Assembly: GCF_004010195.1 (NCBI RefSeq) | Contig: NC_057742.1 | Span: forward strand, 3,297,084-3,361,083 | Direction of reading: 5' to 3' | Length of the DNA stretch: 64,000 nucleotides | DNA from: Chiloscyllium plagiosum | Taxonomy: Eukaryota | Part shown: positions 1 to 64,000 of the stretch, one piece after another | How positions within the stretch are numbered: position 1 is the first letter of the stretch | How the letters are laid out: every line of letters starts with the position of its first letter | The notes under the pieces: generated by a model | The model's input: the letters and a program-made list of their open reading frames with translations, nothing else | Databases searched by the model: none | What the model was told of the DNA's origin: nothing | Translations under genes and position numbers: made by a program

Positions 1-2935
1 ACAAAATATTATTGAGGGTCATTTTGAGATTAGATTCCACCGTAACATGGCTGATGTTAAATCGTGTCCTACGTTTCTTTAATCTTTGCAAAGTCTTACG
101 ATATAGTTGCAAATAAACATTTGGATGTGCCTTCACTTAAATGTTTAAACAATGGCAACCAATTTGACTCCTCATTTAGCAAGATATATAATGATCATTC
201 TTTCGACATTCAGTTAGAGGGGGAGTCAAGGTTTGGAAAATTAATCGTCCCAGGAAGTGCTTAAAATAATATGAAGATGTCCTTGACTATACACGGCCTT
301 CCTCAAAAAGGCCGATTTCCTCCTTAAAGCATTTATGTAAATAGATAACAAAATAAATGACATTTATCTTCACGGGACAGTGTTGAACTGTCCGTTTTCC
401 TGTAGAGTGATTTTTTTCAGGAAATTGCAAAAACATTTTGAATATTTTAAAAATAAAATTAAGTTAAGGTAGAAACGAAGAAACAGCATCCACGATGAGC
501 CATGTTTAGTATCTGGATTATTAACGAGTGTAAACTTTGCATAAGACTGGCTACTAGAACATGTTTGAGTACCCTTACTCCCACCCGTGCTCAGTGTTAA
601 ACAGTTGAAATTCACATTTATTTTAATCTTTGCTCCGAATCATAGATTAACAAATCAAGCGCTAAAAATGAAAGAAGCTTGCTATAATTGTATTAAATAG
701 ACGGAGGAAACGAATTCTCAATCACTCAATGAATTTGCAGAAGGCAAGACGCAAGGTTGCCAGAAAAACAGCACCAGTGTATCTTATATATGGAAAATCT
801 AATCCAGTTCAATGTCAACTCGATAAAACACGAAGTACATTTAAGTCTATTTAAATAAGATAATCAGTCGCCAGAAATGAGGCCTATTAATCTCGAGCAC
901 TATAGCTCACATTTCTTTATAGTTTGGGCCCATTGCACAAGTTAAAGGAAAGGTAAAACACATATTCGAAGAGATTAAACTATTGCACTATTGTTAATTA
1001 AGCATTTTATCAAGTTTTTTTCCCCCTCATTTTGAAAGCTTCGCTGCGCCCTGCTGACAGCCATACGCGTCCTGTTGTATAATTCGACGTAACTTACCTT
1101 GAGCAGTACAGTTTCATCAGATTTTTAACTGTAGTCAGTAAAGATTTTGGAGCCTACGGGTCTGGTAAAGGAGTCCTGTTCAATCCCTCTGGAAGACTAG
1201 TCACATTATACGCTTACAGTCTGCAAACTCAGTCAGATAAAGTTCAGCGTCACTAACATTATACAGAATGTGAAATATATTGTACCTTGTCAACTCCCCA
1301 GAACCATAAAACTAACTTTAACGACCCCACGTGACTTTTGAGAGCCAGTAGGGGTATCTGACTGCGGTATGGGCGATTTTTACGATCTAACTTTGAGATA
1401 AATACCCAATTCATTTGACATCCCCATGTCATACCGACTTCTTGTATACGTAGTTTGTTATATTCACAAGGGGAGCATGCACTTTTCAGGATAGACCTAG
1501 CATTTGCTGTGTGACTTATCAACTACCGATAAGCACTTGGACGTTCTTTTGGTAAGTTGAGTTTAAACTAAACTAAGAGTTACCTGTTGCACAAAAATGA
1601 AGCCAGATTTAAAAAAGAAATGCGTGTAGTTTGTTATTTAGACAAACTTCGGAACAACACATCTTGTTACTGTATAAATCTCTAGGGGCACAGCGCAGAA
1701 ATCAAGTCCGAGACACGTTTTTTCGAATATACACAACAAAAGTGAATAGTAAAAAATCCTTTTAAAGTGTTTAGCAAGAAGATGGCGAGTTTAGTTAAAT
1801 CCAGAAATCACCAAATGCAAAAATTCAAATCACATAAATATCGCCTTTTAAACATCAACCAGCAACTCAAAGCCGCGCGTAACAGATGAGCTTTAGCGTT
1901 TAGCATAAATGGTTAACTAAAACAGCTAGGTAAGGTCACGTTCTAATCATATCTTATAGAACTATTTTTGAAAGATAAACCCAGAGTTAATCAATAGATG
2001 TCGATGAAAAATTCCTTCTGTGCATCGTTTATATGTCTTTACAAAATGCACAATACATGGAGTTACGACCAAACACGTAGCAATATTTAAATATATCAGT
2101 GCTGATAATATTTTATGTGCTAGATACTACGATATATATTCACCAAATATAGTAGAACGCATTTCACTAGGTAATAGGATGTCAGCTTGTTTATAGTCAA
2201 CATACTACACTACGGAGATTAGGGGTAGTTATGAGAAACTTTAACTTTATTTTGAATTAAGCTACAAACAAATACAAAAAGCTTGGTGGCAATATACTGT
2301 AGGAACTAAACATAGTTGTCATTCTTTCCCACAGAAAATATGCCATTCATCACCCTGCCCATTACAGTCTAGCTATAGGCAACATTATAAACTTTTTTGA
2401 ATTATTTACAACCATTATAACTCACTAAATAATCGTATACAATCATCGTTGATTTCAGTATCTATCCACATGTATTACGAAAGATTAGAATTCTACATGG
2501 TATTTCGACATACATACTTTGCTTAAATTCACCGACAGCGTCAAGGACAGTAGCTACAGGAAGGTGGTTATATTTTTGAGAGAAGATAGAGTAACAGCAA
2601 AGATTTTCGCACTTAATCAGCGCATTGGATAGGTGGGGTGGGGGAGAGGAAGATCAAATTGTACAACTTGCGTCAATTATAAATAAGTTATACCATTTAC
2701 AATCCACAAAAAACCATGCTACTTTTTCAAGAAAGCACCAATAGTTCACTGACACAGACATATGTAAGATAGAAACAAGCATTTAACAGCGAAAGAACAA
2801 CACAGGTTAAAAGAAAAATGTTAGCAATACCACAGAAAAGTTTAATCCATCTTTAATATTTAACAACACGCGGGGAAAATGTGCCTCGCTGTACAGTACT
2901 GGTGCACGGTGTCTGTTATTTTTCTATTTGATATG

Positions 2936-3186
2936 TTAGGGTTGAAAGGCGCTTGCTCCGGCCGTCATGCTCATGCTTTTCAGCTTGTTGTCCTTTTTCC
3001 ATTTCATCCTCCGGTTCTGGAACCAAATCTTGATCTGCCGTTCTGAGAGACACAGAGCATGGGCAATCTCTATCCTCCGCCGTCGGGTTAGATATCTGTT
3101 GAAGTGGAACTCTTTTTCCAACTCCAACGTTTGAAAACGAGTATAAGCAGTCCTGGCTCTTTTCCCGTCGGGTCCACCCATGCCAT
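2936..3186 (-). CDS. hoxb5: Hoxb5 exon 2 (homeodomain)
   Basis: Encodes [83 protein letters not shown]. Acceptor is tttattagcag|AT, phase 1. Confidence 0.96.
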
Positions 3187-3434
3187 CTGCTAATAAATAC
3201 AGGAAGTTTTTTTTTAACCATGCTGAATTATCCATCTCCTTTGAAAAACATCATTTTTTTAAAAATACAATTTTATACCTTGAAAGTGGAATATTCTCTT
3301 CCCTGGGCCTCTCCGGCCACGTACGTCAAAACGAAAGTATATTGTCCCAATTTGAATTGCTATTAATTATCATTTTCCTTTTCATTGTCTGAGCATGTAA
3401 CCTGTGTCTTGACGGCTGTGCTTCTAATTATCTG

Positions 3435-3477
3435 CACACACACACACATACACACACACACAAACACACACACACAC
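3435..3477. repeat. Imperfect (CA)n microsatellite in the Hoxb5 intron
   Basis: Direct reading: cacacacacacacatacacacacacacaaacacacacacacac. Confidence 0.95.
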
Positions 3478-3936
3478 CAGACATGCACAGTTATATACAC
3501 ATACATTCTTTTAAAAAGAATTGTCTGAAATTGCAAGCAGATCCACAGAAAATGGATCACAGAAACATTGATTATCCAGGGTTAGTGCACAGTTCTCTTT
3601 GTTATTATGCTGACCGTGCAGTTAAAGTCATAGCTTTCAATACACTAATATCATAGATATCATATAATATTTACAGCCCATCTGCTTTAAATATAACAGA
3701 TTTTCAAATTTACTGATTTTTTTTGGTCGAATTGCATATTATTTTGCATGCACGTTATAAAATTGCTGTTAAATGAGTTGCATTAAATTTGCCGAAAAAT
3801 CATTAGCTTAGTTTCTGTAGAGCAGAGAAATACAAATTGTTCCTATTTTGTGTCACTCAGATTGCACAATAGGACGCCATGAATTACCTGACCACAGAGC
3901 AATATTTAGGGTGATAAACAGAAAATGAAAGTGTAC

Positions 3937-4471
3937 CATGGCCAATGTGCAGCTTTCTCATCCAAGGAAATATTTGTGGTTGCTGTTCTGGTGTTGTTGC
4001 TTGTGTTGATTCTTGCTGTGCCCTGGGATGGTTGTTGTTGTTGGCTGGAGTGCCCTCTTCGGCATCCGAGGATGCTCCGGCCTCGTCCATTTCTGTAAAA
4101 TTACTTGCTGAACTAGAGGAGGTAGTCGGATCGGATGGGGAACCCTTGACTCCGTGACTGTCTTTGCCGGAACAAGGAAGGGGTTCTGGAGATGAGAGGG
4201 TGCAGCTCGCTGCTTGTCTGAACCTGGTTTCTGTAGCTGAAGGATAGCTTCTGGACTTTTCTGTATTAACCACTCCAAAGTGGTTAGATGAGGCTGAACG
4301 GGTGATGCTAAGGTCCATACCATTGTAGTTGTAGCCGTAAGTGCCTGAATGCATGGTGCCTGAATCCCTGTATGGTCCGTTCTCGGAGCTGCTCGTCCCA
4401 TAATTAAGTAACTGATAATCCGGGCCATTTTGATAGCGACCGGAGAATGAGTTTACAAAGTAAGAGCTCAT
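3937..4471 (-). CDS. hoxb5: Hoxb5 exon 1
   Basis: Runs [25 protein letters not shown] to the hexapeptide QIFPWMRKLHIGH. Donor G|GTACAC. Exons of 535+251 nt give 261 aa. Confidence 0.96.
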
Positions 4472-4524
4472 TTGGGTTTTTTTGGGTTGATTTGTGGTTG
4501 TTAGTCGTTATAACCCAGTCCTGC

Positions 4525-4690
4525 ACGATTTATGATATATTAATGAATTATAGAAATGACTGTACTTCGTTCGCTTCTATGTATGCGGCCAAATATGGGG
4601 GGTGCGAGTCGGAATCACGTGCTTTTGTTGACCAGTCGTAAATTCTCACTGATGACCTCAAGGGGTAATTCATGCTCTATGGTTACAAAT
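4525..4690 (-). promoter_or_regulatory. Hoxb5 proximal promoter / 5'UTR motif block
   Basis: Lies directly upstream of the ATG. Contains an E-box TCACGTG (4615-4621), a TCGTAAA Hox/Cdx-type motif and a TAATTCATTAAT..ATAAATCG block resembling Hox5 leaders (from recall). Confidence 0.6.
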
Positions 4691-4758
4691 AATGACGATC
4701 CGAGAATCGTTACGCCATGTGAATGCAAGGTTCCAAATGGTGGCCAGGTTTGCAGACT

Positions 4759-4772
4759 GCGCCACCTACTGG
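4759..4772 (-). promoter_or_regulatory. CTCF-binding motif between Hoxb5 and Hoxb6
   Basis: Minus strand reads CCAGTAGGTGGCGC, a near-perfect CTCF core (CCASYAGRKGGCRS). Confidence 0.75.
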
Positions 4773-6849
4773 GCTCTGTCTGCATTACACAAATTAAGGT
4801 CATTGCTTATGTATTGACATTGGCATTCTTGTATTAATAATAACGCAACAAAAAGTTATATTTTAAATTTACCTACCTCAAATCAATACACTGTTCCAAT
4901 ACAGTTTGCCACATATCTTATTCAACATTTGACAATGCATTTGTTAAAAAATTCAAAAATGCTAACTATAAAACGGCTATTCAATTATCTTGCAATTGAA
5001 TTGGAAATCACGTTTATAGCTATGCTTAGTGTGGAGCAATTTATTTCGTTTTTTTGACCAGATACATTTAAAAACAATTAACTTGCCATCCTTGACTAGT
5101 CAGTTAAATGTACGCATTCATCGACCTACAATGGGTATTGCGCTGTAAGCGTTATTATTTGCTAAATGTTATCATTCCAATGCGGGGATGAAGTTCGTTC
5201 TGAAACGTGATAATTATTGCGAATAAAATATACTGGACTGATTTTTTTCTTTAAAAAACCTTTATCTTCAAATTGCACAGGCTGTTTGAAGACAAGGAAA
5301 GGACGAATTCTTAGAAAGTTCTAATTTGCACGTTGGTGCACTGCTTGGGCTGCGCGGATAGCACGGTTCTTTCCTTTGCTATATTTTGAAGGATGTTAGC
5401 TTAAGAAAATATATGTTTGAGCTACTTTGTACCACCGCTCCTATTTGGTATCAATATTCTTTATAAAGAACTACTTCATTATTCTGACTAAAATGCTAAA
5501 TGAATAATATTTATTCACATTGCGGAGACGCGAATCGTTTCTTAGTGTTTAGTATACGCATAAGTCCAGTCTCGTTACATGATCTTTTACCGGATTCGCA
5601 TAAGCACTTCAACACAACCTACCTCCTGAAGGGCTCAGTGAATAATTAGCAAAGCGCACTTCAGCATTTTTGGTGCGCATTGCTGTTTATTTCGAATAAG
5701 GAAGGATTAAACTTCCTCATTCGATATAAAGAAAGATTTTTTTGAAGGAACGTATTTTTCTGACCACAAAATATTTGTGCTCAAATCCTGTTTTTTTATC
5801 ATACAAATTTGTATGATAAGACTGTTCTATAACTGGAGCGAGCATTTAGCAAGACACGACGTGTTTTCTTGATTGTGCAACAGAGAATAAAATAATTGGA
5901 ACCAGGAAAACAGTTGTTAAAAACCGCAGAGCCCTTTGCTTCGCCCAGTAGTGAACTGGTTGCAAATTTCAAAGATTTGCCTATCATCAACCAGTAACGC
6001 CTCTTTAACCGAGCCTGATTTTTAGATGCGGACAATGAGCTGATTACTGGAATGAATTTTGAATTTGTAGGAAAATCATAGAGATAAATCAATTATCCGA
6101 AATTCAATGAGGACTGTCAAGTTTTTGTTTGTAATATATTACAATCCAGACTAAGATTAGTTATGAGTAGCGAAGTGGAGGATGTAGAGTTTATACCAGA
6201 TCTCTCTGGTGGATTATCAATGGTTTCCATGTACATTATGATTCTGAAACTGAGAAATACACACTTTTAGGAAAAAAACCTTTTATTATCATTCCAGGTA
6301 ATGATGCTCAGTCTTTAAAATGTATGACGCATGCTACAATCACATTAATTTAACAAAAACTGAAATAAAAAAATAACCTCTTACTCAAATCTTAAGACAT
6401 TTGCTTTTATTTTCCTCGCTCCGTTACGAAAACAATCCAAAATACGATATTCAAACCTCATTGTGTAATTTACACAAGCACGCACACTCATTTCCACACA
6501 CGCACGCATCCACAAAATAAATCAAAAATAATTGTTCACAGTGCACAAAAAAATACACTATCTTTAAACTAGAGAGCTGAGACGAACGTCAAAAGTCACA
6601 ATATTGCAACAGCTCAATTGAGATACAGAATTAATGGAATGCTAATGTTTTAAAACTATTGACACCAATGTGAAACATTGCCTGCTTGGCTAGACCAAAG
6701 GAATGCATAACTTTATAATAAATCTCACAACAAATACAGAAATGTACAACTCCACTGGTGCGCAACAGCAAACAAATTGTAAACTTTGATTTTTTTTATT
6801 TTTAGTTAAAGAACTGCACAGCGTTCCCTTCTTTTTCTGTATCTTGTTT

Positions 6850-7194
<345 letters not shown>

Positions 7195-7716
7195 CTATTG
7201 CAACAGTACTGAAGCATATAAATAACAAATGGACCACATTGATTATACGAGACGTTAAACGTTAAACTATAAGTTTCATAATACACCGTTTGATGAGTAC
7301 TTTCGATTCTGAAGCACTAAATAATGATCTCTATTCTTGGCATGCTTACATTCCGTTCGATTAAGGCTTTAGAACCGGTGGGCCTATTGACTGTGCAGTA
7401 AACTCTTCAGTATAAAGAAAACAACTGATCATACTTCACAATGAAAGGTCAGCGTTATATTTTATATACATATTATTCTATATTAGATGTTGAGCTTTAA
7501 TCATTTATTCAGTATCTCAAAATTTGCAGCGGTACATAATTTCGTCTGAATTGTATTAAAGTCTTCTGAAATCATTAAACGTTTAATTCTCTTTTCCAAC
7601 AAATCAGTTTAAGGGATTAAATGTTCATCACTTTCTTGTTAAGTTCAATATAAGCATGCGCCAAACTTTGTTTTTCTCCAAATATGTAAGGAAAAGAGTA
7701 CAAAGGGCAAACTTAC

Positions 7717-8149
7717 CACCACTGGAGTTCATTCTTTGCATCCAAGGGTACACTGGGAGCGAACTCTTCTGATCATCCACTTCTCCATATAAAATTCTGT
7801 TTTGTGCACACTCGAATTTGCGTTGTTCCGGGTTGAAATGTGTTGCATCCTCCAATGAGTGATATTTGGAGTTGGTGGAGGAAGCGCCGCATGAAGGGTC
7901 TTTTTCCCGATAAAAACTGGGGGCACCGTAATCACAGGGTGTCCGATTGCACGCATACGCTCCGTTGGCTTGTTGGTAGTAGGAGGGTGACGGGTAGCTT
8001 TTATCCTGCATGCTTGTAGCCCCATATGTGGCTGGGTAGTGTCTTAAAGGGTCGTAACTGGAGGAATATAGCGGAATCTGCCCAAGGAAGGACTCTTGTC
8101 CACTAGCAAGAGTGGCCGGGAAAGTGGAGTTCACAAAATACGAACTCAT
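7717..8149 (-). CDS. hoxb6: Hoxb6 exon 1
   Basis: Runs [30 protein letters not shown] to PVYPWMQRMNSSG. Donor G|GTAAGT. Exons of 433+260 nt give 230 aa. Confidence 0.96.
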
Positions 8150-11100
8150 TTGTTGGCTGTGCTCTGTTATGATTTGTTGTGTATTAGTCCAAGTGCCTGT
8201 GCTATTAGCAGTTAGCGAGATGGGTTTGATTCGGGATGGCCAAGTGCCAGAAAGGACAGCAGGAAATATAACCATCTGATCATCGACTGACCAATGGCAA
8301 TACTGTTTGATAGGAAAATAGCACCCATGAGGGACTTATCCATGAATCAGAGAGGCTAGCAGAAACCGGCACATGTGATGGGAAAAAGTCCCAAACATAG
8401 AAAGAGAGAGATATACACACATAATTTTTAGATTCGCTCTGTACTCAAATGAATAAAATGTGTAAGAATGTTTAAATTAATGCATCGGTGTCTTGATGCA
8501 GACAGCGAAATAATTTAGCCATTCAAACTAAACAAACAACCAAAATACAATGTCCTCTGTTGTGCGAGTATCCAGATAATTCACTAAACACTTATTAACT
8601 CAATTTTATTGCTTTCTCCCTGTTAAATCGGAGCTCGGTTTTATGCTTCTTAGGGATCTGTCTTGGATTATGGCTGTATAATTCAAGATGCATTCAAGAT
8701 GTTTCCATTAATATTTCCAACACTGAACGTTATTTACCACACAGTTTCGTTCGCATATTCTGATGGATGTACAGAAATCTCTCGGTGGCTTGTATGTTAT
8801 GCACTCCAGAATTCCTGATAGTCGTTTGTTGTGCTTGTGTTGCAGTTCTCTTCTGTGTAAGAATGTAATTCGGCGAATGCAGTTTAACTTTGAGGCACGA
8901 AAAGGGGATCTGAATACAAACTTTTAATCTCTAATTGAAACCACAAAGCGAACGGAAGAAACTTTCCAAAATGAAAAGACAACTAAATCAAATCCCTGAA
9001 AATGAGGCACCAGCGGAATAGATCACAAAGCAATCACTGCGATGAATGTACAACTTAAGTTGTATTCTTTCAAAGTTCCAGAACGAAAATGTGAGGAGTT
9101 TTTTTTGTGTAAAAATGTCATAAAGACAAACACAGAGCATTCAGAAAATGGTGTAAAATGAGTTAAAACCCGAAATCTTAGACAGTTGCGCCTTTGTAAA
9201 GTGAGACTGCGACTGCGACCAAGGGCAGCAAGACGGGGTTTTCGCTGACTAAAGTGTGGAGATATGTAAATATGTTCTGTTTAGCTGACTGAGTGCACCA
9301 TTTACAGACTAATCCCATGTATTTAAACAAGTACAGACGAATATTTCTTAAGGTCAGTTGCGTTAAGTGCTTAATAGATAACTGAGCGATATTGAGGACT
9401 ACGCACAGCTTGCAAGCTTTCACATAACTAATTTGGTGCGCACGTCAGATTTCATTGAAAGTTGCAGTTCCGATTTCTGTATATGATACCTTGTTGCACA
9501 CATACACTATGCTTTAGAGAAATAAAATTTATGCATTGTAATATTTGTATTTGTAACGTGTATTTGTTCAAATATCAGCTCTTTTAATCGTATCTCTTAG
9601 ATTTACTTGCAAAATTCATCAGTTTTAAAAAATAAAAACACAGAACTTGCTGTATCCGACTGCATACCCAAGGATTCCTTTTCTAAAACAAAATCTGTTT
9701 TGATCCTATTTAAACTTTAGATTAAAAAATCACAGATATATTTAAAATAGATATAATTATTTTATCGTGTAAGACTCTGAAATCCTACAAGTGTCAGAGT
9801 TTGTATTGGACATTAAGCATTTATTTTTAGCAGTTCCTCTGGAAGGCACCATTTCCTTGCTTCTACATCTGTTTCAAGGAATCATAAACTGATTAGTGAG
9901 AAATTAAAGAAATCCCTATTTCTAGATACCAGTTCATTTTAAGAAGCGGTTGCTTTCTTGTTAAGAAACATGGCGGATTGAGCACGGTGAGAAAGATAAT
10001 TAAATGCGAAGGGATAAAGTTTTTTTTACCCACCTGGGAGATTCCTAGTATGAAATTCTTTGCAGAAGTGGCCGTTACGAGATTCAAGCTAAATCCCTCC
10101 AAATTACTTCTGGAACTAATGTTTACCTTTTTTTTTCAAAACAAAATGGAACCAATGTTCTACTTTTATGAAAGCTTTGAACTGTGATAAGAGTCTGCAT
10201 ATAAATCGCAACTTTCCAAATGACTTTCATATTCGGAAGAAACCAGTTCAAACCAGTTGCAATCTGATATCAAATCTTCGATATTTTCACTTCCATGCAC
10301 TAAAATATCCAAGTGTACATTATTTTTGTAATTGTAAGATGGTTTTATCTCACAAGCTTTTTTCTTAAAGGCAGTTGATACTGTGCAATTTTATTGCTTA
10401 ATCATTGTAAATTATCAGGGTGATTTAAAACTAATGTAAGCTTTGTTCCATTTATAAATAAATATATTAAAAAGTAACTTTAGAATAAATAAGAATCGAA
10501 TTATAAAACAAGGCAGGACATATATTGTAATGTTGTGACTTGTCCTGGAGCTCAATTATTCAACGCTGCGTTTCCAAAGAATGCTATAGCTGCTATTTGA
10601 AGATCTAAAGGCATTCGTCTAACTATAAGGATTTTTTAAAATAAGTTGAGATGCATTTTCAAAAGCAAACTTGGTATTTGCTCATTTCAACGAGCATTTT
10701 ACGGCTTGGGTCTTAGGTATTCCTCCCATCCCGACAATATTCCTTTTTACTGTCTAGCGAGGTCACCATTTACTTTCCGTGTCAATTTCAACATCTCTTT
10801 GTCAGGAAGGGAGCATAAAATCCCCTTTGAAAGTGTGGGAAGGTAAAATTAAAGGGGGTGACAGAAGTTCTGTGTTTTTTGTTTATTGTTTATGAGTCGG
10901 GACATTAAAGGCAGAAATTCGTTTACAACCGCTCTGGTTACGCTACAAAGCAGGAGCCTTACACATTAGAAAACTGGTTTGCAGGATTGCTATCTGTCCA
11001 GGGATGCATAACAAATTTGGGCCTTGTTCACAATTTGCTGCTAATCGGACGGAGCCAGGAATTTATTCCAAAGAGAGTTGTTTACACGAGAATTTTACAA

Positions 11101-12879
11101 ATCTCAACTGCAGAATAACATTGACACAAAATTCAATTTAGTCAATAAACTTTCATCTAAACCCGTTTTCTTTAATACCCATTGGCTGCTATTAAGGTGA
11201 AGTGTTTGTGAGAAAGACCATGATGATTGCATTGCATTTACATTCGGACATATCACCGTGCGAAGGCTACGGTGTACTGCATCTTCTGCATATCATGGCT
11301 TTCTTCTTTAAAAAGAATAACCAAAACAATAATATCACAACCATACATAGTTACATTGTAGTAAATGCAATTATTGCACTGAGACACATATGTAAAGAGA
11401 AAGCAAATATGTAACTTACTACAGACCAATAATGATAACCACTGCTAATTTATTCAGTTATTTATGAATATTTATATTACTCGCATGCGCCACCCCCACA
11501 AACAAACTGACACACAAATTATATGTATACAACATAGCTGCTCTTTTACGCAGCTTTGACCGTTTACAAATTCTGCAGATGTAGTACATCTTTTTTGCTC
11601 ATTTCCCGATTTCCTCGGCCGAACGGAACGCAAGGTGGCAGCAGAGAGCAACAAATCCCGCCTCCCTGCCCCCAGCAAAAACCCTGAGAGATTTATATTA
11701 TATCAATGCAGAACTACTGGGCCTCTTGGTTACTAAACATTCTAAACCACGGTCAACTAAACGCCATCTTATATTATATCACCAGACTGTTACCCACTAA
11801 CACTGTAAGCTGAAACCTTAATGCTGCCCAACAGAAAAAAGAAACCGCCGCATATCATAAATGCATGAATTTGTAACTCCAGAACCAACTGCTTGACTGA
11901 AAACAAATTATTAACAATCGTGAAGCACAATTGGAGGAAACATTACTATTACAGCACAACTACAATACGTCAAAGCGTCAGTCTTACTGACACTGGCAGT
12001 TCTAATTGCTGTTCTTGATAAAAATTGTTCACGTAATGAGCGACCCTCGAGAAAAGATTAACAATCGCCAATGCTCATTTAACCTTACATAGCAAAACTC
12101 GCCCTCGACCACAATTAAAGATTTGTCAACACGCCACAGCGACACTGGATAACAGGTTCCTTAACTATATAACAGAGCCGTGAAATAGAATCGCTTGTGA
12201 AAAAAAAACACCAATTGCCAATCTTGCGGTTTTCCAGTTAAATTAAAGAAATAACTTTCACAGCTTACTGAAATTGAAGCCTCCAAACACCGACTTACTG
12301 TAATCAAAATGTATCAAAATATTTTCTAACTGAAGTCAACAAGTCTTTATTTTCTCATCTTTGACTGAAATTCTGCACAAAATCATTCATTACAATTGTT
12401 GGAAAAAAGCCATTGACAAATATATACAGTAATCGTCTTACCTTTGCAACAGCATCTGTGATTTTGCTTCGATCATCGTTCGCTCAATTTGGAAGCAACG
12501 CGATTTTGTTTCGCGAACAATATTGTCCCAAACTGATAGCCGTCGGTTAACCTGCGGCCGCAGATTTGCTGGGTTTTATGCATCAGTCATTTACGCGGAA
12601 ATCGGAATTCGAGCCTCTTTGAAAAATGATATCATCCACATCACTGAGATTTGCGCCACTCCATCCGTTGCTGAAATTCCCAATCGACAGACAAGTGGTA
12701 GATTGCAAAAAAAAAGTCTTGTTTACTTTGTGTGCGTGTGTGTCCGTATATGCCGATGTGTGTGTTTGCACCTCCAATAGTAACTACCAAAGTTTGAAAA
12801 AAAAACCGATAGAAGCCCTGAGGAGGACACAGGACCGACCCAAGGTACGGTGGCCAAAAGAATACTGCAATATACTCAC

Positions 12880-13075
12880 ATGGGAAATCATAAAAAGTTC
12901 ATGTTCACGGTTGCTATCCACATGACCGGCAGCGGCCAATCGAAGGACCGATCCACTCATAAAGTTCTATCACAAAGTTGTAAATTTTCATAAAACAACA
13001 AGGAATTTATTGCATTTCTTCATGACTAGCAACAACAGGCCCCTTCGCCGCCATGTTGTGTGCCAATGCAAAATG
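12880..13075. promoter_or_regulatory. Non-coding regulatory/promoter-like element between Hoxb6 and Hoxb7
   Basis: Contains clustered Cdx/Hox motifs (TCATAAA x3, TTTATTG), a CCAAT box, AGTTCATGTTCA and YY1-like GCCGCCAT. It resembles the conserved Hox6-Hox7 intergenic block of gnathostome clusters (from recall, not aligned). Confidence 0.65.
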
Positions 13076-14751
13076 GTAAAAAGAATATTTTCTAAAATGT
13101 TTTCTTACATAATAGCACTGCTTTTCCTGTATTATATTCTCTTTTATTCTATTCCACATTGTATTGACCCTGTTCCCTGTCCGCTTCCCACGTTCGCCGC
13201 CGCCTTTCTATAGAAAGATAAGTGACTACAGAAACTAGAAAAAAAAGACTTTTGCGAAAATTAAGTCATTTTTTACTTTTTCCTGTGTTTGTGCCTCTCC
13301 TGTTCGTGCGCTTTAGGTGAAACCAGCAGAAAATCGCAATGTGAAATTGGTAATTTAGTTTCTCATAAGGGAATAAAATGGTCCGTTAAACGAAATTTAC
13401 CTGGATTTGTCTTGAAAGTCAATTTTCTGTGTTCGCAAATTACCTTCCCCAATTTAAATTTTAATTCGTATTATCCATGTTTTTATGTTTTTAGGGGTCA
13501 AAAGCGTATCGTTCTTACAATAACTTTCTTCCTCAAATCAGGAAGATTCACTCGTCCTGTACACCCTAAATTGAAAAGGACAAGAGCGAGGATAAATAGA
13601 CTTGAATCTCTCCCTGCATAAATGGCTGGACTTACCTCTACAATCTACATGGCGCAATGCGTCTAAAACTCTAAAAATATTTTAGATATTTAAATAGTGG
13701 AACAAGTGAATTGATATAATGTAAATGCAATCTTGTATGCATCAAAATTATACTAATTGTTTCATTTTGTTTTCGAAGGATGCTAGAAGAGCATTTACCC
13801 CCGCTTTCCGACAAAAATATTGCATTGCTGAGGAACACTTATGTTAGATACGTAAAGGGCGTTTATGTACAATGTAATCGTTAATTCACCTTTTAAGACT
13901 AATTTCAAAGCCGTGAAATTGCTGAAATGCTTTGTCTTCTTCCCCGACGCTGAACCCAGCTAAATTCTCTTAATATAGCGTTATAGATATATTTAGACTG
14001 AGGTGCGTTTGCACTCCACGAAAACGTCCCATTGTCTTTGTTGCGTGGAATTATTTAATCAGGGAAAGCTCGATTCAAAGATTGGAGGAATATAGACTGG
14101 AGCACAAAACTCGGAATATGACGGAGAGAAAATCTTCCTTTAACTGGGTTATTTGGGCAAAGAATTGGTGTTAACTCATAAACGCAGACTCGAAATTGTA
14201 TTGTTTTGTTGAAAACTAGACTGTGATCCCTCCTGGTTTGTGTGTATTTTGTGGCAGAAAATGTCGACTTTGACAGAGTAACACAATAACGAAAAACATC
14301 CTAATTTTATTTCACAGAACAGTTTACATCCTTCATAGCTAAAGCGCAAAATCTCAACTGAGCAAACATAATGGTCCATATTTAAATATCAAAAAATGTA
14401 CAGTGAAGTTACACGCAATACTTCCACCAGAACAACATTTCATATAATTAACTGTAACAGGTTTTTATACGAACACAATTATCTGTACACAGGTTGTGAC
14501 TACACAAAGTTCCTTTTGGAAACTAATATTAATGACAAGAAATTACATCAATACAGTAACCAATATAAAGTCACTGACATTGTTTTCCTTTAAATACACC
14601 AGATAAAACAACGCTAATTACAATAACGACAATTCACCACATTGAAAAGGCTAACACACAGACTATATATAACTGTACTTGTACAATATAGTTTTGGGTT
14701 ATTCCCCTCTAATCTGTACAAAACAAACTACAAGTAAAACTGTTACAGATT

Positions 14752-14759
14752 TAGGTAGT
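14752..14759 (-). promoter_or_regulatory. miR-196 8mer seed site in the Hoxb7 3'UTR
   Basis: mRNA ACUACCUA lies about 100 nt after the stop codon and is complementary to miR-196 nt 2-8 plus A1. Confidence 0.75.
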
Positions 14760-14859
14760 ATTCTGTTTCAGTGTTAAGAAATGAGGAACAAATCGTTCCA
14801 TTTGTTTAAAAAAGTCTTATAAGTTTATGCCTCTTGTTGAGTTTTTAGAAGTTTTGTTT

Positions 14860-15183
<324 letters not shown>

Positions 15184-16538
15184 CTAACAGCCGGCATTGC
15201 TTTTTCCTGTACTCCAAATCTACCACTAATTTCAACATAATGTCCAGAATATCCCCTTGACAGATACAATAAATTACTGTCGGAAACTAACTGATTACAA
15301 TCAATATAAAGTTTGTAATAATGCTTTATAAAGAAGACGGGGATAACTCTATATGGGGAAGTATTTAAACTGTTTACACAGCACTTAGAGGCCTGAGACA
15401 ACTGTCACTCAGTAGCATGTTGACTTTAATTTTTTTTATTCAACTAATATTTTAAACAAGGAAGCGCGTATTGGTTTAACAGCTATAATCCATTGATGGA
15501 TGATCATTGTCCTACATCTTCACCGCACTCTGCATTTGGTGAATTAATGTTATGTAACTTGAAACTGAGAGGCAGTTATAAAATGGATACTATTATTTGT
15601 TTTAAAGCACAACACAGTGGCTCAGTTTGTCTGAATGGTCGTGCAGGAAAGCACCAATCTCCAAATTCGGTAAAGATTCCCGAACTTAGCACTTCACCAA
15701 ATATTCGGAAGAAAAGGCGTTGAAAAAACCCCCTCTCTTGTTCAGTGGAAAATAATTGTTTAAATAGGAGAAAGGGCCACCTCCACCCCGACGCCCCCAC
15801 CCAAAATCAAACCATCCCTGTTTCACACCACCAGCACTGCCGTACCTCGTCCTATACAAGCACAAACTGCCGCATTGGTTCGACTGGACCAAAACAACGG
15901 TCGGCTGTACATTGAAGTAATTCCCATTGAATTGAAATATCTTTATAAATATTTAATGCTAGTTTTTGCGCACTTTTTGTAGCCTCCATTTGTCATCTTC
16001 TTACCATCCCTGATGTATTCCGCTTCAATCACCAAAAGCTATTCCCCCCACCCACCCCAGTTCTCACCAGCACCAACCCCCCTCTCTTTGCAGCCGCATC
16101 CATAACACCAAAAGCACATTGCAACTTATAAAAACAGAGAGGAACTTCGAATAGCAGAGAACTTGCAATGAATGGGAATGAGCAGAAAAAGAGGGCGATT
16201 TAGATCTCATGGGATCTTCCGAATTCAATACTGCTTTTGATAGAATTAAAAGTAGAGTTGGTGAAAATGTAAAGAAATAAGAAATTTTTTGTTGAAGTGT
16301 CCCACAATATAAAACTTTTCAGATCCTTATTTGATGTTTTATTTTCAGATAGATTTGGAAATTTATCACATGGAGCTAATAATATAAATTATAGTCAGCG
16401 ACTTGATTGCTTCTGGGGGGAGTGCATTGCATTTATACCCCTGTTTCGTGAACGTCATAAATGAGCACGACATCCTAATGCAATAAAGCAATTGACGGTC
16501 CCTCTAAGAGAATGCATTTTATGTGACTTTTCACATAC

Positions 16539-16938
16539 CTGAGCTCTTCATCCAAGGGTAGATCCGGAAGTTCTCGGACTGAGGGTCTGCCTCTCTTTGC
16601 TCCGACTTGCTGCAACTCTGCTTGCAAGAGTCCCCAGCGCCACACATCAGTGAGGAGAGGTTATGATCGAATGAAGAACAGTGCATGTTAAAGGAGTTCG
16701 CGTTGAGGCCATAAGGAGACGTGTACATGGTGGGGGACTGGTGGTGGAGGCTGTTAGCTGTGCTGTACAAACCCGGCACAGTGGCTGCGTAAGAAGCCGA
16801 CCCAGAGCCATAGCCCGACCGCTGGGAGTTTGAGGCAAAGGCGCAAGAAGTTGGTTCCGAAAAAACCCCCGATGGAAAAACAGAAGTTCCAGCTGTATAT
16901 TTCGAAAATAAAGCATTCGCATAATACAATGAACTCAT
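16539..16938 (-). CDS. hoxb7: Hoxb7 exon 1
   Basis: Runs [14 protein letters not shown] to [12 protein letters not shown]. Donor G|GTATGT. Exons of 400+236 nt give 211 aa. Confidence 0.96.
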
Positions 16939-16974
16939 AATTTGGCTGGTGATTTGTAGGCCGGGACGTTTCAG

Positions 16975-17095
16975 TGTCGGTTTTACGAGGTACGGTGATA
17001 TATTACGGAATTAGAGTCCAGATTTACACCAAAAGAACCCCCTTTTTCCTCCCGATGCACGTGATATTGGCACGTGACACAGCCGGCCAATGAGA
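16975..17095 (-). promoter_or_regulatory. Hoxb7 proximal promoter
   Basis: Two CACGTG E-boxes flank an ATTGG, followed by a second CCAAT box. A TTTTACGA motif lies in the leader. Confidence 0.6.
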
Positions 17096-18129
17096 ATCAG
17101 GCTACCCGCGGCTTCTTTGGATGATAAAAAAATTCTCTGATCTAAAGAAAAATTCCTGCATCCAAGTCATAATATGTCTAACTTTAAATACAAGGTGAAT
17201 GGGAGGCAATTTGAGTTTATAGGATTGGTCGATCGATTCTTTAGATGGGAATTTAAATAAATCGATTCGCTTTTTGTAGCTTGCATTCAGCTTCCAGTGG
17301 AAACACATTTGTCAAAACAGCTTTCTTTTGGTTCGGTTGCGCTCTAACATCGCGCACTGAATCCCAATAATCGATTTCTGCTTTAAGGTGGCTCGCTGGC
17401 CGGAGGAGAGTCCGAGGACGTGTCTTTCCAAATCTACACTGTAATCGCAATACTTACACAAACAAATTAAGCAGATATCTGCTCACTTTATTCGCCACAG
17501 CTGCTCCAGGACGAACTTCAACTTGTTCTATTTAAAAGGGGGAGGGGGAAGTGGGGTGGGAGGGAGTAAGGAATTATGAGTGCAAATGAGTCAAGTGAGC
17601 TGCAAACATAAACAGGTCACTAATAAAAAAGTCACAAAGACAAATTGAGTCAGGTGCGATTGCAATGTCTTATTGATATTTAATGCTCAGTTTTCAACAA
17701 TATTATCTATCCATCTGTCTGTTTGCAGACTGCACATTATATGCAAGTTATTTTTGCCAAATCTCCTCATTCAAGTAAAGTCAATTTAGAAAAGAAGCCG
17801 AGCAATTTCACAGTTCTTTTTTCTCTTATCAAGTTTATTGTACCCCTTTCCGCCGCTTGCATGTCCAAACAATAGTCTAATCTCGACTATAACATTAATG
17901 CATCACCAATCCTTCATTCCCACCGCCCCCCACCTCCCCTAAATAAAGCAATTCACGTATACAGTAGACTTTTCTCACAGTTAAAACTTAAAGACCAGTT
18001 TCTTCTTGTTTTGTTTTTCTTAAAAAAAAACAGTTTTTACTTCTGCACATGCCAATTTGGAGAAAGCAATAATATAAATACAACAAAGACCGTAAACAAT
18101 AACACAATCTAAAATCGCTAAAGCTTAAA

Positions 18130-18151
18130 TAGGCAGCTTCATGTTGTCGGG
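18130..18151 (-). promoter_or_regulatory. Extensively complementary miR-196 target site in the Hoxb8 3'UTR
   Basis: mRNA CCCGACAACAUGAAGCUGCCUA pairs 22/22 with UAGGUAGUUUCAUGUUGUUGGG, with G:U wobbles at miRNA positions 5, 8 and 19. Confidence 0.92.
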
Positions 18152-18527
18152 ATTTTCCTTTAAGCTAATGATTATTAGCTGAAGTAGTGCACACGGCTTA
18201 AATATTCTACAGCAGTATTTCAAATGACACAGACACACTAGAACATTGATCTATGAACTTCACATTAAATACTTTCACAAGAATTCACTTAGTACAGCGA
18301 GAGTGCTACGCAACCACATGTATATAGCTGGTAAAAAGTTGAAGTACTCGTTTTAATCTGCACCTCCATACATTTGCGCACAATATTGTGTATCAAACAG
18401 TAATCAGGAAAATTTGTTCTGCTCCTCGCACCCGCACTATTTAAAAACTGTCTACATTATTCTTTTCCTTCCCCCTCCCACGGATTAACATTTTGTGTTT
18501 TAAATTATTCGCATTATTTTATTGTTA

Positions 18528-18805
18528 TTAATCTTTCTCTTCGTCTTCTTTCACGTCCTTCTCCTTTGGAGTTTCCTCTATTTCGGATTTACTGCTGGGA
18601 AACTTGTCTTTGTTATTTTCCTTCTTCCATTTCATTCGTCTGTTCTGGAACCAAATTTTGACCTGTCTCTCGGTCAGTCCCAGGGCGTGTGACACTTCGA
18701 TCCGCCGTTTGCGAGTCAGATATGGATTGAACAAAAATTCTTTTTCAAGTTCTAGTGTCTGATAGCGACTGTATGTTTGTCTTCCCCTGCGACGTCCTGC
18801 AGCTA
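18528..18805 (-). CDS. hoxb8: Hoxb8 exon 2 (homeodomain)
   Basis: Encodes [73 protein letters not shown]...EEKD*. Tandem acceptor cctag|tag| (alternative start 18802). Confidence 0.95.
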
Positions 18806-19191
18806 CTAGGAAACAGAGAGGGGGAAGAGAGAGAGAGGACCAAGAGAAAAAAAGGCTAAATGAGGCTTTGTAGTTATACGGAGGGCTCTAAAACAAGATT
18901 CAAACACTGTTGAACAGTATTCAACACCGTAGGAAAAATACGCCATAAAACTGCAATAAAACTGCAAACAGCATGCAATATACCACCCTTAAAAAACCGC
19001 TCCAGGATCATTAAAGTATAAAGTAATTTACAAGTACCGAACTTTAGAATCATAAAACACTAAAGTTGCAACGTTTCTTTTATTGGCTCAGGAAATGAAC
19101 CTTTCTGCGTTTTAAAATGCATGTGTGTGTATTATCCCTCTCCTTTCTGTCTGCCTCTTTCTTTTCTTGCTGGCCCATGTCAAAGCCTCAC

Positions 19192-19618
19192 CTTGCGGTC
19201 TCATCCACGGAAACAGCTGTGTCGGGGATGAACTCTGCTCTGAAATCTCTGCTTCTTCTCCTAGGCTGGTAGCCGTCGACTTGCAGTCGGGATATTGGAT
19301 CAGTTCGGCCTCTTGTTGGGCAGCGAAAATTGGCTGCCTTTGCAGGGCATCGTAGCTGTAGAAACTGCCGGCATCCCCGTGACACGTCACCGCACACGGA
19401 TTTTGCTGGTAGGCGGAGGTGGAGAGGGTAGCGGCGCCGTGGTGGTAAAAATCCTGGATCTGGCCGGGATGCTGGAAGCTGCCCCCGGTGCCGGGTCCAT
19501 AGACCACGGTGGGTCTGCCGCCCAGGTCCTGGGTGAAACCACAGTCATAATAATTGGGGCGCAGCGTCTCCCCACTTTTATACTTGGAAAACAGCGAATT
19601 GACAAAGTAGGAGCTCAT
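19192..19618 (-). CDS. hoxb8: Hoxb8 exon 1
   Basis: Runs [28 protein letters not shown] to [12 protein letters not shown]. Donor G|GTGAGG. Exons of 427+278 nt give 234 aa. Confidence 0.96.
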
Positions 19619-22600
19619 TGGGAAGGACTAAGATCTTTCTGCTCAACGGATGGAACTTAGTGTTTGGTAATCAGACAAGCAAACAAGCCAAGATTTTTTA
19701 AAAATTAAACCTTCATCTTATTGATCTCAACAAATAGTGTCCTGGCATCACATCTTCGTGAAGAGGTTCACTCATAAACAGTTTTCTGTGATTTACTTCA
19801 GCCCAAATGAGTTGTTTCATATTTTGCCGTCTCTTTTCATGATAATTTGCATTTATTACCTCAACCACGTCCTATTGGCTTCGCTTACTCCGTATGGACA
19901 CTGCACCGTGTGAAAAGGGAATGGTTCGAGAGAGAGGGAATGAGAGAAAGATAGAGAGGGGGGAATATGCGGATTAATATATTCAACCATGTTCATTACC
20001 GGGATATCAGCCGCTTTACAACAGATGAAATACATACGCCACCAAAAGATTGATAAGGGGAAGTATCCACGCTGTTGTGAAGTAAAGGATAGACATTCAG
20101 ACGTTAATTTCCAAACCATTTAATGAGAATATGCGTCTCTTTTAAAGGTCAGAGTTACATCAACAAGACGTGGAAGTACTGTACCAATCCGAAAATCTAA
20201 TTACTATCAACCGTGGATCTAATTGCTATTTTTCCTTCCAAGTTATTGCAGTGCAGCGACAACTCAAATGGCACACAAAAGCAAATTATTTGGATTTTTA
20301 AAAAAGTTTCATCTGAAGGAATTTTGAAATCCAGTAGTATTTAACAATTTAATGACCCGTTTTCCTATTATTAATAAAGCCTTTTAACTGGTACTTGGAC
20401 GGACCCTAGAACAGTAACAGTCATCTGAGAACTATAGGAAAGAGATTAAGGAACTATAACGCGTAATAAAAGCACAGCCTGTTATTGTTTATAACATGCA
20501 GTGAACGGCAGTTAGGGTTTTTACGAGAGGCTCTGTGCGGAGCAGTAAAACATAGATTTTGCGAAGCTAGCGTGCCATTCCGTTTGCTATTTTAAATATG
20601 AACCGCTTTTACACAAAATAATGTTCCTGGTGCAAATACATTGTGGATTATTTGCTATTGGACAAGAACATACACATCTTATTCAACCTAATTTGAAGAC
20701 TTTTCTTTTCCAATCCAGATGCAAAGGCTTTCCAGTAAAAAAGGGGTGCACTGCTTCCAAATAAAGGTGCATGGCTCTGGATTAACTCACAGCTCACTAA
20801 AGGCGCGCATGAACTTGCTTCGAAAAGATCTTCTTAATCAGAAAATCCTATGCATCGATTTCGTAAATATGCATGGGTGTGCATAGTTGAAATAATTTGC
20901 AAACTGCATTCAAAACTCGAGTGTAAACTTAAGAGAAAGTATTGTGATTTCTGCTCATTCTTTCAAACTGACCATTTGGTTTTAAACCACTAACGAAGCG
21001 CCACAATAATGACTGATAGCGAATCTGCATTATTTTTGAGTTTCTTGGTTTATCCATGACAATTGAAAGCAAGGTATTTCCTGAACTAATAAGGAAGCTG
21101 ATATTGTTATGCTGAACCATTTTACTATCAAATGTTTGATAGTTTGATTTTCTGAAGTAGACAATCGATCTGTCTCACCTTGCCAGATCTCCCAAAGCTG
21201 ACTAAATCTAATCCCGCATTTCAATTCTCACATTTTTGGGGGACAGTACTCGGAATGTCCATTTATAACCACAAGACTCAACCAAATCAAAAGAATTTGC
21301 ACGTCCACGGTATAAACGTTAGTCAAAACAGAAATCTGTACAATGTAAAGTGTAAATAATGCTGTTAGATGCTTATATCAATGCAAGTTCATCCGAATAC
21401 AATAGCAACCAACATAAGATTCAGCAATCTCTTAACTTTGCAAATGCCTACACGGATTATGCATCTTTCAATCATCTGGTCTCTCCTAACTTAATGTTAA
21501 TTTGTCGATCCCTAATATTTAAAACAAACAAAATAGTATTCACGTATAGCTTCTCAAACGTCTGGGTTGCAGAAATACTGATAATTCTTGGGCTACAGTT
21601 TTCCACTCTTCAGTAATATTATGGGATACGTCATCTGGCGAGAAAATGAACGTAGTGGCATTGTAAAAGTATTATCGACCCAAAGTTACTGTGCAGCTGA
21701 GGTAATAAAGTAGTGAAACACACTGATAAGAAAATTTTATTAACTTGGTGCACGTGTAGCCTGTGGACTATTGTCAACTGATCAAATAACACTGAATACG
21801 AGCATTGTGATAAAAGAAGTCTGGAATGTGAAAACTTCATCAATTTGCCAAAACAAAAAAAATCGATCAATGAAAGTTAATATTTTTAATTTTTTTCTCT
21901 AATAAGTGGAATTGGCCTTCTGAAAAAGAACTGTTCGCAATACGACTGAGTGGAATCAATCGCTTAATAATCGATCAAAAGTCTCCTCTTGAAAAGTTTG
22001 TCTTCTCTGCCCATAGGTGCTCCGGGTTACTTTAGCTCAGATGAAAATCTTTACATTTTTTTCACTGCACATTAAAGGACAAACTTCCGACTGTATACTA
22101 ACTTTTACTTTCGTTTCTAGTAGTGGTACTTGGTGTTGTGGTCTATAACCACTTATATCTTGTTGCAATTTGGCACAATGTTGCCAGCGTTAGATAGAGT
22201 AGACCTGGAGTTTCATTTAAAGTGACAAAAATGTTTAAAAATCTAATTTGGATGTAACATACACTAACATACACGTTCTTAATAAATCAGTTGAAGCATC
22301 AAACAAACATGTTTAGGCACGATCAGCTAGTTCTTTGATATTCCAATTGCTTCATTGACTGAAAATTCTGTGAGATTTTAAGGGGAAAGGAATGATTTCT
22401 GACGACAAAACTAAACGAAGTCTACAACTTGCAGCCTGTCCGGTCTGTGAGGACCCACGTGATTGTTTTATTTGGTTCTAAAGCTGTGATGTCTCTGCAT
22501 TGCTTATTTAATATTGTTTTTATCCGTGTTTTAATATGTTCAATCTCTTTATCAGCAATGTGATTCATTTTATGGGTGTAGTTCCATTTTATTGGAAAGC

Positions 22601-24618
22601 ATTCAAATATATTTCCTAAATGTAACTATAAATGTGTTCACATATTGTGAAGAAATTTGAAAATCTCCATCTATAAATCTCTCTCGAAGCACATATGTGT
22701 TGTATACATATGCACACACATCGTACGTAATATGATATTCCAAGTACCTACCATGAATGTAAATACATTTTTTTAAAAATCTGATGTTAATTGCAAACCT
22801 ACAAAGAAAATAAACTCGTCGTAGGTACCGTTTGTTTCCACAGGAGTTTTATTCTATTTCACCTCTGCTTGCAGTCAAAACTGATTATTCACGTTTAAGT
22901 TTTCTAGTCTTCCGATAAATATGGAACATCACAGCGAGATATAATATTACAAATGTTAATACTGATCCTTTAGTTTCATTCTTCATTCATACATAATCTA
23001 TGACTGATACAGAAAATTAGTTGTGCAAATATTATGGACATGTTCATGTATCTATGCATCTAAATTGTTCTTCCTCAATAACTTGATACTTTTTTGATAC
23101 TTTAAACTGACACATGCAATCGTTCTGCAGTTTAAACTGAAATTCATAGAAAACCGACATCTTTGTAAGTGAAAAGATAGCCAATCTGCAGAGCATTAAA
23201 ACCTAAAACCATATGCATGCTTTATTTCAATTCACATGCTACATGTACAGGCACAGAAGTGAAATTAAAAGGTGCCCACATACGCAAACATCTCCATTCA
23301 TTTGCGCATTAGTGCGCGGGATTCCAATTGTAAAAACATAATCTTGTTTATTTTGTATGTTTACCTAATCACGTGTCTTTAATTCTTGCGAGAATAGTGT
23401 GAAACTTTACTGAATCAAAAAATAAATTGTCACCAAATATTTTGACATTTTCTCCTTGAGTTAAATTCTGTTTTAAGTGAAATCACAATGAACATGACAC
23501 TTAAAAAGTATTCCTGCAGGAAATCGAGACAAAGACTGAAATGAAACTAATATGAACAGTGATGGAGACAGAAGTAAAGCTTTGGTTTCATCAGGGCGAA
23601 ATTTCAGTTTTTAATATAACGTTTCTATTCCATTATACGGTTACATAAATCGTTCTGTTGATAGATTAAAAATAGACTGCAGTTCGATTTAAATACGGAA
23701 AGAAACTGAAAAGAGGGTGGTTACCTAAATGGTACAAATAAAGCAAAATCAATAAAACCTGAGAAAGAATAGATCAGCAAGGTCTGGAAACCAGTCAGGA
23801 AGAAATATCCATACAGATTGTCATTATGCTGAAAATGTGTGGTGCACAGTTTGTTGAAAGGAAGACAGTCACACAAACAATAATCAGTATATGTACAGCA
23901 GCCCAGGATGAATTCAATCTAAAAGCATGTGCACTGGGATGTGAGAAATGTAACGAGTTTGAAAGTTCATTTGGAAGCTAAGTATCTAGAAATTTCAATG
24001 TACACTTCAAACATTTTTCGATATAACTAATTATCATAAATAAATAGTGCAATAAATTGTTTTCCCAATACATTTATCCTTTGAAAGTAGCCAAATTCGA
24101 ATCAGACACATCGCTTGTTAGGTATTTAGTTTGTGAGAATGTGCATTTAAAAGTGTGAATGCCTGACATTTTACATATTGCCCAAGTGTAACAAACCTCG
24201 CGATTTTTCGGTAAATGAACCGTCTTCCTTTTTTAAAATGACTTTAGCCTCAAACTATAGACTATGCAACCGTAAATAACGGACTTATTTGTTCTGTTAT
24301 CTTCTCAGGTTTATAGAGCAGTTTGAAAATAATACAACTGCATAAAATCTGGTTCGAATAAATAAATTGCAATTAGGATATATTTCAAATTGACAGAATT
24401 GACATTTGGCACCCAAATGTTATGCAAACAATTGAATGGAGCTAAATATAAAAGAGATTTTTTTTTAAAAAAATGAAGATTTAATCTTTAAAAAATTTGA
24501 GCGAGTAATCCAGGGGAAAGAGGAAAGCTGTATGTTTCTAATATGTAGGTTGTATCTATTGAATCTCGGATTGGTAATATAGCTGCGGAATCCCCATGAC
24601 TGTGTTTGGTGGAACAAT

Positions 24619-24633
24619 GCTGCCACCTACTGG
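24619..24633 (-). promoter_or_regulatory. CTCF-binding motif between Hoxb8 and Hoxb9
   Basis: Minus strand reads CCAGTAGGTGGCAGC, with the same core and orientation as the 4759 site. Confidence 0.75.
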
Positions 24634-27600
24634 ACATCGGACGAAGCATTTGGGACTTCTAAAAGAGCGGTGGAAAAAAAAGCATGAGTAAATATGCGCA
24701 ATATCTAACATCTGACTTTAAAGAAATCATTAGACCCAAACGGTGGCAAAGAAAGAAGGTATCAACTCTTTAATTCCATCGGCAAACACAATCAGACATT
24801 ACCAGAATACCACATCTTTGGTATAGTGCCGCAGCGGATTGCTAACAACCTGAATTCCTGAGGGCAGTAAAGAAGGGGAAGAAGAATATGAAAGAAAGAA
24901 AAAGGAGGGAAAGAAAGCTTTCAGAACTCTATTGTCTCCGAGTCGGAGTCTAAACAATTGGGCATTCTGCTTTAGAATAAAGTCCCAGGCATGGGCGCGG
25001 AGTTGTAAACATATCCAAAGACCCTGCTCCAGACGTCTCGCCAGACTCTGTATAGGTTTTTATTGCAGCAATTTCTGGCAGCCTGAAATGGTAAGGAAGT
25101 AGAACAAAAGAGGGCGTCGCTTGCTTCAGAGTCTAAAAAGCATGTTGGTTACACCACAACATTCACCACGATTTTCCCTTTAAAAAAGTTACAATATACA
25201 TCCCCACAGAAATAAAACGCAAAGCCATATTTTTACAGCTTAGCACCTCCAGTTGTGAGTTTAATCTAATGGGTTCTGAAAGTTTTCCCTTTGCTGTGTT
25301 TGTTTTACAGACATTCAATTCTTAACCTTCAGAAATTTATACCCTATAAACTTTTACAACGGTCATATTATTTTATTGCAACACACCACACTGAATTTCC
25401 TATAATGACAGACAACTTCCTAACTCCTCCTCCAACGTACTAGGCTCATTTCTGCTTTCCCCTTGCATGTGTTTGTGTCTCGTGTGCTTGGCGAATAATG
25501 TTGAACTGGATATAACTTACAGAATTATGTTAATTCTATTATACGACACGCTGATACTGTATTTATTTTGTTCCAAACCAGTAAAAGAGGTTGTAAACGG
25601 CTGCATAACGTTGTCTCCGATATAAAGGTACTAAAACATCTAAACATAGATTTGTTTTGTTTTGCTATGGCCTTAGACATCCATGGCAGCCGTTTTACTG
25701 AACCAACCTCAAGAGAACGCTTTCAAGTTGACGAGCGCCCTTCCTCCTTTCTAATTATCCCATGTTGCGTTGCTAACTGTAAGATGGCGAAAATAAGCAA
25801 AACCGACTAAAAACGCATTTTACCCTGAACATTCGATTAAATTGATGGATATTTCTTTCGAGGATGGTAAAATGGGGCATCTTCCAAGCAGATTTCCACA
25901 TTGGACCATGTTTTTTTTTGTGTAGGGGTTTAGAATGTTTCGGCTAAAGCTGTTTAATTAAAATGTCCACAATACTTGTTTGTGGGCAGATTTATCCAGA
26001 AACATTTTATAATTGATTGTAATATTTCATTTCGTTTCTGTTGTTCGTTATTTGCTATTCATCGGTGTAATATATGGCACATGTTTTGATAGATTTCTGC
26101 ATTCATTCATTTTTTCATCTTGCAATTCTCATCTATAATGTCGATATATGTATACCTATATCTACAAATGTGTGGAGATACGTACATGCACATATAGGTA
26201 GATAGACATAATGCAAATGCAGGAAAAAAATAACGGTTTTAAAATAAAAATCATTTTACCTGCTTAATAGGCAGGGGAGACCTAAGCCTTTTGAAGACAG
26301 TAAGAGTGCTCAAATTATGTCTCACAAGTTTCAAAATTCAACTTGAATATGTCAATTGAGGGACTATTCATTATCAAACGGTTATAATAGTGAACAATGC
26401 AAATAAACCGGCAGGACGTAGATAACAGATCATTGTTTCTTCTTAATGGTTTATGTAAATTCTGATAGAACATGTTATCTCCTGCATGTGAAAATAAATG
26501 AAAATCTACGTTGGAATTGTCGATATAATTTATATTACTTCAAAGCTGCGAGGCATAAGATTCATTACGTGCAAAAGAAATGGGTTCACACATTTTATGA
26601 TATGTACTGGACATTAAAATATGCAAAGCAACCAGCAATATATAGAACGGGGCATTTTGTTTATAATTTGCATTAGGCACATTTCATAATTGGGCCAAAA
26701 GAACACGAAACTCCCAATATTTCAGATTCTGAGATAATAAACTCATGGAAAGTAAGAGAACAACTTACTGGATGCGAACTAAATCCCCTGGAATTCACGT
26801 GAAGCATGAGCTTTTGCATTTCATATCCACCCCAACAACTTGAGTTTATGTTTCATTCGGTGAGGCGATTCTTCATGAGACGGAGGTATTTTTATTTAAC
26901 GTTATTTACGGAAACACATTGCCTAGTTCCATGCTTCTTCTCAGCAGTTGCATGCACCCAGAGCCTCTGTGCCTCTCTATTGACGACACGCCACTGTGCC
27001 CACTCTTGGAGAGGATTTATCGGGAGAATTGAATAAAATACTGTTTTTTTTGTCGGTATGTCCAGCATAATCAGGGGTCTTGTCCCTAGAAATGGCCAAT
27101 GGTTTATCAGATAAATGATTTGGTTTTGTTGGGATTTTAGAAATCGACTTTATTTTCAGGGTTCTAAATACGTCTTTTCAGTTTCTAGTAATTATTCGAC
27201 GATCTTATTTAATAAATAGAACTATTCTCCTTTGGTTTAATGAATTTTCAGGCATCATTGACAGAACGAGGTTTATGTCCACAACCAAGAATAAGACAAG
27301 ATTTTAAACAGTAGACGCAAGGTCGGGGGGAAATTGCGTTTCCAAACTTTCAGCAGCATTTTATTTTGCAGCTTTTTTTAATACATTCGTATATTTACAT
27401 CTAATAATCATGTTAGGTGTACATAGAACGGTGGATTCAAAATATTTGATTCCATTCAGCGGGTTTAATTTATAATTAACGTTAATAAATCACATTAGAA
27501 TAGTGCAAGCCTGCGCCGCTGACGTCGGAGAGCTCCGGAATGAAATAACTAAACCTGAAGGTCAGCAGGAATTTGGATTGTTAAAAATGTAAAACGGTTA

Positions 27601-28712
27601 GTTCATTTAGCTTAAATGTAAAATCGGGACAAACCTACAAAATCCGCGGATATAAATACCAGTTTCACATTGGACAGGTTGTCATCAGAAGTGTTATTAT
27701 TCCTAAAATGTATTCTTTTGAGCTGATCCTTGTTGCCAACCTCCTTTTGTGCAATCTAGTCTGTAATCATAATTCGTCAGATATTCCTACATTGTTTTAT
27801 TTCTAAAATGTCACGAGGTTCTATACGGCAGATCATTAAATTTTCGCTTCGACAGTTGGACATTCTTGCTGAAATATTAGAACATTTTCAAAAACTATTC
27901 ACGTGGTAACAGTTACCAATAGTTGGACAAACACTTAGCAAAGGTGATCGCTACCAAATTAAACCGTAGGAGCATCAGACATTGAAAGAAAATGCCAGAT
28001 CCACATTCACTCAAACACGCAGACTAAGGGATACAGAAATCAGAATGGGAAACTAAACTATCGCTTGGTTTAAACAGTAGTCACAATTCCACTGAAACAA
28101 GCAAATGCTCAAATCAAAGAAATACAGGAATCATGGAAACAGCACTTAATTCAACCGCGATGTGATGTCTTCAAAATGGATTATAAACCTTCGACTTTTT
28201 GCATGTAAACTGTTGCAAACATGTCATGTTAACTCATTGCCGCCAACAAAGTCCCAAAAATTTAATCGCAGCTGAACAAGGATCCTTTTTGTAAAGCGTT
28301 GCTTTGGAGCGCGGTCCATCCTGGTCCCGCGTGAAAGGCCAACACCAAAGCATTGACAGAAATTGTAGCAATTTATAAATAACACGAAGTTTTTTTTTAA
28401 GTCATAAAGAGAGAAAAGGTGGCGAGAATAAAAGCACTCTGCTCTCTCTGGCTGTTAGAGTGGATGAGAATGGGAGGAAGTTGTATTTCTTAATATCCTG
28501 CAATAAAATTCTTTACACGTGACTCTATTCCCTGAATGAATGCACTAAAATGTTCGAAATAAATAGCCGAATTGCTGGATGTTTAAACCTTACTTTCTGA
28601 TCATTCTTTGCTGTGGATGCATGTTGGCTTTCTCAGAACTACAGTCCTTAAAGGATAAATTGCAGAGACAGCAAAAACCGGCTACGCGCTAAAGTTAAAT
28701 CTCAATAGCTCG

Positions 28713-28954
28713 TCACTCGAACTCTTTTACATGCTCCTTACTGAGTCTTTTCATCTTCATCCTCCTGTTTTGAAACCAGATTTTGACTTGTCTTTCAGTC
28801 AGGTTCAGAAGACGGGCTACTTCGTGCCTCCGGTCCCTGGTGAGGTACATGTTGAACAGAAATTCCTTTTCCAGCTCCAGGGTTTGATATTTGCTGTAAG
28901 GACATCTTTTCTTCCTTGTAGAGCGGGCATGCAACCAATTTGCAGAAGGATTGC
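28713..28954 (-). CDS. hoxb9: Hoxb9 exon 2 (homeodomain)
   Basis: Encodes [80 protein letters not shown]. Acceptor tcttcag|GC. Confidence 0.96.
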
Positions 28955-29657
28955 CTGAAGATGAGTGAAGGGGAAAATAATCGGATAAGAATAAGAATTA
29001 TATTAGGATCTTATCTTTTAGATGCATTTCTAACATTACAGTGCTTATGGGAGGATTCTTTCACCGTTGTATCGACCTAGCTAGACCTAGTTAAGTGTGT
29101 CTGTGTGTGTGTGTTATATTCAATACTCCTAAGCGTTTATCCATTAGTAAAATACGTTACTGAACTGAAAATTGTTGGGCGGTCTGGAGTTGTAAAGGCT
29201 TCATTTTGTTTTTCATTATCACCGTTGCAATTTAGAAGCAAATTGAAGCCGACTGCACTGCATAAAATTGCTTCCTATCTCCCTTCTCCGCAGCTTCATA
29301 TAAAATTGGCATGGCGCACATTTTGTTTCTTGGGTTCATAGTTTTTCAGGAGATTAGTTCAAACGGAAAATAACAAGAGTGAATACGTTTTATTTATTCT
29401 TTCATTTATTTATTGCCTCGTAGAAGATAAACTGGCGAATCCGCCATTAAGGGTTTGCAGGTGTTTACTTGTGTAACCCATAAAATAGAACGGAGGCGCA
29501 TTAAATAACAAGCAACATAAAACCAGTTAAATACTTGAGGCTAAATTGGGAGTAAACTACCTTCTAATTGGAACCTGACTTCAATCGCGTTTTTTTGTAC
29601 GAGCTTTATAAACTACTTTCATTTGGATAAATCGAGTAGATTTCTCGAAATACTTAC

Positions 29658-30174
29658 TTTGTTCTGATGTCTCTTTGTCTCCTTTCTCTTCACACATGCT
29701 GTCTTCGTAGCACGGCGCTTTCCCGGAGCAAATGGTTTCGCTCTCCAAATATTCACCATGTAATTTTTGAAGCGCTGCTGGTAGGGTTTCGCCGCCATGA
29801 GTCGCCGGTGTTTCTGCTTTCAATGAATCGTGACCGCTGGAAGGCATTCCGGGTCCGGACACAGTCCTGGGGGTCGGGTCTAACCAGGACCGCATGTACC
29901 TGCTATCAGGCTGAATGGGGTGAGACTGGACATACGGATGGTACAAAGTGGAAACATTCGCAGAAGGCTGGCCGTACACGGGGGCCCAAGAGGTGCCGAA
30001 CACGGGAGATTTCGGCTGAAAATTACAAGCAGGAAATTCGGGATGTTCGGGGACTCGCGGCTGTCTGGAGACTAAATATTGCCCAGAAACAAACTTTGTT
30101 GCAGGCGATCCCTCGCTTTCATGACTTATAAGTGAATCGACAAAGTAGTTGCCAATTGCACCAGAGATCGACAT
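29658..30174 (-). CDS. hoxb9: Hoxb9 exon 1
   Basis: Begins MSISGAIGNYFVDSLISHESE and includes the Hox9 N-terminal motifs FPACNFQPKSPVF and SRYMRSWLDP. Donor A|GTAAGT. Exons of 517+242 nt give 252 aa. Confidence 0.95.
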
Positions 30175-30284
30175 TGTCAAACATCATACACTCCGATTCA
30201 TTGAGAAATTATATGTAAGACTAGAAATTGTTCTCTCAACTTCTCAACTAACAAAGTAGAGTTAGCTAATATGTTGTGGGCTAT

Positions 30285-30390
30285 CTGCGAAACGATTGGT
30301 TAAAGTTTTCATGAGGCCGACAAAGCGACAATAAAACGTAAATCAATCCGCAATGGGGGTTAAACAATTAGCATCGCCCCCTCCCCCAAT
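30285..30390 (-). promoter_or_regulatory. Hoxb9 proximal promoter
   Basis: Contains a CCAAT box, a TTGATTTACG Pbx/Hox-type site, a TTTTATTG Cdx site and a G-rich box upstream of the ATG. Confidence 0.55.
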
Positions 30391-33300
30391 ATTAAATACT
30401 TTTAGAGGTAAAAAGGGGATTGAACAATGAACAGCACCACAGATAGATTCGTATGGTGCAACTATTCCTCACAATATAAAACCTGGTTAACTTTAATGGA
30501 CATATTTTGAAGGAACTATTTTGTTTCCTAATTAATCTTACGTCGTGTGACAAATTCTCACACCAGTTCTCATCATCGCTAGCTTTCTTATTGCTGTTAA
30601 TATCTTAAACCTGCAACATATCAAATGTTAAATGCAATTAACGCAGCAGATAATTATTGCGATATTTGCGGTTGATGTGTACTGTTGAGTTTGGCGGTTT
30701 GGATCGTACAGATTGGAGTTAGCAATATTAGCCCGAGGTTCTGGTGCAATTGAAGGAAATATGTGTGCGTATGATGGGTGACAACTTTAGACCTTATAGA
30801 GCAGAGATTGCAGTGAAAATGCACGGAAACGTGAGAAGACGAACCGTTAATTTCCCTTCAAATTTTAATTCAGCCCCAAGTCTGCAGTTGAGGAGAATTA
30901 GAACAAATTGGATTTGAAATAGTTTCTCGTTCCGGTACCTGCATTTCCAGCTAACAAAGTATTTTTTGTTCCCATTGTGATGTTTTAAAGCTCACAGTTA
31001 TATGAAAGCCACTGTTACGTATTATTCTGCATTTTTTTGTGCTGTGTGACTTCAAATTGCTCTCAAGTCGACTTTGGAACAAAGGAAAACGGAAAGCCAA
31101 CCCTCAAAACAATATTGAACTATGGTGAACAAGTGAATAATTATTGTGCATTCAAATACATTGTTACAGCTTAATTTTAAATGTAAGCTACGTTTTCTCT
31201 TGTTATCTTTTCTGTTAGTTCTGGGAGATACTCTTCCCATGAGAAAAAGAGCGAAGAAAGATTTTGTATCATGAAGCTAGGGGAAATTGTGAATGAAAGT
31301 TCTAAAACCACGTTCGACCAGTGAAATGCGTACATTCCAGTAAAATTCGGTGGGCAATGAAAGATTTACATGGGTAGAAAACTATTCGGCTTTTAAATTA
31401 CAAATCACTTTAAAAGAAATGTAACTTATTAGTGAAAACTAACATTACTTTGCATTTAACACACTAATTTAGAGGTCGATTAGAAGCATTGATTTTATTT
31501 GATTCCGCTGATGCAAAGAATTACGTTGGAAGAGATTTGAGTATTAGTGAAGGACGAACGATGGCGAAGGCAATGAAGGAAATTACAGTGGGGGGACAAT
31601 TTATATAAAATTTTAAATTCTAATTTTGTCAATGGTTTATATTATAAAATTCACGACTCAAAATATATTGCTCAGATCAGGAAAAAAATAATTAAAAATG
31701 AAAAATAAATTATTTAGACTCGGAAATAATTCGTCGAATATTTGAGTTTTAACTTTGAACGTTTATGCTGGTAGGCAGGTGATATCGGCAAGGCTGCTCA
31801 TTTACAAGTGTAGCTTCCATTGAGATAGTAGTAATGAGTACTGAGAAATAAGGCGAACTAACGGCTGAGATGAACATCTGAATGTTCGTTAATGATATTA
31901 TTGGAGACCCACTATATCCTGAATACCAAAAGAATCCTCCATAGTAAAAAGTAAATACATGCAAGCACTTTGCTAAGTTATAAGATACGGTGACGCGAAT
32001 ATTTTTGAGAATATGCAAGTAATAGATAAGATCAATGAAACGTTTCACCGATGTACTAAAATTGGTTGTTAGCATCATGCCATAAATATCTCACAAGATT
32101 CACAAAATTATTTTGCATTTTGATTCTTTTTGCTCTTTGTGGCAATGCATTTGATTAAAAATAATCCCCTCATCCACTCGCCTGCACTTTGTTGATAATA
32201 TATATTTTGCCGCCATGATGAATTCGAAAGTTTAGATGAAATACTTGGGAGAAATTAATTTAACGCTCTTCTACACTTCAAGGCAGCGCATTTTAAAACA
32301 AGTTCTTAAACCGGTAGGATGCTGAAAGGAACGTCTCCATTTAACATCAATGAATAATGTCTAGTCTAAATAATCAAAAAGGACAATTGTTTCAGAGGAA
32401 GGCATCCCTTTAAAAGGACAGCTAGACTTGGAGAGGCCGTCTGAACATTGGTATCAAATGGATGTTTCAGTCATGAATAAAAGGGAATATATTAGCGATT
32501 GTTGTTACCAGAGCTAAATATGCAAGTTTTGACCTTTAATTTAGATTCCCTAAAATTACATGGTGGACATTTGTATGCAATAAAAGAAAATAGACTTCCA
32601 CAATGCCACAATGTATATCTTCTAAACCGCTTTATGTGTGTGAACAATACAAATAATTCGTTATTTATTGCGCGAAATAAATTGACTTATCTGTTTACTC
32701 AAAATAAACCGAGTTATACGATTTTACTTGTGTGATTTTTCTCAAGCTGAAGCAGTCGCTCTGCGAGTATATTGCTGTTCAAATCCTAAAATATACATCA
32801 AACACACTCCCTATCTTTTGGTTGAGTACTTTGAATTGACAACTTGACACTAGCACTGTCGTTGTCCTTCCCAGTTGGAAGTTAAAGCTGGGATATGCAG
32901 TGTTTCCCCCTTTGCATCTAAAACTTATCTTAAATGCACAAAAAGCAGTAGAAACAATTTGCTTAATAGCATTAAAAATCACTATCAATTAAAGTATGCA
33001 CTCACGTTTTTTCGCAACTAAGGAGTTTTCAGTATTATTGAGTGAATGGGCAGTTTTCAATTGTGTCAATACAGGAAAACAGACGCAAAAGGCACCTTCG
33101 CCAACGACTGGGAACTGCGTTTCAACAGTAATATATCACACGATAAACGATCATTTATGATATTTCTCGGATCTGTGCTTTAACGAGGGTTTTAATAATA
33201 TGTTTAAATGCTTTTATTGGGGAAATCGTCGGTCTTCCTTGTAAATTTCGAGCTTATATAATATACCTCCTGAAGTTTACAAAAAATCCGATCTGCGCCA

Positions 33301-34895
33301 AGCAAAATTGGCCAGTGTCTCCAAACACAGCAAGTTGCATTATGGATAGGAAAAGATCCATCGTTCGTGGTAGCTGCAGGCCATTTGGCGGCAACCGACA
33401 TTTAGATTCTAAAAAGAGGTTTAACTTAAGCCTAAAGCTTAAGAAAGCAATCCATTTTGCTCTTGTCTCAGCACGCTGCGCAATCCAATTAAGCTTCAGT
33501 CATTTCAACGCAGTTATAACTTCAACATTAGTAAGTTTGTTTGTTGCACTCTCACGTTTGGTTCAATTCATAATCCAGTGGAAAAACGCAGATAGACAAG
33601 AAAACAAAGTACCGTCACAACAAGTGTTATACTAAAGATGGTGAATAAATGGCAATCAGCTGAAGTTTATGGTGGAATTTGCTCCGACACCTAATTGCTG
33701 TTAAAAGGTAAATACAGTACATAGTTTCCATTTTTCCTGAGCTGAGATTATATTCCAAAAGTCACTCGGGAGGCTAAATGACGCCGTTATATGTTTTCCT
33801 GCATGTATTTTAAACAGTAGCTGATACTTAATTCGCAGGTTCCAAGCTGACAACAAAATAGAACGAATTGAAGAATATCTATGGAAAGTCACTCAATTGA
33901 TACTTCGATATGTAAACGAACAAAATAAAAATCCATTAGGGCAGCACTAATGCTTCCTCGTCAACTGGCAATAATCTCATTGGAAGCTTGTCTAATGTCT
34001 TTCTACAATTGGATGCCTCCAGTTTAAAAGCCTATGAGTTATATTCAGATGTATCTTATTAGAGTAATATTGATCCAGACTAATTTATTTAATCTACAGC
34101 AATATTGTGATAGACTGAACAATCATTGTTAATGATTAAGTGATAACGACATTATCATTTATGACTGGGCACATTGCGCTATATAAAACAAAAACAAAAC
34201 ACAACGCAACTACTGCACATTATAAGCCTTGATAACATGACATTGGAGAATGAAGAGCGCTGTCAATTGTGATTGGAAGATATTTGGCGCCCTTCGACCA
34301 TAATCCGAGTGTATAAAAACTGTTCTACGTACTTAATATGCTACAGAAATAAATCTTGTATATCGTCAGACTTTCAGCTTTCTGGGGGTGCATTATCCCC
34401 TTGTCTGTCTTACAAGAAAACGTCTAATAATGTCGTTAATGGATAGAGACGGTGCAGATATTACTGGCGGATTGAAACCTGGGAATACAACTACCAGTTC
34501 ATTCCTCTGCGCTGTTGAGTTAGATATCTATTAATTTATTCAATGTTTAATCGAATAATCTATCTGTCTATGCAATTACTTCTGACGAATAGAAAATCGG
34601 ATCAAACTAGTGTTGCTTACAATTACAAGTCAATTCAAAATTGTGCATTTATCACTAGAAAATATACACAATTGTTTAAAACTTTATCATAATACATAAA
34701 TATTGTTATTTTAGAATATATCCATGTATCGGACAGATAGCCAATAGGATAGATAAGTATTTCTGTTAATCTGCAATATCGCTGTTTATAAGTTCGCAAT
34801 ATATAAAGTGGTTTGTCACAGGAACCATTCCTTCGGGCATCAGAACACCAGAGTTACTTCTTTTTAACTAAATTCCAAAAGTTTGCGATGACAAT

Positions 34896-34979
34896 AACTG
34901 GAGTAATTCAGGCAGTTTCTTGTCACTGCGATCAAACAGAAGCCCAACAACATGAAACTACCTAAGTCACACAGCAGTT
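34896..34979 (-). ncRNA. mir196a: mir-196 precursor (mature miR-196a-5p at 34943-34964)
   Basis: Exact reverse complement of UAGGUAGUUUCAUGUUGUUGGG, with a pairing 3p arm at 34908-34928 and a basal stem AACUG/CAGUU. It sits at the canonical position between Hox9 and Hox10. Confidence 0.97.
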
Positions 34980-37900
34980 CCATCTCACATGCGCCATAGA
35001 CTGGACCTAACGAGTGAAGTTCAATTCAAACACCAAAATAAAGATGACATTGTAAGGTATGTTTTACTAAGCATCATTCTTTAAATAATAACTAAATTAA
35101 TAAAATTGTCTCATTTTCTAAGAAAGGAGATGAAGGCGGGATATTTACAAATCTCAGTTACTGACGGCTCCAAACTGCATCTATTTTTTTTAGTTATTCC
35201 AAAAAGATGCATTGCACCACTTCGGACTCGCTGGACATACGAATAAACATATAATAAACAATCGGTCGCACTATACTGATAAAGGATCAACGCTTGCACT
35301 TTTTAACATCATCAACAGACCATTGTAGTGAGAAAGTTCAAGAAATTCAAATATTTAATTTTCTACCAAGTCAATTTGATTATAACCATCCTTAAAGGGG
35401 CTCTGGAAAAACACCAATGAAACGTGACAACAAGACCCTACCATTTTCAGCATGTTTTCCAAAGCCTTGAAAACAAATGTGGACAACAATTAACGATTTT
35501 CCACTCGCAGTTTGCCAAGCAAAGTGTGACCATTTTCCTGATCTTAAATCTGTGCTGTGTAGCATGCCGCTTGGAGACAATCTGCCTAAGTCCAACAAGT
35601 GCTACATGACAGCAAATTGCCAAACATATTTACAAGCCATAAAACTTCACAAAAGCGGACGTGGTCGTACATGGAGCATCATCAGTGCCCACAGTCAGTT
35701 ACAACCGTCTCGATGGTATTTAAATCACCGACACCGGATACCAAATAAATTTCAGACTGCAGGGTTTTCTTTAGGGATGGAAGCATCGGAATTCCCTGTC
35801 TTTTTTTCTCAACCATCAACTTGTCCATTTCAGGTCAATTTCACGGGTTCACAATCAGCCAACCAATGTCCGTGATATATTTGAGTCAGGCTTGATGAAA
35901 GAGCCACTAGTCAGCAAAGACTCACAACAAACCTTAACAGACTTTCAGACATTAAAAAAGAGTATTAAGAACTATAGAATGCACCAAACACATTTTTGCT
36001 TATTTTTAAATTTGAATTTTAATATTGATAAGGCTTAGGAAATAATGCAACCAATTTAAGACGTGCAATATACAGAACATGCTATTCAAACAAAACTTCG
36101 TTTACACCATGAAAGTAAAACATATCATTTAAACAGTTACTTGTGGATTTACATATGGTCCCCAAATATTAACATATTCTTTCATTTCCCTCTCATACAA
36201 GTAGGTACGGAATTCAGTGTGCACAGCAGTAGACAAGAGGTGATAAATGCGACGTTAATAGTCTTTGGTATAGCTTTACATTAATAAAAATAAATATTAC
36301 ATGTTATATGACATTACACATTTGTTATCTGAAATCGCTACCTAAAATCACATATGTCAAAGTAAATGAGAGGACAGATCACTGTACATTCTCATAATTT
36401 TGGTAGACATTTAAGAGACATCTTATTCTTAAGCACAATCCTATTTTAATTGTAGTATATAATGCCCATTAAGTGTATAGTTCACTGCAAAACGTATAAT
36501 GGATATTTGTCGTATGTTTGGATGTAGGCTTGAAATAATTCCTGCATATTCATATCACTCATGCTAGAGAAGTTCAAACAAACAACTGCTGATCCACACC
36601 AGAACACTGACTGACCAAGAACTCGTCTGTGTTTATATTTATCTCAGTCTGCAGTTGCACGTAAGTTGTAATTTTTATTGTGAGTTCTTATCAATTTATT
36701 AGTTCTCACATTCCATTCACATTTCGCTAGGAAGCTTCACATCACATCTCTAATGCAGAACAGCATGAGGAAATAAAACAACAAAATTAAATCTGCATAT
36801 TGTTAACTAGGTCAGTACCCAATACCTACCACCACCCATACTCTCCATGCAGATGGCTTTTACTCCAATGTGAATCAAGAAGCTTTGAGGTAATGTATGT
36901 ATAAATAGAAAAATATAGATCAGTAGCAGTTCTCGATGAAAAAGGAAAGTCACAACTAGTGGGAATCCATGTTAAAATGTTATTGTTCTAAGAAGAATAA
37001 ACTGGTCAACTAAAGTTTGGCCATTCCATGTTAATCAAAGAAACATTAAAGCTACAACAAAATCTGTGTTCTTATAACAATTGCATTTAGAAAATTAAAT
37101 TGAGGTGAATCTTAATGCTTGCATTTTTAATTTTAAGGTTTATTTTGATCAATTTGTATCCAATTAATGTTTTACATTTTCAGCAGCATTGCATTTAATA
37201 CAAATCTTCAGGCTTAGCTGTTATTTTAAGTCAAGTCGGCAGAAGAATATTTTAACTGTAAAATGATCAATTCACTCTCCAACCAATTTATTGTGTGAAA
37301 GTTTCAAGACGTTGCAATGTAAAGGATACTGAACTAATTCAAGCATCAATATTACAACCTCTATGAAATACACATGCAATTTTTCATAGTTTGCTTATTT
37401 CCATTTATATCAATTCAATCATGCTTTAGAGGTCATGAAGTGATAAGAAAAAAGAATGGTTTCATTTGGAACACTTGGAAGCATTTTAAATTAATTTTAT
37501 ATTTGACATTATAATGAGGAAACAGTCTACTGAAAGCATGTGACGTCTACAAAAGAATTGCACGTTTTTTTTACAATAACCAGCAATAACCTACCTAAAT
37601 AATTATTGTTCGGTGCTTAAAGACAAGAAAGATTCAGGATAGGATGACCAACAATGAGAGTACATGTTTATCATTATGTTCTCTCACAAATTGAGGAAAC
37701 AGTGTTATATTAAGCCAAAATATAATGGCATCTATCCAAATGCAAGGAAAAATTCACAATTTATCCTATGGTTTACCAAGTTTTTTTCTATAATTACCCA
37801 CTCTAATTGATTCAATATGTCTGCTTAGTTTGAGGCTGGTTTCTTGCTATAAGCTAACACTCTTGTACATGATGTATGCCAGCACAGATGGCGTACTATG

Positions 37901-38430
37901 GTAGGTGCCGATTTCACTGCTGTCTCCATAATAAGAGAAAGTGTCAGACATGAAAGAACTGCTCTTTTGAGCATAACATATATGTGTGGTATTAACTATA
38001 CGTCGATTAAACCCAAGAAAAAGGACAAGATGGAGAAAACAAGTTGGCTTTTATTGCCTTTTTGGAACATTCTTTGAGTTCTTTTCCTCACGATTAAGCG
38101 ATAGGATACTAAGTTATGTGATGGCTGTTAATGAGCTTCTGGCCAGCAAACTTAAATATTCAGTCTATGTTCTTTCGACAACTAAATCAGTACCTTTTGT
38201 TATGTTTAGTTAGTTTGAACTTGCAAGTCCTTCATCCGCCCATGTCCCTTCTGCTTTGCTAGCTCATTGTTGTTGTAGTGACTAGACATCTGAACTTGCA
38301 ACCTCTCACCACCACCCCCCAACCCAAGACCCACCCCCATCAATGCTGTTGTCGCGCTCGAACTGTTTTAACGAGACGTTTGATATCGTCCGCCATCTCG
38401 TATATTTTAATCTTAAAAACAGCTCTTTCG

Positions 38431-38702
38431 TCAAATCGGGAAAGTAGCCGATATTTCTCGAACTCTGTGCTCCCTGCTCATCTTTTTAAGTTTCATTCTT
38501 CGGTTTTGAAACCAAATTTTGACTTGTCTGTCGGTTAGATTCACACTCCGGCTGATCTCCAGGCGGCGCTCTCGAGTTAAGTACATGTTGAAGAGGAATT
38601 CCTTTTCAAGTTCCAGTGTCTGTTGCTTGGTGTATGGGCAGCGTTTCTTTCTTCCGCCCTTTGCAGACAGCCAGTTTATCGTATTCTCAGTCTTTGTACT
38701 CT
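38431..38702 (-). CDS. hoxb10: Hoxb10 exon 2 (homeodomain)
   Basis: Encodes [90 protein letters not shown], a paralog group 10 signature. Acceptor ttgacag|AG. Confidence 0.94.
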
Positions 38703-40815
38703 CTGTCAATCGGGAAAAACACATTGTCAAACGACCTATAGAGTAAAATAGATTCTGTTTTCCTCCCTTTCACCACCAATGACTCAGGAATTGCAAAAAG
38801 GTATCCCGACTGAGAAGGGGGAGGGTTAGGATTTTCGGCACATAGTCAGCTAGGGGAATATGAACACTCCATATTTTATCCTGCTTCGTATTAGCGTATG
38901 GTATAGAAGGGTGTTTCACGATGGAGCATTACCTGCTTGATTCAACTTTAGGCCTATATAACAGTTTCGGCAACTGTACTCAAAGGAATATCATGTACCT
39001 GGACAAATACCAGCGGGAGGGTCTAATTAGGTTCATTATAAGGCATTTTCACGAATGCACGTGGCACTAAAACTTGATTCCTAACAATACAGAGATGAAG
39101 GTAATAGAAGAAACTATTACGGACAATACATAATACATTACGGACAATCCCTTTGATATTACAAAAAGACACGATGGTGCCTAAAGCTTTATTTCAAAAA
39201 CAGCATTATGTTTAAAACACAGCTAATTTAGTTTGCAATGAAACACAACCTAAACTAAAATTCAAATTAATAATGGTAAAATTATGTTAAAAGTGTGAGT
39301 AACTGGTTTAAAGTAAGCATATTTATTTTCTACTGCATCCAGGAAAGTGCATGTAAACACTTGTTAACTTTCCAGAGACAATGTTTTATGCAACGACCTT
39401 GCTGAGTACAGTTTTAGAACACATTTGTTACATGCCACATAACGGTTAACCCCGGTATAAAAGCTTTTATTCTGACTTTATCTCCAAGGTTCTGGTTTAT
39501 GCAAGGAAGGGAAAACAGTTGTGAGCTGAGGACAATAAAATAGAACCATAGGTCCAACTGTTTTAAACAGGAAGTCATCAGGCATTTTATAAGGCTTCTC
39601 CACACTTCTCATTTTATTTTTTTTTCCCTGACAGTCTAGCATTCCTTTTGCTGGAGTGGATGCAAGCAAATGACACATTCTAATGCAATTCATCGTCTTA
39701 TTGTGAATGTAGGGATGCAATGCTCTATATTGATCTCTTTCTCCATAAGATTTTAGATTTTTAAATAGTTTCTCGTTATAAAAATAATATTATCTCTGAG
39801 GTGAACGCCTTTATAGTATTAGTCGAATTTAGTTGCTTCCACCAACGTTATTGCATCATCCTAAAATATCATGCACCAGAATACATCATTGACAAAAAAA
39901 AATCAATATATTCAACCTGTAGGCACAATACCACAGTCGCTCGACATCTTTACAGTCTATCGTGGCAAAATACAGGTATTTGACTTTCTCGGGCACTAAA
40001 ACATGTCGTTTCGTGAAATCCGACAGTTACAATAAAACTGTAGCATCTTCTTGTTCAGTGAGCCGAATAGCCTCCATCTGTGCTGCAAGTTTTCCATATC
40101 TCTAAAGTAACTCGATTGCAAGTGCAGTTATCCACTAACCATTTAAGATTACAGCATTGATGTAATTCCATTAATGCAAGTTACACCCTTATACAGTTCT
40201 TGATTTTATGGAAAAGGTCCAAAGTCATGGAATATAAATCAATATTACATATTCAGTCATTGTAAGCTTATCAGCATGCAGATATAACAACACTCACAAA
40301 GAAACTGCTGATATAGAGTTAAAATATTCGGCGTGTGTGGTGCAGGGGATAGTTCCTTACTGACCAAATTTCAACTGGCTGAGCTGAAACACGCGAAGAA
40401 TATCTGAGTATCACTACTCAACGACTCTGTAAATGGAACAAAAACAGAAAATGCTGTAAATAACTCTGCAGTTCTGGCGGCATCTGTGGAGAGGGGTACA
40501 GAGTTAACGTTTTCAGGTCGTGACATTTCAACAGAACGAACTGAAATGTTAACTGTTTCTGTCTCTCTCTACTGAGGCTGTCAGATCTGCCGTGCATTTC
40601 GCCATTTTCTGTTTTTCTCATGGATTTACTGTTTTGAAAATATTTTGCTTTTGGTCTCTATATAAATATGGACTGGCCACGTTTTTGTTTACAACTCTAG
40701 GCATTATTATACGGACACGATTTGCCATTAAGTTGTGTCGACACTATTTGCCAACATCCCAGTATTCAGCCGTATATTAGGAATGTTTCCCGCGTCTGTT
40801 TTGGTCATCCAAAAA

Positions 40816-41242
40816 CATTGCAGTTAGCATCAAACAACAATGGGATACACAAATGATGTATTGTTATGCAAATCTGGAACATGTTAAGCACACGGCTAAA
40901 CTTTGAATTTGAGGCCAAGTATTGTAAGGAGGCATAGTTTGTCCATTGTCCCTCTAGATTTCGAGGGACCATCTTAGACTTTGAATAACCTTAGAACTGG
41001 GAGAAATACACTATCAATTCCATTCTTGTCACATCTCTTAAATGTAAACTGCAAATATGAGCAACGATAGAAATTATTGATAACTCTCAGACTAAATTAG
41101 AAGCATGCACCGAAACCACAGATACAGTAATTTTGGATTGGCAAAGTTTACTTAAATAGACTTGGTTGGAGACTTTTATAATTAACAAAATTCCTATGTA
41201 GCTGTGAAATCTCTGCTAATTTATTCTGAACAATAGATAGAT
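40816..41242 (+). repeat. Long inverted repeat, left arm (Hoxb10 intron)
   Basis: Aligns to the reverse complement of 42262-42687 over ~427 bp. About 45 differences by manual count (just under 90% identity). Confidence 0.95.
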
Positions 41243-42261
41243 AAAGCATTTATGTGATATAGTTATGCAGTTGAAAAGATAGGTTGTGGTCAAATAAGTA
41301 AAATCAGGAATTTTATGTATAACGTTCTCCTTTCAGCTGCCTACCGAATGCATCAAAGATCCAAAACATGGGCACCTATGTAGTAAGCAGTCTGAAATCA
41401 CTCCAGATTTTTCCAATAGTTTGTATGAGATGTTACAATGTCAGTTTGTGTTTCTTATTATATGGGTGCAAATTGTAAACTCTACTACATTTTCGATTCA
41501 AATGTTATGTGTTATTTGGTTGTCGCCCCAAATCAGCATGGAAACATGCTGAATCCGTGGATTCGTATGAACTTAAATTACAGACAATTACACAACAAGT
41601 TTCAGGTGACCCTCACAGGGATATCTTGCAAGAAACACAATACTATATTACCTGAGGTTCAGTTCAAATAATAAAGTTCAAATTTGCACTACATTTTCAG
41701 GCATAGTGCTAATATTTGCTGATTAAAACAAGCCAGTACTATGCTGAAAAGTCGTATTTTACAACTAATGAGTGAACCCTACTCTTGAGTTTATGTTGCC
41801 ATTGTTATTATTATTTCATAACAAAATATATATTGCACATTGAAACGGTGTAGAAATTACTAATATCTAGGAATCACAATTAAGGAAGTCGCGTAACTTG
41901 TACTTTGTTAGCTACAAGTTCAATTTTAAAAATAATCAAAACCCCAATCTATTTTCAGGCCTCCATCTCAATTAGCTACTTTGTCACGTTATTGGGTTCT
42001 TTGTGTGAAGCTGACGTTACTTCAATGCAACAAAGATGGCGGAAGCATTGTTGTCGTAGTATGCAGTTTTTATCCTAACGCTTTTGACATCTATGGAAAA
42101 GGAAATTCTATGGAAGTCAAATAACCCCCAGAAATTGGAGAAATTAACTGATATGTAATGGAGAACAGACTACATGTAGTTAGAAAGTGAGAACTGCCAG
42201 ATAGATAGAACTAAATAAAATTTATAATCGACCTGATGGAATCTTTCTCACAGATCAGATA

Positions 42262-42687
42262 ATCTATCCATTGTTCAGAATAAATTAGCAGAGATTTCAC
42301 AGCTACAAAAGAATTTTATTAATTAAAGAAGTCCCAAACAAGTTTATATAAGTAAACTTTGCCAATCCAAAACCACCATATCTGATGTTTAGATGCATGT
42401 TTCTAATGTAGTCTCAGAGTTATCAATAATTGCTATGATTGCTCCTATTTACAATTCACATTTAAAAGATGTGAAAAGAATGGAATTGATAGTGTATTTG
42501 TCCTAGTTCTAAGGTTATTCAAACTCTGAGATGGTCCCTGGAAATCTAGAGGAACAATGGACAACTATGCCTCCTTTACAATACTTGACCTCAAATGCAA
42601 AGTTTAGCCGTGTGCTTAACATGCTCCAGATTTGCATAACAATACATCATTTGTGTATCGCATTGTTACTTGATGCTATCTGCAATG
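42262..42687 (-). repeat. Long inverted repeat, right arm (Hoxb10 intron)
   Basis: For example ttgttcagaataaattagcagagatttcacagctac is the reverse complement of gtagctgtgaaatctctgctaatttattctgaacaa in the left arm. Confidence 0.95.
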
Positions 42688-44423
42688 CCCTTGTTTGTGT
42701 CATTTAATTGTGTGGTTAAACACTCAGTAAACCAGTGCTAGATAGACAGAGTTCCCTTCACTTCAGCACATTTACGTTGATACCACAAAGACACACAAGC
42801 CAGTAGAAATTAGGAAACAGTCACTGGAGCAGTTTGGGGTTGCAATTTAATTTACAAAGGAATTTGCCGGCTTATAGGCAACTAAAGTGGTTATATATTG
42901 CAATGTTTCATTATTTTATGTGGGCCAGTGTAGGTGGAGGAAATCCGTTATGGCGGATCAGAGTTAATTATAACTTCCTTCGTATTACTGCATCCTGGTG
43001 TTTACCACTGCTTTCGCCTTGCGTAGCAGCTCAGGATTTTGTTGGGTGTTGGGCGTGTGTGTGGGGGGGAGGGGGGGGGCGCGGGGGTGAGCGGAATTTT
43101 AAAAGTACGTTTTACCGGAGAGTACAGGAGGAGCATGGTTTATTGCTTACTCACCTACTAGACAATAGCCAGTCTCTGAAAGAATCGGCGATAACTCTTG
43201 CGACATTCGTCGTTTTTCGCAAACGTTGTGTTAGAATCAGCTCACAGCTAGAGTGCTATTGGAATCTTAGGTACCTACCAGGAAATAACATTCGGAGTAT
43301 TTTGGATTACAAATTAGCATGTCGGTTCAATTTATTTGCCCCCGTGGTTCTTTTATTCCTAATTTACTGACAGCGAGTTCTCATTTAATACCGCAATCCT
43401 TCTGCAGCGCCGCGTGATGTAATTTTTCTTCGGCGCCATAATCCAGCTCCATGGCAACATATAGACCTTAAATAGATGTCACACGCTGCCTTCAAGCTCA
43501 TTTTAGTTATGTTCAGGATTTGGAATTCACAATTTAATCTTGCAAATTGTTTAGATGAATGAACCAATCGATGGAAGACTGCCTGGGACGCTTAGTACAT
43601 TCACCATCAGACTTAAATCTAACACATCAATACCCACAATTGTTCACTGAAAATATCATTGACCACCAATGCAGATGTTTGCATCATAGCTCCAAACTCT
43701 GATTTCATTCTAAATGATATTCTTCAGTGCAGGTTTTTTTAATGAATACATGACTATTTAATAGCGATCCCTGTAATTCTACCCACAACATTTCTCTGTA
43801 TGTGCAAAATAGATGCGTGGACATATTTAACAGATCCATTCATTTTGGTCGTCTCTGAGTATAATGTAAGCATACATGGGTAATGTACATGTAAACTCAT
43901 ACGATGAAATTTTAATGGTGTAATATGTTTGCAATTTGTGCATATTTGTATACATTGTGATTACAGATTTTGCGGTCATGAAATTATTTAGACATATTAA
44001 CAAACATAATTGCATGGTTTTTTCTTACTAACATAACTGTTTTATGTTAATGTCATGTGTGCTTAATGTCATTGCAATTTTATGTTTTCTCCTTAAGCAT
44101 GTCTTGCGCTTGGCATTCTTTTTTGCATTGGTCAGTTGTTTCTATTTTGTGCCGGGCTGTCCTGCAACTAAAGAGTGGCTTTCGGAACAGTTTTGATCCT
44201 TAAAGGTCCTTGAAACGTGTTTGCAATTTACTCTGTGGTATGGGGTCTATCCTATAAATTACTGAAGGTATTAATTTGAACTGAGGGATTTTTGTCTCTG
44301 GAGACGAAAAAATATCTCCTTTATAACCTAATTAAAGTCACCTTGCCGCAGATGAGAGAATTTCCTAGGTTCCTGCTCCAAATGCCATGTCATTGTCTTC
44401 CTTTCGTTCAGGATCTTACCCAC

Positions 44424-45156
44424 CTTTTACTTCCTTCTCAGGAACGGGTTTATCCGCGCCAGGAAACTGTAACTTTGCTGTTTCTTGTGTAAACGTGCTT
44501 TCTCTTCCCCCTGTGTTTTTTCCCGGGATTCCGCGACTCGGCTCTTTAGAGGCGCTCACTTTTAGTTCTTTTTCACCTGGTTTTGAAGAGGACGACGTGG
44601 CGAAGGAAGAAGTGAAGGGAATGCTGGAGTGAATCGAGCACGGAGCAGTGGCTGGCTGTGGTTGGCTGTAATCCGTCGGTTTGTTTGATGAATAACTCGA
44701 TTCTGAACGGAAATAGCTGGGCATGGGCACCCTGCCACTGCCATTTGTGCAGAGTTCAGAAATCACCCTCGGGTAGACTGAAACCTCGGAGTGCGTCTTC
44801 GAATATTTATCCCCGCCTAATAAACAATAGTTCGCTTCTTCCTTCACGCTGGACGTAAAGGAGTAAGTGTTTATCTGTTGGAGCCGGGCTGTGTGGTTGG
44901 AGGGTGACGGGTTTGCCCACCCGGCCATGCCTGGCATGCCAGACACGTACTGATGTGGAACCAAACCTATACCTTGCTGGTTGTTCATCTCCCCTTGTTT
45001 ACGGTGTGCTAGGCCAACTTGCCAATTCTGTACCCCGGAGCCCTGGTCCGCTCTGGACGACAAATAAGCCCCAGGACAGTAAGATTCAGTCCGTCTGGAG
45101 CAAATTAAAGACTTCACTGAAAACGAGCTGGAAGTTGAATTCTCCGAACATGACAT
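44424..45156 (-). CDS. hoxb10: Hoxb10 exon 1
   Basis: Begins MSCSENSTSSSFSVKSLI and includes the Hox10 motifs YSFTSSVKEE..YCL and VPMPSYFR. Phase-1 donor AAAG|GTGGGT. Exons of 733+272 nt give 334 aa. The intron is 5721 bp. Confidence 0.9.
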
Positions 45157-46107
45157 AGCTGCAGCTTAATTTGCTGAGCAGGGGGAAGGGGAAAAAGAAA
45201 GGTCTTTATCAAACTGACATTTCACTTGCACTCTTCAGAAGCCGGCTGTAGACTATTTCCGCCCAGCCGGCCAATCAAACTCGCGGCTAACCCGATAGAC
45301 ACCGCCTACTTCACGGGGGTTTTGAAATGAGAAGAACATTGATGCATTTGTGGGACTCAGCAACACCTAGTTATAGTGACAAATACAAGCTTGTTAATTT
45401 AACTTTTATCAGCCAAATTGGAGACAACTCCCTACCGCTCCACACATACACGCTAACCAGTTCAACTTGCTGCTTTTTTTTGTGACAACGTGGAACAGAA
45501 CAAGATTTTCATTTGTAATTTCTTTCAGACGGGTTGGCGACAGCAGGAACGCTAGAGGAGCTCTGAGTCTTTTTCATGTTCAGTTTTGTGATAACCAATG
45601 ACTGAAGTAGTGATTCAATGTAAATAAGGAGAAGTCTGAAAGCGTCATTGTAAATTTACTTTTAGCCTTTAAGAGGTGAAAATACAGTATCTCCAGAAAT
45701 AACCACATATATAATTAATATATAAATATATACATAGAATATGCTAACTTATCGTTTCAGTAGTTCAGTGACAATAGCATCTTCCAATCGGACTTAGAAC
45801 CAGGAAAAAAATTCCGGCAGTTGAATATTTATTTTGCATGGACACGGACATGGCTTTGAAAGTTTACACTTGTACTATTTGCCAATGGCAGCATTTTCTA
45901 TCTAATGATAATTCCAGGAGTGGGAGATCGACGACTTCTAAATCCATAAGGGTCCATATGGTAATCATTTAAAGCAATACTGTATGAAGCAATACTGCTC
46001 AAATGACTTGAAACAAAGCAAACTGATTTAACCTTTGGTCTAACTTTTCTCTCTTGGCCTGCGTTGAATTAACGCAATGGAATCAAGATTCAAAGATTAC
46101 TGTACTT

Positions 46108-46196
46108 TCTGCTTTCTCTCCACAGATGCTGCCAGATCTGCTGAGATTTTCCAGCAATTTCTGTTTATGTTGCTGATTTTCAGCATCTGCAGTTCT
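46108..46196 (+). mobile_element. Short interspersed repeat fragment, probably Penelope-type terminal repeat remnant
   Basis: tctgctttctctccacagatgctgccagatctgctgagattttccagcaatttctg...cagcatctgcagtt is homologous to 63368-63454 in this window, where it follows a hammerhead-like motif. The family assignment is inference. Confidence 0.7.
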
Positions 46197-49100
46197 TCGG
46201 GGGGGGGAGCTTTGAAAACATAATTTTATTTCACATCGATACACACTTTAATCCGTTCAATTAGCTATTAAAATAGCAGCTCGGTTTAATCTATTTATGC
46301 TATTTATCGTTTATCGAACCAGTTGTTACCGTATATTTTCAACAGTAGGAAATGAACTTCGTTTTTATACCACAATAGCTCTGCTACGTTCTCTGGCTTT
46401 ATTTTTTTATCAAACCTCTTACGCATTGTGTTCACCGTTTGAACGTCAAAACGAGTAGTTGTGTATCTATGTAGTTTTTATACTTAAAACCTGCCATATC
46501 TCTTTATTTTACGAAAATTTGTTTCGGAGTGTTAGAGAATCGAGTACAAGGAAGTAATCAAACCAGGGAATTGGCTTTTCTTTCTAATGGAAACGCGGAT
46601 ATTATATGTGATGCAAAGTAAGCAGAGACGTTATCTGCTTCAGAGCAAGGAATCTCAAGCTTGCAGTACATTTGTCCACATTTGGGCAATTGTTTCGCCA
46701 TTTATCTATAGCCATTAAATTAGACTTTATGCACCCCTGAGGTTTTTCAACTGGGATCAAATCTCCTATAAAAACACGTATTTGCAATAGCAGTTGAGTT
46801 AAACTAGCGCCGTTTTTAAAGAAAAGCAGAACTACGTAAGTTGGCTTTTTCCCGAGAGTAAAATACATTTTCTCTGTCAAATTCAGGCAGAGACGCAGGC
46901 GCAGTAAAAAAAACTGTATTAACAAAACATAAAATATTAACTTTGAAATACTAGCCTCTGCGGAATTTCGCGGACTCAACTGTAAATATATAAGAACAAA
47001 AAATGTTTAACTCTGACGATGACAGTTAGGAACATTTTTATTGACAACTAACTAAGTCATTAACTTACAGATTTGATGGTGTTGTTCTTTTCAACCTCAA
47101 TTAAATCTGTTTTGGTGACTAACGTTAATTCTGCGCACATTTTTAATCCTCTGAAAGTAAAGCCAAAGAATCAGCAATGTGAATTGGAAATCCAATCCAA
47201 TATGTTCCAGCTTTTATTGAACACGTCTGCAAGTGCCGCTTTCGCACCACTAAACGCCCCCAACCAGCCCGAGAAATATATCAACTAAAGTGAAATGAAA
47301 GCAGTTTTGTGTGAACAAGTGGGCTTCACTACTATTCATAAACCCGTAATATTTCAGAGCAACAATAGGAGATTGTAACATGTTATTGCCACGTGAACGT
47401 GACACGCGTGGAGAGGATTTTCTACCCCGAACTGCAGCAATAACTCTCCAGAAATGACTGAGCCACTGGTGTAAGAGAATAAGCAAAAGGATTACCCCGG
47501 CTCTTGCTTATAAGAAGACCCTGGGTAGCCGCGTGGAACAACCTAAAGCGCGGTTCATTGTATGTGAGAAATGGACAAGATTAAAGGACTGAGGGTGGAT
47601 TTACACACATGAACACATTATAGACTAGGATTATCGCAATATCTGAGTAAAGATCATCAAACCAAAACTTTGGACACTAACTCCCAGCAAAGCGTTTCGA
47701 TAGCTGCTATTGGCGTCCCAAACCAAACAAACAGAAAGCATAAATGCAAGATCCAGAACGATATACGACACTGCCATATTATATACAAAGCTCTGAACAA
47801 GAGTGCAGCCCATGGTACGTATAGCTGCAGTCAGAAAGTTCATTAACATACTGTTCATTGTATAAACACACCGGCACAATCTTGCATCATTGTTTTGTTA
47901 GACAGTTTATTGCGGTCAAATTTTGTAATCTAGTTTGAATGGAAATTGGACATGCGCTTGCACTATCGAAAATGGCTTTGTTAGTAATTGAAGTTGTTGT
48001 TCCCTTTTTTTTATTTAGGATGCACTACTACAAACCTAGGGATTTCGATCCTTTTGGTGGAATTTTGCATACAATGGATTGAGATTTCTTTTATTTATGA
48101 ACAGTGAGACAAATGAATGGATAAGTAATATGATTATAATGATGATCTGTGATTAATTAGACCCCCACAGCTCAATACTATTCTGTTAGTATACTTAATT
48201 TAGAAAAAAGTCCTTTCCTGTGAACTTGAGCGTCATTCATCTACGTCGGCCTGAGCCAAGCATTTCGGTTCAATTTGTCTATAAGCGCCCGGTGAGCAGG
48301 CAAAATATATGGTACAACGCCAAAAAAAACAACACAGACTCATTTTAAATCACAATATTCATGTTGTGCCTCCTTCGATAAAATCCTTGGGGATTTTAAG
48401 TTTTTAAAATAACAAACTTCAGAAAAAGTGCTGAACAGACTTAGGTTTGTGTGAATTGTGACTCGTGTGCATCTACTTTATCGTAAATTAAGGTTGAGAT
48501 TTACAATAGACCCCATGCCTCTTTTCGAAATTCGAAACTCCAGATATTAGGGGTTAATGATAAGAATTGTTGCGCTGATTAAAAACAAAGAGACAGAACT
48601 GCGTGCGGCATAGCATCTGATGCTGGTGCCTGCTCGGTGAAAATAGGCCATGTATTTTAAATCAGGTTTATACATCTAAATTGACAGCACCTTCAGCAGG
48701 AATCCTTTACAGTGATTGTTAAATGGATGAATTACAATCTCAACGCTGAATTTAAGAGAAGAAACATTTTTGAATGGGTCACATTATTTTTCGAGATTCC
48801 ATATAGGGTTCAGTGGCGGCCAGTTAACAGACCATCACCGGGAAGGGGGGAGGGAGAGGAGGTGGGTAGACGTTACGACACTTATTGCAAAATGGCGACA
48901 GAACTCTGACTGCCTTGGAGAAAATTATGTAACAACTGACTTATGAAACTCAACAAACATTAATTTCTGATCTGTGATACATGAACAATAGATTGGGATT
49001 CAACAATGAATATCTAGTTCCAACAGTAAACAGAAACATTTTCCGAATTATCCTTGCAGGTGTCATAGTTTCGCATACCATTTATCCTTCAAATTCTAAG

Positions 49101-52100
49101 CATTACAACGTTTGAATTTAACCGATTAAACTCCCAACTCTATTCAGTCCACTATAGGGATAAGATCTTATTCGTTATTTCTCAATCCTCTATTTTTCCC
49201 CCTCTTCGTCGCTCGTTCAAGTGCACCTGGAATGGGTGAAATTGCACAGCCGTTACACAAGGACTATTTTATGCATTTGCCAGATAAATTTGTGAAATTG
49301 AATGTGCAATACTGTACATTTATATAATTCTGTTTTCATGGCGAAAGCTCCAAAATCTCCGCACTGACGGTTTCTAATGCATGGATAGATACATGTAAGG
49401 TCATGAAAATGTTAATAACTTTGAGACCTTCCGTTTTAGCTTGAGGAGTTTGCGCAAGGGAATTTCCTCGATTTTTTCCCACAAAATTGACAACGATAAT
49501 AAAAAAAAGTCTCAGCAGTAATAACAAACCTAGTCCGCTCGCAGTGGTTGGGGGCAATATAGATTTTTATTGGTTACTAACCAACAATCTGCGGGAGATT
49601 CTTTTTAACTTACGCAAGGATATCTCAACAAAGTAAAAACGCGATGGGAGCTGTACAACAATTTAAAAACGAGAATGCGTTTACTTACTGGAATTAAATA
49701 ATTATCCCAAATGTAGGACTGGATTGCACAGTATAAGCTCTACATTTCTAACGTTAAAAAAAATGATGTTCTCCGCTATATTCAGCTTCTTACGCCAAAA
49801 ATATCAATGTTCAGTGTCCCGCAACACTCGCTTGGAAACCGATTGAAGCATAATCAACATATTTGCATATTAAAGTTCATAATTGCAGGGGGCGGGGTCC
49901 GTTTGTTTCGGTTTTTAGATCTTGCATATTACTGATTTTAGTTCATAATTTATTTCTGGATCGCACGGCGCACGGTGAATGAGGGTGGAACGGCCTCGAA
50001 ACGAAGCAACCTCGAGATGAGGCAAGATTCTGCCATCTGACCGAAAATTTGTCGAAAAACACGAATATAAGGCCTGCCGCACGATACCAATTTAATGATG
50101 AAACTTCAAGTAACCAATTAGCATTTGAATCCGTGGTTATGATGTCCTCATTGACAGCATGAATTCAAATCGCTTATTAAGAATACTGCTCTGCATCCAT
50201 CTTTCTGTCGTCTGTTGATCAGTCTATATCCGTCTATTTGGCTTCGTCTTCACATTACTGACGATGTGACCCCTTTTCTCTCTAAGCTCTGATGGTTTTC
50301 CTTTTAAACCATTTCTTTACAAGAATTCTTTCATATAGCCTCGGGAAATGCAGACACATAAACTTTGAACTTCGTAATCAACAAACCATGTTTTCCCGTT
50401 CTCCTCTTCGGTGCGAACTTTTTCACGTCTTTGTCATTTTTGCCCTCTGCACTTAGAAACTAAATTCAAATCAAAGTTGTTCGTGTGCGCCTGCGAATTC
50501 TCTCAAAAGGTGAAGGTTATGCCTCAGCGTCTTTCTTTGTACAGATTCCAAGCGTCTCCTGAAAGCAACTTCTGAAGTATAATCAGACACTATTTAGCCT
50601 CCACCACGACAAACAAAAACCCAAAACTCGCAAAAGCGAGGCTTGCACCGCCTGTTTTAATTTAAAAATAGGAGAGCAAAGTGCATTAAATATTTATGAT
50701 AAACCTCAACACGAATCTTCCTCCTCCCACCCGAATGAATGTATGTTCCACGTTAAACTGCAAACGACTTGTCGATTTTTAAAAAAGTTAAGGTACCTCC
50801 AGACGAGATGAGAAATTGCACACAATTCTTGGGAATGGGAAAATAAAATGTCTAAAAGAATCGCAGGTTTTGAATATTTTAAATTAAATGAGATTTGGTG
50901 ATCATTTAAAACAATGTATATTCAGTGAATTGCAGTTTATCTATTTCCCGTCAGCACCAAGTCAGATTCTGCGCCATGTTATTAACAAATAAAGATGTAA
51001 AAATGATTATTATATTCATAATTTCTGACTTATTAGTAATTCAAGTAAATGTATCTAGTGGCTCGTTGTTGGTCCTTGAGGGCTGGTAGTGGAGCGTTTC
51101 CACATTAATTTCTCTCTGAACTTATGTCTCAGGTGAGAATGGTATTGACTACCTTCTATGAGTCTCTGCATCTGCGGATCCGAGGAATGCCACTTCCGGG
51201 TTGATTTGAATCTAACCCAGATTCATGACATCGTGACTTCGAGCTTGCGCCAAACAATCGCCCTCTCCAAATGCTGCTAGAAGGTCAAGTTAGTTTGAAA
51301 AACATTTCAAAATAAAGTCACAAAGCTATCATAGTGAAACCACTTGCATTTTCAGGGTTTACACACATTGCAAATGTGTCGCTCTGTCTTTCACTTTCTC
51401 ATGAAACTAATTGTCCTGCTTCGTCGCAGAGCTCAAACACCTGCCACCACAGAGGGTAATATCACTTTGTAAAACTCCTAAATCAAACAGGATTAAAAGA
51501 ATTGCATCAATTCTGCTCTCGGTTCATTTTTATAATGGCTATACTTGGAAGGATTTTGCGTTTTTCCTCTCTCGCGGAAATTCGAACACTGACTTTGACA
51601 TTGACCACCCCCCCCCCCCCCCCCCTTCCATTCATTCAGCCGAGGAAACATTTGAATCGATTTTCTACATAGAAGAATTAATTTTTTTACCAAAAAAATA
51701 TGAAGTTACGGGTAATTATATTTCGAATTCTCCAAAAATAATATATTAACAAATTATATGACCACGAGGTTTTGTTTCCAATGCAACAACAATGTATTCC
51801 TTTTGTATTGGGTTTTGTAACTGGGTTCCGTAATTGACTTATTTTCGTTAATATAAACTGTCTACAGCAAACCAACGTAAATAATCCAGAAATGAGTTTT
51901 CTTTTAATTGTTATTATCGTATGGAAGTTAACATTTCACATTTTTGTTACAGTTTAAACGAATGCTCAATTTGTTTTCTTACGGTCCAAATTGTCAATTT
52001 AACCAGCTGGAATAAATTTGAATGTAACGTGGCCGCTTTGACCAAACGATCGGACGGAGAAGATGAGTTGACACCTCAAATTCATTTTTAAGCATACCAA

Positions 52101-52976
52101 GGACAGTATTTTACCTCAGCAAATCATATGGAAAACATTGCTCGTGAGAATGAAAGAAACAACACGGTTTATCGTTTGGTTCAACTGATTCCAAGTTTAC
52201 GGGTTGTACAATGTTTAAGCTACATTGTGTATTTGTAAGCAAACGCTGTGCTTCCTTGCCAACAACTGGCTAACTTTGATTATCTGGCGACATCAAAGTT
52301 GTACTTATAAACCTAATTTGGAGCAACAATAAGAATTTGGACTCTGCGTACCTGCAAAACGTTTTAATTCTACGCAGTAAAGAGTATTTCGTGAATCGCG
52401 TAAATTAAAATACTTTTTCAATGAATCTTTCGGGTAACAAACAAACACAGCTTTCAAAAGAGTCCACCCTTAAACAAAGGTGTGTCTAGAGGTGCACAAA
52501 AAGAATTGAGAACTCTTCCTCAATTCTGTAAAAATGCACTAAACGCTGCTACTGTGTTCGAAACTGATGAATTATTTTTATTGACTCTAATGGAATGTTG
52601 GCGCCTCAAAAATCTCGTCGGTTTTTGTAAAAGATTCACAAAGGATTTTCATAGAATAATTCGCAAGAAATGGCGCGAACACATTAAACAATATTCTCCA
52701 TTTTCGTTCCATTTTTGCCGTCGGAATAATGCAATATATAAAGGGCTCCTCCACGTAAAGGAGACTGGTTTGGATCTCACAACGAATGATTTTACTCCTG
52801 TGAAATTAAAATCCTTAAGAATCTTTGCAACCGGATAATTGCGTATCAATGCGTGCTAATCCGCTCTGGCATGTGGGGTTTTACGTTGAGAGAGTTCAGT
52901 AACGACACCACAACGGCGGGTATAATGAACGAATTTACACTATGAAATTATACATCCAAATAGATAAACAGACAAA

Positions 52977-53396
52977 ATTTTAATATTCAATATTTAGGAA
53001 TTATATATCTTCAAAAATTGGAAATTCCTGCTCAAATTTCCTAATTATAGAAGCAATATTTTTTGTAGATCGCTCTGGAAAATATAAATCACCACTGTAG
53101 TTCTCAAAATCTCCACGCGAGGGCGGTGTTGTTTCACAAATAAGCCGAAAAAGACCTTGGCCTTTAAATCAAAAAACCTATGTAATATTTTAATATTCAA
53201 TATTTGGGAATTATATATCTTCGAAAATTGGAAATTCCTGCTCAAATTTCCTAATTATAGAAGCAATCTTTTTTGTAGATCTCTCTGGAAAATATAAATC
53301 ACCACTGTAGTTCTCAAAATCTCCACGCGAGGTCGGTGTTGTTTCACAAATAAGCCGAAAAAGACCTTGGCCTTTAAATCAAAAAACCTATGTAAT
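52977..53396. repeat. Tandem duplication, 2 x 210 bp
   Basis: taatattcaatattt...aaaaaacctatgtaat recurs at 52981 and 53191 with about 5 substitutions. Confidence 0.97.
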
Positions 53397-56300
53397 TAAA
53401 TCCAAGGCTAAAAACAAGTTCTACTTGCAACAGATACACTAACAATACTAAATGTTAATGCATTGCGTAGTTTCTATTTAAAAAATTAATTTCAACAATT
53501 TAGATGACATTTGTTCAATGTAATTATAAAATTATAAAAATAAAACAGCTACACAGGCCTAATAATTGCTCTTATCTAATGATGCTCACATTTCAATCGA
53601 TTCATTCTCTTGTCGCGTTTTCAAATGTTGAACTTGTATCTATTTCGAGTGAGAAGACGACCATCACGTTGAAGAGACTAACTCTTGATATATTAAGTTA
53701 CAGACCAGTTATCTTTTAAGCTCCGGGTTAAAAGGTTGTCTGTGAACTGTTCAACGATTTCTTGGGTTTCCTATCACGGGCAATGATTGATGCTGATATT
53801 CATAGATTTTGCAGTTACAAAATTAGAAAAGAAATAGACGCGACTTTGAACAATGTTTGTACATTAAACTGTCTTCCACTCTTCACTATTTTCCAATTAG
53901 CTGCTTCCAACAATCAGACTAGTCTTCTTGCAAATTTCCCGTTGTGACCAAGAAAATAAAAACACTACATTACCATTTAAAAATATTTTTGAAATATCCA
54001 TATTTTTCTTCTCACAACCTCCAGGACAGATTATTAGGAGCATTAACTAATTAAATAACCAGGGTTTCAGAAATCTACATTTGAATATGTAATTAAAGCA
54101 AGAGATAGCTCTCACAGAGTGAATTATCTGCAACTCATTGTCAGACAGATTGCTGGGTTTTTCAATGTCCAGAAGTTTCTCGACACATTTCTTTTGCAGA
54201 AGAACAAATAATATTACTGACAAATGCATTTTAGTCTCATTCTAAGTGACCAGTCTTTCTAATAAATATATTGAAATTGAAATCGGTTATACAAAAGTAA
54301 ACTTTGTTGCAAAACTTCAAACTATCCCCAAGCTCCGGGAAAACAGACAAACAGAACGCTCAGAAAGCTCCTGAAGATGCGATAATTCACACACAACAGT
54401 GTAATTTGTAAACATGGCGCAAAAGATGAGAAAAATGGGCATTTATCCAAAACGCCCTGAAATTGCAGCTGGTTCTAAAACCAGAGATCTAACGTAACAA
54501 TAAGGCATTCTAAACCAGGTGGTGGCAAACTGCTTCACTTTAAATAGAAGAGAGAAACTAAATCAACAACCGTAGACAACAATTGATTAGTTACATCAGC
54601 TATACAATCTTCTTACTGCATCGATCAGAGATGGCGGAACTAGCATCCAGCAGAGGGATAATTGCTAAACATGAGGGAATTGCTGCAGGGGAATTCTGCA
54701 AATCCAGTGGCAGAGTTAGACTCCGAAAAATGGTGGGGTGTTGGGGGAGGGGACTTGGTCATAGTTACTGGGGGGACCTGACTTTCCACATGTGGTTTGA
54801 AGTCTGTTAATAGTTTGATATGTTATTCCTGCCCTCGTGTACATTGTTTCTATTTAATCAAAAGACAAACCAGGCCCAAAAGCATTACGTCCCGGAATCC
54901 CGCTCTTGCCAGAAGCAAGCTCCAGGAGCTACCAGCAACGCGTAGCCACTCACCTGTCAGATTGTTACTGTCTGTTTAGAGATTTTCCTCCCCTCCAAGA
55001 CCATCATTTGTTACTTTAATGCTGCAGTCCTTCAGTCTCTCAACGAACATGGAATCTATGCTCATTCCCTCTCCCCTTCCGAACAGCCGCTGCAGATTTT
55101 ATACCACATGCATAATATTACCGCTATTACAGCTTGACGTTGATTGCACCATCATGCGCATTATGCAGATTGAGGATAGCTACTGCGAAGCTTTTCAAAA
55201 GAGCCCTTCGTTTTCCTGAGGAGGCTGTTATATTTAAAGGAAGTCGGTGCTGCGTGCACATAACGCGTCCTTTGGTCAGTCGGATTTATACAAAGGAAAG
55301 TTCATTTCAAAATGAGTCGTTAGCATGTTATTAAAGATCAGTGAAATATAACTGTAGCCATAGCAACGGTTGTTGCCTGTTATTGGCGTATCATAGCAAG
55401 GTTACAGAAGATTACCTCCTGCGTCAGACACTGGGGAAACTGCTTGTACGCGGATAGCCCGTGAATACATTCACCCTCCGCCAAGTTTGAATCATTTTAA
55501 AATTCTTCTTTCTTCTGCTTTGAGGCCATTCAGAACCATTAACAGACTGTGAAACTGATCCGTTTGTGGAGTGGTTTGCAAGTTTGTTCTGTTAGTGGAA
55601 TGTGTTTGCTTTGACCTCGGGGTCAAAGGTGACCTTGACCCGACGGAAGTTCAAAGACAGTCCTTATTAGAGCAGAGGGACAAAAGACGGTTGGACATTT
55701 AAAACAGCTGGGGTTTCTGAGAAAGAGAGGGATGATAAAAAGCGAGAAGGGAAGGAATGAAGGGAAGACAGGGAGAGCAAGTGAAGGAAGACGTGGAGAG
55801 GAAGATATAGAGAACGAGGAGGTAAAAAAAGCAAGAATTTCACAACAAACTGAGCAGCAATTGTTTAGAAAAAGGATATATTTCCATTTTGGCCAAAATA
55901 TTATATTTTTGTTTTACTTATAAATGCTTATCTATAATTGACTGTTTAAAACAATGGAGCAGGCATCGGGAGCAGAGAGGCAGATAAAGCAAGGTAGAAG
56001 AAAAGGTGGGAAGAGGAAACCAGAGAAAGACTTGGAGAAGATGGGAAATAAATCGAAAACTGTAAACAACAGACAGAAACAAAGAGGGAAAGGGGAAACG
56101 AGAGAAAGAGAAAAAATATACTGGGAAAATAGAGACCGTAACGGATTAGAAGCAAACAAGCAGAAACATAATTGCCGTTTATAGCTTCTGTCGCCTTCCT
56201 CTCGAAATGATTCTAGGAACAGCCTAAAACGTATTCCATTAAATCAATGCGTCACATCGAATTGACATGGGGGTGAGGGGTTTGAGGGTGGGGGGAATGA

Positions 56301-58530
56301 GTGTTTCAGAGAAATTAACCCACAGTACAATAGTAATTGTAGTGCAATTGATCGATAAATCCATCTCCAGAATAGGGTATAGATAATCTGTCCAGATTTG
56401 TAAAGAACCTTTGATGTAAACGTTTGAATCATGCTCTTCCTGTGAAACGCATTGCTAGTTGACATTCTATATCGTTTCATTGAATAAAAAGCTGGTCGAT
56501 CCCAGTTTAATTATGTATTTATGAACTTGAACATTACAAATTAGTTCCTGCTGGTAAGGAAATCGAGAGAGTCCTTCAATATTTTGCAGTGTTCTATCAC
56601 GGGGTCAACATCGCCGACGCTTCCGTTCCCATGCAATCTCTAACTAAATAAATGGTGCTCCAGAATTTTCTAATGAGAATATGAGTTTTGAATTCACCTT
56701 TGTCCATTCGGTTTGTTTAGTTTAGAGAATAACGAAGTTAAAGACAAAGTTTGTTTACGCCCAATAACGCAACAGCGAGGGAGAAATACTTTTTTTCCAC
56801 TCGATAAGTAGTATATTCAAGTTGGTTTTTAGACATTTTTTGAAATTTCATGATCTCGGTTGAACTTCTCCTCGGGCGATCGATAGATACAAACAGATAT
56901 AAAAAGAGAGACTATATGGAGAAAGACAACTGCTGAGCGAGAGATAAAAGGTGCACGAGAATACGATAGGGAATCAATCACAGTTTGGCGAAGAAAGATA
57001 AGTTTACAATGGACACATGTTGCATCCATACTCGATGTATGTCGTGTGTAAACTGGGTATAAACCGGGCGCATGTTATGTATAGTTCAGGAAACGCTAAA
57101 TGCGAGCAGAATACATCTTGATAACATGGTGAGCATAGGCAAGGTCCATTTCAGGCACGTGCTGGATACATGGTAGTTACTAAACTCATGCTCGTGCATG
57201 TTGGCCAAGGTTAGACTCATGTCGAATACTTCTTAAAATAACGACTGTTGGCTGTACGGTCAATACTTGGTGCTGACTCCATGGTCAGTACATTTTGGTA
57301 CATGATGACTGTATGTTCAGCACACACTTGGTATATGCTAATTTCATGCTGGAGACTGCCCATAATGTCATATATCTATGTTACTACGTCTCCGTTTATT
57401 TTCCGTATATGAGGTTGCGTGCTCCTTCGATATTTGCGCTGACTACCTCACCACCACCATTCTTGACACTCCAATCTCTCTAAATGCTAGCGTGTCAACT
57501 AATGATTGGCAAACAGGAATTTCCATCAACTAAATATTGGGAAGCCAGAGGCATTTGTTTCCGACCCTGCCGCAAACTGTATTCCTTACCAGTGACGTAT
57601 TCCTCTCTGAGGAAACGATTTGAAGTGTCCCAAGACAGTTCGCCAATCCGATGTCAAATTAGTAATGGAAAGTACTTTCAAAATACATACTCAGTACACT
57701 ACTAGAACTGCCTAGTCCCAGCTTCACATCATTGTCAACCTTCTTTTTGCTTCAGGCGATCTGCCGTTGATAACCTCATTCGTCCTCTTGTTACCACTCG
57801 AGTAGACAATTGCAATTCATTCATGGGTGCCTCTTACTTTCCACCATCCACAAACTTCAGTTCATCAAAATGTTTACTACGGTGTCTTGCCTCGCTCAAA
57901 GTCTCTTTCACCTGTCACATTTATTTATGCTCGCTGAGCTAAAGTATCTCTGATGAAGAAATGTTTCGATTTTAAATGTGGATTTCAAATCTGAGTAGCA
58001 CCTCGTTGCTCATTTCGATAATTACCTGTCCTTTAATCTTGGCACCTTGTGCAACCGAATTCAGATGCATCAAACGCCAAAATCCTAAATCGTTCACATT
58101 CACCCTCTGCTTGAATTTGTGATTCTTTTTCCTTATCTCATGTGGCTCAAAGACAAATTTTGCCAGATTACTTCGCCTATAAAAGGCACTTCCGCTTTTG
58201 ACTGCATCAATGGCGCTTTATAAGCGCATCTTGGCGTTGCTGTTCTATTTTGGGCTCTGGATAAGTACAAAATTACTTTGCAAAATCCTGAACTATTTTG
58301 GCAGTGATTTGTTTCACTTGGATTGCGATGAGCACACAGCCTGTACCCATCCCTTAAATGAAATAGATTCTCTCTAACAGTTCCAAGCATCAGTTGTTAT
58401 TGGTCATATCACTGAAGCGTAAAAGTAATTACTCTCATGGAACCTTGAATGAAATTATATGCCAACGTGGCTACCCTTCTGAGGGTTGAGAGATCAGCCT
58501 GTAAAATCGGTGTGAATATGTTTGAGGAAT

Positions 58531-59290
58531 AGTGCCAAAGGGATCAGAGTTGCAGCCACGATAATTTACCATATATATTAATGATTTGGATGAGGAATTA
58601 ATTTGGTCAAGTTTATGGATGACACAAAAATTGGTAGAAAGGCAAGTGGTGAGGATAACACAAGAGTCTGCAGAAAGATATGAAGAAGTTTAAACAAATG
58701 GATAAAAGCTTGGCAGATGAAATATAATATAAGAAAATGTGGGATTGTGGACTTTAGTAGGAAGAATAGAGGAGCTAAATATTATTTAAATGAAGAAAGA
58801 CTGCAGAGTTCTCATGGATGAATCACAAAAAAAGTTGGAATCCAAGTTCATCGGGTAATATGGAAGGAAGTTAGAATGTTGGCCTATATTTCAAAGGTAA
58901 CGGAGTATAATTTTGCTTGAACTATACAAAGCACTAACCAGAACAGAGCTATGAACTGTTTTGGGCCCTTTATCTTAGGAAAAATGCTGGCATTGGTGAC
59001 AGTCAGAGAAGATTCACTGGGCCAATCCTAGGTATGGTGGGACTGTCTTATAAGGAGTGGTTGAATAGGTTGTGACTGTACTAGTTAGAATATACGGTGG
59101 CCGTATTGAAACATATACGATTTTCAGGTGAACTTGACAGATTGGATACAGAAAGGGTGTTTCCCATTGTAGGACCAGACAGCATTACCTTAGAATAAAG
59201 GGTCACACATTTAAGACGGTGATGAGAAAGAATTACTTCTCTCAGAGGGTAGTCACTCTGTAAATTCTTTTCTACAGACGGCAGTGAAGG
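58531..59290 (+). mobile_element. Degenerate CR1-type LINE ORF2 (reverse transcriptase and C-terminal region) fragment
   Basis: Decayed motifs VPKGSEL (VPQGSVL), IYINDLDE, KFMDDTKIG (KFADDTK), LQKD, WQMKYN and terminal RKNYFSQRVV, with frameshifts and stops. Confidence 0.9.
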
Positions 59291-61665
59291 TTTTCCCAGA
59301 CAGCACTGTTAACAAGAAAGCACATCACAAGAACGTTAACTGTTAATCTTGCGAACATAACCAAAACCTTATTTTGGTTGTGTACAAATTCTGTAACTTG
59401 TCCCCTCTATATTCCCCTTCCACCCCTGAACCAGTTATCAGAAAGTTGTGCCGCTTGTCTTACAAATTGGAGGAAAGAGAGCATTGTGCAATTTGTAATT
59501 CTATTTATGCTAAATACTTAAAGTAGTGAAGATTACTGGGAATTGGTTGAAATCGTGCATCATTTATGCCGGAACCCAGAACAGCCAAATACTGGACCAA
59601 TTTAATCTTTCATTCGATTGTTATGAAAGGTAGAAATTAATCTTAGACATTTAATTGCATTTCATAAGCACCATCTTCCTCAACCCCTTTCCATCCTCGA
59701 CATGACAAATTCTGACTACTGCAAATGTTGACTAATATGGGCTGTGAGTCTGGTTTCAGTCTGAACTTTTTTTTGTGATTTAATTTCTTAAGAATGAACC
59801 TTGTAAAATTGTGACGTCAAATATTCTTGTTATACAATGGAAAATCCAGTTATGAATCTGGAACAGATATAGTAGTGCAAAAATCTTCAGGATGATTCAG
59901 ATTATGAATCAGAAATACTCACTGAAACAGAATCAAACGGTGTTTAAGTTTTAGTGCAAAAATCTGGTATGCACTTTGAAGATCTTTGAATGAGCAAAAC
60001 TATGTTTTGCCTGGCAGGAGCATGGCAGTAAGTTATTAGAAAAACAAATTTCAACTGAACAGTCAACAAATATTCATTACTAAGTGTTACACATTGTAGC
60101 ATGTTCCAAAAGGCGCCACAACATTAAATCCATGAGACAGATCTCATAATGAAAATCTATGTAACCACAGAAATTATCGAACATAGATTAATAATTAAGA
60201 AACTGTCCCCCCCCCCCCCCCCCCCCCCACCCCGTCCCCCGCGTTTCTCTTGACAGTGATCTGTGAGATTGTGAATCACTCAAGTTCCTGGGCTCAATAT
60301 CAACTGGCCTGGGAGGTAATGGCACATTCCTCCTTTTGATACAATAATCTGTTTATGTCACAAAGTGTACCTGATGTGCCCTGTTTTCATGACTGAAAGC
60401 ACTCATATTAAAGCAGTTAATGTGAAAACAGTGATAAAATGCCAGCAACTCCATGAATGTTTAACCTCAAAGTGCATAAGGAACGTTCTGTGTCCTGATC
60501 TAACTTCTTGAATGTCTCCTTCATCTTTTAACAGCAGGTTCGCAGACACAATTTCAGCTCACTAAGGCGAATAATTGATTGAGAAAAATTGGTATATGAA
60601 CTCTCAAAGAATTACGAATAATATTTCAAAGAGAAATAGAATATATTTAACACAAAACCTACTTGGCATAAATTACAATTAAAACTCTTGAACTGCAGGA
60701 ATCAATTTGGTAATTGGCTGTATTAGACTTCTTCATTGTTTGTTACAATTGTGTGCCCATGCATAATGAAGTAGGTCCATCAAATATATTTTTAAAATAT
60801 ATTGTTCATAATCTGTTTGCAATTCCAAGATATTACCTGGACAAAGGATCCCTATTCACTGCAGTCAGGTGAAATTCATATTCTGACCGGCTGGAAAACC
60901 TTAATATGTCTGAGAATATAATTATTGTGTCTTTTCACTGGTGTTTTCGAAACACATGAGTAATACTCCTATAGTTCACGATTTGAGTCCCAGCTCATCG
61001 AAGTGCATTACATTATATCAGGATTGTCTACTTGGTAATTTTAAAATGCACTTTTGTATATTGCAGAGTTGAAAACTTGTTTCTGTAAGTATTATTAAAG
61101 TATGATCCTTGAACAAGAAGTGTATAGAAACCACCGCACAAGAAAGGCCAACAGACGTATGATGGCAATTAAACCCCACATGGTGGACTCACTTTTTCCA
61201 CTCAAACTCATGTCTGTTCCCCAAACCACTTTGTCTGATATATTACATTTGACCTTAAAATCAACAATGCTATCTGCTTCAGCCTGTCCATGTGGCAGCG
61301 AAATCCAGATCCCCACCATTTGTCTTGTAAAGGCTTGCTCCTAGATTCTTTATCCCACCTGTTAGTGTGTGTTCTTTTCTGCCTAAGCTCACAAGGAAGA
61401 TCCTTTTTAACACCCTAATTGAAGTTTCCAATTCTTTACCAATCTCATTTAATTCTCAGATTTTTCTGAGAATTAAATTCAGTGTTCAAAATCACCTAGA
61501 AGGTATGCATTTCCGATTGCAAAAAAAAACCTCTATATCTTTTCTGAACGTTCTCAATTGTTGCATTATGGGAATCAGATTTCCATTTTCCAAATTTGAT
61601 CTAACAAAGTTTCTATATTAATTCAAAAAAATTCTATTCTATTCTTGTATCTATTATTCTCCAAT

Positions 61666-61974
61666 GCACACAATACTTCATATATAATGTTTGTGGTGCT
61701 ATGAACCTGTTTTGCCACTTTAGTGATCATGCATCTAGTATTTCTTCAATTATTTATTACATAGCTCCATATTTATTATCCTTTCACAAAACTGTAGTCT
61801 CCTTTTTTCACCTACACAAAGCACACAATACTTCATATATAATGTTTGTGGTGCTATGAACCTATTTTGCCACTTTAGTGATCATGCATCTAGTATTCTT
61901 CAATTATTTATTACATAGCTCCATATTTATTATCCTTTCACAAAACCGTAGTCTCTTTTTTTCACCTACACAAA
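61666..61974. repeat. Tandem duplication, 2 x ~155 bp
   Basis: gcacacaatacttcatatataatg...ttcacctacacaaa occurs at 61666 and 61821 with about 4 differences. Confidence 0.97.
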
Positions 61975-62624
61975 AAAAATCATCTCACACTGGTCTAAGT
62001 TAAATTATATGTGATGCTTATCCAACTAATCTGCAACATTCTTCATATCTTCCTATATGTTGAAAACGTCTTGCACTTTATTTGTTATACCCTGCAGTTT
62101 ATAACTACCTGAATGTGTCAACACTTTCTGGAAATACTGTACTGAGTATTTCAAAATTAGCTGTCCAAGAGAAATTCCTGCAAGAGCCCGCTTCCTATGC
62201 TCTGCAAACATGAGGAGTTTCCTCTAACTATATCTTGTATTCTGTAGCCATCATTCAGTTCAGTTAGCTCCCTGGCCTTTGATTCCAAACAACCTGATCT
62301 TTCTCAAGAGTCCAACCAACACAAAACATTCAAAGAGTCAGCTAAACCACTTCCTTGCACATGTCTGTAACTCTTCAAATAACTCAGCAAGATACTTTAA
62401 ACAGATTATCCATTAGACCATAGTCTCTATCTTGTTACGTGACCTTTTCACAAAGGTGTATACTTTCTACTAGTGACACTAAGATAGAATCCTTATTTTC
62501 TGTAGTCAATACGTCTCTTAATTAGTTCTAACTGTACGTTTGAAGATGGGAATTGCATTTGTTGTCAACAATTGTACAGTCTCTGTTTATTTTCCTATAA
62601 TTTTGTATATAGATTTGGTTATTA

Positions 62625-62725
62625 TCAACCCTATTACCTCCTTTCCAATTTAGTTCAGTAACTTTGTGCATAATCCATCTGGACCTGGGATGTTTGTCAT
62701 ACTTAATTTTGTCTAGCTTGTCATT
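62625..62725 (-). mobile_element. Possible highly decayed LINE fragment
   Basis: Minus strand encodes NIPGPDGL, resembling the KSPGPDG motif upstream of LINE RT domains. The match is short. Confidence 0.35.
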
Positions 62726-63003
62726 CTCTCCAAGTCAACTATTGTAACAATATGAATTTTTGTTGGACTTACATTGCAAAATAGACGACTGCATCTGTGT
62801 ATGGTGCAAAACGTGCCTGCTTCCTGTTCTTGCAAATCTAGATAAGATTGTACAAAACAAAATCAGAAATTGTTGGGAAAACTTAGCAGGTCTGGCAGCA
62901 GAATTAACCAGTGACCCTTCTTCAGAACACTTCTGCAGACTCTTCTTTAGAATTAGGAAGGCATACTTTCTAGGTAAGTTCTGAAGAAGGCTCTCTGGAC
63001 CTA

Positions 63004-63345
63004 TGATTTGGAGGTGCCGGTGTTGAACTGGGGTGTACAAAGTTAAAAATCACACAACACCAGGTTATAGTCCAACAGGTTTAATTGGAAGCACTGGCTT
63101 TCGGAGCGCTGCTCCTTCATCAAGTGGTTCTTATTCTATTTTATGTTTGAGGGGTATGCTGTGCTGATACTGCTCCTGTTTTCAGTGTGCATCAAGACCC
63201 AGTATTCAAAGGAAAAAAATGCAAACCAAACAATTAAAATTCTGAATTTAATACAAATTTGGCAACCACCTGATGAAGGAGTGGCACTCCGAAAGCTAGT
63301 GCGCTTCCAATCCAACCTGTTGGACTATAACCTGGTGTTGTGTGA
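63004..63345. mobile_element. Insertion with inverted Penelope-type terminal repeats, flanked by a 12-bp direct repeat
   Basis: Inverted arms at 63049-63129 and 63264-63345. TCTCTGGACCTA is duplicated at 62992-63003 and 63346-63357. The internal 63130-63263 matches 63674-63808. Confidence 0.85.
63264..63304 (+). ncRNA. Candidate minimal type I hammerhead ribozyme motif
   Basis: Reads CAC-CUGAUGA-A-GGAGU(GGC)ACUCC-GAAA-GC-UA-GUG. This gives both core boxes, a 5-bp stem II, a palindromic AGCU helix III and a CAC/GUG stem I. Confidence 0.7.
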
Positions 63346-63948
63346 TCTCTGGACCTAAAACGTTAACTCTACTTTCTCTCCACCGCTGCTGGCAGACCAG
63401 CTGAGATTTTCCAACAACTTCTAATTTTGTTTCTGATTTCCAGCATGAGCAGTTTTTAATATACCTAACAATGATTGTCTGATAAGGAAATTATAATCCC
63501 CCAAAACCTCAAAATTCAAATAAATTGCGAAATGAGGAGGAGAAAGGTGATGGTTTATAGCTTTGTGTCCCTACATTGGAAAATATTTATTTTACTCAAT
63601 TAGTTGAAGTGTTCTGCTGAAAAAAGTTCAAATTCTTACTGTTAACTCAAGGACGAGAATAGATAATATTCTTCTTATTCTATTTTATGTGTGAGGGGTA
63701 TACTGTGCTGATACTTCTCCTGCTTTCAGTGTGTCTCAAGACCCGGTATTCAAAGGAAAAAAATGCACAATAAACAATTAAAATTCTGAATTTAACACAA
63801 AATTTGGCGAGCAGTGTAAAAGATTCTTTCAGGCAATAATTATCTTTCATGATTGGAAAAGAATTTTTTTCTTGTCAAACGATTTTACCTTTCGGTACTA
63901 TTGCAGTCAGTCCAAAATTGTTAATAAACTTCACATTCTCCCGAATGT

Positions 63949-64000
63949 GGCATGGTGGCTCAGTGGTTAGCACTGCTGCCTCACACAGCCAGGGACCTAG
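63949..64000 (+). mobile_element. 5' end of a tRNA-derived SINE (HE1-like), truncated by the window end
   Basis: ggcatggtggctcagtggttagcactgctgcctcac...gccagggacc has an A-box TGGCTCAGTGG and resembles the head of the common elasmobranch SINE. Confidence 0.8.

Follow-up and report, generated by a model that had tools for sequence, protein, structure and literature searches.

An old inverted repeat in the Hoxb10 intron of Chiloscyllium plagiosum, probably left by a local copying accident

Foldback, MITE- and MULE-type elements have long terminal inverted repeats and no coding capacity, and inverted Alu pairs form inverted-repeat intronic dsRNA that is edited by ADAR. ADAR biology implies that a duplex of this kind would undergo editing, provided that it forms ahead of intron degradation. 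Inverted duplicates with arms from 10 nt upward number about 0.4 to 5 million per vertebrate genome according to the available part of Chen et al. 2017 (PMC5398296), and the search for MMB-TI templated insertions in human genomes, as described in the accessible text of PMC8421209, covered read-length insertions at most 100 bp from their template. Hox clusters are described as generally lacking complex repeats, yet the HoxA cluster of the skate contains a SINE fragment (PMC2746220, in the text available), and high repeat coverage is given for the stingray HoxB cluster in the available portion of a preprint (bioRxiv 10.1101/2025.06.08.657570).

Here, we analyzed an inverted repeat inside the Hoxb10 intron of the bamboo shark C. 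plagiosum, using a window of 64,000 nucleotides, by which we mean the whole stretch of DNA under analysis. Our literature search, which covered papers without their supplements, found none describing this repeat, and the available part of the text of PMC7677710 does not mention it. We read it, with a probability of roughly 0.7, as an old, one-off, locally templated inverted insertion that evolves neutrally, and a harmless copying accident is its most likely source.

The inverted repeat and its host gene

Six homeobox exons in the window belong to a minus-strand Hox cluster, whose gene order fits HoxB, paralogues 5 to 10, judging by the established content of the cluster. Exon 1 of the host gene is a 100% match to Hox-B10a of Chiloscyllium plagiosum, whose 90% cluster also contains C. 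punctatum, Hemiscyllium, Stegostoma and Rhincodon. The identity of this exon and the GT-AG intron (Table 1) agree on the Hoxb10 intron as the site of the repeat, which is where an earlier note on this DNA had placed it. The intron, at 5.7 kb, is much larger than the stretch of roughly 0.6 kb that separates the Hoxb9 exon frames of this window, and between arm B and exon 1 it contains a G-rich tract, GGGGGGGAGGGGGGGGGCGCGGGGGTG (43050-43090), which is a possible G-quadruplex-forming stretch. An Rfam search of the window returned a single hit, the mir-196 precursor at 34900-34973 on the minus strand, between Hoxb10 and Hoxb9 as expected, and nothing in the Hoxb10 intron.

Table 1. Features in and around the Hoxb10 intron (positions in the window)
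Feature	Position	Strand	Basis or remark
Hoxb10 coding exon 2 (homeobox)	38431..38702	-	
Hoxb10 intron, 5721 bp, GT...AG	38703..44423	-	
Very high-copy interspersed repeat fragment in the Hoxb10 intron, outside the inverted repeat	40437..40513	+	internal positive control
Possible short duplication or microhomology flanking arm A, AAAACATT	40812..40819	+	7/8 identical to AAAGCATT at 41243-41250
Arm A, 3' arm of the pre-mRNA and probable inserted copy	40816..41242	+	self-BLAST; X3 and X12 contigs
Spacer (loop), 1019 bp, single-copy intron DNA without known exon	41243..42261	.	flank-level depth in three organisms
Arm B, 5' arm of the pre-mRNA and probable original copy	42262..42687	-	self-BLAST; inner 113 bp in organism C
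Hoxb10 coding exon 1	44424..45156	-	100% identical to Hox-B10a record P0001; junction set by reproducing P0001

Self-BLAST of the 64-kb window gave one long inverted match and no other, with 428 columns at 89.5% identity and 3 gaps (E=3e-159); a further comparison broke this match into three ungapped pieces. Between the arms there are 42 substitutions and 3 one-base indels. The description from which we started, a repeat of about 427 bp at 40816..42687 with arms just under 90% identical, about 1020 bp apart and without a transposase ORF, was confirmed: the spacer measures 1019 bp, and no stop-to-stop frame that overlaps the unit is longer than 84 aa. With arms of 427 and 426 bp the unit has terminal inverted repeats, and its termini read CA...TG. 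It lies 1736 nt from the splice donor and 2113 nt from the acceptor, and the loop between the arms contains no known exon; when the loop was crudely scanned for splice signals, one acceptor-like site (42091) and a donor-like site downstream of it (41616) came up, neither with any other support.

The inverted repeat is real. Run X3, which comes from organism A under a second sample code, and the relative organism B each hold two distinct arm contigs and the strand-switch joint between spacer and arm B, and because the arms are distinct and the joint is present in three runs, an assembly artefact was ruled out. The window differs from all three contig runs at 39462, 39473, 41511, 41524 and 41525, so its letters at these positions may be private alleles or small assembly errors. 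A 34-base arm pattern had 0 matches in metagenome contigs.

Copy number and state of the arms in relatives

Four of 24 runs were compared with a reference spanning 39200-42261 (left flank, arm A and spacer) at a likeness threshold of 80%, under which arm B and any dispersed copies would fall on arm A. Copy number was estimated from contig depth, which was summed with some records filtered and gives no exact count; X3 was covered over the whole run and X12 over 89% of it. Two arm contigs were recovered from each, with an arm depth of 13.4 against 6.8-9.4 in flank and spacer for X3 (organism A) and of 19.8 against about 10 beside the arm for X12 (organism B), and the spacer stayed at flank level in three organisms. 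The high-copy element in the same intron reached 25,278 in X3 and 27,817 in X12 (40436-40538), against about 9-10 in the flanks, three orders of magnitude above the arms. Because this internal control reaches a depth of ~25,000, a true repeat family would have been detected, and no sibling copy of at least 80% likeness was found in these two DNA runs. Relatives of the control element occur at about 46108-46197 and 63368-63457, and it occupies the same place in organism C.

The inverted repeat is not a transposon family, and a MITE or foldback assignment fails on two defining tests. The earlier note had named a high-copy transposable-element family with neutral divergence, together with a lack of conservation in relatives and of editing or small RNAs, as the finding that would remove a functional interpretation; at a likeness of at least 80% the arms proved to be only two-copy in X3 and X12. 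It had also seen no target-site duplication, in agreement with our search around the whole unit, where registers of ±6 gave no exact 4-12-mer and no one-mismatch 8-12-mer, and age could have erased such a duplication. The two origins it proposed fared differently: the foldback or MITE-like element is contradicted by two-copy arms, a single-copy spacer and the lack of a target duplication, and the local inversion-duplication stands. We consider it very unlikely that the unit is the single surviving relic of a non-autonomous DNA transposon with long TIRs (foldback, MULE- or MITE-like) that has lost its siblings or whose siblings have diverged too far to be detected. Such a relic would explain the long terminal inverted arms around a non-coding interior and the CA...TG ends, but it has to contend with the lack of any sibling of at least 80% likeness in two DNA runs when the arms are still ~90% identical to each other, with the single-copy spacer and the missing target duplication, and with organism C, which retains the spacer and inner arm B while arm A was not recovered, a state unlike a transposon empty site. 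A hammerhead core, searched for in the unit by its motif pattern, is absent, and the unit does not fit a Penelope-like fold-back with hammerhead, given no core motif, no Rfam hit other than mir-196 in the window and two-copy arms.

In organism B the two arms are present and arranged as in the window: separate contigs span the border of flank and arm A and that of arm A and spacer, others carry arm B, and a strand-switch joint connects 42261 to 41242. Its arm A contig differs from the window at 13 positions, with 0 gaps, over 40911-41361 (451 letters), whereas the window arms are 36 substitutions and 3 indels apart over 40911-41242, which means that most arm differences predate the A-B split. 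Since arm A of organism B stays close to arm A of the window and not to arm B, wholesale gene conversion or homogenisation was ruled out. Neither gene conversion nor covariation of the arms, both of which had been proposed as things to look for in relatives, appeared: wholesale conversion was not seen in organism B, and no compensatory change, with both arms moved to a new letter, occurs among the 40 of 218 difference rows displayed, a comparison of low power that leaves such changes possible. The A-B divergence of the arm A contig (13/451, including 119 bp of spacer) is not below that of the flank (18/966, p=0.24) nor significantly below that of the spacer (39/907, p=0.23), in a comparison of low power. 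At 7 displayed sites both arms of organism B carry the arm-B letter, and these changes would most simply have arisen in arm A of organism A. All 7 weaken pairing, and X3 has the arm-B letter at two of them, so these two may be polymorphic or errors in the window. Near 41358, inside the loop, a spacer contig of organism B has at least 231 letters absent from the window, which were either inserted in B or deleted in A.

Organism C is represented by X19, which we took to be RNA by guess, and differs from the window at 53/1231, 44/1024 (spacer) and 11/331 positions. One of its contigs stops exactly at 40816, and a second runs from 130 unlike letters through arm B's inner 113 bp and the entire spacer as far as 41238, followed by 16 unlike letters at the place of arm A. 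Arm A was not recovered, with a reference (39200-42261) that stops short of the right flank, and the zero depth of X19 over 40848-41053 is a hole that proves nothing about arm A. The inner 113 bp carry the arm-B letter at 6/6 displayed sites and differ from arm A at 12/113, and the difference between the arms would by itself predict 10; with these counts, dropout through hyper-editing is unlikely. The excess of T>C (23) over A>G (12) in X19 is not separable from species differences. These contigs suggest that arm A may be missing in organism C and that arm B would be the original copy. The arms are 9.9% diverged, however, and organisms A and C 4.3% (p=7e-7 under a clock), so that organism C cannot be taken simply as an empty site in its ancestral state, except if the evolution of arm A was fast. 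On the clock argument the duplication would be older than the A-C split, and a secondary loss or an assembly gap in organism C appears more likely than an ancestral empty site.

The predicted RNA duplex and its G·U skew

On the transcribed strand, 383 Watson-Crick and 18 G·U pairs make 401 of the 428 columns pairable, against 388 on the antisense strand. The predicted energy of the two-arm RNA duplex is -608 kcal/mol for the sense strand and -570 kcal/mol for the other, and the longest paired run with G·U allowed is 62 bp, while with DNA parameters the two strands are nearly equal (-369.7 vs -365.9). A roughly 400-bp imperfect duplex is thus predicted for the pre-mRNA. The earlier note had proposed that more than 400 bp of duplex could form, with a possible co-option; a long sense-strand duplex of roughly 400 bp with a 1-kb loop is upheld as a prediction, and there is no sign of co-option. 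By analogy with known ADAR substrates, incidental editing of the putative duplex is plausible. From the raw single-cell RNA run X21, about 2% of which was covered, 30 reads were obtained; every one fell on the high-copy element, and 0 on arm or unique intron DNA. A search across runs listed no RNA run with this sequence, which says nothing about expression.

The 23 transitions between the arms are divided on the transcribed strand into 18 of G·U type and 5 of A·C type, a bias noticed post hoc (p=0.011 against 50:50). As background we counted by hand the 23 displayed flank and spacer sites where organisms B and C agree against the window; their transitions split 7:7, with 9 transversions, and the arms differ from this small sample with a Fisher p of 0.15. 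Transversions make up 19/42 of the substitutions between the arms and 9/23 of the background (p=0.79). Selection for pairing should remove transversions too, and no such depletion is seen. Chance or mutation bias explains the skew at least as well as selection does. Co-option of the stem, as proposed in the earlier note, finds no backing in a flank-like rate of arm A, in undepleted transversions or in the 40 of 218 rows displayed, which hold no compensatory change.

It is unlikely, in our judgment, that an accidental duplication has since come under weak selection as an RNA stem, with G·U tolerated, A·C purged and the stem shortening the effective intron, recruiting ADAR or slowing Hoxb10 splicing, and equally doubtful that a lineage-specific stem under weak pairing selection modulates Hoxb10 splicing or transcript level, whether via ADAR or because 1 kb of the intron is looped out. 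The 18:5 bias on the transcribed strand points that way, as do the sense-strand advantage in pairing and energy with its 62-bp run and the retention of both arms in organisms A and B, but pair-breaking transversions persist, arm A is no slower than its flanks, compensatory changes are absent from the displayed rows, the bias fades to p=0.15 against the local background, and the organism C contig turns unlike the window at the inner edge of arm A. Strand-biased mutation or repair acting on a neutral duplicate, with arm A possibly faster than the clock, is quite unlikely as the source of the skew; A>G and C>T changes of the sense strand linked to transcription or replication, or a bias of mismatch repair while the DNA transiently forms a hairpin, would be its rather improbable causes. 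The displayed transitions assignable to arm A (5 of G·U type, 2 of A·C type) would agree with it, and so would organism C, with the arm-B letter at all 6 displayed sites and arm A 12/113 away, but the same intron shows a 7:7 background, the DNA duplex energies hardly differ between strands, and the numbers are small.

Origin of the repeat and comparison with described systems

In the reading we prefer, a local templated inverted insertion, a polymerase engaged in replication or break repair would have jumped about 1.4-1.9 kb to a template on the opposite strand, copied the 427 bp of arm B and returned, leaving an inverted copy that is now arm A. From then on, each arm would have gathered changes on its own, at the usual rate of an intron. 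In the Hoxb10 transcript the two could pair into the ~400-bp imperfect duplex, closing the 1-kb loop at a distance of over 1.7 kb from both splice sites, and this duplex would perhaps be edited incidentally and then discarded with the intron, probably without function.

The inverted copy lies close to a unique template, as in a templated inverted insertion. The 7/8 near-duplication at the arm A junction and a GCATT common to the start of the spacer and the outer end of arm B are hints that would fit a microhomology-mediated template switch. This microhomology is weak and counts against the reading, as the 7/8 match has a chance of about 0.04 for a search of ±4 registers and a higher one for the ±6 used. 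Also against it are the 18:5 G·U skew, which neutrality does not predict, the room left for compensatory changes by a display of 40 of 218 rows, and the far shorter distance (100 bp) at which published templated insertions were sought, as given in the available text of that work.

Upstream of Hoxb10 the window contains younger local direct duplications, at 52977-53396 (210 bp x2, 97%), at 61662-61974 (154 bp x2, 96%) and as a 137-bp pair at 63128-63263 and 63672-63808 (91%), and we counted these in favor of an origin by local duplication.

The general view that Hox cluster cores largely exclude repeats, on which the earlier note had relied, is weak as a premise for this region, given the high-copy element in the same intron and, in the available parts of their sources, the skate SINE and the stingray HoxB cluster. 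If the repeat is a neutral fossil, a shark HoxB core has long tolerated a 427-bp self-complementary duplication and a high-copy fragment within a Hox intron, which would add modestly to what is known of the strictness of repeat exclusion. Should the G·U skew reflect selection, the locus would document a rarely recorded event, the birth of a structured RNA element in a core patterning gene through a replication accident, and such stems could be sought cheaply and genome-wide by means of the skew; it is the single lead worth following.

Compared with foldback, MITE- and MULE-type elements, the Hoxb10 repeat shares long terminal inverted repeats and a lack of coding capacity, but it has neither dispersed copies nor a target duplication, and its interior is single-copy. 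A long imperfect duplex with a ~1-kb loop is a typical ADAR substrate, as in inverted Alu pairs; unlike Alu (SINE) copies, the Hoxb10 arms are unique sequence, and with no exon in the loop no circular RNA is expected, in contrast with those pairs. The intron location resembles that of a known predicted structure in a paralogue-group-10 intron of cartilaginous fish; that structure is deeply conserved, whereas the Hoxb10 repeat is lineage-restricted as far as seen and shows no constraint.

MMB-TI events of the MMBIR/FoSTeS type, as described in the available part of PMC8421209, resemble the Hoxb10 repeat in placing an inverted copy near its template, in weak junction microhomology and in persisting as germline variants, and the shark repeat differs in its 427 bp, a template 1 kb away, ~10% divergence and a mechanism deduced from anatomy only. 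Set against the non-repetitive inverted duplicates of PMC5398296, again in the text available, the Hoxb10 repeat has long arms, is intronic rather than intergenic, sits in a shark Hox cluster, is known here from DNA and has a spacer (1019) slightly above the 1000-nt limit of their definition; it shares with them reverse-complement arms, a spacer of ~1 kb, a location in non-repeat DNA and the capacity to form hairpin RNA.

Follow-up and report, generated by a model that had tools for sequence, protein, structure and literature searches.

The nested hammerhead insertion in this 64-kb stretch of DNA (hereafter the window) is real, was correctly described in a preliminary description and is of a known kind. 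With considerable confidence, it is explained as a head-to-head insertion of the hammerhead-bearing end of one Penelope-like element (PLE), family F2, in a decayed copy of another, family F1; such nests are about as common as expected by chance, and this one likely arose when reverse transcription started at both ends of the cut DNA, used two RNAs, and was patched with nearby DNA. The nest itself matters little, and the remaining interest lies in the count of mismatches between the arms of F2 pairs. How PLE inverted repeats form is the open question: their formation is called undefined in a passage of Craig et al. 2021 (PMC8557442), and self-priming is proposed for them in a passage of Arkhipova et al. 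2013 (PMC3846280). As F2 pairs number in the tens of thousands and their subfamilies can be typed, counting arm mismatches can tell one-template from two-template models apart.

Anatomy of the nested insertion

The host is the direct arm of an F1 pair, split in two on the plus strand. Its 5' part (62975-63003), comprising stem I, the CUGAAGA core and stem II, hosts the insertion, and its 3' part (63358-63457; 80.9 bits) comprises the GAAA motif decayed to AAAA, helix III, stem I, body and tail. A 12-bp target-site duplication, TCTCTGGACCTA, flanks the insert at 62992-63003 and 63346-63357 (plus strand). Removal of the insert and one duplication copy yields an empty site reading AGTT-CTGAAGA-AGG..CCT-AAAA-CG-TT-AACT, which scores 100.7 bits against a profile of 29 other F1 copies (profile positions 3-131), confirming that excision restores an F1 hammerhead and that the host is a minimal hammerhead with a GAAA to AAAA change. 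The repeat body of the host was also correctly traced to a second place in the window, matching 46108-46185 at 83% over 78 nt.

Within the insert, a tailed F2 arm on the minus strand (63004-63129; family positions 1-126) carries four differences from the family majority, a hammerhead with two core changes (63092-63126) and a tail of ~38 nt (~63004-63041) that is absent from the plus arm; its tail ends coincide with loose-end peaks at 63003 and 63039-63042 in contigs from four runs. A 133-bp spacer (63130-63262, plus strand) follows, a copy of the sequence at 63672-63807, sharing 2 and 1 nt with its neighbours at the two junctions. The insert ends with a tail-less F2 arm on the plus strand (63263-63346; family positions 0-81), which has a subfamily haplotype unlike that of the other arm and a hammerhead with an intact core (63267-63301), the only zero-mismatch match of a minimal type I descriptor in the window. 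The two outward-facing motifs, one intact and one with two core changes, were thus as reported. Because the two arms show 89% complementarity across 83 nt, and duplications of at least 8 nt arose in just 8 of 526 flank-swap controls, chance is excluded as an explanation for this arrangement. Missed earlier were the reach of the arms past the motifs, the tail on the minus arm, the local origin of the spacer, and an inverted, tail-less F1 arm on the minus strand at 62855-62931 (profile positions 3-106, 53.5 bits; inverted repeats I2 and I4), which has an internal deletion through its hammerhead. No target duplication was found around the F1 pair in the window, and the 46-nt middle of this pair aligns loosely to F1 upstream sequence.

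A search of contigs from organisms A and B found no empty F2 site. Their contigs span 62900-63031 and 62916-63025, respectively, both short of the 31-base bridging rule, so that an insertion common to the two organisms is only hinted at.

Two Penelope-like families and the frequency of their nesting

Both families are abundant. A 30-mer of the F2 arm occurs 30,571 times in the genome (control, 0) and a 15-mer of the F1 hammerhead 17,031 times (control, 53). Walking upstream from longer F2 copies led to open reading frames (ORFs) of at most 480 aa, in which reverse transcriptase (RT) motifs, a CxxxxCxxC linker and a GIY-YIG-type domain are followed by ~500 nt ending in the F2 unit; RT motifs, linker and a VVYLIHC/WYIGET-type endonuclease lie upstream of F2 ends at four loci (L109, L110, L111 and L114). 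From these last motifs, the endonuclease is presumed to be of the GIY-YIG type. The Pfam RVT_1 model matched two of three F2 ORFs weakly, under its cut-off, the Pfam GIY-YIG model matched none of the three, and a search of PDB sequences with an F2 ORF returned nothing relevant. Because ORFs with RT, linker and GIY-YIG-type domain run into the F2 unit, F2 is, judging from sequence, the 3' pseudo-LTR (pLTR), or short end, of an autonomous PLE. An intact minimal hammerhead is present in the majority sequence of 259 aligned F2 pieces. The proposal that F2 is a separate non-autonomous element did not hold, as 48 of 218 F2 arms extend at least 40 nt upstream and long copies reach the ORF. F2 was also considered as a MITE or DNA transposon and rejected on account of its asymmetric arms, variable 5' ends, 10-19-bp duplications and retroelement ORF.

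The F1 majority, built from 29 copies after one of 30 was excluded as another family, likewise has an intact hammerhead core. Upstream of one F1 copy (L157) lie a frameshifted linker and endonuclease homologous to those of F2 (E 6e-6), and an inverted partner lies no more than 400 nt from nine of the 30 copies. F1 is identified from these copies as a second, older PLE with its own inverted arm, and the suggested Penelope link is borne out for both families, each being tied to GIY-YIG ORFs. The additional Zn-finger-like CxxxxCxxC motif lies between the RT and endonuclease domains in the F2 ORFs and is also present in the F1 copy. By the linker criterion given in PMC8557442, F2 would be of the Neptune type.

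Where the F2 tail ends, an ORF likely begins. Some 45 of 100 listed tails that had been chosen for ATG continue as ATGAC (counted by eye), and it is likely that the tail adjoins an ORF start of this sequence. No partial tandem of pLTR, ORF and pLTR in direct orientation was found at ten long loci, nor was a full copy of this structure recovered. The minus-strand F2 tail in the window (63004-63045) resembles a branch point and 3' splice site followed by ATG, and an intron may be present in the F2 leader, as it is in Drosophila Penelope.

That one element had inserted into the other was confirmed by the F2 pair inside an F1 copy. The further idea that F2 targets stem II of the F1 hammerhead is very improbable. 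It draws on two other nests, one with the F2 pair in F1 stem II in the geometry of the window, a 16-bp duplication and ~20 extra nt (L232, reverse complement 1244-1631) and one with the F2 pair at the centre of an F1 pair (L233), and on two of 65 other empty sites that adjoin the end of an F1-like match. However, such nests are what chance predicts for families this abundant, and three tests showed no enrichment: the F1 5'-half motif followed by the F2 tail end was found 0 times against 1.27 expected from motif counts of 17,031 and 20,456, limiting enrichment to at most ~2.4-fold; the other junction was found three times, the window locus included, against a rough estimate of ~2-4; and none of the 65 other reconstructed empty sites lay inside F1, against 1.8 expected from its 2.8% cover. 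In addition, F2 target sites have no common motif and are merely AT-richer (67% vs 56%). The host was itself no longer intact: both duplication copies carry F1 mutations, indicating that F1 had decayed before F2 arrived, and its GAAA to AAAA change falls within a CpG and is present in seven of 23 scorable F1 copies. Nesting of F2 in F1 thus occurs at about chance frequency and targeting is largely refuted, with room left for a weak F1 preference of under about 2.4-fold.

Paired arms, their templates and captured DNA

Head-to-head insertion is what F2 routinely produces. In a sample of 155 loci on contig C1, collected with exact motifs that leave the 5' end free and thereby favour younger copies, 218 distinct arms were typed, 154 of which lie in head-to-head pairs. 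Among all 107 pairs collected, exactly one arm is tailed in 97, and a 10-19-bp duplication flanks 66, against the flank-swap background given above. The 3' ends of the arms are bimodal (107 at 79-103, 106 at 119-126 and five elsewhere), and the same two classes of ends appear as loose-end peaks in contigs from four runs of two organisms. Their 5' ends fall at -5 to +11 in 105 of 218 arms, ~30 nt past a TATAAA sequence. From these ends, which are the sole indication of the start site and promoter, we infer that each short arm is a cDNA copy of the 5' leader from a transcript that had not been cleaved. Pairs of other composition were also observed, such as one with a 13-bp duplication and arms 98.8% identical whose 671-nt middle resembles the coding sequence of another PLE family (L036:1730-2402, also L198), and two adjacent F2 pairs (L034:1259-1674), the reconstructed target of the second being itself F2, by self-nesting or tandem duplication.

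Passages of two PLE studies describe the insertion unit of endonuclease-bearing PLEs as a 5'-truncated copy with an adjacent inverted copy, a 30-40-bp tail at one end, a short target duplication and a hammerhead in the pLTR (PMC8557442; PMC3846280). The inverted copy and one-end tail of the 97 pairs and the short duplication of the 66 agree with this published signature, so that two outward-facing hammerheads are a routine F2 insertion product. Cervera and De la Pena 2014, in a passage that names no shark family, reported pairs of minimal hammerheads that lie on opposite strands and 100-700 bp from each other (PMC4209133), and the type I core, unpaired base before stem II and palindromic helix III of F2 and F1 resemble the metazoan PLE motifs described there. 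In A. vaga, pLTRs enclosing captured host DNA have been described, as has the insertion of one Penelope in another (PMC8557442; PMC3846280); here, captured DNA is traced to ~320 bp away and arms are typed by subfamily, neither of which features in those passages.

The closest functional parallel is the Anolis Poseidon element PAc, whose protein is described as cutting and extending both strands, with two internal RNA start sites giving tailed and tail-less ends, in a passage of Frangieh et al. 2024 that leaves the later insertion steps unvalidated (PMC11167929). F2 resembles PAc, as far as described there, in two RT start sites bracketing the tail, in the presumed cutting and extension of both strands, in AT-rich targets and in the use of uncleaved RNA, which is the main substrate of PAc and is consistent with the lack of a cut-site peak in F2. 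It differs in its CxxxxCxxC linker (Neptune-type) and in a tail that ends at the likely start codon, compared with 111-118 nt into the ORF in PAc. Non-canonical L1 insertions offer a further likeness, as two RNAs can give inserts of opposite orientation that are joined at their ends, and extra sequence can be templated from DNA near the site; however, such products are rare for L1 (nine and three cases), and the two-armed form is the majority product of F2 (PMC11702581). Non-LTR retrozymes, as characterized in part of a recent preprint, are also short PLE-derived units with type I hammerheads, but form head-to-tail tandems, in contrast to the head-to-head F2 pair with its target duplication (bioRxiv 10.64898/2026.07.22.740005). 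F2 was accordingly rejected as a non-LTR retrozyme, being an inverted pair and not head-to-tail tandem units each with a hammerhead.

The insertion in the window would have begun with a staggered cut of ~12 nt, each 3'-OH priming its own cDNA, one at position ~126, by the likely ORF start ATGAC, and one at ~81-95. Both cDNAs would have been copied from RNA that had not been cleaved, reaching its 5' end, which lies ~30 nt past the TATAAA box and immediately ahead of the hammerhead. One cDNA end may then have annealed ~320 bp away through homology of 1-2 nt, or 4 of 6 nt, and copied 133 nt before this extended end was joined to the other cDNA end. Against this explanation, the junction homologies amount to only 1-2 nt.

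The spacer is 91% identical to its native source (63672-63807, plus strand, ~315-330 bp from the target site, with no F2 sequence beside it), and these are the only two places found by a genome search. It differs from the native copy by twelve substitutions, two of which match organism B, since of the five listed sites at which B and the native copy disagree, the spacer has the B base at two; it is therefore an old, real duplicate and not an assembly error. Contigs from the four runs do not cover 63180-63231 within the spacer, a hole that proves nothing about its position between the arms. Similar captures are few. Among 19 pairs with at least 25 nt of non-element spacer, three have a long local match (the window locus, L002 and L150); the weakest capture is at L149 (83% over 52 nt), and a 31-nt match at L140, lacking a duplication, was left out of the count. 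Local capture was present in none of 77 pairs of an unbiased set and is thus rare, and a strict search for pairs with non-element spacers returned four loci, comprising two local captures, one element-derived spacer and one unexplained. At L150, both arms continue from one genomic point 1.5 kb away, where five of six bases match the arm end and there is no F2. The clearest candidate for a jump of cDNA ends to neighbouring DNA is a pair at L182:4710-6830 (G000:C2, near 134517200), whose arms continue for 347 and 54 nt into one point 1.5 kb away. Elsewhere, two F2 arms have a common outside extension of ~35 nt with no source within 5 kb (L148:1430-1643).

Two alternatives to this explanation were weighed. 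One holds that the spacer is a 5' transduction, in which 63807 once had an F2 copy, since lost or on another haplotype, whose read-through RNA gave both the spacer and the plus arm. The collinearity of these two with the native sequence would be explained, and the common outside extensions of the L150 and L148 arms look as if derived from one chimeric RNA; however, all four source sites lack both F2 and a scar, 63807 lies within unbroken contigs in organism A as well as organism B, and a fold-back lies inside the captured piece of L002, and transduction is considered decidedly unlikely. The other, somewhat more credible although still improbable, is the model of Arkhipova et al., in which the inverted arm is made from a single template by self-priming or fold-back and arm differences reflect later mutation or gene conversion. 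Self-priming is argued in a passage of that paper from junction palindromes (PMC3846280), and palindromes and microhomologies are found at F2 junctions. Among 62 typed pairs with a duplication, 41 agree at all three subfamily markers, while 21 differ at one or more, as do 14 of 44 short-short pairs with a duplication. Yet discordance at transversion markers is ~8 times the mutation background, and fold-back alone gives no account of exactly one tailed arm, nor of the L150 arms extending from one outside point.

Frequent arm mismatch at subfamily markers favours two RNA templates. Of 85 single-event pairs, 74 were typed for a TG indel, and in 13 of these the arms differ, against a background of 0 2-nt insertions in 85; the arms also differ at site 46 in 9 of 75 pairs, compared with 26 of 1722 in the background (P 2e-6), and at site 21 in 6 of 53. 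The arms in the window match two common haplotypes, A20 without and G20 with the TG insertion, and are separated solely by this indel and one CpG site; a TG indel between arms can also arise by slippage, and post-insertion gene conversion may likewise be a source of arm mismatch. Because discordance per marker (11-18%) is far below that of random pairing (40-46%), most pairs also fit one template or fold-back. The evidence, from a small sample, leans towards two templates in at least a third of events. The balance tips modestly towards a wider proposal, that the default integration route of PLEs is double-ended target-primed reverse transcription with two separate RNAs as templates, one per protomer and per start site, that free cDNA ends can copy the neighbouring chromosome before joining, and that arm mismatch is a genome-scale record of this process. 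A literature search, with most subscription papers and supplements outside its scope, found no test of arm-to-arm subfamily mismatch in PLEs.

Hammerhead motifs and the genomic setting

Both family majorities have the components of a minimal type I hammerhead (CUGANGA and GAAA cores, stems I and II, a palindromic helix III and NUH), in keeping with the original identification of both motifs as Penelope-type minimal hammerheads. Of the family-level features looked for, the intact cores were found, and stem covariation within F2 was not. In the window, the plus copy, with a predicted cut after CUA at 63298, has the full set of components, but the minus copy and the host do not, the latter being split by the insert and lacking G12. 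Rfam hammerhead models gave no match at the gathering threshold and none at E <= 10; an Rfam match to MIR2630, far under its cut-off, was discarded as a long-hairpin artefact.

The paired difference in stem II between the two F2 arms (GGAGU/ACUCC vs GGAGC/GCUCC) does not stand as covariation; CpG decay, which had been raised as its alternative, suffices. Among 99 arms with G at position 20, C19T is present in 14, G23A in 13 and both in two, one of which is the window arm, and independence predicts 1.84. Changes in F2 stem pairs are one-sided and mostly at CpG sites, with paired differences solely between F1 and F2, and stem II covariation within F2 was rejected because double CpG decay predicts the observed count.

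The locus is best read as a dead fossil, in which ribozyme function is predicted to be unlikely. Because the motifs lie on opposite strands, a dimer cannot form from one transcript, and a transcript of the locus is predicted to fold as a single long hairpin (-167.7 kcal/mol, z -13.5). No hammerhead fold is predicted for the monomer (z 0.34). The predicted cofold of two plus motifs, in which the stem II halves pair but helix III does not, is uninformative. Fossil evidence of cleavage was sought and rejected, as F2 5' ends show no peak at the cut site (ten arms over the seven positions 33-39, compared with 30 over 21 positions).

Six homeoboxes on the minus strand, near 3025, 6948, 14946, 18653, 28778 and 38514 (within 2900-38600), together with mir-196 at 34900-34973, place the window in a Hox cluster. 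That the locus is a ribozyme cassette of this cluster, functional or under selection, is nevertheless scarcely credible, although the intact plus core and its position, ~24 kb to the 5' side of the window's last homeobox, might point to it: 108 of 226 sampled F2 arms keep an intact core, so this one is not unusual, its partner is mutated and on the other strand, and the predicted folds are those given above, a single hairpin for the transcript and no hammerhead for the monomer.

PLE fragments are seen to sit within the Hox cluster. Another F1-like head-to-head pair lies there at 40423-40633 (minus arm 40538-40423, plus arm 40538-40633). At the end of the window (63940-64000) begins a SINE, presumably tRNA-like, which runs on past the window in L186.

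What the first reader, a model, noticed from the sequence alone, without database searches (positions are those of the whole stretch)
63130..63808. Mobile element has captured a copy of DNA from ~550 bp downstream between its inverted arms
Seen: the 134 bp between the inverted arms (63130-63263) is a same-orientation diverged copy of 63674-63808. Its boundaries coincide with the inner ends of the arms, with a 2-nt TT microhomology at the left junction. Inference: local DNA was templated into the element during insertion (template switching), producing an arm-cargo-arm cassette. If general, this is a route for local micro-duplication next to a Hox cluster.
Basis: partly seen in the sequence, partly recalled or inferred. 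Interest (0 to 1): 0.7.

Follow-up and report, generated by a model that had tools for sequence, protein, structure and literature searches.

The report
Penelope fold-back carrying copied neighbour DNA
An old, dead jumping-gene insertion in a Hox-bearing vertebrate genome region holds, between its two mirror-image halves, a 134-base copy of DNA from a few hundred bases away, most likely a patch made while the insertion was being sealed; it is real, but a variant of known repair errors.

Summary
Observation confirmed. 63130-63263 matches 63674-63808 on the same strand (123 of 135 columns) and fills the gap between two inverted arms. Removing it restores an older repeat, so the cassette is most simply one insertion, 316-451 bp from its donor. 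Raw reads give depth about 44,000 on the arm and 0 on the cargo, and the family continues with other sequence, so the cargo is neither a repeat nor consensus. A contig from another species holds arm plus whole cargo; no record spans the cassette and no empty site was seen. Best reading (0.55): both target ends were reverse-transcribed, and one cDNA end copied nearby flank before joining the other (microhomology 2 nt and 1-3 nt). Main rival (0.25): repair of a broken palindrome centre soon after insertion. Flank-templated filler is described for LINEs and host capture for rotifer PLEs. This scan noted similar cases elsewhere in this genome (unchecked). Generality untested; no sign of Hox relevance.

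The parts
62992..63003 (+). Target-site duplication, left copy (12 bp; first base also fits the arm end on the right side)
   Evidence: Longest exact word shared by the two outer junctions, 12 nt at 62992 and 63346; chance of 12 matches at fixed positions 1.2e-7
63004..63048 (-). One-sided 'tail' of the left arm, absent from the right arm
   Evidence: Arm alignment stops at 63049; family copies end in two clusters, 63003/63004 and 63037-63042, against unrelated AT-rich flanks (table 7)
63049..63129 (-). Left arm: end module of a Penelope-like element with a hammerhead motif mutated at two core positions
   Evidence: matches only the relaxed hammerhead pattern at 63123; read depth about 44,000 at 63037-63079
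63130..63263 (+). Cargo: 134-bp same-orientation copy of 63674-63808
   Evidence: raw-read depth 0 in bins 63166-63251; organism C contig (record 7) covers 63100-63270 with 8 other letters and no gaps
63264..63346 (+). Right arm: same end module, no tail, with an intact minimal type I hammerhead pattern (core starts 63270)
   Evidence: Only strict hit in the 64 kb window, 0 hits in 30 shuffles
63346..63357 (+). Target-site duplication, right copy
63674..63808 (+). Donor: single-copy DNA embedded in unique flank
   Evidence: Organism C record 8 runs unbroken 63356-63927; organism B records cover 63417-63741 and 63743-63930; raw-read depth 0
62978..63460 (+). Older repeat interrupted by the cassette (62978-63003 plus 63358-63460), with a decayed hammerhead-like stretch at the insertion point
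   Evidence: With the insert and one TSD removed it aligns across the junction to the copy at 40427-40519; another copy at 46108-46197. It does not pass the hammerhead pattern; its PLE label is by eye
62855..62928 (-). Inverted partner arm of the older repeat; 49-nt spacer 62929-62977 has no local source
   Evidence: pairs I2, I5; spacer best local score 28, 9 of 40 shuffles reach it

Best explanation
One integration event of a Penelope-like retroelement. Shown: 12-bp TSD, two head-to-head arms whose inner ends fall on the same nucleotide (within 1 nt), a tail on one arm only, a direct copy of downstream flank between them, short microhomology at both inner junctions. Inferred: staggered nicks 12 nt apart left two 3' ends; each was extended by the element's reverse transcriptase on the end module of its RNA, one from the tail start and one from the inner start. 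The two cDNA flaps have the same sequence, so they cannot anneal. The left flap's 3' end (TT) primed on the exposed bottom strand of the downstream flank 316 bp past the cut, was extended 134 nt, let go, and annealed by C(AA) to the tip of the right flap; fill-in and ligation sealed it. The copying enzyme is not identified (host repair polymerase or the element's own enzyme on DNA). The product is a dead, neutral fossil older than the split of organisms A and C.
For: TSD and intact older target. Arms are a very abundant family with two outer end clusters 34-39 nt apart, like the 30-40-bp PLE tail (PMC8557442 passages). A lizard PLE protein cuts and extends both strands and has two RT start sites that define the tail (PMC11167929). 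Cargo is not family consensus and not repeated. Cargo/donor and arm/arm divergence are equal within error. Four of the 12 cargo/donor differences vanish when the letters shown for organism C are used, as expected for a copy that drifted. Direct orientation is what copying from the opposite break end gives, whereas snap-back gives inverted copies (PMC5068794 passages). Flank-templated filler is reported at LINE 5' junctions (PMC4245944; PMC4760211), and three L1 insertions carried genomic DNA templated near the site (PMC11702581).
Against: One locus. Microhomology is weak: joint chance 0.01 with the ancestral right junction, 0.08 with today's. A 134-nt copy primed over 300 nt from the end is atypical of polymerase theta in worms, where inserts are mostly under 25 bp and about 85% prime within 10 bp. 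Equal divergence cannot separate 'during' from 'soon after'. Head-to-head PLE junctions have also been explained by self-priming (PMC3846280), which would not give two independent flaps.
Confidence: 0.55

Rival explanations
1. The element first landed as a near-perfect palindrome with no spacer. The centre then broke as a hairpin or cruciform, and repair copied 134 bp from the downstream flank into the break, which stabilised it.
For: Both arms end at the same nucleotide within 1 nt, as in a perfect palindrome. Perfect palindromes break at the centre and short spacers stabilise them (review PMC8701086 passages). Same orientation and microhomology are expected. Head-to-head joints without listed letters between recur at other loci, e.g. 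37 reads for 63122-63263.
Against: That review reports 93% of 118 centre rearrangements as deletions that break symmetry; here the arms stay symmetric. Needs two events with no measurable time between them. The joints without a spacer are asymmetric.
Confidence: 0.25
2. The reverse transcriptase ran off the 5' end of its RNA and jumped to a nearby RNA (a transcript of the bottom strand, the strand of the Hox genes) or to a free DNA fragment, copied 134 nt, and was end-joined.
For: All six homeobox exons found are on the minus strand, which is the sense such a template needs. 'Extra template' junctions are described for R2 (PMC11331408 passages) and template jumps were proposed for rotifer PLEs.
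Against: No RNA run was examined and no transcript of the donor is known. The donor lies within 0.5 kb of the site, as resection-based copying predicts and a diffusible RNA does not.
Confidence: 0.13
3. The arm-cargo-arm unit was assembled elsewhere and mobilised whole (PLE transduction of host DNA), or the cargo is itself a repeat.
For: Rotifer PLEs move host DNA between pLTRs with TSDs (PMC3846280).
Against: Cargo depth 0 against about 44,000 on the arm; family sequence past 63129 differs from the cargo in the consensus of 5,324 reads. Only one other copy in the window. Landing 316 bp from the donor by chance is improbable (inference).
Confidence: 0.04
4. Assembly artefact.
For: No single read or contig spans the cassette; raw reads of run X19 do not cover the cargo, though under one read was expected for an assumed 3-5 Gb genome.
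Against: Cargo and donor differ at 12 of 135 columns. A different species in a different study has the left arm, whole cargo and 7 nt of the right arm in one contig, and a separate contig through the donor; outer junctions are seen in another study of organism A and (left only) in organism B.
Confidence: 0.02

Closest known systems
Endonuclease-positive Penelope-like element insertions with inverted pLTR, one-sided tail and TSD (Arkhipova 2013 PMC3846280, main text read; Craig 2021 PMC8557442, passages; Frangieh 2024 PMC11167929, main text read)
   Same: Head-to-head inverted end modules, tail on one arm, TSD of similar size (8-10 bp there, 12 here), minimal hammerhead in the end module.
   Different: No ORF in this copy. 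The inverted junction holds 134 bp of host DNA from under 0.5 kb away; the parts of those papers that I read describe no local donor at the inverted junction.
Host DNA captured between Penelope pLTRs in Adineta vaga (PMC3846280)
   Same: Unrelated host sequence between pLTRs, whole unit flanked by a TSD.
   Different: There the best case is a gene between direct pLTRs, copied to a new location; donors of the other cases are not located. Here the donor is adjacent and the cargo sits between inverted arms.
Flank-derived extra nucleotides at LINE 5' junctions (PMC4245944, PMC4760211, passages) and L1 insertions with locally templated genomic DNA (PMC11702581, passages and part of the Fig. S10 legend)
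   Same: DNA next to the insertion site is copied into the junction that seals a retrotransposition event.
   Different: Different element class. Here the filler joins two cDNA ends rather than cDNA to target, and is far longer than the 'several' nucleotides described for zebrafish LINEs.
Polymerase theta templated insertions (PMC5068794, passages)
   Same: Direct-orientation copy from the opposite break end, with 1-3 nt microhomology at start and end.
   Different: Length (134 nt) and priming distance (over 300 nt) are far outside the usual range reported there; no deletion of flank.

Membership tests
Penelope-like element (EN+ PLE) insertion | RT plus GIY-YIG endonuclease ORF in the family | not testable with these tools
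   This copy has only end modules; no genome held; collection scans gave no true relatives. Clade not assigned.
Penelope-like element (EN+ PLE) insertion | Minimal type I hammerhead in the end module | tested here: met
   Right arm matches core plus stem I and stem II pairing; 1 strict hit in the window, 0 in 30 shuffles. Pattern is my own, from recalled core residues; Rfam gave no hammerhead hit. Cleavage not tested.
Penelope-like element (EN+ PLE) insertion | Inverted 5'-truncated copy, head to head | tested here: met
   similar joints at other loci (table 5).
Penelope-like element (EN+ PLE) insertion | 30-40-bp tail at one end only | tested here: met
   Family end clusters 34-39 nt apart; this copy's arms differ by 45 nt, the right arm being 7-12 nt shorter than the inner cluster.
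Penelope-like element (EN+ PLE) insertion | Target-site duplication around the whole unit | tested here: met
   12 of 12 identical; empty site inferred from paralogous older repeat, not seen in any run.
MITE / DNA transposon with terminal inverted repeats | Arms end symmetrically at the outer boundaries, with a fixed internal sequence | tested here: not met
   Outer ends differ by 45 nt; the internal sequence is not shared by the family.
Non-LTR retrozyme | Tandem direct repeats each with a hammerhead (10.64898/2026.07.22.740005, part 1 of 5) | tested here: not met
   Arms are inverted; no tandem array at the locus.
Polymerase theta templated insertion | Microhomology at both ends and direct copy from the opposite end | tested here: inconclusive
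   2 nt and 1-3 nt, joint chance 0.01-0.08; orientation fits.
Polymerase theta templated insertion | Short insert primed close to the break | tested here: not met
   134 nt, 316 bp from the target against under 25 bp and within 10 bp.
Polymerase theta templated insertion | Genetic dependence on POLQ | not testable with these tools
   Needs an experiment.

The most novel reading that the evidence does not exclude
Because a PLE extends both target ends with same-sense cDNA, many of its insertions can only be sealed by a templated bridge, often copied from DNA within about 1 kb. With on the order of 1e5 arm copies (genome size assumed), this family would have left thousands of dated local micro-duplications, and their distances, sides and orientations would read out the unresolved second half of PLE integration in vivo.
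Probability: 0.3. Interest if true: 0.62.

Novelty: new variant of a known kind. Interest (0 to 1): 0.38.

Why it matters
How PLE insertions are completed, and why they form inverted structures, is described as open in the papers read. A locally copied bridge at the inverted junction fits two independent cDNA ends better than simple self-priming, and makes that question testable from genome data alone. As one neutral 134-bp fossil about 18 kb from the nearest putative Hox exon it has no shown function.

Tried and rejected
Genome-wide test: no genome held. Collection scans for relatives: 0 hits in viral contigs and in the first metagenome scan; 4 hits in the second and 1 in prokaryote genomes, all 5 matching only over 19-21 nt and taken as chance. 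Rfam: only mir-196 at gathering score; 7 weak matches at the locus, none a hammerhead, all far below gathering. Other inverted pairs in the window: the older pair's 49-nt spacer has no local source, the pair at 40427-40616 has almost no spacer, and the 1,019-nt spacer of 40816-42687 has no match in the window; so 1 of 4 inverted pairs examined has a local donor. Plain tandem duplication: rejected, homology stops within 2-3 nt of the cargo ends. Cargo as original and donor as copy: rejected, the donor has no element ends and runs on in unique flank. Two RNA templates for the two arms: the arms differ by a 2-nt indel whose two states both occur in the family (loose ends at 63094 and 63302), but slippage explains it too; inconclusive. 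Unconstrained folding did not give the hammerhead fold for the right arm. Look-ups of earlier notes by sequence and nearby place gave nothing. Print searches showed no paper on a local donor at a PLE inverted junction; subscription papers such as Cervera and de la Pena 2014 and Kajikawa 2012 were not seen, and supplements were read only for PMC11702581 (passages).

Full report
OBSERVATION. The segment 63130-63263 aligns to 63674-63808 on the same strand with 123 of 135 columns identical: 11 mismatches (6 transitions, 5 transversions) and one gap column. Its local score is 208, against a maximum of 30 in 200 shuffles. It fills the 134 nt between inverted arms that end at 63129 and start at 63264. 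Homology to the donor stops within 2-3 nt of those ends. The TT microhomology at the left junction is real.

A 12-bp word occurs at 62992-63003 and again at 63346-63357, at the two outer junctions, so the 343 bp between the copies are most simply one insertion. With the insert and one copy removed, the flanks join into an older repeat that aligns across the junction to a paralogue at 40427-40519. Measured from that target, the donor lies 316-451 bp downstream, not 550. The arms match at 74 of 83 columns, and the left arm has 45 extra nt at its outer end. The right arm holds a minimal type I hammerhead pattern with paired stems I and II, the only strict hit in 64 kb, with none in 30 shuffles; the left arm has two core changes. 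The pattern is mine, built from recalled core residues; Rfam found no hammerhead. Both arms begin 6-7 nt before the core, at what I read as the outer edge of stem I.

PUBLIC RUNS. I laid 4 of the 24 listed runs. Raw reads of organism A (X19, 1,934 million letters) give depth about 44,000 at 63037-63079, about 5,400 on the right arm, 1-4 on the left unique flank, and 0 on cargo and donor bins. Past the inner end at 63129, 5,324 reads continue with a consensus unlike the cargo (agreement 0.64). Family copies end in two clusters, 63003/63004 and 63037-63042, against unrelated AT-rich flanks. An organism C contig covers 63100-63270 with 8 other letters and no gaps, and another runs unbroken through the donor (63356-63927). 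Outer junctions appear in another study of organism A (62900-63031, 63321-63506) and in organism B (62916-63025). The tables were truncated (196 difference rows and 1,143 joints not shown), so what follows from them is partial.

AGE AND DIRECTION. Cargo/donor mismatch (11 of 134) equals arm/arm mismatch (7 of 81) within error, Fisher p = 1.0. Organism A differs from C at 5.4% and from B at 3.6% of letters in the listed local records, so the insertion is somewhat older than the A/C split. Four of the 12 cargo/donor differences vanish with the letters shown for C. B and C have A at donor 63809, which extends the right-junction microhomology from C to CAA if A at 63810 (organisms A and C) is ancestral. 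The joint chance of the two microhomologies is 0.01 on that reading and 0.08 on today's sequence: modest support.

WHAT IT IS. Inverted 5'-truncated copies, a one-sided 30-40-bp tail and hammerheads in the end module are described PLE features (PMC8557442, passages; PMC6155905, passages; PMC3846280, parts 1-4 of 5). I file the arms as PLE end modules on those features; the ORF could not be tested. That the host is a shark comes from earlier scan notes and my recall, not from a test. The window holds six homeobox exons on the minus strand (three of them sent to Pfam, all three hit Homeodomain) and mir-196. The label HoxB5-B10 is recalled. The insertion is about 18 kb beyond a putative Hox10 first exon at 44416-45165 (no Pfam hit).

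MECHANISM. Best reading, 0.55. A lizard PLE protein cuts and extends both target strands and starts at two sites that define the tail (PMC11167929, parts 1-2 of 4). Applied here (inference): the two 3' ends, 12 nt apart, were each extended on the end module, one with and one without tail. Two same-sense cDNA flaps cannot anneal. The left flap primed by TT on the exposed bottom strand of the downstream flank, copied 134 nt and re-annealed by C(AA) to the tip of the right flap. Direct orientation is what copying from the opposite end gives (PMC5068794, passages), but the length and distance are atypical of polymerase theta in that study, so the enzyme is open. Main rival, 0.25: a spacer-less palindrome broke at its centre soon after insertion and was patched; the symmetric inner ends fit this, while the deletion-dominated outcomes in the review read do not (PMC8701086, passages). 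A jump of the reverse transcriptase to a nearby RNA or fragment gets 0.13 (PMC11331408, passages; no RNA data examined). Transduction of a ready-made unit gets 0.04 and artefact 0.02.

COMPARISON AND NOVELTY. Flank-derived filler at LINE 5' junctions (PMC4245944 and PMC4760211, passages), three L1 insertions with nearby templated DNA (PMC11702581, passages and part of a supplement legend) and host DNA between rotifer pLTRs with TSDs are in print. Eight searches showed no paper on a local donor at a PLE inverted junction, but much subscription literature is not held. My reading was written before the look-ups. Earlier scan notes on other pieces of this genome describe similar cases, 143 bp from 1.3 kb and 236 bp from about 1 kb; they are unchecked AI notes and only a lead. 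Within this window 1 of 4 inverted pairs examined has a local donor.

VERDICT. Real, well-formed, old and probably neutral: a new variant of a known kind. Interest 0.38. It would deserve about 0.6 if the genome-wide test shows local bridges to be a regular product of PLE integration (probability about 0.3).

Noticed in passing
joint 63094 to 63287 (other loci of the family): 59 reads from 43 starts show a fold-back in which one arm begins exactly at the hammerhead cut site predicted by my pattern and joins the other arm inside stem II. It may be one amplified sub-family or repeated use of the cleaved RNA.
   Followed up: no
window 62855-62928 and 62978-63460: The target is itself an older inverted pair with a 49-nt spacer of unknown origin; the young cassette landed in its decayed hammerhead-like stretch.
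   Followed up: partly
window 40427-40616: A third, older inverted pair of the same old family with almost no spacer.
   Followed up: partly
window 40816-41242 and 42262-42687: 428-bp inverted repeats, 89.5% alike, around a 1,019-nt spacer with no match in the window and no open frame over 84 aa, between the two putative Hox10 exons.
   Followed up: partly
window 63154 and 63698: Organism C has A in both cargo and donor at this aligned column where organism A has G in both (B donor G): gene conversion between the copies or a parallel change.
   Followed up: no
window 63091-63092 and 63301-63304: The arms differ by a 2-nt indel whose two states both occur among family copies; it may mean two RNA templates, or slippage.
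   Followed up: partly
window 61662-61974 and 52977-53396: Two young tandem duplications of non-coding DNA, periods 154 and 210 bp, 96-97% alike.
   Followed up: no
window 34900-34973 and 2936-45165: mir-196 and six homeobox exons on the minus strand; my homeodomain motif found no further exon between 38769 and 64000.
   Followed up: partly
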